Source: Abditibacteriaceae bacterium
GTDB taxonomy: Bacteria > Armatimonadota > Abditibacteriia > Abditibacteriales > Abditibacteriaceae
Assembly (NCBI GenBank): GCA_031372065.1
Contig: JANMKN010000136.1
Coordinates: forward strand, 1-22,203
Direction: 5' to 3'
DNA: 22,203 bases
Part shown: piece by piece, positions 1 through 22,203 of the stretch
Numbering within the stretch: position 1 is the stretch's first letter
How the letters are laid out: each line of letters begins with the position of its first letter
Program-made: the position numbers and the translations under genes
Notes under the pieces: model-generated
The model's input: the letters and a program-made list of their open reading frames with translations, nothing else
Database searches by the model: none
What the model was told of the DNA's origin: nothing

Positions 1-621
1 CTTGATCCAAAACTGGATGTGCAGCCTTTAAAACATCTGGATTCAAATGCAGAACAAATTAAACCTTCTTTACTCACGGTTTCACGCATTACTTTATTTG
101 AGCCTTACAAAGGCCACGAATATGTAATTAAAGCGATGCCACAGTTATTAAAGAGTTTTCCTAACTTAGTTTACGATATAGTGGGCGATGGAGACCGGCG
201 CCCAATTCTCGAAGTTTTAGCGGAACAAGAAAAAGTGAGCCATGCGGTTCGGTTTCATGGAGTAGTAAGTGATGAAGCATTAACACGCTTATATGCTAAT
301 GCTTGGGTCTTCGTAATGCCGAGCCATGTCGAAGGTTTTGGGTTCGTCTTTCTGGAAGCCATGGCTCAAGGCACACCTGCCATAGGTGGAAATACTGATG
401 CTGCAGGCGAAGTGATTGTCGATGGGCAGACCGGTTTTTTGGTAAGTCCTACTGAGCCTGATGAAATTGCTAAAGCTGTGACACATATCGTTGGAAATGA
501 CGCCTTGCGCGCCCAGATGCGCCATGATTGTATTTTTCGTGCCCAAAACAAATTTCATTTCGATCAATTTAAGCGCGATCTAATGCATTATCTGAGTGAG
601 TTAACTGCACAAAAGCCATAA
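1..621 (+). CDS. GT4 (GT-B) glycosyltransferase, 5'-truncated by the window edge
   Basis: The frame is open from base 1. It has the GT4 C-terminal motifs YKGHE, VGDG and the EX7E motif EGFGFVFLEAMAQGTPAIG. Confidence 0.9.
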   Translation, partial: LDPKLDVQPLKHLDSNAEQIKPSLLTVSRITLFEPYKGHEYVIKAMPQLLKSFPNLVYDIVGDGDRRPILEVLAEQEKVSHAVRFHGVVSDEALTRLYANAWVFVMPSHVEGFGFVFLEAMAQGTPAIGGNTDAAGEVIVDGQTGFLVSPTEPDEIAKAVTHIVGNDALRAQMRHDCIFRAQNKFHFDQFKRDLMHYLSELTAQKP

Positions 622-641
622 TTTGACAGGTCTGTTCTTCC

Positions 642-1808
642 ATGCGAATTCTACAAGTCACGTTGTCTTACTATCCAGAATCACAATTTGGTGGACAACC
701 AGAGAAAATTCGGGCATTGACCAAAGGTTTGCGTGAGCGTAATCATGAGGTTAAAGTAGTAACGACGCATTCTGACCGCGCTTTTACACACCAGCGTGAT
801 ATTGAAGGAATTGAGGTGCAGTATTTATCGTGGTGTGGACGAGGAACATACCGCATTCTACGCTCTGTAAGACCGCTGCGGCGTTTAGTTCAGTGGGCGG
901 ATGTTGTTCATTGTTACGGGCTTTATAACTTGCTTTGCCCTCTTGCAGCGTTATGGGCATACCAAATGGCACGTCCCTGTATTATAGAGCCGCTAGGAAT
1001 GTATGCACCCAAAATAAATAGCATACGGGCCAAGCGTTTGTATCATCGCATTTTTACTACGTCTATGGTGAAACAGGCTGCGCGTGTGGTTGCTACTTCA
1101 GCGATTGAAATTGAGGAATTACAGACTTTAGAAATTGGAAAACGCTTGGTTTTGCGTCGAGATGGAGTAGATATCAGGGAATTTGCTGCCTTACGCAACG
1201 AAACCCTTAGACTGCCTTTGCGCGAATCTTTTCGCGACCGACACGGCATTGGAGCGGATGATCAACTATTGTTGTATATAGGCCGCATCAGTCCCATCAA
1301 AAATCTGGAGACATTGGTATTAGCTTTTGAAAAGTCTGCTTTGAAGAATACAAAACTAATCTTGGCGGGGCCAATGTTAGAAGAAAATTATGCAAAAAAA
1401 TTGCGTTTACTTATTCAAAGTCAGGGTTTATCAAAACACGTCATTTTATTGGGGCCTGTTTACGAAGCCGAGAAGATAGAGGCTTTAGCCGCCGCCGATG
1501 GTTTTGTACTACCCTCGCATTTTGAAAGTTTTGGCATTGCCGCTGCCGAGGCGGTTGCATCAGGCCTGCCAGTTTTATTGACTAAAAATTGCGGCATAGC
1601 TGCTTTAGTTCACGGGCGTGCCGGTTTAGCTGTGACCGCTGACGTAGTAGGATTAGAGATGGGTTTATGTGATTTGTTTGGGAATTCAGTGCGTTGTTTA
1701 GAAATAACTCAACAATCTGAGGTCATCAAAGAATTGTCGTGGGAGCAACCAACGGACACTATGGAGCAAATTTACCGAGAGATCATACAGCCACAAAATC
1801 AACTTTAG
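642..1808 (+). CDS. GT4 glycosyltransferase
   Basis: N-terminal MRILQVT...FGG, GRISPIKN, and ESFGIAAAEAVASGLPV (EX7E). Confidence 0.9.
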   Translation: MRILQVTLSYYPESQFGGQPEKIRALTKGLRERNHEVKVVTTHSDRAFTHQRDIEGIEVQYLSWCGRGTYRILRSVRPLRRLVQWADVVHCYGLYNLLCPLAALWAYQMARPCIIEPLGMYAPKINSIRAKRLYHRIFTTSMVKQAARVVATSAIEIEELQTLEIGKRLVLRRDGVDIREFAALRNETLRLPLRESFRDRHGIGADDQLLLYIGRISPIKNLETLVLAFEKSALKNTKLILAGPMLEENYAKKLRLLIQSQGLSKHVILLGPVYEAEKIEALAAADGFVLPSHFESFGIAAAEAVASGLPVLLTKNCGIAALVHGRAGLAVTADVVGLEMGLCDLFGNSVRCLEITQQSEVIKELSWEQPTDTMEQIYREIIQPQNQL

Positions 1809-1851
1809 ATGGTTTTGTCTGATGGTCTCTCGCAAGAGACTTAGGAATTTC

Positions 1852-3582
1852 ATGTATATTCTCGGCATTAATGCGTATCATGGCGGCGCGTCGGCTTGTT
1901 TGGTGAAAGATGGGCAGCTTATTGCTGCTGTGGAAGATGAGCGGTTTCGGCGCCAGAAGTATTGGGCCGGGTTTCCGTCTGAAAGCATCAAGTTTTGCTT
2001 GAAGCAAGCGGGCATTACGGCTTATGATCTTGATCATGTGGCGATTTCGCGCGATCCCAGCGCGCATCTGGCGCAGAAGGCATTGTTTGCGTTGCGCAAG
2101 CGGCCTTCGTTCGGGGCGATTCGTGACCGTGTCTCGAATATGGGAGCGGTGAAAGACATCAAAGGTGCGCTATGCCACGCTTTTGATCTTGACGCGAAAA
2201 CTCTCAAAGCAGAGTTTCATCGTGTTGAGCATCATCGGGCGCACATGGCGAGTGCGTTTTTTGTCTCGCCTTTTAGAGAAGCGGCGATTCTTTCTATTGA
2301 CGGCATGGGTGACTTTGTTAGCACCATGGTAGGGCAGGGCAAAGATAACCAGATTGAAGTGTTGGATCATGTGTTGTTTCCACATTCGCTGGGCATCTTT
2401 TTCACGGCGCTGACGCAATGGCTGGGCTTTCCCAATTACGGCGATGAAGGCAAGGTGCAGGGATTAGCGCCCTATGGCACACCGCGCTATTTGGACGAAA
2501 TGCACAAGATGGTGCGTCTCACCAGCGGCGGAGCCTTTGAACTCAATTTAGATTACTTTGTGCATCACGCCCAGGGCGTTGATATGACATGGGATGATGG
2601 TTCTCCCACCGTTGGTACATTGTATTCCAATAAAGTCGTTCAGCTTTTGGGAGAGCCACGCGCTTATCGTGGCGAATATAGCGACCATTATCGTGATGTG
2701 GCGGCGTCCATGCAAGTGATGCTTGAAGAAGCTGAATTTCATATTGTGCACGATGCATTCAAGCGCACCGGGCAAAAAGCGCTTTGTTTGGCGGGCGGTG
2801 TGGCTCTCAATAGTTCGTTTAATGGCAAGATTCTGCCTCAGACCGAGTTTGAAGATATTTATGTTCAGCCTGCATCGGGCGACGCCGGCACCGCGTTAGG
2901 CGCTGCTTATTACGTTTATCATCAGGTTTTGGGGCAGCCTCGCACATTTGAGATGAAGCACGCGTATACTGGCCCGGCGTTTTCAAATGCCGAATGTGAA
3001 GCCACGCTGAAAGAACGTGGCTTCGCCTATCAGACTTTGGACGACAAGCAGTTGTATCAAGCAACAGCAGGCGACATTATGCAGGGTAAAGTAGTGGGCT
3101 GGTTTCAAGGTGCTGCTGAGTGGGGGCCACGTGCGTTGGGCAACCGTAGTATTGTTGCTGATCCGCGTCGCACCGATATGAAAGAAATTCTCAATGCGCG
3201 CATTAAACATCGGGAAGCCTTCCGGCCATTTGCGCCCTCAATTTTAGCGGAGTCTGTAGGAGATTACTTCGACCAAACTTATCCTGATCCGTTTATGATT
3301 AAGGTTTACGGAGTTCTGAAAGCAAAACAGGCAGAAATCCCGGCAGTAACTCATGTAGATGGAACTGGGCGCCTACAAACAGTTGAGCGCAGCGTCAATG
3401 AACGTTATTGGGAATTGATCCATGAATTTGGCACTCAAAGTGGCACGCCCGTTGTTTTAAATACTTCGTTTAATGACAATGAGCCGATTGTCTGCTCTCC
3501 CGTAGAAGCGGCCAACTGTTTTGAGCGCACGCACATGGATACATTAGTGTTGGGGAATTATATTGTGCGCAAAGACAGTTAA
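1852..3582 (+). CDS. Carbamoyltransferase, NodU/CmcH family
   Basis: Motifs MYILGINAYH, EHHRAHMAS, DGMGD, LAGGVALN, GDAG, EWGPRALGNRS, IKHREAFRPFAP, HVDGTGRLQTV, LNTSFN. The ATG at 1852 follows AGGA and matches the family N-terminus better than the start at 1822. Confidence 0.93.
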   Translation: MYILGINAYHGGASACLVKDGQLIAAVEDERFRRQKYWAGFPSESIKFCLKQAGITAYDLDHVAISRDPSAHLAQKALFALRKRPSFGAIRDRVSNMGAVKDIKGALCHAFDLDAKTLKAEFHRVEHHRAHMASAFFVSPFREAAILSIDGMGDFVSTMVGQGKDNQIEVLDHVLFPHSLGIFFTALTQWLGFPNYGDEGKVQGLAPYGTPRYLDEMHKMVRLTSGGAFELNLDYFVHHAQGVDMTWDDGSPTVGTLYSNKVVQLLGEPRAYRGEYSDHYRDVAASMQVMLEEAEFHIVHDAFKRTGQKALCLAGGVALNSSFNGKILPQTEFEDIYVQPASGDAGTALGAAYYVYHQVLGQPRTFEMKHAYTGPAFSNAECEATLKERGFAYQTLDDKQLYQATAGDIMQGKVVGWFQGAAEWGPRALGNRSIVADPRRTDMKEILNARIKHREAFRPFAPSILAESVGDYFDQTYPDPFMIKVYGVLKAKQAEIPAVTHVDGTGRLQTVERSVNERYWELIHEFGTQSGTPVVLNTSFNDNEPIVCSPVEAANCFERTHMDTLVLGNYIVRKDS

Positions 3583-3770
3583 AAACACAAAATTGTGCTA
3601 TTTTAGCGTATGTGAGATTGCTATTTGTAATCTTACAGTAACGCCTTTCGGTTACAATACAAAAGGTCGCTCTGAAGTTCATCGCACTTTTATCCACTGA
3701 TTACTTTTGAGCTAATTCCACAATTGCCCGTAGAAATATAAAAATTATCTGTGGGGCGAAGGAGGAAGGA

Positions 3771-5045
3771 ATGAGAATTTGTCTCGTTAGCGAGTATTTT
3801 TACCCGGATAATACCGGCGGCACAGGAACAGTGCTTTCCCAATTGCTGAACCATTTTAGCAATCATTATCCTGACATAGAAATTGACGTCATTACCAGCC
3901 GCAATCTTTATCGGGGTGACGAAGAGCTTTTGCCGGTTCAGGAAATGTGGAACGGCATTCGTATTTTGCGTGTAGGCACTCCTAAAGCGCCGCCCTATCC
4001 CCTGCGCAAGCGGTTAATGGTGAATACGCGTTTTAGTATCGCGGCTCTGCGCAAATTGTTGGGAAATTTTCGTAAGTATGATTTGGTAATAGTCTCGACA
4101 GCGCCACCGCCTTTGCCGTTAGCTGCTAAAGTTTTCAAAAACTTGACGGGAACGCCTTACATTTACCTAATCTACGATTTGTATCCCGATATTGCTCTGG
4201 CGCTCAATGTGATAGGGCCGTCAAAAGCGACGCGGCTCATACAAAAATTACAAAAAGGCTGGATGCAGGGAGCGGCGAAAACTGTAGTTTTGGGACGCTG
4301 TATGAAGGATTATCTCACTCAAAATTATCAACTGTCCCCTGATAAAATCGCTGCCATTCCAGTCGGTTCGGATGCGAAAAAAATTGTGCCGCAGGACAAA
4401 AACAGCCGGTTTCGCGCCCACTATGATTTACAGGGTTTTGTGGTTTTATGGGCTGGCAATTTTGGTCAACATCAAAACTTTGATGCCATCATAGACTCCG
4501 CCAAGTTACTGACGGACAACCCGCATCAGATTACTTTTGTCTTTGTAGGCGATGGGGCACAAAAAGATTACATTGCTGCTCGCATTATCAAAGAAGAGAT
4601 CACAAATGCTCGGCTTTTACCCTTTGTGTCCGAGGAAGATTTTTCCGATATGTTAGCGTCTGCCGATGTTTCACTGGTTTCTTTAGAATCGGGGGCAGAA
4701 GGTCTGGGAGTGCCGAGCAAGTTTTATAATATTCTTGCTTCGGGACGGCCTACTGTGGCGCTTGTTGCTCCCACTTCTGAAGTAGCGTGTGTGCTGGAAG
4801 AAGAGAACTGCGGCGTGCGAGTAGAGCAGGGTAATGCCCTTCAATTAGCGGAAGCTATCTCGCATTTGGCAAATTCTCCAGAGCTTTTACAGCGCATGGG
4901 GGCAAATGCTCGTCGGGCCTGCGAGGAACGCTATTCGATAGAACATATAGCGCATCAATTTTATGAGGTCTTTCTCGCAGCGCAGCGTGATAGGCCAACG
5001 CAAAGCCGTGATGTTGATAGTCTGCCCGTTTCTGAAACAGGATAA
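3771..5045 (+). CDS. GT4 glycosyltransferase, WcaI/WbuB-like
   Basis: SEYFYPD, YDLYPD, AGNFGQHQ and GVPSKFYNILASGRP motifs, with AGGAGG upstream of the start. Confidence 0.88.
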   Translation: MRICLVSEYFYPDNTGGTGTVLSQLLNHFSNHYPDIEIDVITSRNLYRGDEELLPVQEMWNGIRILRVGTPKAPPYPLRKRLMVNTRFSIAALRKLLGNFRKYDLVIVSTAPPPLPLAAKVFKNLTGTPYIYLIYDLYPDIALALNVIGPSKATRLIQKLQKGWMQGAAKTVVLGRCMKDYLTQNYQLSPDKIAAIPVGSDAKKIVPQDKNSRFRAHYDLQGFVVLWAGNFGQHQNFDAIIDSAKLLTDNPHQITFVFVGDGAQKDYIAARIIKEEITNARLLPFVSEEDFSDMLASADVSLVSLESGAEGLGVPSKFYNILASGRPTVALVAPTSEVACVLEEENCGVRVEQGNALQLAEAISHLANSPELLQRMGANARRACEERYSIEHIAHQFYEVFLAAQRDRPTQSRDVDSLPVSETG

Positions 5046-5089
5046 TTTAGCCTCAAATCCAACAAGCAAATACCAAAGGCGCGGCAGGC

Positions 5090-5127
5090 CGCTATAGCTA
5101 AAGCTAATCGTGGCTTTAGCTATAGCG
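5090..5127. terminator. Perfect 15-bp stem-loop between convergent genes (putative bidirectional terminator)
   Basis: CGCTATAGCTAAAGC (5090-5104), 8-nt loop, GCTTTAGCTATAGCG (5113-5127). There is no clear U-tract. Confidence 0.55.
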
Positions 5128-5149
5128 TGATTTGAGAACGTCGCCAAAT

Positions 5150-5344
5150 TTAGCGACGGCCATGCGTTGCAAGGTCATTTGATATGACCGTTCGTGCGTT
5201 TGCAGACACGGGACGCTCTTCTGCGCGTGTCGAACGCGTTGGATGCAGATTGGCAAGATTGCCGATGCCATCCAGCAGCCACCACAACAAAGCAATTGGC
5301 CGCAATTGCTTGTCTGCATCAGGTTCTTTTTTCAAATCCCACAT
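5150..5344 (-). CDS. Small hypothetical protein (64 aa)
   Basis: A perfect AGGAGG (plus strand cctcct 5351-5356) lies 6 nt before the ATG. The upstream region is AT-rich and the ORF ends next to the 5090-5127 hairpin. Confidence 0.55.
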   Translation of the reverse strand: MWDLKKEPDADKQLRPIALLWWLLDGIGNLANLHPTRSTRAEERPVSANARTVISNDLATHGRR

Positions 5345-5536
5345 TTATAGCCTCCTTCTGCTTTTTTTCTCAAACTTTGTTATTTTTTTATTTTAATAAA
5401 TCACTTATAGGAGCTATGAGTCTTGTAAAGATATTATACAATAAACTGAATAAAGACATGACAAACAAGGAACGTATTCCAACGTAGCATTTTTAGTGCC
5501 AATAAATTAGCGATAGAATTCAAAAAAGAAAGTGCG

Positions 5537-5729
5537 ATGAGATTAGGCGTAGGGAGGAAAGTGGCTGAGATATTAGCTGGTTCGTGGCGTGCCAAGACGC
5601 CTTTGGCTACTGATGGAACTTCGTCGTGGGCGCCGTTAGTGAGTTTGCTCACGGGTTGTGGTGCGGCGGGTTTGGGTTGGTGGCGCATTCAGCAAACGGA
5701 GATGCGTGAGAGCGCTGCTGGTCTGGAAC
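5537..5729 (+). pseudogene. 5' fragment of a gene truncated by IS3 (possibly a nucleotidyltransferase-family protein)
   Basis: The ORF runs directly into the IS3 left end at 5730. LAGSWR...LLxxGAxxLGWWRI recalls N-termini of NTP_transf_5-like proteins (from memory, not searched). Confidence 0.4.
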
Positions 5730-6978
5730 TGGTCTGCTCCCCAAATTTCGAGGCATCTGAAAGATTAGACTCATAGCCTGCAAAGGGCATACAAGGAGTC
5801 GAATCGTGAAAAAGAGCCAGTTTAGCGAAGAGCAGATTGTCCGCTTGCTCCAAGAAGCGGCCCGAGGAGAGAAAAGCCAATCGCAACTCTGCTGCGAGCA
5901 TGGGATCAGCGAGAATACCTTCTACACGAGAATACCTTCTACACATGGAAGCGCAAATATGGCAGTTTGCAATGTCAGGATGTGCGCAGACTCAAGGAAC
6001 TCGAAGCGGAGAATAGCCAATTGAAACGCCTGATGGCCGAGCGTGATCTGGAGATTGACGCCGTGCGCACTCTGTTCCGAAAAAACGGCTGGGCGCTCCC
6101 GAACGCACATCGGGAGCGAGGTCTCTGATGGAGCATGGTGTGACAACACGGCGGTCGTGCTACATTATGAATTTGTCCCCTTCCATGCTCTATTAGCTCC
6201 GGTAGCGGATCGTAATGCGCAACTGCGGCAACGATTGCGTGAGGTGGCCCGTCCCGGTATTGGCTATCGTATGGCTCGTGCTCTGGTGCTGCCGCAATTC
6301 GGTGTTCTTAATCATAAGCGCGTTTATGGCTTATGGAAACAAGAGCGTCTGGCACGCAAGAAAACCAAAAAGAAGCGCCGCACTGGGGCCACAGTGCCCT
6401 TGGCCGCTACTCGTGCCAATCAAGTTTGGTGTTTGGATTTCTGCCACGATGCCTGTCTCAACGGCAGCAAGTTGAAAGTCTTGGCCATCAAAGACGAATA
6501 CACCAGAGAATGTCTGGCTTTGGAAGCGGCCACTCGTCTCAACAGCCACAGCGTGCGTCGGATTCTGCAACGCCTGCAAGAAGAACGAGCAAGAAGAACG
6601 AGGGGTGCCGGAGTATCTGCGCTCAGATAACGGCCCGGAGTTCATCGCTCGGCACCTGAGCATCTGGCTGATGAGTCAGGGCAGTCAATCGCACTTCATC
6701 AAGCCGGGGTCGCTACTGCCCAAAGGGCACCCGCAAAACGGACATGCCGAGTGTTTCATGGCTCGCCTACGAGTTGAGTGTCTAAATGCCGAGGTGTTCC
6801 ACAACTTGGCCGATGCCCGATTGAAACTCAACCTATTCCGTCGTTACTACAATCAGGAGCGACCCCACTCGGCGCTTGGTTATATCCCACCTGCCCAGTT
6901 CGCTGAGGAACTGCGAAACAAGGACAGGTAAACTCAAATCCTAATCTTTCGTTTGTATCGACAAATGGGGGCAGTTCA
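5730..6978 (+). mobile_element. Degenerate IS3-family element
   Basis: IRL TGGTCTGCTCCCCAAATTTCGAGGCATCTGAAAGATTAG from 5730 and IRR CTAATCTTTCGTTTGTATCGACAAATGGGGGCAGTTCA at 6941-6978, with TG...CA ends. The flanks (GAAC / GTTG) show no target duplication. Confidence 0.88.
5806..6931 (+). pseudogene. IS3 transposase orfAB, multiply frameshifted
   Basis: MKKSQFSEEQIV (OrfA), WCLDF, LRSDNGPEF, QNGHAE, YNQERPHSALGY. It is broken by a 17-bp duplication (5911-5944), a 13-bp duplication (6576-6601) and further lesions near 6100-6200. Confidence 0.9.
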
Positions 6979-7282
6979 GTTGTTCCAATGGTTGCAATCG
7001 CAGAATCCGGGACAGTTCCCCGACGGTCAACTGCGCACGCTACAGCGGCGGGTGAAACAATGGCGGCGCGAGCATCTGTATTCCGATGACACACTTTGGA
7101 ACAGCTTTTTCTCCAATGTGGCACGACCTGTGGCGGAAAAGGCAGACCCCCAAATGACGTAGGAGACCCCAAAAACGCGTGCCGCAGGCAGACAGAACTG
7201 CGGCGTTTTAGAAAAAGAAGAAGTATGATTTTAAATGAGGCAACATCGCCCCAGTAGTTCGATTTTTATTTGAGGCAATACG
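6979..7282 (+). mobile_element. 3' remnant of an ISNCY/IS21-like transposase gene with its terminal repeats
   Basis: LFQWLQSQNPGQFPDGQLRTLQRRVKQWR transposase motif, followed by two GATTTT-N3-4-TGAGGCAA repeats (7227-7243, 7261-7278). The exact end is uncertain. Confidence 0.6.
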
Positions 7283-7359
7283 GGTGTCACGACTGTTGGA
7301 TCTACCCTGGTTTGGAGAACATGGGAACGGTAAGTGTCATTAAGGCGGCTTGATTTTTG

Positions 7360-7388
7360 TTGCCCAGGACGGTTTTTTGGTCTATACT
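7360..7388 (+). promoter_or_regulatory. Putative sigma70 promoter of the HTH-vapC operon
   Basis: TTGCCC-17 nt-TATACT, followed by AGGAG before ATG 7418. Confidence 0.5.
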
Positions 7389-7417
7389 TTGATTAACATT
7401 GCTATACAGGAGTAGAC

Positions 7418-7750
7418 ATGGCAGACCGAAGCGAACAATTTTTAACGGTGGAGCAAGCCGCCCGTCGCCTACACGTTCACCCCATGACGGTGCGCCGTCA
7501 CCTGAAAAGTGGCCTTTTGCGCGGGCGCAAGCAGGGCAAGTTATGGCGCGTGGCGGAAAGTGCCTTGAGCGAAACCAACAATTCGCAAATTATACAACCC
7601 ATTACACAACCCACCGTTTCACCTTTGGCACGGGCTTTGGCCCTGGTCGAGGAAAGGGACGCCAAAAGCGGGCCTGTTACGCCTCGCATTTCGGGCGTCA
7701 ATGACGCCGCCACCGAATTGCGACAGATGCGCGAGGAGCGCACGCCTTGA
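7418..7750 (+). CDS. Excisionase-like HTH (HTH_17) protein, putative antitoxin of VapC
   Basis: FLTVEQAARRLHVHPMTVRRHLKSGLLRG..GKLWRV, a VapB-like tail (DAATELRQMREER), and overlap with the toxin start. Confidence 0.75.
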   Translation: MADRSEQFLTVEQAARRLHVHPMTVRRHLKSGLLRGRKQGKLWRVAESALSETNNSQIIQPITQPTVSPLARALALVEERDAKSGPVTPRISGVNDAATELRQMREERTP

Positions 7751-8226
7751 GTGATAGTGATAGAGTTTGCCTTGATGCCAGCGTCGCTTTAGCGTTTGTT
7801 CTGGAGGACGAGCCATTACATGAACAGGCGAAGCAGTTGATCCGGCAATGGGCCGCGCAAAACGTCACGCTTTGCGCTCCGGCGATGTTCGCCTATGAAT
7901 GCGACAGCATCATTCGCTTGCGGGTTTACAAAAAAGCCCTCACTCTCCAAAAAGCAGAAGAAGCAAGGGCCTTTCTCGATGCTTTGGGTATAACCATTGA
8001 ATACGACGCCAGTGACCGCACGCGGGCCTATCAAATCGCCACCGACTACGACCAGCCGCGCGCTTATGATGCCGCTTACGCCGCCCATGCCGAAGCGCGT
8101 GGTGTGGAACTGGTGACCACGGACGCGCCGTTTTTTGAAGCGGTCAATGGCGCGAAGAAGCCCAAGAAAGCCGCCGCCTTAACTTTCGTGAAATTATTGA
8201 CAGCAGGGCCATTGAAGACTCCTTGA
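7747..8226 (+). CDS. vapC: PIN-domain toxin (VapC)
   Basis: VCLDASVAL, acidic residue in YECDS, AYDAAYAAHAE, LVTTD. Confidence 0.88.
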   Translation: MSDSDRVCLDASVALAFVLEDEPLHEQAKQLIRQWAAQNVTLCAPAMFAYECDSIIRLRVYKKALTLQKAEEARAFLDALGITIEYDASDRTRAYQIATDYDQPRAYDAAYAAHAEARGVELVTTDAPFFEAVNGAKKPKKAAALTFVKLLTAGPLKTP

Positions 8227-8329
8227 AGACTCCTTGAGTGGCAATGAAGAATAAAGATGAAGAGGGCACTGGAAACCTCATCAGGGGCACGACAACGAAC
8301 GCTTCATTTTACAGCCACAAGAGAATTCA

Positions 8330-8639
8330 GGCAACGCGGCTTTGAGGCGCAATGGAACCGAGAATACAAAGCGTTGGCGGCGGGTGTCGTTTGCGTCACG
8401 GTGGACGCACGCAACACGTCGCGCATTTGTTCCAAGTGCGGACACTGCGAAAAAGCCAATCGAAAATCTCAAAAGCATTTTAAGTATCTCTCTTGCGGGC
8501 ATGAACAAAATGCCGATGCCAGCGCCTCGCAAAACATCTCGAAGGGGGCGCTTGTCAATGCGCCTCTTGTGGTCTACTCATAGAGCAACGTGAGAGTTGG
8601 AACTACAAGCCCCGCCGCTTGTGGGCATGGGTAATTGAC
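8330..8639 (+). pseudogene. tnpB: tnpB 3' remnant with IS200/IS605 right end
   Basis: EYKA..VDARNTSRICSKCGH..NRKSQ..CGHEQNADASASQNI. It is followed by CAAG (8606-8609), a degenerate hairpin and TGAC (8636-8639). Confidence 0.8.
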
Positions 8640-8836
8640 TGTTTCGCTCCCAAAATAAAGTTTACCTAAAGAGTAAGTTTTTTTATAAATAGCCCTTGTA
8701 TAATATTACCAGTAGTTGAAAAAAAATGACGCAGAAAAATGCGGTCAAGTTGGGTTCGAGTTAGAGCGGGAAAAATCAGTGCAAAAAAGGGCTAAAAAAG
8801 GCCCTTAAAAGCGGTTAATACTGATTCTAAGAGCGC

Positions 8837-9025
8837 GGAATTAAAGGAATTAAATTCACGCTTTCTCGTTCAAAACGGCTATTTAATTCACGCAAACTTT
8901 GACAAACTTTGACAAACTTTGACAAAAGGCCCGAATTAATTTTTTGCGCAAAATTGGTGCGCAAAATTGGTGCGTAAAAGGGCGCGTAAAACAGGGCAAA
9001 AAGCGGCTCAAAACGGCCTAAAAAA
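8837..9025. repeat. Cluster of short tandem repeats and A-tracts
   Basis: GGAATTAAA x2 (8837), CAAACTTTGA x3 (8893), TGCGCAAAATTGG x2 (8945), then A4-6 tracts about every 10-12 nt. Confidence 0.8.
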
Positions 9026-9592
9026 CACGGTTGCAAGGGGTTTGAAAATGGAGTGAAGCGGTGCCGTTCACAGCGCCGGGGCGCCGCTATAAAACGGGGT
9101 TCAAGAATGTCACAAAAAGCCAAGGAAAACGGAAATAGAAATAGGCGCGTGGGTAGGGCACTGCGGCAAGAGAGGCGGCGTGGAGGGAGCGTGCAATGTA
9201 TTCCGTTTTCTCCGGTGACCCCATAACGGGCGTTTCGGTGACGTAAGCGGGAAACGTGGCGCGCTAAATACTTTCCAAGTCACTTGGATTTTCACAGGGA
9301 GAGACAAACCGTCAAATACCATCACCAACAAGCGGTGAGGCTTGTACTTCCAAGTTCGGCAATGCTTTGCGGACGGAGGGCAATAGGCCAATTGACGGTG
9401 GCCCTGCCTCTGTAGGCATTGCCCGCAGAAGACACTGATTTCTCAGTGACGTTTCAGAATTTTACGCAGCAAAACGTCATTGAGTTGCTGCAACCTGATA
9501 TTCCGACTTGTCGAGGTGCGACTGCACAAACTGTTGCTTTCTTGCGAAAGTGCCTTGCGTGCAAGTCAAATTATAACCGAACTCTGAGGCAA

Positions 9593-9661
9593 AGTCGTCC
9601 CAAGGACGACACCTCAATTCCTCCCCACGGACAAGCCGTGGAGTATCCTTGAGGTATTTTT
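9593..9661 (-). mobile_element. Orphan IS200/IS605 left end abutting the DUF1552 start codon
   Basis: Minus strand: TCAT | AAAAATACCTCAAG GATA CTCCACGG-CTTGT-CCGTGGGG AGGAATTGAGGT, then a GTCGTCC-TTG-GGACGAC hairpin. This is the same two-hairpin layout as the left end at 12321-12389. Confidence 0.65.
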
Positions 9662-10939
9662 ATGAACAGGCACTGCGCGCCGAAACTTACGCGCCGTCAT
9701 TTTATTCGCTCGACCTCGGCGCTGTTGGCTTTGCCGTGGCTCGAAAGCATAGCCGGCGCGCAAGGTGCGCCACCGCCGCGCCGCATCGTCAACATCTGCA
9801 CTGCCTTTGGTTTGTATGGCCCGTCGTTTTTTCCGGAAGCGTCGGGGCGCGACTATGCGCCCAGCGAATACTTACAAATCCTCGACGGCTTGCGCCAGCA
9901 TTACACGGTATTTTCGGGTATTTCGCATCCCGATATCGGCGGCGACCACGCTTCGGAAGCGTGTTTTCTCACGACGGCCAAGCACCCCACCCAGAGCGGG
10001 TTTCGCAACAGCGTTTCGCTGGATTATCTGGCCGCCAAGCACGTGGCCGGCGCCACGCGCTTTCCTCTGCTAACACTTTCTACACTGGACGATAGTCCTC
10101 TGACGCACGCGCCCAGCGGCGCCGGGATTCCTGCCCTGAGCAAGCCGTCCGATATCTATGCCCGCCTGTTTTTGGCGGGCAATAAAAACGACGTTGACCG
10201 CGAACTGGCCCGCCTCAAGCGCGGCCAGAGCGTGCTGGACAACATGGGATCAAGGTTTAGCGAACTCAACAAAACTCTCAGCCACAGCGACCAGCAGCAG
10301 GTAAGCGACTACACCGACGCCGTGCGCGAGATGGAAAAACAGCTTCAGGCCGACGAGGCGTGGGTGAACCGTCCGAAGCCGAAAGTGGATGAGCCGCAAC
10401 CCAACGAAAATTATCCCAGCCCGTTTTCGGATCGCAGCGACAGCATAGGCCGCGCCAAGGTGCTGCTCAATCTCACCAAGCTGGCACTGCAAACCGATTC
10501 CACGCGTGTGGTAACGCTGTTTATTCGCGGCATGGATCTCACGCCACCGATTCCAGGCATCACCGAGAACCATCACGGTCTTACGCATCACGGGCGCAAT
10601 CCGGCCAAAATCGAACAACTACGCATCGTCGAACGCTCCGAAGTGACGGCTTTTCGCGATTTTCTGGTGGCGATGCGCGATACAAGGGAAGGCGGTGCCA
10701 GCCTGCTGGACAGCACGCAGGTGCTTATTGGTAGCAATCTCGGTGATGCCAGCGGCCACGGCACCTCCAACCTGCCGATTCTGCTGGCGGGTGGCGGCTA
10801 CAAACATGGCCAGCACATTGCCGGCGACCCGAAGGACAACACGCCGCTGGGCAAGTTGTTCGTTAGCATGTTGCAACGCTTCGGCGCCGAAACAGACGCC
10901 TTCGGTTCGGGCGCCGGAACGATTACAGGACTGGCTTGA
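9662..10939 (+). CDS. DUF1552 family protein
   Basis: LTRRHFIR..LALPWLES N-terminus, SVSLDYLAA, SVLD, LALQTDSTRVVT, HHGLTHHG, NLPILLAGG. Confidence 0.88.
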   Translation: MNRHCAPKLTRRHFIRSTSALLALPWLESIAGAQGAPPPRRIVNICTAFGLYGPSFFPEASGRDYAPSEYLQILDGLRQHYTVFSGISHPDIGGDHASEACFLTTAKHPTQSGFRNSVSLDYLAAKHVAGATRFPLLTLSTLDDSPLTHAPSGAGIPALSKPSDIYARLFLAGNKNDVDRELARLKRGQSVLDNMGSRFSELNKTLSHSDQQQVSDYTDAVREMEKQLQADEAWVNRPKPKVDEPQPNENYPSPFSDRSDSIGRAKVLLNLTKLALQTDSTRVVTLFIRGMDLTPPIPGITENHHGLTHHGRNPAKIEQLRIVERSEVTAFRDFLVAMRDTREGGASLLDSTQVLIGSNLGDASGHGTSNLPILLAGGGYKHGQHIAGDPKDNTPLGKLFVSMLQRFGAETDAFGSGAGTITGLA

Positions 10940-11100
10940 CACTCCGCACCGCTAAAGCGGCGGGATTCTCGCTTCAACCAGAATTGCTTGCCGTAGCAAG
11001 TCTGACATTCTGTCCACGAGCATTTTTCTTTTCCGAGTGCCCCTCGGCAAAGTTTCTAAAGGCTTCGTTCAAGATGTTTTGAGCCGCGTTATGGTCACGA
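10916..11100 (-). ncRNA. Predicted omegaRNA (reRNA) of this TnpB; guide about GCCAGTCCTGTAATCGTTCC
   Basis: Established TnpB architecture: the scaffold overlaps the tnpB 3' end and right end, and the guide is the flank beyond TCAA. The 5' boundary is approximate. Confidence 0.6.
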
Positions 11101-12155
11101 TTGTGAGTTACGCCACAATCACACAACCAAACTCTATCCGACAGTGTGAGCGCATCGTTTATCGCGCCACAGCATCGGCACATCTTGGAACTGGGAAACC
11201 ATCGGCTTATCACAACCAGATGCCGCCGGTTCCAACTGCATTTGTATTCCAACTGGCGGCGCAATTCGCCCAACGAGGCATCAAGAACGCTTTTACTGAG
11301 ACGCTTGTTTTTCGCAATCCCTTTGACGTTCAAATTTTCGATGCCGATAAAGTCGAATCGCTGCACCAAATCGGAAGTCGTCTTATGCACAAAATCAGCA
11401 CGGCTATTGGCAACCTTGCGATGCACTTTCGCCACGCGCAATTTAGCATCGTCACGGCGATTACTACCCGCCTTGCGCCGTGCCAGAACTCGTTGCGCCT
11501 TACCCAATTTCTTTTCGAGTTTGCGAAACAAGCGCGGCGCGGGCGTGCTTTCGCCGTTCGACAAGAAAACAAAATCCTTCAATCCGGCATCCACGCCGAT
11601 AGGATTCTCTGGCGGCGCAACAGCCGTATCCGGCATTTCAAACTCTGCCGTGAGTGCCACAAACCAGTCACCGCAAGCATCGCGCTTAAATGTTGCGCTC
11701 TTAGTTTCGCCTTCAATTTCTTGCGATTGGCGAATGCGAATCCACCCGATTTTTGGGCAATAGACTTTGCTCCCGCCCAAAGGGCACCCGTCAACTTTCA
11801 CCCGCTGCGGAATGCGAAACGCGAAGTGTCCGGCTTTGCGGCTTTTGAACTTTGGAAACTTGCCGCGTTTGGCAAAGAAACTTTGAAAGGCTTTGTCCAC
11901 ATCTTTCAACGCCTGTTGCAAAAGCTGCGAATCCGCCTCTTGGAGCCACAAGCGGTCTTCCTGCTTTTTAAGTTGCGTCAACTCTTGCGACAGTTGCGCT
12001 GCGGGAATTGTCTTGCCGTTGGCTTTGTAGAACTCGTTGCGCCTTGCCAGCGCCCAGTTGCAAACGAAACGACGCGCACCCGCAAGCTGATACAGCTTTT
12101 GAGTTTGTTCGGCGTTCGGTTCCAATTTAAAGCGATAGGCACGGCGCAGTTTCAT
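10974..12155 (-). CDS. tnpB: RNA-guided endonuclease TnpB
   Basis: AYRFKLEPN HTH, RuvC-I GVDAG, RuvC-II IENL, zinc finger CRCC..CDC and RuvC-III NRDHNAAQNI. The D-E-D triad is intact. Confidence 0.95.
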   Translation of the reverse strand: MKLRRAYRFKLEPNAEQTQKLYQLAGARRFVCNWALARRNEFYKANGKTIPAAQLSQELTQLKKQEDRLWLQEADSQLLQQALKDVDKAFQSFFAKRGKFPKFKSRKAGHFAFRIPQRVKVDGCPLGGSKVYCPKIGWIRIRQSQEIEGETKSATFKRDACGDWFVALTAEFEMPDTAVAPPENPIGVDAGLKDFVFLSNGESTPAPRLFRKLEKKLGKAQRVLARRKAGSNRRDDAKLRVAKVHRKVANSRADFVHKTTSDLVQRFDFIGIENLNVKGIAKNKRLSKSVLDASLGELRRQLEYKCSWNRRHLVVISRWFPSSKMCRCCGAINDALTLSDRVWLCDCGVTHNRDHNAAQNILNEAFRNFAEGHSEKKNARGQNVRLATASNSG

Positions 12156-12286
12156 TTTGCTTTCTTCGATTCTTTACGAATCAGGAACTCCAACATACTT
12201 GCTTGGCTGAGTCCATTTTTCTCAGCCAGTTCTTTGAGCAGGCGGTTCGCCTCTTCGCTCAAACGAAAACTTGTTGCCTTTTTCAT
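12152..12286 (-). CDS. 44-aa ribbon-helix-helix (CopG-like) protein, not in the ORF track
   Basis: MKKATSFRLSEEANRLLKELAEKNGLSQASMLEFLIRKESKKAK. Its stop overlaps the tnpB start (ATGA). TACACT lies 7 nt before the ATG, suggesting a leaderless transcript. Confidence 0.8.
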   Translation of the reverse strand: MKKATSFRLSEEANRLLKELAEKNGLSQASMLEFLIRKESKKAK

Positions 12287-12416
12287 AAGGCTTAGTGTAG
12301 CGCAATACGCGGCACACTACAGCCCGTCCTGAAAGGACGGCGGGCTATCCATCCCCCCGCTAAAGCGGGAGGCTTTCCGCCCGTTGTGTGTAACTTCGCT
12401 CCATTTCCCCACCACA

Positions 12417-14861
12417 ATGAACAGATTCTCGCGCCGGCCATGGTTATTTTGTCTTTTCGGGTTAGTTGTCTACGCCGTTCCGGCTTTCGCCGCCGATGAC
12501 GCCGCCAAAACTTTCGCGGCGCGCGTGCAGCCGATAATCGCGGCGAACTGCGTAAAGTGTCACGGCGCGCAAAAGCCCAAAGCCAAGCTGAATCTCAGCG
12601 GCGTGCGCACGCTGGAGAGTCTCGCGGGCGAAGCGGATACGTGGTCTCGCGTGCAGCAGCAAATCGAGAACGGCACCATGCCACCCGAAGGCCAAAAGGC
12701 GCTAACACCCGCGCAGCGCAAGGCGATATCGAGCTGGATTGACGGCGACCTGCTCCGGCATCTGGCCAGCGTGCAGCAGAAGGAAGGGCGCGGCAAATTT
12801 CGGCGGCTCAACCGTATGGAATACGCCAACACGGTTTATGATCTGCTTGGTATTCGCCCGCCGGTGATTCGCGACTTGCCCGGCGAAGGCCGCGTGGATG
12901 GCTATGACAAAGTCAGCGTCGCACTGCCACTTTCGGCTGTCGGGGCGGCAGGATATGTGAAAATCGCCGAAGACATCGTGAACCACATGCTGCTGCCCTA
13001 TAGACAGAGCGACCGCACCTTTCGGCTGTGGGCGCATCCCAGCGAACAATCGAAAGGGCACATCCTCGAACTGGAAGACGGCACGATGGTGTCGTTCAAC
13101 TCCGACAGCACCTCCGGGCCTTTGCGGCCCAAGAATCCCGACGGCAAGTTCGGTGGTTTTCCCGGCCCGCGCGTGCCCGGTCTGCATCACCTCAAAATCT
13201 CGGTCTACGGCTATCAAACCGACAAGCCGCTGGCTTTTGGCATCTATGCCGGGCACGTTTGGGCTTATCCGCAAATCATCGAACTGTTGAAGGTTTTAGA
13301 AGCGCCACCCGGCAAACCCGCCGTGCTGGAAACCGACGTTTATCTGCGCACGGGCTGGAACAGCGATCTGCCCAGCGACGACGGCATTCGGCTGGTGCCG
13401 TTCGGCCTGGGCGTGCCGGTGCCGAAAAACTCGCAGGCCAGCGCCTGCAAAGCGCCGGGCCTCGCCGTGCAATGGGTAGATGTCGAAGAACCCGAAATGC
13501 CACTGCCTGGTGACCGCTGGCTTCTGGCCGACATTCCCCCGGAGATGCAGGAACAGTTGCGGCGTGGCGCCACGCTCAAAACCGCGAAGCTGGCGCGCGA
13601 GGAGTTTCTGGCGGCGATGCGCACCACCTTCGCGCGGCTGGGTGCGCGGTTTTTCCGGCGCGACCTCTCCGAAGCGGAACTGGCCAAAATCATCAGCGCC
13701 ATTGGCGCTGACATTGACGGCGACGCGCGGCTGGATACGGCGATGCGCGAACAGATCATGGCTCTAATGACCGCACCGGATTTTTTGTGCGTCGTCGAGC
13801 AGCCGGGCAAGCTGAACGATTTCGCGCTGGCTTCGCGGTTGGCGTATTTTCTGTGGAACTCCACGCCCGACGCAGAGTTGTTGAATCTGGCGCGGCAGGG
13901 CCGGCTTTCCGATCCCAAAGTGCTACGTGATCAGACCGAGCGGCTGTTGAATGACGCGAAGTCCGAGCGATTCGCCAAAGACTTCGTTGATCAATGGCTG
14001 GGGCTGCGCATGATTAACGACACTTCGCCCGATTCCGCGCTCTATCCCGAATACGGCGAGCTGCTGAAAATCTCCAGTGTGATGGAGACGCAGGCCACGT
14101 TTGCTCGCATCGTGCAGAAAAACCGCAGCGTGCGCGACTTCGTGGCACCAAATTGGGCGTTGATTAACGAGCGTCTGGCGCAACACTACGCTGTGCCCGA
14201 AGTCAGCGGCTTTGCGCTACGCGAAGTGGCGCTGCCCCAAGACTCGCCCTACGGCGGATTCTGGACGCAGTCGGCCACCATGAAAGTGACGGCCAACGGC
14301 ACCGGCACCTCGCCGGTGAAACGTGGCGTCTGGGTTTCCGAGCGACTGCTGGGCATCCATATTCCGCCGCCGCCGCCCTCGGTGGAGCCGATCAATCCTG
14401 ATACTCGCGGCGCCAAAACCCTGCGCGAACAACTGGCGCTGCACAGCAGTAAAGGCTCATGCCAGAGCTGCCACGCCCGCTTCGACCCCTACGGCTTCGC
14501 ACTGGAAAGCTTCGATGTGACCGGCGCGTTTCGCACCAACTACCGCGTGAGCGACCCGGATGCCAAAGTGCCGGGCACTAGGAAGTGGAAAGACGGCCTG
14601 CCGGTTGACTGCACCGGCACAACGCCCGACGGCGCCGCTTTCAACGGCGTGCGCGAACTTCGCCAACTACTGGCGCGCAAACCCGAACTACTGGCGCGCG
14701 GCGTGATGCGGCATCTGGTGACCTACGCCACCGGCGTGCCGTCCGGGCGACTTGACGAACCGGCCATCGAAGCCATCGTCGCCAAATCCGCACTCGACGA
14801 TTATGGCCTGCGTTCGCTCATCCACAACGTGGTGCAAAGCGAGTTGTTTCGCAACAAGTGA
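12417..14861 (+). CDS. Secreted planctomycete-type cytochrome c / DUF1587-DUF1592-DUF1588-DUF1585 protein
   Basis: Signal peptide, CVKCH, RRLNRMEYANT, LASRLAYFLWNSTPD, TSPVKRGVWV, CQSCH..DPYGFALESFD. The start is placed at ATG 12417 because 12384 lies inside the IS left end. Confidence 0.9.
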   Translation: MNRFSRRPWLFCLFGLVVYAVPAFAADDAAKTFAARVQPIIAANCVKCHGAQKPKAKLNLSGVRTLESLAGEADTWSRVQQQIENGTMPPEGQKALTPAQRKAISSWIDGDLLRHLASVQQKEGRGKFRRLNRMEYANTVYDLLGIRPPVIRDLPGEGRVDGYDKVSVALPLSAVGAAGYVKIAEDIVNHMLLPYRQSDRTFRLWAHPSEQSKGHILELEDGTMVSFNSDSTSGPLRPKNPDGKFGGFPGPRVPGLHHLKISVYGYQTDKPLAFGIYAGHVWAYPQIIELLKVLEAPPGKPAVLETDVYLRTGWNSDLPSDDGIRLVPFGLGVPVPKNSQASACKAPGLAVQWVDVEEPEMPLPGDRWLLADIPPEMQEQLRRGATLKTAKLAREEFLAAMRTTFARLGARFFRRDLSEAELAKIISAIGADIDGDARLDTAMREQIMALMTAPDFLCVVEQPGKLNDFALASRLAYFLWNSTPDAELLNLARQGRLSDPKVLRDQTERLLNDAKSERFAKDFVDQWLGLRMINDTSPDSALYPEYGELLKISSVMETQATFARIVQKNRSVRDFVAPNWALINERLAQHYAVPEVSGFALREVALPQDSPYGGFWTQSATMKVTANGTGTSPVKRGVWVSERLLGIHIPPPPPSVEPINPDTRGAKTLREQLALHSSKGSCQSCHARFDPYGFALESFDVTGAFRTNYRVSDPDAKVPGTRKWKDGLPVDCTGTTPDGAAFNGVRELRQLLARKPELLARGVMRHLVTYATGVPSGRLDEPAIEAIVAKSALDDYGLRSLIHNVVQSELFRNK

Positions 14862-14881
14862 AGACTTTAGAAGACTTTATA

Positions 14882-15901
14882 TGTGTGATTCATAGACCTC
14901 CTTTCAATTAAAATGGAAGGCATGGAAGCCGAGATCAGGCAGCGATTGCGCTGGATCCAACTTTATCAACAGACCGGGAATGCAGGTTTGGTCTGTCTTA
15001 GATGCGGCATCTCTCGTCCGACTTTGCGGCTGTGGTGGCGGCGCTACCAGGAGCAGGGTATTGAGGGGTTAGCCAACCAAAGTTCACGCCCTCACACCTC
15101 GCCAGCCAAGAAGACTTTTGAAACGCAAGAAGAATGGATTTCCCAACTGCGCAAACGGCGTATAGGAGCGCGACGCATTCAAAGTGAGTTGCTGCGTCAG
15201 CATGACTGCTCACTCGCCTTGGCCACCATTCACAAGGTGCTTCTCAGACAGCAACAACCGCCCCTGAAAGCCAGCCGCCGTCCTCGCCACCTTGTTCATC
15301 GCTACACACGCGAAGTGCCGGGCGAACGAGTGCAAATGGATACCTGCAAGATCGCACCAGGGCTTTATCAATACACATCTGTGGATGATTGCACTCGTTT
15401 TCGAGTGCTGGCTCTCTACTCGCGCCGCACGGCAGCTAACACGCTTTGTTTTCTGGAGCGTGTCATTGAGGAGATGCCATTTCCAGTGCAGCGCATTCAA
15501 ACAGATCGGGGCCGCGAGTTTTTTGCCTATTCTGTCCAAGAGCAACTGATGGCTTATGGCATCAAGTTTCGTCCGATTAAGCCTCGGTCTCCGCACTTAA
15601 ATGGAAAGGTTGAGCGCTCACAAAAAACGGATTGGGAGGAATTTTATTCAACGGTGGATTTGGATCGTTCCGACTTAGAACAGAAGTTGGAGGAGTGGCA
15701 GGATTACTACAACCAGGATCGGCCTCACGGGTCGTTGCGTGGCAAAACACCGTGGGAACGATGGTGTGAACTGCTCCACCAAACGCCCTACCAAGATGAG
15801 GTTGAAGCATTGTATGACCCCTCTCAAGAACGCCTTCAACACCAAGATTATCGCCTCGATTTACAACTGCGAAAATTGAAAGAAGGTCTGTGAATCACAC
15901 A
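14882..15901 (+). mobile_element. IS481-family element
   Basis: 28-bp inverted repeats, TGTGTGATTCATAGACCTCCTTTCAATT (14882-14909) versus 15874-15901, 26/28 identical, with TGT...ACA ends. No target duplication (TTTATA / ACTTAG). Confidence 0.92.
14913..15893 (+). CDS. IS481 transposase, apparently intact
   Basis: N-terminal HTH, DDE motifs VQMD, IQTDRGREF and NGKVERSQ, and YNQDRPHGSL. Confidence 0.92.
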   Translation: MEGMEAEIRQRLRWIQLYQQTGNAGLVCLRCGISRPTLRLWWRRYQEQGIEGLANQSSRPHTSPAKKTFETQEEWISQLRKRRIGARRIQSELLRQHDCSLALATIHKVLLRQQQPPLKASRRPRHLVHRYTREVPGERVQMDTCKIAPGLYQYTSVDDCTRFRVLALYSRRTAANTLCFLERVIEEMPFPVQRIQTDRGREFFAYSVQEQLMAYGIKFRPIKPRSPHLNGKVERSQKTDWEEFYSTVDLDRSDLEQKLEEWQDYYNQDRPHGSLRGKTPWERWCELLHQTPYQDEVEALYDPSQERLQHQDYRLDLQLRKLKEGL

Positions 15902-16008
15902 ACTTAGCGCGTATTAGTGGTTATATCAGCGACGACGAATAGCCCGTGCCAGATAGCCCGTGCTGGACAGGAACTCGTATATCGTTCCAACTCAATCGGC
16001 TCATTGAT

Positions 16009-16425
16009 TTAACCTTCTGTCGTGGTTGGTGCTTCGATTTCTGTTTGCTCTGTCTGGCCGGCTGCTGGTGTAGGCGTATAATCCACCGTCGCCGCTAATG
16101 CGCTTAAAATGGCTTGCAATTTCGTCGCGTTGACGGTGCCCAATTTATCCACAAAGCGCACCGTATCAAGCGCCCGCGTTTGTCCAGCGTCGGCGGTGCT
16201 GTCTTTGGTTAATCCGTTTTGCGCGTCGGGTGGGATCGGCACACACCACGCCATGAATGTGTGTTCTGGCTTGAAGTGCATAATTGGCGCGCATAAGCGA
16301 ATGGTGGGGCGTCCGTTGGGCGGCTCACTCAAAACCACTACGGGCCGCGTTTTTCCCTGTTCACTGCCGCGCACCGGCTCAAGATTCGCCCGCCAAATTT
16401 CGCCACGCTTCGGTTTTGGTGTCAT
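16009..16425 (-). CDS. mazF: PemK/MazF family toxin
   Basis: KRGEIWRANLEPVRGSEQGKTRPVVVLS...NGLTKDS...QTRALD..RF..KLG. Confidence 0.9.
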   Translation of the reverse strand: MTPKPKRGEIWRANLEPVRGSEQGKTRPVVVLSEPPNGRPTIRLCAPIMHFKPEHTFMAWCVPIPPDAQNGLTKDSTADAGQTRALDTVRFVDKLGTVNATKLQAILSALAATVDYTPTPAAGQTEQTEIEAPTTTEG

Positions 16426-16910
16426 GTTGTAGCGGTTTTACGCTGGGCTTGCTCGCCGCGAAACTGGGCTTCTTCTTCCTCGGTATAATAGTCGCCCAAA
16501 TCGTCGTGGAATGGCTCACCATCCAACGCCCGCCAATCGGCTAATTCGGCATCGCCTTCGAGCGTGGCATAATAGCGTTCTGCGACTTCGGCGCTGCGTT
16601 GCATCACAAGCAAGCGCGCTGCTGGGGATGCTTTGCCAAGTGCGATAAGGGCCAAGTCGCGGCGCTTGTCGTCTCCACTCAGCATAGCGGCCCAAATTTC
16701 GTTAGCCTCACCTAACGCTGGCGAAGCTGAAGACTTGTTTTCGTTGTGGTGGGCGGGCGTTGGCTCGTATAAGGCGCTTTCCGGCACGCGCCATAATTTG
16801 CCACGCTTGATGCCACGCAACGAACCTTCACGCAACTGACGGCGCACGCTGGCCGGATGGATTTGTAACCGTGTGGCTACTTGGTCAATGGTTAAAAGGG
16901 TGTCTGCCAT
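16422..16910 (-). CDS. Excisionase-like HTH protein, putative antitoxin of MazF
   Basis: HTH_17 N-terminus, acidic C-terminus (ELADWRALDGEPF), ATGA overlap with mazF, and AGGAG upstream. Confidence 0.75.
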   Translation of the reverse strand: MADTLLTIDQVATRLQIHPASVRRQLREGSLRGIKRGKLWRVPESALYEPTPAHHNENKSSASPALGEANEIWAAMLSGDDKRRDLALIALGKASPAARLLVMQRSAEVAERYYATLEGDAELADWRALDGEPFHDDLGDYYTEEEEAQFRGEQAQRKTATT

Positions 16911-17122
16911 GATTCACTCTCCTGTGCATAATGTTACACAAAATTACAGAAAAGGCCAATTTTAGGCACTTTAGGCAGTAAATAACGCAATTTCACCAAA
17001 TTCCGCCAAATAGGTTGATATTTCCGTAAATCAAATTTTTTACAATTGGTGATCCCATTGGGAACATCCTTGTGCTATGATACTCTGATGGTAAGAGAGT
17101 CAGAGATTAAGAGGATCACACT

Positions 17123-17431
17123 ATGAAATCCAACACCGCCCAAAAACAAAAAGAAGAGCGCTTGCACATTCGCACCTCGCCCACGCAAAAAGCCTTGCTA
17201 ACGCGGGCGGCCAAACGGCGGCACCTTAATGTGAGCCAGTTTGTTTTACAAACCTGTCTCGAAGCCGCCGAAAAGGTGATGCGTGAAGAAGAAGCCCTCA
17301 CCACAATTTTAGTCAGCGCCGAACAATACGACTGGTTGCTGCAAAAATTGGAAGAGCCGCCACAAGAATTGCCCGAACTGCGCCGCTTGTTAGGGGAAAC
17401 GCCAGTCTGGAAAAGCACCGCTCACGGTTGA
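17123..17431 (+). CDS. DUF1778 (TacA/AtaR-type) antitoxin
   Basis: KEERLHIRTS..QKALLTRAA...VSQFVL...AAEKV...LEEPP. An extended -10 (TGcTATGAT, 17073-17081) lies upstream. Confidence 0.9.
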   Translation: MKSNTAQKQKEERLHIRTSPTQKALLTRAAKRRHLNVSQFVLQTCLEAAEKVMREEEALTTILVSAEQYDWLLQKLEEPPQELPELRRLLGETPVWKSTAHG

Positions 17432-17442
17432 GCGTTTAAGCA

Positions 17443-17955
17443 ATGGCAGAATTTCCCTTCGCGGCTCCGACGGCACTAACAGCAGCCCACCAAGTAGAAA
17501 GCTTTGACTGTGGTAAAGCACCGCTCAATGAGTTCTTGCAGCGCTACGCTCTGACCAATGATCGCGCGGGGAGTGCGCGCACTTTCGTCGTGGCGACCAC
17601 GGAAAATGTTGTGGTGGGCTATTACAGTCTGGCCGCTGCCGCCGTCGCGTATGACGCCGCGCCGGAACGGGTCAAACAAGGACAGCCGCGCCATCCGATT
17701 CCGGCTATTCTGATGGCGCGCTTTGCCGTGGACCTAACGCAACAAGGGCAAGGCTTAGGACGGATGTTGTTTCGGGATGCGCTGTTGCGTTCTCTGAACA
17801 TCACGCAAGAGTTGGGCGCGCGGGTTTTTGCTGTGGATGCCAAAGACGACGAAGCCTTGCGATTTTATACCAAGTTCAACATGATGCGGGACCCGGTAGA
17901 CCCGCATCGCCTGTATCTGTTGTTCAAAGACATCAAAAAGATTTTAGCCCCATGA
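17443..17955 (+). CDS. GNAT-family toxin (TacT/AtaT type)
   Basis: FDCG..LNEFL, VGYYSLAA, PIPAILMARFAVD..QGQGLG, VDAKD. It lies directly after DUF1778. Confidence 0.9.
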   Translation: MAEFPFAAPTALTAAHQVESFDCGKAPLNEFLQRYALTNDRAGSARTFVVATTENVVVGYYSLAAAAVAYDAAPERVKQGQPRHPIPAILMARFAVDLTQQGQGLGRMLFRDALLRSLNITQELGARVFAVDAKDDEALRFYTKFNMMRDPVDPHRLYLLFKDIKKILAP

Positions 17956-18158
17956 GTCACAAAGACAGTCCCGAAACTCGTCAAGAAAGCCAAGGTGCAT
18001 CGGCTTCGCGTGAAAAAATCGCTGCCTTACAGACCGCTGAATATCTGCGCGAACGCGGACAGAGCGCTAATGCCAGTGATTTAGCGGCGGTGCTGGCGCT
18101 GGTGCCCGATGTCGAACCTGAAGAATACGACCGCTTTCCCTCGGCTCCGGCGCCTTAA
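17952..18158 (+). CDS. Antitoxin-like fragment (C-terminal half of a HicB-like/RHH antitoxin)
   Basis: EKIAAL.TAEYLRERG...VLALVPDVEPEEYD resembles C-termini of RHH antitoxins of PIN toxins (from memory). The DNA-binding part is absent. ATGA overlap with the GNAT gene. Confidence 0.5.
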   Translation: MSHKDSPETRQESQGASASREKIAALQTAEYLRERGQSANASDLAAVLALVPDVEPEEYDRFPSAPAP

Positions 18159-18161
18159 AAA

Positions 18162-18563
18162 GTGAGTGTTGTTATGCAAAATCACAACGAACCATCGAAT
18201 GAGAAAATAGCTGATGGGGAAGAATTTCCTACCGAACCAACTCCAATTATCGTTTCGCCCGAAGAATACGAACAGCTTTGCCGTGTCATGGATGAACCCG
18301 CCGCAAACGAGTTCCTCAAACGGCACGCCTTCGATAAGCAAAACGCCATACTGTCGCGCACTTATGTAGCGACAGAGATAACGACAAGCGGCGTGGGTGT
18401 GGTCGGCTATTACACACTCACACACGCTTCGGTTTTGCAATCGGAAGCGCCTATTAAGTGTGTCTCGTGCGGGTTTTTGGGACTCGCTGACCACATCGCT
18501 GCTATCGAAATCGGTAGCAGGGCATCCGTCATAATGCCAATCGTCTCAAGCCTTGCGGCTTAG
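18162..18563 (+). pseudogene. Chimeric ORF: DUF1778-like piece + GNAT toxin piece + TnpB C-terminus
   Basis: IIVSPEEYEQLCRVMDEP / NEFLKRHA..SRTYV..VVGYYTL / KCVSCGFLGLADHIAAIEI..ASVIMPIV. Confidence 0.7.
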
Positions 18564-18599
18564 GGACAAGCTCCCGCATTTATGCGTGGGGTCTATGAC
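18455..18599 (+). mobile_element. tnpB 3' tip and IS200/IS605 right end
   Basis: CAAG (18567-18570), hairpin CGCAT-TT-ATGCG in a CCC..GGG stem, and terminal TGAC (18596-18599). Confidence 0.75.
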
Positions 18600-18611
18600 G
18601 CCTTGGTAATT

Positions 18612-18759
18612 TATAGCGGTTCCGGTTAGCGTAGTCCATTGTAGGGGCGAACCTTGTGTCGCCCTCATGACAGGCAATCAACCTCTTACGAGGGCGAACA
18701 CAAGGTTCGCCCCTACGACACGAATTAGCGGGTGGAACATCTCAATCGGAACCGCTATA
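18612..18759. mobile_element. 148-bp MITE containing an inverted GTAG-type REP doublet
   Basis: Terminal inverted repeats TATAGCGGTTCCG (18612-18624 / 18747-18759). Internal GTAGGGGCGAACCTTGTG(T)TCGCCCTC occurs at 18641-18666 and inverted at 18690-18716. Confidence 0.8.
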
Positions 18760-18769
18760 GCCTTTTGAA

Positions 18770-19042
18770 TCAACGGTAAACGTCACGCCGGTTGCCCACT
18801 TTGACAACCACCACGACTAAAACATCGTCTTGAATTTCGTAAATGATGCGATAGTCTCCAACGCGCACTCTGTATAGATTTTCGTAGCCTTGCAGTTTGG
18901 TCACACCAGACGGGCGGGGTTCCGGCTCCAAACCTTCAATAGCGGTGAGAATGCGTTCTTGCAAATTCTCATTGAGGCGCATGATGGCTTTCCATGCCGC
19001 TGCTTCGATGTTGACGGAGTAGGCCGGACGCGCAGAACTCAT
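18770..19042 (-). CDS. relE: RelE/ParE superfamily toxin (RelE/StbE type)
   Basis: PRPSGVTKLQG..YRVRVGDYRIIYEI..VVKVGNRRDVYR. Confidence 0.92.
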   Translation of the reverse strand: MSSARPAYSVNIEAAAWKAIMRLNENLQERILTAIEGLEPEPRPSGVTKLQGYENLYRVRVGDYRIIYEIQDDVLVVVVVKVGNRRDVYR

Positions 19043-19314
19043 AAGCCGTTATTTGGGGTGCCTTTATTTGGGGTGCCGTTGGTTTTGCGGCCCCGAATCG
19101 CTTGCCGTAATTCATCCAACGTGCGCCGCTCTTTCGGGTCGGAGTTAGCCAGAATTTGCATGGCTTCTTCACCATCGGCCTTATCCTGTTCAAAGTCCCG
19201 TAAGGCTTCCTCAAGCAACGTGTCAACCAACTGAGGCAAAGCCACGCCCTGAGAGGCAGCCGCAGCTTGCAACGCCTGTTCTTTTTCCGGTGATAGTTCA
19301 ATCGTTAATGTCAT
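19039..19314 (-). CDS. Putative antitoxin of RelE
   Basis: RHH-like N-terminus MTLTIELSPEKEQALQAAA, RTLDEL tail, and ATGA overlap with relE. Confidence 0.75.
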   Translation of the reverse strand: MTLTIELSPEKEQALQAAAASQGVALPQLVDTLLEEALRDFEQDKADGEEAMQILANSDPKERRTLDELRQAIRGRKTNGTPNKGTPNNGL

Positions 19315-19354
19315 AGTCGCACCTTTGCACCTTGAAAATTAGTCTAACGAATTT

Positions 19355-19434
19355 GTGACACTCTACACGCGATAAATCGCGGTAGCTTCTCGTAGCGTTT
19401 CCGTTACGAGCAACTTGCCCTGTGTCCGAGGGAC
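19355..19434 (-). mobile_element. Orphan IS200/IS605 right end / omegaRNA remnant, cut by IS630
   Basis: Minus strand: CTCGTAAC-GGAAAC-GCTACGA GAAG CTACCGCGAT-TT-ATCGCG TGTAGAGTG TCAC. Confidence 0.65.
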
Positions 19435-20632
19435 TACTGGTCTAACCCGGTAGTATCTCAGGACGCGATGCTGTTGACTGAGTGTATGCCAGCCAAGCAA
19501 CACATCATCAAACTCACTTCCGGAGAGCGTAACGAATTAGAAAAAATCTCGCAGTCCAACAGGCGCAGTGTTCGCGAAAAGACACGGGCACGCCTCTTAT
19601 TAGGAAGCGATGAAGCAGTGTCCCGCGAAGAAGGAGGTTCGCTAAACGACCTCGAACTCGCTGCCCTCTACAAAGTGAACCCACTCACAGTAGCCAACGT
19701 GCGTCGCCGTGCCCACGAACGAGGGGTTTTGGCCTGTATCGAACGCGGTGAGCAGAAAAAACGCAAAGCACGCCGTCTGGATGGGGCCGGAGAAGCGCAT
19801 TTACTCGCCGTGGTTTGTTCGTCTCCTCCCGATGGAACGGCACGATGGAGTTTGCGCCTTATTCGCGAGCGCCTCATCGAATTAGAGGTGATCGAAGAAA
19901 TCGGACTGGAAACGATTCGTCAAACACTCAAAAAAACGAACTCAAACCGTGGTTGAAGCAGATGTGGTGCCTTCCTCCTACCCAAGATGCGCGTTTCGTG
20001 GCGGCAATGGAGGATGTGCTGGAAGTTTATGCCCGATCGTTCAATCCGCTGCGTCCTCTGGTCTGTTTAGATGAAGCCGCCAAACAGCTTTTAGGCGAAA
20101 AACGCCCGCCTCTTCCTGCGACTTTGGAGCATCCGTTGCGCTATGACAACCAATATACCCGCAACGGCACTTGCGCTTTATTTATTCTATTCCAGCCGTT
20201 GGCTGCGTTGCGGCATAGAGCGGCGCACTGCTGTGGATTACGCCAAGGTGGTGCGTTATCTGTGCGACGAAGTGCATCCAAACGCCGAACGGATTATTCT
20301 GGTGCAGGATAATCTCAACACGGATGGGGCGCATTCTCTCTACGTAGCCTTTGCACCTGCTGAAGCTCGCCGTCTGGCCGAGCGTATTGAGTGGCACTTT
20401 ACCCCTAAACATGCTTCCTGGCTCAACATGGCCGAAATGGAACTCTCGGTCTTGGCCCGTCAGTGTTTACAAGAGCGCATGGAGTGCAAAGAAAATCTCG
20501 AACGCCAAATCAATGCTTGGCAGGAGCGCAGAAATCAATCTGCCTCGCGCGTCAATTGGCACTTCACTACAAAAGATGCCAGAGTTAAGCTCCACAAACT
20601 CTATCCTAAGATACTACCGGGTTAGACCAGTA
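19435..20632 (+). mobile_element. IS630-family element (coordinates include the duplicated TA)
   Basis: 29-bp inverted repeats TACTGGTCTAACCCGGTAGTATCT(C/T)AGGA, 28/29 identical. The target was CTAG. Confidence 0.93.
19486..20625 (+). pseudogene. IS630 transposase: probable programmed -1 frameshift plus an inactivating frameshift
   Basis: The A7C run at 19930-19937 joins TLKK to NELKPW. DDE motifs VCLDE, VQDNL and WLNMAE are present. A second frameshift near 20216 removes residues between RH and ERRT. Confidence 0.85.
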
Positions 20633-20661
20633 GGTTTTCGCCTTATCTTTAGGTTCTGGCA

Positions 20662-20889
20662 TCAAGCGGCTTTCTTTTCAAAAACCGCCGCGCGTAATTC
20701 GGTCAAAGTGCGCCTTTTTGAGGGGTCGCTGTTTGCCATGATCCGATCTGCTTCCGCCACATCCATAGCATCTTCCAAGGCAGCGGCAAATAGCTGTTTA
20801 GCGTAGTCATTGGCGCTCTGGCCATGTTGCGCGGCCACTTCATTTAATGCCGCTTCTTCTTCTGGTGCAATCTCAAGGGTTAAGGTCAT
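20662..20889 (-). CDS. Orphan antitoxin-like protein, paralog of 19039-19314
   Basis: Shares MTLT.E..PE.E.AL and ANSDP..RRTL.ELR with the RelE antitoxin. Confidence 0.7.
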   Translation of the reverse strand: MTLTLEIAPEEEAALNEVAAQHGQSANDYAKQLFAAALEDAMDVAEADRIMANSDPSKRRTLTELRAAVFEKKAA

Positions 20890-21128
20890 TTTACCTCCAA
20901 ACTAACGCCACTAACGCCCGCGTTCTTAGCGGTTATTTGCTCATTGTGCCGCCTGACGAAATCTTTCAATTCCGCTTGTGTATTCCGGCATCGAGGCCCG
21001 TTCGGGTCTGACCCGTCCTTGCAGGCGTCAAGTTCAATTTGAGCTAATGCAGCGCTTTTTTCATCTTTGGGAATTATGCGGTCTGCGTAATTTCTAAACC
21101 ATTGGTGAATCCATTGTGCATCGGTCAT
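20886..21128 (-). CDS. Hypothetical protein (80 aa)
   Basis: ATGA overlaps with the genes on both sides. Confidence 0.55.
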   Translation of the reverse strand: MTDAQWIHQWFRNYADRIIPKDEKSAALAQIELDACKDGSDPNGPRCRNTQAELKDFVRRHNEQITAKNAGVSGVSLEVK

Positions 21129-21337
21129 TTTGCACCGTCCAATGCAACGCCCGTTTTCTTAGCCAGTGCCGCCATTGCCTTTTTGCCCGCCAGTGTGCCG
21201 GGTAGGGCATTGTCATATTCGTAACGGCGCAATGCAGAGAGTGAGCATCCCATTTTTTCCGCCATTGCCACCTGAGTTAATCCTAATGATTCACGGATAG
21301 CACGGACTTTACTAACCGCTTCTATTGTTTTATCCAT
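21125..21337 (-). CDS. XRE/Cro-type HTH regulator (70 aa)
   Basis: VRAIRESLGLTQVAMAEKMGCSLSALRRYE...P. An extended -10 (TGaTACACT) 7 nt before ATG 21337 favours this start over 21412. Confidence 0.8.
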   Translation of the reverse strand: MDKTIEAVSKVRAIRESLGLTQVAMAEKMGCSLSALRRYEYDNALPGTLAGKKAMAALAKKTGVALDGAK

Positions 21338-21462
21338 AGTGTCAAGTGTATCACTTAGCATTATGTCAAGTTCGACACGCCGCAAATATGCTAACAAATT
21401 CAATAACGCCATTTAGGGCTTTGTTTTCGGACTTTTACCAAGCGCATAGTCGGTAGGTCTGA

Positions 21463-22203
21463 GAGTCTGTCTTCATGCTTTTCTGTAATGAAAGGGCGGA
21501 TCAACTGCCGGTTTTGGTTTGAGACGATTGAGCCAACGGTGCAAAGTGGCAATTTGCAGAGTAGCTCGGCTACATTCTGGATTGGCTTCGTAATCTCGGC
21601 TCAAGCGGCGATAGCGGCCCCAACACCCGAAAAGCTGCTCAATGAGCCAGCGTTTACGATGCACACAAAAGCCCTTTTGTCCCGGTTCTTTTGCTCCAAT
21701 GTCCAGTTTCCATCCGAACTCGGTTAGCACTTGAGCCTCAAAATCAACCCCAGCAAAGCCTTCATCGGCCCAAATGGTTTTGAGGTCTTGGCTCCAAGAA
21801 GCCGCTTTGACTTTGTGGAACAAAACCAAAGCGCCTTGGCGCTCCCCCGTATTGGCCGGCAAAACCACGCTTTCGAGCCAATTGCCGCCCGCATCACTCA
21901 AGGCAAAACGCTTGCGTCCCTTGAGCCGCTTGTTTCCGTCGAAGCCACGTGGCCCCCTTTTTCGGTGGTTTTCACGCTTTGGGAATCCACACTGGCCGCT
22001 GTGGGATTGGTCTGTCGCCCTTGCTGGGCGCGCACCGGCGCCCGTAGTGCCTCCATGACCTGATCCCACACCCCGTTTTTCTGCCAGCGCCAGAAGCAGG
22101 AGTAGACAGTCTTCCACTTCGGGTAGCTTTTGGGCAGGTAGCGCCACTGGCAACCCGTGCGCTCAATGTAGAAAATCGCATTTAATATGGCGCGGCGGCT
22201 CAC
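21463..22203 (-). mobile_element. IS5-family element (IS1031/IS427-like), 5' part outside the window
   Basis: ILNAIFYIERTGCQWRYLP, SVDSQSVK, KGRKR, WADEGF, KRWLIEQLFGC..RRLSRDYE. The frame switches at AAAAAGGGGG (about 21953-21962). The probable end is GAGTCTGTC at 21463, flanked by TGA. Confidence 0.88.

Follow-up and report, generated by a model that had tools for sequence, protein, structure and literature searches.

Within the stretch of DNA analysed here (22,203 nt; the window), two unrelated mobile genes, an IS3 orfB and a tnpB, contain the same short sequence, raising the question of how it came to lie in both. As the first-pass annotation had reported, the 16-mer GCCCAAAGGGCACCCG matches the window exactly twice, each time on the + strand (6718-6733 and 11775-11790); 100 dinucleotide-preserving shuffles of the window yielded none, even with up to two mismatches allowed.

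The repeated unit and its two copies in the window

The 16-mer is the core of a longer repeat, C-Y-GCCC-ARA-GGGC-R-CCCG, whose borders and base composition were derived from 26 de-duplicated contexts. The conserved unit is 18 nt long (19 counting a weak Y), rather than the ~15 nt initially proposed, and just two of the 18 positions vary across genera. Its borders are sharp, with information content falling from >1.1 to <0.6 bits at positions -3 and +16 across these contexts. Immediately before GCCC, 18 of the 26 contexts have T and eight have C, so that the left side of the unit is mainly CTG, not CCG; the CCCG direct repeat noted earlier does flank the tnpB copy but is no general feature. The GCCC-AAA-GGGC hairpin that had been pointed out is real though modest (as DNA, a 5-bp stem, a 3-nt loop and -4.1 kcal/mol, with equal folding in 5/200 shuffles). 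Relatives with a longer stem, built from added complementary bases, also occur (GCAAGC, seven copies; GCAGTAAGC, four; ACAAGT, one).

Copy 1 (6716..6733, + strand; CTGCCCAAAGGGCACCCG) lies in frame in IS3 orfB, encoding L-P-K-G-H-P. A frame shift near 6605-6630 disrupts the IS3 copy in the window and separates an N-terminal orfB fragment (6043..6630, + strand; HTH_21 and rve) from a C-terminal fragment in a different frame (6605..6931, + strand; rve_3). The latter carries copy 1, where it reads KPGSLLPKGHPQNG. Its rve_3 match places 68 residues on 63 profile positions, leaving five surplus residues, and 38 of the 40 closest IS3 homologues read KPGSPW-----QNG, without the unit, in line with the five added codons claimed previously. 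Within one cluster at ≥90% identity, seven members are filled and two empty; the genome holds no further copies of this IS3. The junction, already described as less clean, proved to be an exchange of PW (6 nt) for LLPKGHP (21 nt), in which CTA and the unit stand in for the P-W codons.

Copy 2 (11773..11790, + strand; CCGCCCAAAGGGCACCCG, the C variant at -1) is antisense to tnpB, an intact ORF of 393 aa (10974..12155, - strand) with OrfB_IS605, Cas12f1-like_TNB and HTH_OrfB_IS605 matches and a score of 339 bits against NCBIfam guided_TnpB (cut-off 100). On the - strand this copy encodes G-C-P-L-G, TnpB residues 123-127, where tnpB reads RVKVDGCPLGGSKVY. A tnpB paralog on another contig (C61; 75% nt identity across 1379 nt) aligns with a 15-nt gap precisely at 11775-11789, the five codons whose removal had been said to restore the gene; of 41 aligned TnpB homologues, 36 show a gap at this site. 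Contigs from two further samples (records 7 and 13) span the tnpB copy with no difference. The same codon site is occupied in three separately supported clades (SH-aLRT 98, 100 and 99), by the short form, the long-stem form or another palindrome. Moreover, the upstream end of the tnpB element (12340..12375, + strand) supplies a filled/empty pair in the reverse direction, as the unit is absent here and present in the C61 paralog as TATCTGCCCAAAGGGCACCCTCC (the units of C61 are at positions 931 and 10522). A small ribbon-helix-helix-like ORF of 44 aa (12152..12286, - strand) overlaps the tnpB start (ATGA) and is almost identical in the C61 paralog; it belongs to the tnpB element, not to the hairpin unit. 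Its profile scores are 20.3 bits for RHH_1 (cut-off 20.5) and 21.1 for RepB-RCR_reg (cut-off 21).

Both window copies are genuine insertions that add a net 15 nt. Some close IS3/TnpB homologues (P0001, P0002 and P0135) already carry the unit, and the two insertions are therefore older than this genome's copies; the further copies on which the first-pass annotation had made its reading depend were found.

Dispersal across the family and changes at target sites

We counted the unit across the genome, which is a metagenome-type draft in 410 contigs, and found 17 exact 16-mers with unrelated flanks and 66 copies within one mismatch of the four R variants. The 18-mer CTGCCCARAGGGCRCCCG has 38 copies against 0 for a reversed control, and the broader pattern YGCCC-N(3-24)-GGGCRCCCG has 93 against 1 for its reverse. 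Among 41 related genomes the 18-mer is present in 11, every one from the Abditibacteriaceae, with counts of 38, 112, 51 and 223 in its own genus (51-223 in the three congeners, and a six-fold spread across congeners) and 0-15 in the other genera of the family. It was found in 0/16 genomes outside the family, and the reversed control gave 0 in all genomes. These data show a dispersed unit with fixed ends that is restricted to one bacterial family.

Most copies are intergenic, with 15 of the 66 lying inside a spanning frame of ≥300 aa, versus 71% of random places. Some cap terminator-like hairpins (for example locus L237 in genome G002). The unit is also found nested within other repeats, including SRM-like hairpins (6/66 copies versus 0.63% of random places, and likewise in two other genera), and tandem heptamers adjoin 6/66 copies versus 0.28% of random places. 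Orientation relative to local GC skew is free of bias (27 vs 27).

Genes have gained five codons per copy of the unit, and one of them encodes an essential tRNA synthetase. In glutamyl-tRNA synthetase (GluRS) it lies in frame, with the target changed from CAY-AGC-GGC to CAT-TCTGCCCAGAGGGCACCC-GGC; all 12 orthologues are empty, 113 of 118 homologues have the standard length, and filled and empty forms coexist at ≥90% identity. A MiaB-like gene is filled in G000 and G001 and empty in G002 and G003. Paralogous empty sites are known for 17 of the 66 copies, with gaps of 13-15 nt, and one 'cccctcaccc' repeat site holds two hairpin types. The search for empty alleles that had been proposed for IS3 and tnpB was productive in both, and GluRS gave empty alleles as well: near-identical alleles differ in whether they carry the unit, and the tnpB site has been hit recurrently.

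Instead of the clean insertion with CCCG duplication first envisaged, ~3-6 target bases are replaced, for a net gain of 13-15 nt. No target duplication was seen at the insertions, and no fixed target sequence beside the unit in the 26 de-duplicated contexts. About half of the empty sites resemble the ends of the unit (CCT or CCTGC as at its left, CG as at its right). The tnpB empty site is TCCTGC, that of the C51 family is CCTGCC and that of the C27 family is CCTGC|G, with a net gain of exactly 13 nt, while the GluRS and MiaB empty sites have CG in common with the unit at the right junction.

Candidate enzymes and alternative origins

The further copies and the high-identity empty alleles lend support to the first-pass idea of a host process that writes a fixed sequence into DNA. 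Both stretches are copies of a widely inserted 18-nt repeat, and we give about an even chance to the explanation that it spreads as a non-autonomous mini-element, with a hairpin-specific DNA enzyme from another part of the genome cutting and pasting it in trans. A sequence- and structure-specific nuclease or transposase, perhaps of the kinds that act on REP (Y1/HUH) or NTS/SRM (Ssn GIY-YIG) hairpins, would excise or copy the fragment, or its single-stranded hairpin form, at fixed positions; the defined fragment would then be joined to the target with the loss of ~3-6 bases. Within genes, the only copies to survive would probably be those that lengthen the gene by a net 15 nt and, as a stop codon is absent from all six frames, the unit would simply extend a loop or linker by five residues. 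Passages of two sources describe such hairpin-specific action for RAYT/REP (PMC3733652) and Ssn/NTS (PMC11893778).

It had been remarked that no enzyme was visible, and this held for the genome: neither a reverse transcriptase co-occurring with the unit nor Ku was found, and the Y1/RAYT and GIY-YIG candidates fail to track the motif. Seven Y1_Tnp matches include a RAYT (102.6 bits; cut-off 80). This RAYT gene, on C343, lies between long GTAG-type palindromes of its own, and the unit is found there only as an insert nested within one of them; RAYT occurs in 8/41 genomes (3/11 motif-bearing, 5/30 motif-free), and 0/5 orthologous loci hold the unit. Y1_Tnp genes as a class have no discriminating power, being present in 35/41 genomes, and a scan around the six other Y1_Tnp loci found no unit-like hairpin. 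A small single-domain GIY-YIG gene (C373:15741-15974) is preceded by an SRM-like hairpin, TGTCATTCTGA...GAAGAATC, which has GTCATTC...GAATC in common with the NTS consensus. This candidate tracks the motif only weakly (5/11 motif-bearing versus 7/30 motif-free genomes), and the unit is found at 0/6 of its loci.

That none of these candidates is linked to the unit counts against a mini-element moved in trans by a dedicated enzyme. Furthermore, IS200/IS605 peel-and-paste is generally described as seamless and as taking place beside a fixed tetra- or pentanucleotide, with which the loss of target bases and the variable gain of 13-15 nt are at odds. Single-strand transposons reportedly favour one replication strand, making the absence of GC-skew bias untypical of them, and the end-sharing empty sites would also fit microhomology-guided copying without a dedicated enzyme. 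Spread of this enzyme-free kind is possible, if rather unlikely in our judgement. A nascent strand would switch template, or short-patch conversion take place, guided by 2-6 nt of microhomology; in each event the hairpin would be copied and the strand switch back, overwriting a few target bases and adding 13-15 nt. Such copying would account for the few bases replaced and the variable net length, for unit ends that often pre-exist in empty sites (tnpB, C27, C51, GluRS, MiaB), and for the absence of target duplication, strand bias and a linked enzyme, but chance microhomology switching should often drag variable donor flanks along, and the borders are identical in 26 contexts. Protein recognition more easily explains 18 nt with two variable positions across genera, the recurrent hits to a single tnpB codon across three clades demand a strong site preference, and microhomology in empty sites is inflated by alignment freedom near gaps.

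The mostly intergenic location (15/66 in frames of ≥300 aa versus 71% of random places), the copies at terminator-like hairpin tips (L237 in G002) and the conservation across genera could also point to a functional site under host selection, for example one bound by a protein or an RNA hairpin that stabilises transcripts, carried by larger repeats and only incidentally genic; a U-A to U-G-like change at the R position would preserve RNA pairing. We consider this improbable, as it leaves unexplained the arrival of the unit in the unrelated coding DNA of GluRS, MiaB, IS3 and tnpB, with empty alleles at ≥90% identity, and the six-fold copy-number difference among congeners. A function acquired after insertion could coexist with mobility. 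There is only a very slim chance that the unit is a footprint or deletion remnant of a larger transposon with ends GCCC... and ...GGGC, its joined termini left by excision. The palindromic core GCCC-ARA-GGGC does resemble two joined inverted termini, and forms with extended stems occur; however, the assembly contains 0 candidates of 40-4000 nt matching YTGCCC...GGGCRCCCG with a terminal inverted repeat of ≥9 bp, although a repeated parent element could have escaped assembly in a 410-contig draft. The fifth base is A in the short form and G in the long forms, which thus have no common terminus, and footprints are expected to vary from site to site, yet 17 copies are identical across 16 nt. Finally, a draft metagenome-type assembly in 410 contigs might invite suspicion of a linker or chimeric reads. 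Such an artefact is refuted by the unit's natural A/G variants in 10 further Abditibacteriaceae genomes, its presence in protein records of NCBI, JGI, ENA and Logan origin, the contigs of two additional samples that run across the tnpB copy unchanged, and reading frames that stay open.

Comparison with known small repeats

The mini-element reading invites comparison with several known systems. IS200/IS605 elements, as generally described, resemble the unit in using a small hairpin with flanking bases as substrate, and seven Y1 transposase matches are present here; the unit differs in lacking a fixed target tetranucleotide and strand bias, in the loss of target bases, and in that a similar hairpin lies near 0/6 of the other Y1_Tnp loci scanned. 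Rickettsia palindromic elements (RPE), at ~100-150 bp, are far longer than a unit that adds five codons, and belong to an obligate intracellular lineage. Like the unit they are palindromic and in frame, adding a peptide segment to genes that stay functional, according to the relevant passages of PMC3733652.

The NTS/SRM repeats are, in the parts of Chenal et al. 2025 (PMC11893778) cited here, oriented hairpins with a conserved non-palindromic flank and hundreds of copies, as is the case for the unit, and this genome has a small single-domain GIY-YIG gene with an SRM-like hairpin. The unit, however, flanks that gene in 0/6 loci, and the distribution of the gene follows it weakly. The same parts describe NTS as seldom inside genes and Ssn as shown to cut, not to transpose. 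REP/REPIN sequences share with the unit a short palindrome with unpaired conserved tails, a mainly intergenic location, sometimes in inverted pairs, and a species-specific copy number, and intragenic REPs include one recB site common to two Xanthomonas species (passages of PMC3116915 and PMC3733652; the recB site, PMC3733652). At 18 nt the unit is shorter than the 20-40 bp these passages give for REPs. It lacks a GTAG/CGTC tag, its ends being CYG...CCCG (CGGG...CRG on the other strand), and the bona fide RAYT encoded in this genome, whose flanking long palindromes are of the different GTAG type, shows no co-variation with it.

In the cyanobacterial family Nostocaceae, the small dispersed repeats SDR1-8, reportedly described by Elhai et al. 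2008 (Genome Res 18:1484), are said to measure 21-27 nt, against 18-19 nt for the unit; they are unrelated to it in sequence and belong to another phylum than the Abditibacteriaceae, to which protein names point here. To our knowledge, no enzyme is known for SDRs, and the same holds for the unit, at whose sites a few target bases are replaced. HIP1-rich cyanobacteria examined outside the Nostocaceae had no SDRs, as far as the cited part of PMC5861425 goes, and SDR5 is there said to prefer the HIP1 octamer, a site preference paralleled by the tnpB codon site that three clades have in common as a target. SDRs are likewise very short and hairpin-forming; their ends are fixed and their copies number from tens to hundreds. 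They are present or absent between similar sequences, occasionally genic, nested within repeats and adjoined by tandem heptamers (partly from general knowledge and partly from passages of PMC5861425, PMC3116915 and PMC2884548). The likeness to very small cyanobacterial repeats suggested at the outset therefore fits, and the unit is a very small hairpin repeat of the REP/SDR type.

A fixed hairpin unit and its distribution

The first-pass annotation had drawn attention to a hairpin-forming insert common to an IS3 orfB and a tnpB gene, and the identity of the two copies was borne out: the 16-mer GCCCAAAGGGCACCCG has exactly two matches in the window, at 6718-6733 and 11775-11790, both on the + strand, while none of 100 dinucleotide-preserving shuffles of the window contains a match when two mismatches are allowed. 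The hairpin itself is real but weak, since the 19-base sequence CCTGCCCAAAGGGCACCCG, taken as single-stranded DNA, forms a stem of 5 bp closed by a loop of 3 bases, with a folding energy of -4.1 kcal/mol, a value matched by 5 of 200 shuffles. Further copies, as had been predicted, are present elsewhere in the genome (a 6.14-Mb draft in 410 contigs, 53% G+C and 94% complete, in which the window is contig C323). The 16-mer occurs there 17 times without a mismatch, between unrelated flanks, and a further 25 times with one mismatch and 34 times with two. Counted against the four variants GCCCA[A/G]AGGGC[A/G]CCCG, 66 copies lie within one mismatch, and all four combinations occur (18, 16, 14 and 3 copies).

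The borders of the repeat were read from 26 independent contexts, left after removal of copies with common outer flanks. Conservation starts at position -2 (C in 24 of 26), continues through -1 (T in 18, C in 8) and ends at the last G; outside these limits only position -3 shows a preference, a weak one for a pyrimidine. The unit is thus 18 nt long, C-Y-GCCC-ARA-GGGC-R-CCCG (also written CYGCCCARAGGGCRCCCG), or 19 nt with the weak Y. Longer relatives of 20-26 nt keep the outer parts and extend the stem by complementary bases, their inner parts being GCAAGC (7 copies), GCAGTAAGC (4 copies) or ACAAGT (1 copy), and the whole family of short and long stems has 93 members in the genome, as against 1 for the reversed pattern. 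Read from its sequence, the unit contains no stop codon in any of the six frames, so that any copy with a net gain of 15 nt leaves a gene open.

We searched 41 related genomes for the 18-mer CTGCCCARAGGGCRCCCG, with a reversed control that gave 0 in all of them. Within the genus, there are 38 copies in the genome under study and 112, 51 and 223 in the three other species; elsewhere in the family, seven genomes of three other genera hold 1-15 copies each. The 18-mer is absent from the remaining 14 family genomes searched and from all 16 searched outside the family. Among the genomes searched, the unit is confined to one bacterial family. The names of proteins closely related to its glutamyl-tRNA synthetase place the genome under study in the Abditibacteriaceae.

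Filled and empty sites

The unit lies antisense in an intact tnpB (10974-12155, - strand, 393 aa), and the claim that it is an insertion there, with an empty allele to be found, is upheld by a paralog on contig C61 (75% identity over 1379 nt), in whose alignment a single gap of 15 nt coincides precisely with 11775-11789. The insert is missing from 36 of the 41 TnpB homologues that were aligned. The window protein and one 88% relative carry GCPLG, two others carry GCPRSG, as would be expected, judging from residues rather than DNA, if the long-stem form of the hairpin were read on tnpB's strand, and one has a different G+C-rich six-residue insert. In a quick maximum-likelihood tree, rooted at the midpoint only, these three kinds of insert fall in three separate clades (SH-aLRT 98, 100 and 99), each beside empty relatives, so this one codon site has most likely been hit at least three times. 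The CCCG direct repeat described around the tnpB copy is present, but it is peculiar to that copy, as most copies begin with CTG. In two further samples, assembled contigs have tnpB with the insert. The one contig diverging at 11768 proved to be the C61-type paralog. An empty allele of the tnpB in the window did not turn up among the assembled contigs, which cannot prove its absence.

The tnpB gene has no adjacent tnpA. It is preceded by a 44-aa ribbon-helix-helix-like ORF (window 12152-12286, - strand) whose stop overlaps the tnpB start (ATGA). The paralog of this pair lies at about 9121-10620 of C61, and the ORF and its surroundings are far more conserved between the two paralogs than is tnpB (about 75% overall).

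The other window copy lies in a C-terminal fragment of an IS3-family orfB (6605-6931, + strand, Pfam rve_3), an element that has no second copy in the genome. Most of its closest homologues (38 of 40) read KPGSPW-----QNG, with no insert, and two, 90% and 82% identical, read KPGSLLPKGRPQNG, whose residues suggest an insert that is identical but for a G at the R position. Empty alleles exist for this gene as well: a cluster of at least 90% identity around one filled homologue comprises 7 filled proteins of 267 residues, 2 empty ones of 262 and 1 fragment without the region. The junction is as unclean as had been described, the conserved P-W (6 nt) having given way to L-L-P-K-G-H-P (21 nt). Scans of genome contigs and metagenome contigs gave only DNA relatives of at most 58% identity, and the 41 related genomes one 55% relative, so the IS3 empty allele is known at the protein level only. 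The window orfB is split into two frames (6043-6630 and 6605-6931, with the break near 6605-6630), and this copy is therefore probably dead; intact relatives with the same five-codon insert, proteins of 267 aa, exist elsewhere.

Long reading frames are generally avoided, with 15 of the 66 copies in a spanning frame of at least 300 aa, against 71% of random places, and a few copies are truly intragenic. In glutamyl-tRNA synthetase (GluRS, contig C277), the unit has placed five residues, AQRAP, after the HIGH-motif helix and before RIEDTD; at the DNA level CAY-AGC-GGC-GGC becomes CAT-TCTGCCCAGAGGGCACCC-GGC-GGC, with 18 nt in place of 3. AQRAP is missing from all 12 GluRS orthologues fetched from related genomes, including two congeners. 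When we took all 118 homologues matching the search pattern, 113 were of standard length, four had five extra residues and one had four, and a cluster of at least 90% identity contains both filled and empty forms. A homologue from a more distant relative (P0260, 66% identical) has five extra residues, AQQTP, at the same place, where its nearer relatives have no insert; this may be either a second hit at the site or a worn copy. In a MiaB/RimO-like radical-SAM gene (C169), the unit occupies the linker between the UPF0004 and radical-SAM domains. This copy is common to one congener, where the frame differs after small compensating indels, and is missing from the other two. Homologues of folP and ribE also carry the unit, in their C-terminal tails, and a pyruvyl-transferase gene has it in a heptamer-rich linker.

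Of the 66 copies, 17 can be matched to paralogous empty sites in other repeat families of the same genome, the alignments showing gaps of 13-15 nt. The filled site in nearly all of these pairs, as well as in GluRS and IS3, holds a complete unit of 18-19 nt and has lost some 2-7 bases relative to the empty one, and no target duplication is seen. About half of the empty sites already have CCT or CCTGC at the position of the unit's left end (TCCTGC in tnpB, CCTGC|G in the C27 family, CCTGCC in the C51 family), and several already have CG at the right junction, a degree of sharing that is inflated by the freedom of alignment near gaps. Comparison of intergenic regions with two congeners, G003 and G002, gave no clean junctions, the intergenic DNA being mostly too divergent; in three alignable pairs, whole hairpins or heptamer arrays are swapped.

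The unit is often found amid other repeats. Tandem heptamers adjoin 6 of the 66 copies, against 0.28% of random places, and the same threshold applied at lags of 5, 6, 8 and 9 gives 0 of 66. TGTCATYCTGA...GAAGRATC hairpins enclose 6 of 66 copies, against 0.63% of random places, a nesting seen in two other genera too. The unit also occurs in one arm of 'cccctcaccc...ggggagagg' palindromes, where its site can be taken by a second small hairpin family, CCCGC-(T)AA(A)-GCGGG-TTCCCGG (9 copies in the genome, 0 for the reversed control; examples at C16:1532-1772, C311:1027-1254 and C327:8588-8655). A hairpin akin to this second family, CCCGCTAAAGCGGG, is found at 12355-12372 of the window, within the upstream end of the tnpB element. 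Heptamer arrays (GAATGCG, GACCACT, AAAACTC and others) were noted at C293:18520-18680, C405:6380-6500, C58:4780-4860 and C244:5050-5140, partly within reading frames, as in the pyruvyl-transferase linker and the ribE tail, and the orthologous spacer of a congener (L243) has a different heptamer array at the same place. The idea that the unit sits as a rule at the tip of a larger hairpin was dropped as too weak: flanking stems of at least 5 bp surround 4 of 65 copies, against 1.9% of re-paired flanks, and none of the 65 has a stem of at least 6 bp. We likewise rejected a replication-strand bias, as the oriented GC skew is positive for 27 and negative for 27 of 54 single copies.

Possible routes of movement

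The search for an enzyme covered several routes. A co-occurring reverse transcriptase, which the first-pass annotation had proposed to look for, was not found, there being no RVT_1 profile match in the 94%-complete assembly, and capture by Ku-dependent end joining was rejected on the same footing, with no Ku match. A CRISPR link was also discarded, the only array (C183:27490-27980) having a repeat of an unrelated type; this repeat has a 61-nt period, contains GTGTTCCCCGCAGGCGCGGGGATGAACCG and is presumably of type I-E.

Seven Y1_Tnp matches occur in the genome, and that on contig C343 (C343:2581-3117; 1447-1986 of locus L006) is a bona fide REP-associated tyrosine transposase (RAYT; NF047646, 102.6 bits against a cut-off of 80). 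Long palindromes containing GTAG/CTAC flank it (L006 1330-1430 and 2010-2100); the unit is nested in one arm of the downstream palindrome, and CCTGCCC, the unit's left half, directly precedes the start codon. A RAYT is present in 8 of the 41 genomes irrespective of the motif, in 3 of the 11 that have the motif and in 5 of the 30 that lack it, and the unit was not found in the five orthologous RAYT loci. As a family, Y1_Tnp genes occur in 35 of the 41 genomes, and none of six other Y1_Tnp loci scanned has a similar hairpin beside it.

A small single-domain GIY-YIG gene resembling Ssn, the single-strand nuclease, lies at C373:15741-15974, where the contig end cuts off its 3' part. It is preceded by a TGTCATTCTGA...GAAGAATC hairpin (gene and hairpin together C373:15683-15974, or 1428-1721 of locus L253). 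The pattern TGTCAT[TC]C[TC]GA matches 49 places in the genome, about 35 of which look by eye like hairpins of this type. The unit was not found in six small GIY-YIG loci, and such a gene is present in 5 of the 11 genomes with the motif and in 7 of the 30 without it. This gene is at most a candidate for the agent of the unit.

A fixed 18-nt hairpin unit has entered numerous unrelated sites, and filled and empty alleles of high identity exist; a few target bases are lost, no duplication is made, and at least one site has been reused. The manner in which it arrives there we infer. The chances seem to us about even that a trans-acting enzyme, which would read the hairpin together with its flanks, moves the unit; this reading is favoured by the identical borders in 26 contexts, by a sequence held across genera with two free positions and by site reuse. 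A bolder reading, in which the 18-nt cassette would be a self-defined mobile unit, cut by an enzyme at fixed positions and written into preferred sites with the removal of a few target bases, we regard as unlikely. The main alternative, which we consider less likely, is that the unit spreads by template switching to existing copies or by short-patch conversion from them, with microhomology as the guide; this would account for the loss of target bases, the variation in net length and the absence of both a strand bias and a linked gene. That the unit is the footprint of a larger transposon is a weak proposal, as a search of the assembly for longer elements with the ends of the unit at their borders had no hits. 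Weak too are the suggestion that it is a functional site only and that of an assembly artefact, the latter in view of the filled tnpB allele in contigs of two further samples.

To our knowledge, the movement of very small dispersed repeats has been an open question since their description in cyanobacteria in 2008, as has that of REPs without a dedicated transposase, such as those of the CGTC type (PMC3733652). The lineage described here offers unusually clean material for this question, which the unit's sharp ends, filled and empty alleles (at least 90% identity in single-copy essential genes), range of congener copy numbers (38 to 223) and independent triple use of the tnpB site make testable. 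A repeat can be the source of indels of five codons, both in core proteins (GluRS, MiaB) and in genes for transposases or TnpB, which matters for annotation and for the use of indels as phylogenetic characters. If enzymatic movement of the fixed cassette were true, it would be the smallest known mobile unit and part of a natural 'short-patch DNA writer', repeatedly adding five codons to proteins that include an essential aminoacyl-tRNA synthetase and the RNA-guided nuclease TnpB, and such an enzyme would be of interest as a tool.

Comparison with known repeat systems

The small dispersed repeats (SDRs) of Nostocaceae are reportedly units of 21-27 nt. The present unit resembles them in its fixed ends, hairpin and dispersal, in its nesting within repeats and amid tandem heptamers, in the presence of some copies in genes and in its filled and empty alleles, while its 18-19 nt fall just under that range. 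Its host is a member of the Abditibacteriaceae and not a cyanobacterium, and the likeness to SDR1-8 is one of behaviour.

REPs, as described in PMC3733652, are palindromic stem-loops of 20-40 bp with a GTAG or CGTC tetranucleotide at one end. The unit is shorter (18 nt, or 19 with the weak Y, its stem being 4-5 bp and its loop 3 nt long) and lacks such a tag, ending in C-Y-G... and ...CCCG, or CGGG...CRG on the other strand; it is REP-like in being numerous and mainly intergenic (66 copies, 15 of them in frames of at least 300 aa, against 71% for random places). Nor does it form a REPtron, a REP with its RAYT, since the RAYT is flanked by other palindromes and its presence does not follow that of the unit; the C343 gene with its GTAG/CTAC palindromes has a 'TIRtron'-like layout, in the terms of PMC3733652. 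The mobile unit of REPINs is an inverted REP doublet (PMC3116915), whereas for 59 of the 66 copies here no partner on the opposite strand lies within 400 nt, and the inverted pairs on C224, C50 and C243 are the two arms of other, larger repeats. Ssn nucleases cut single-stranded DNA beside oriented NTS/SRM hairpin repeats that usually flank ssn genes (PMC11893778); here, 0 of 6 small GIY-YIG loci contain the unit, and the gene is found in 5 of 11 genomes with the unit against 7 of 30 without it. The hairpin before the C373 gene and its kin resemble the NTS/SRM consensus in GTCATTC...GAATC, and are SRM-like and different from the unit. MITEs have terminal inverted repeats, a target duplication and a parent IS with the same ends, whereas here bases are lost, there is no duplication and no longer element was found.

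Our literature search, judged by titles and abstract openings, returned nothing on repeats of Abditibacteria or on an 18-nt element of this kind, and as far as it shows the unit is a very small hairpin-type dispersed repeat in a phylum without an earlier description of one. In its behaviour it matches the Nostocaceae SDRs (see also PMC5861425, PMC3116915 and PMC2884548) and intragenic REPs (PMC3733652), and in its effect on proteins it matches the Rickettsia palindromic elements.
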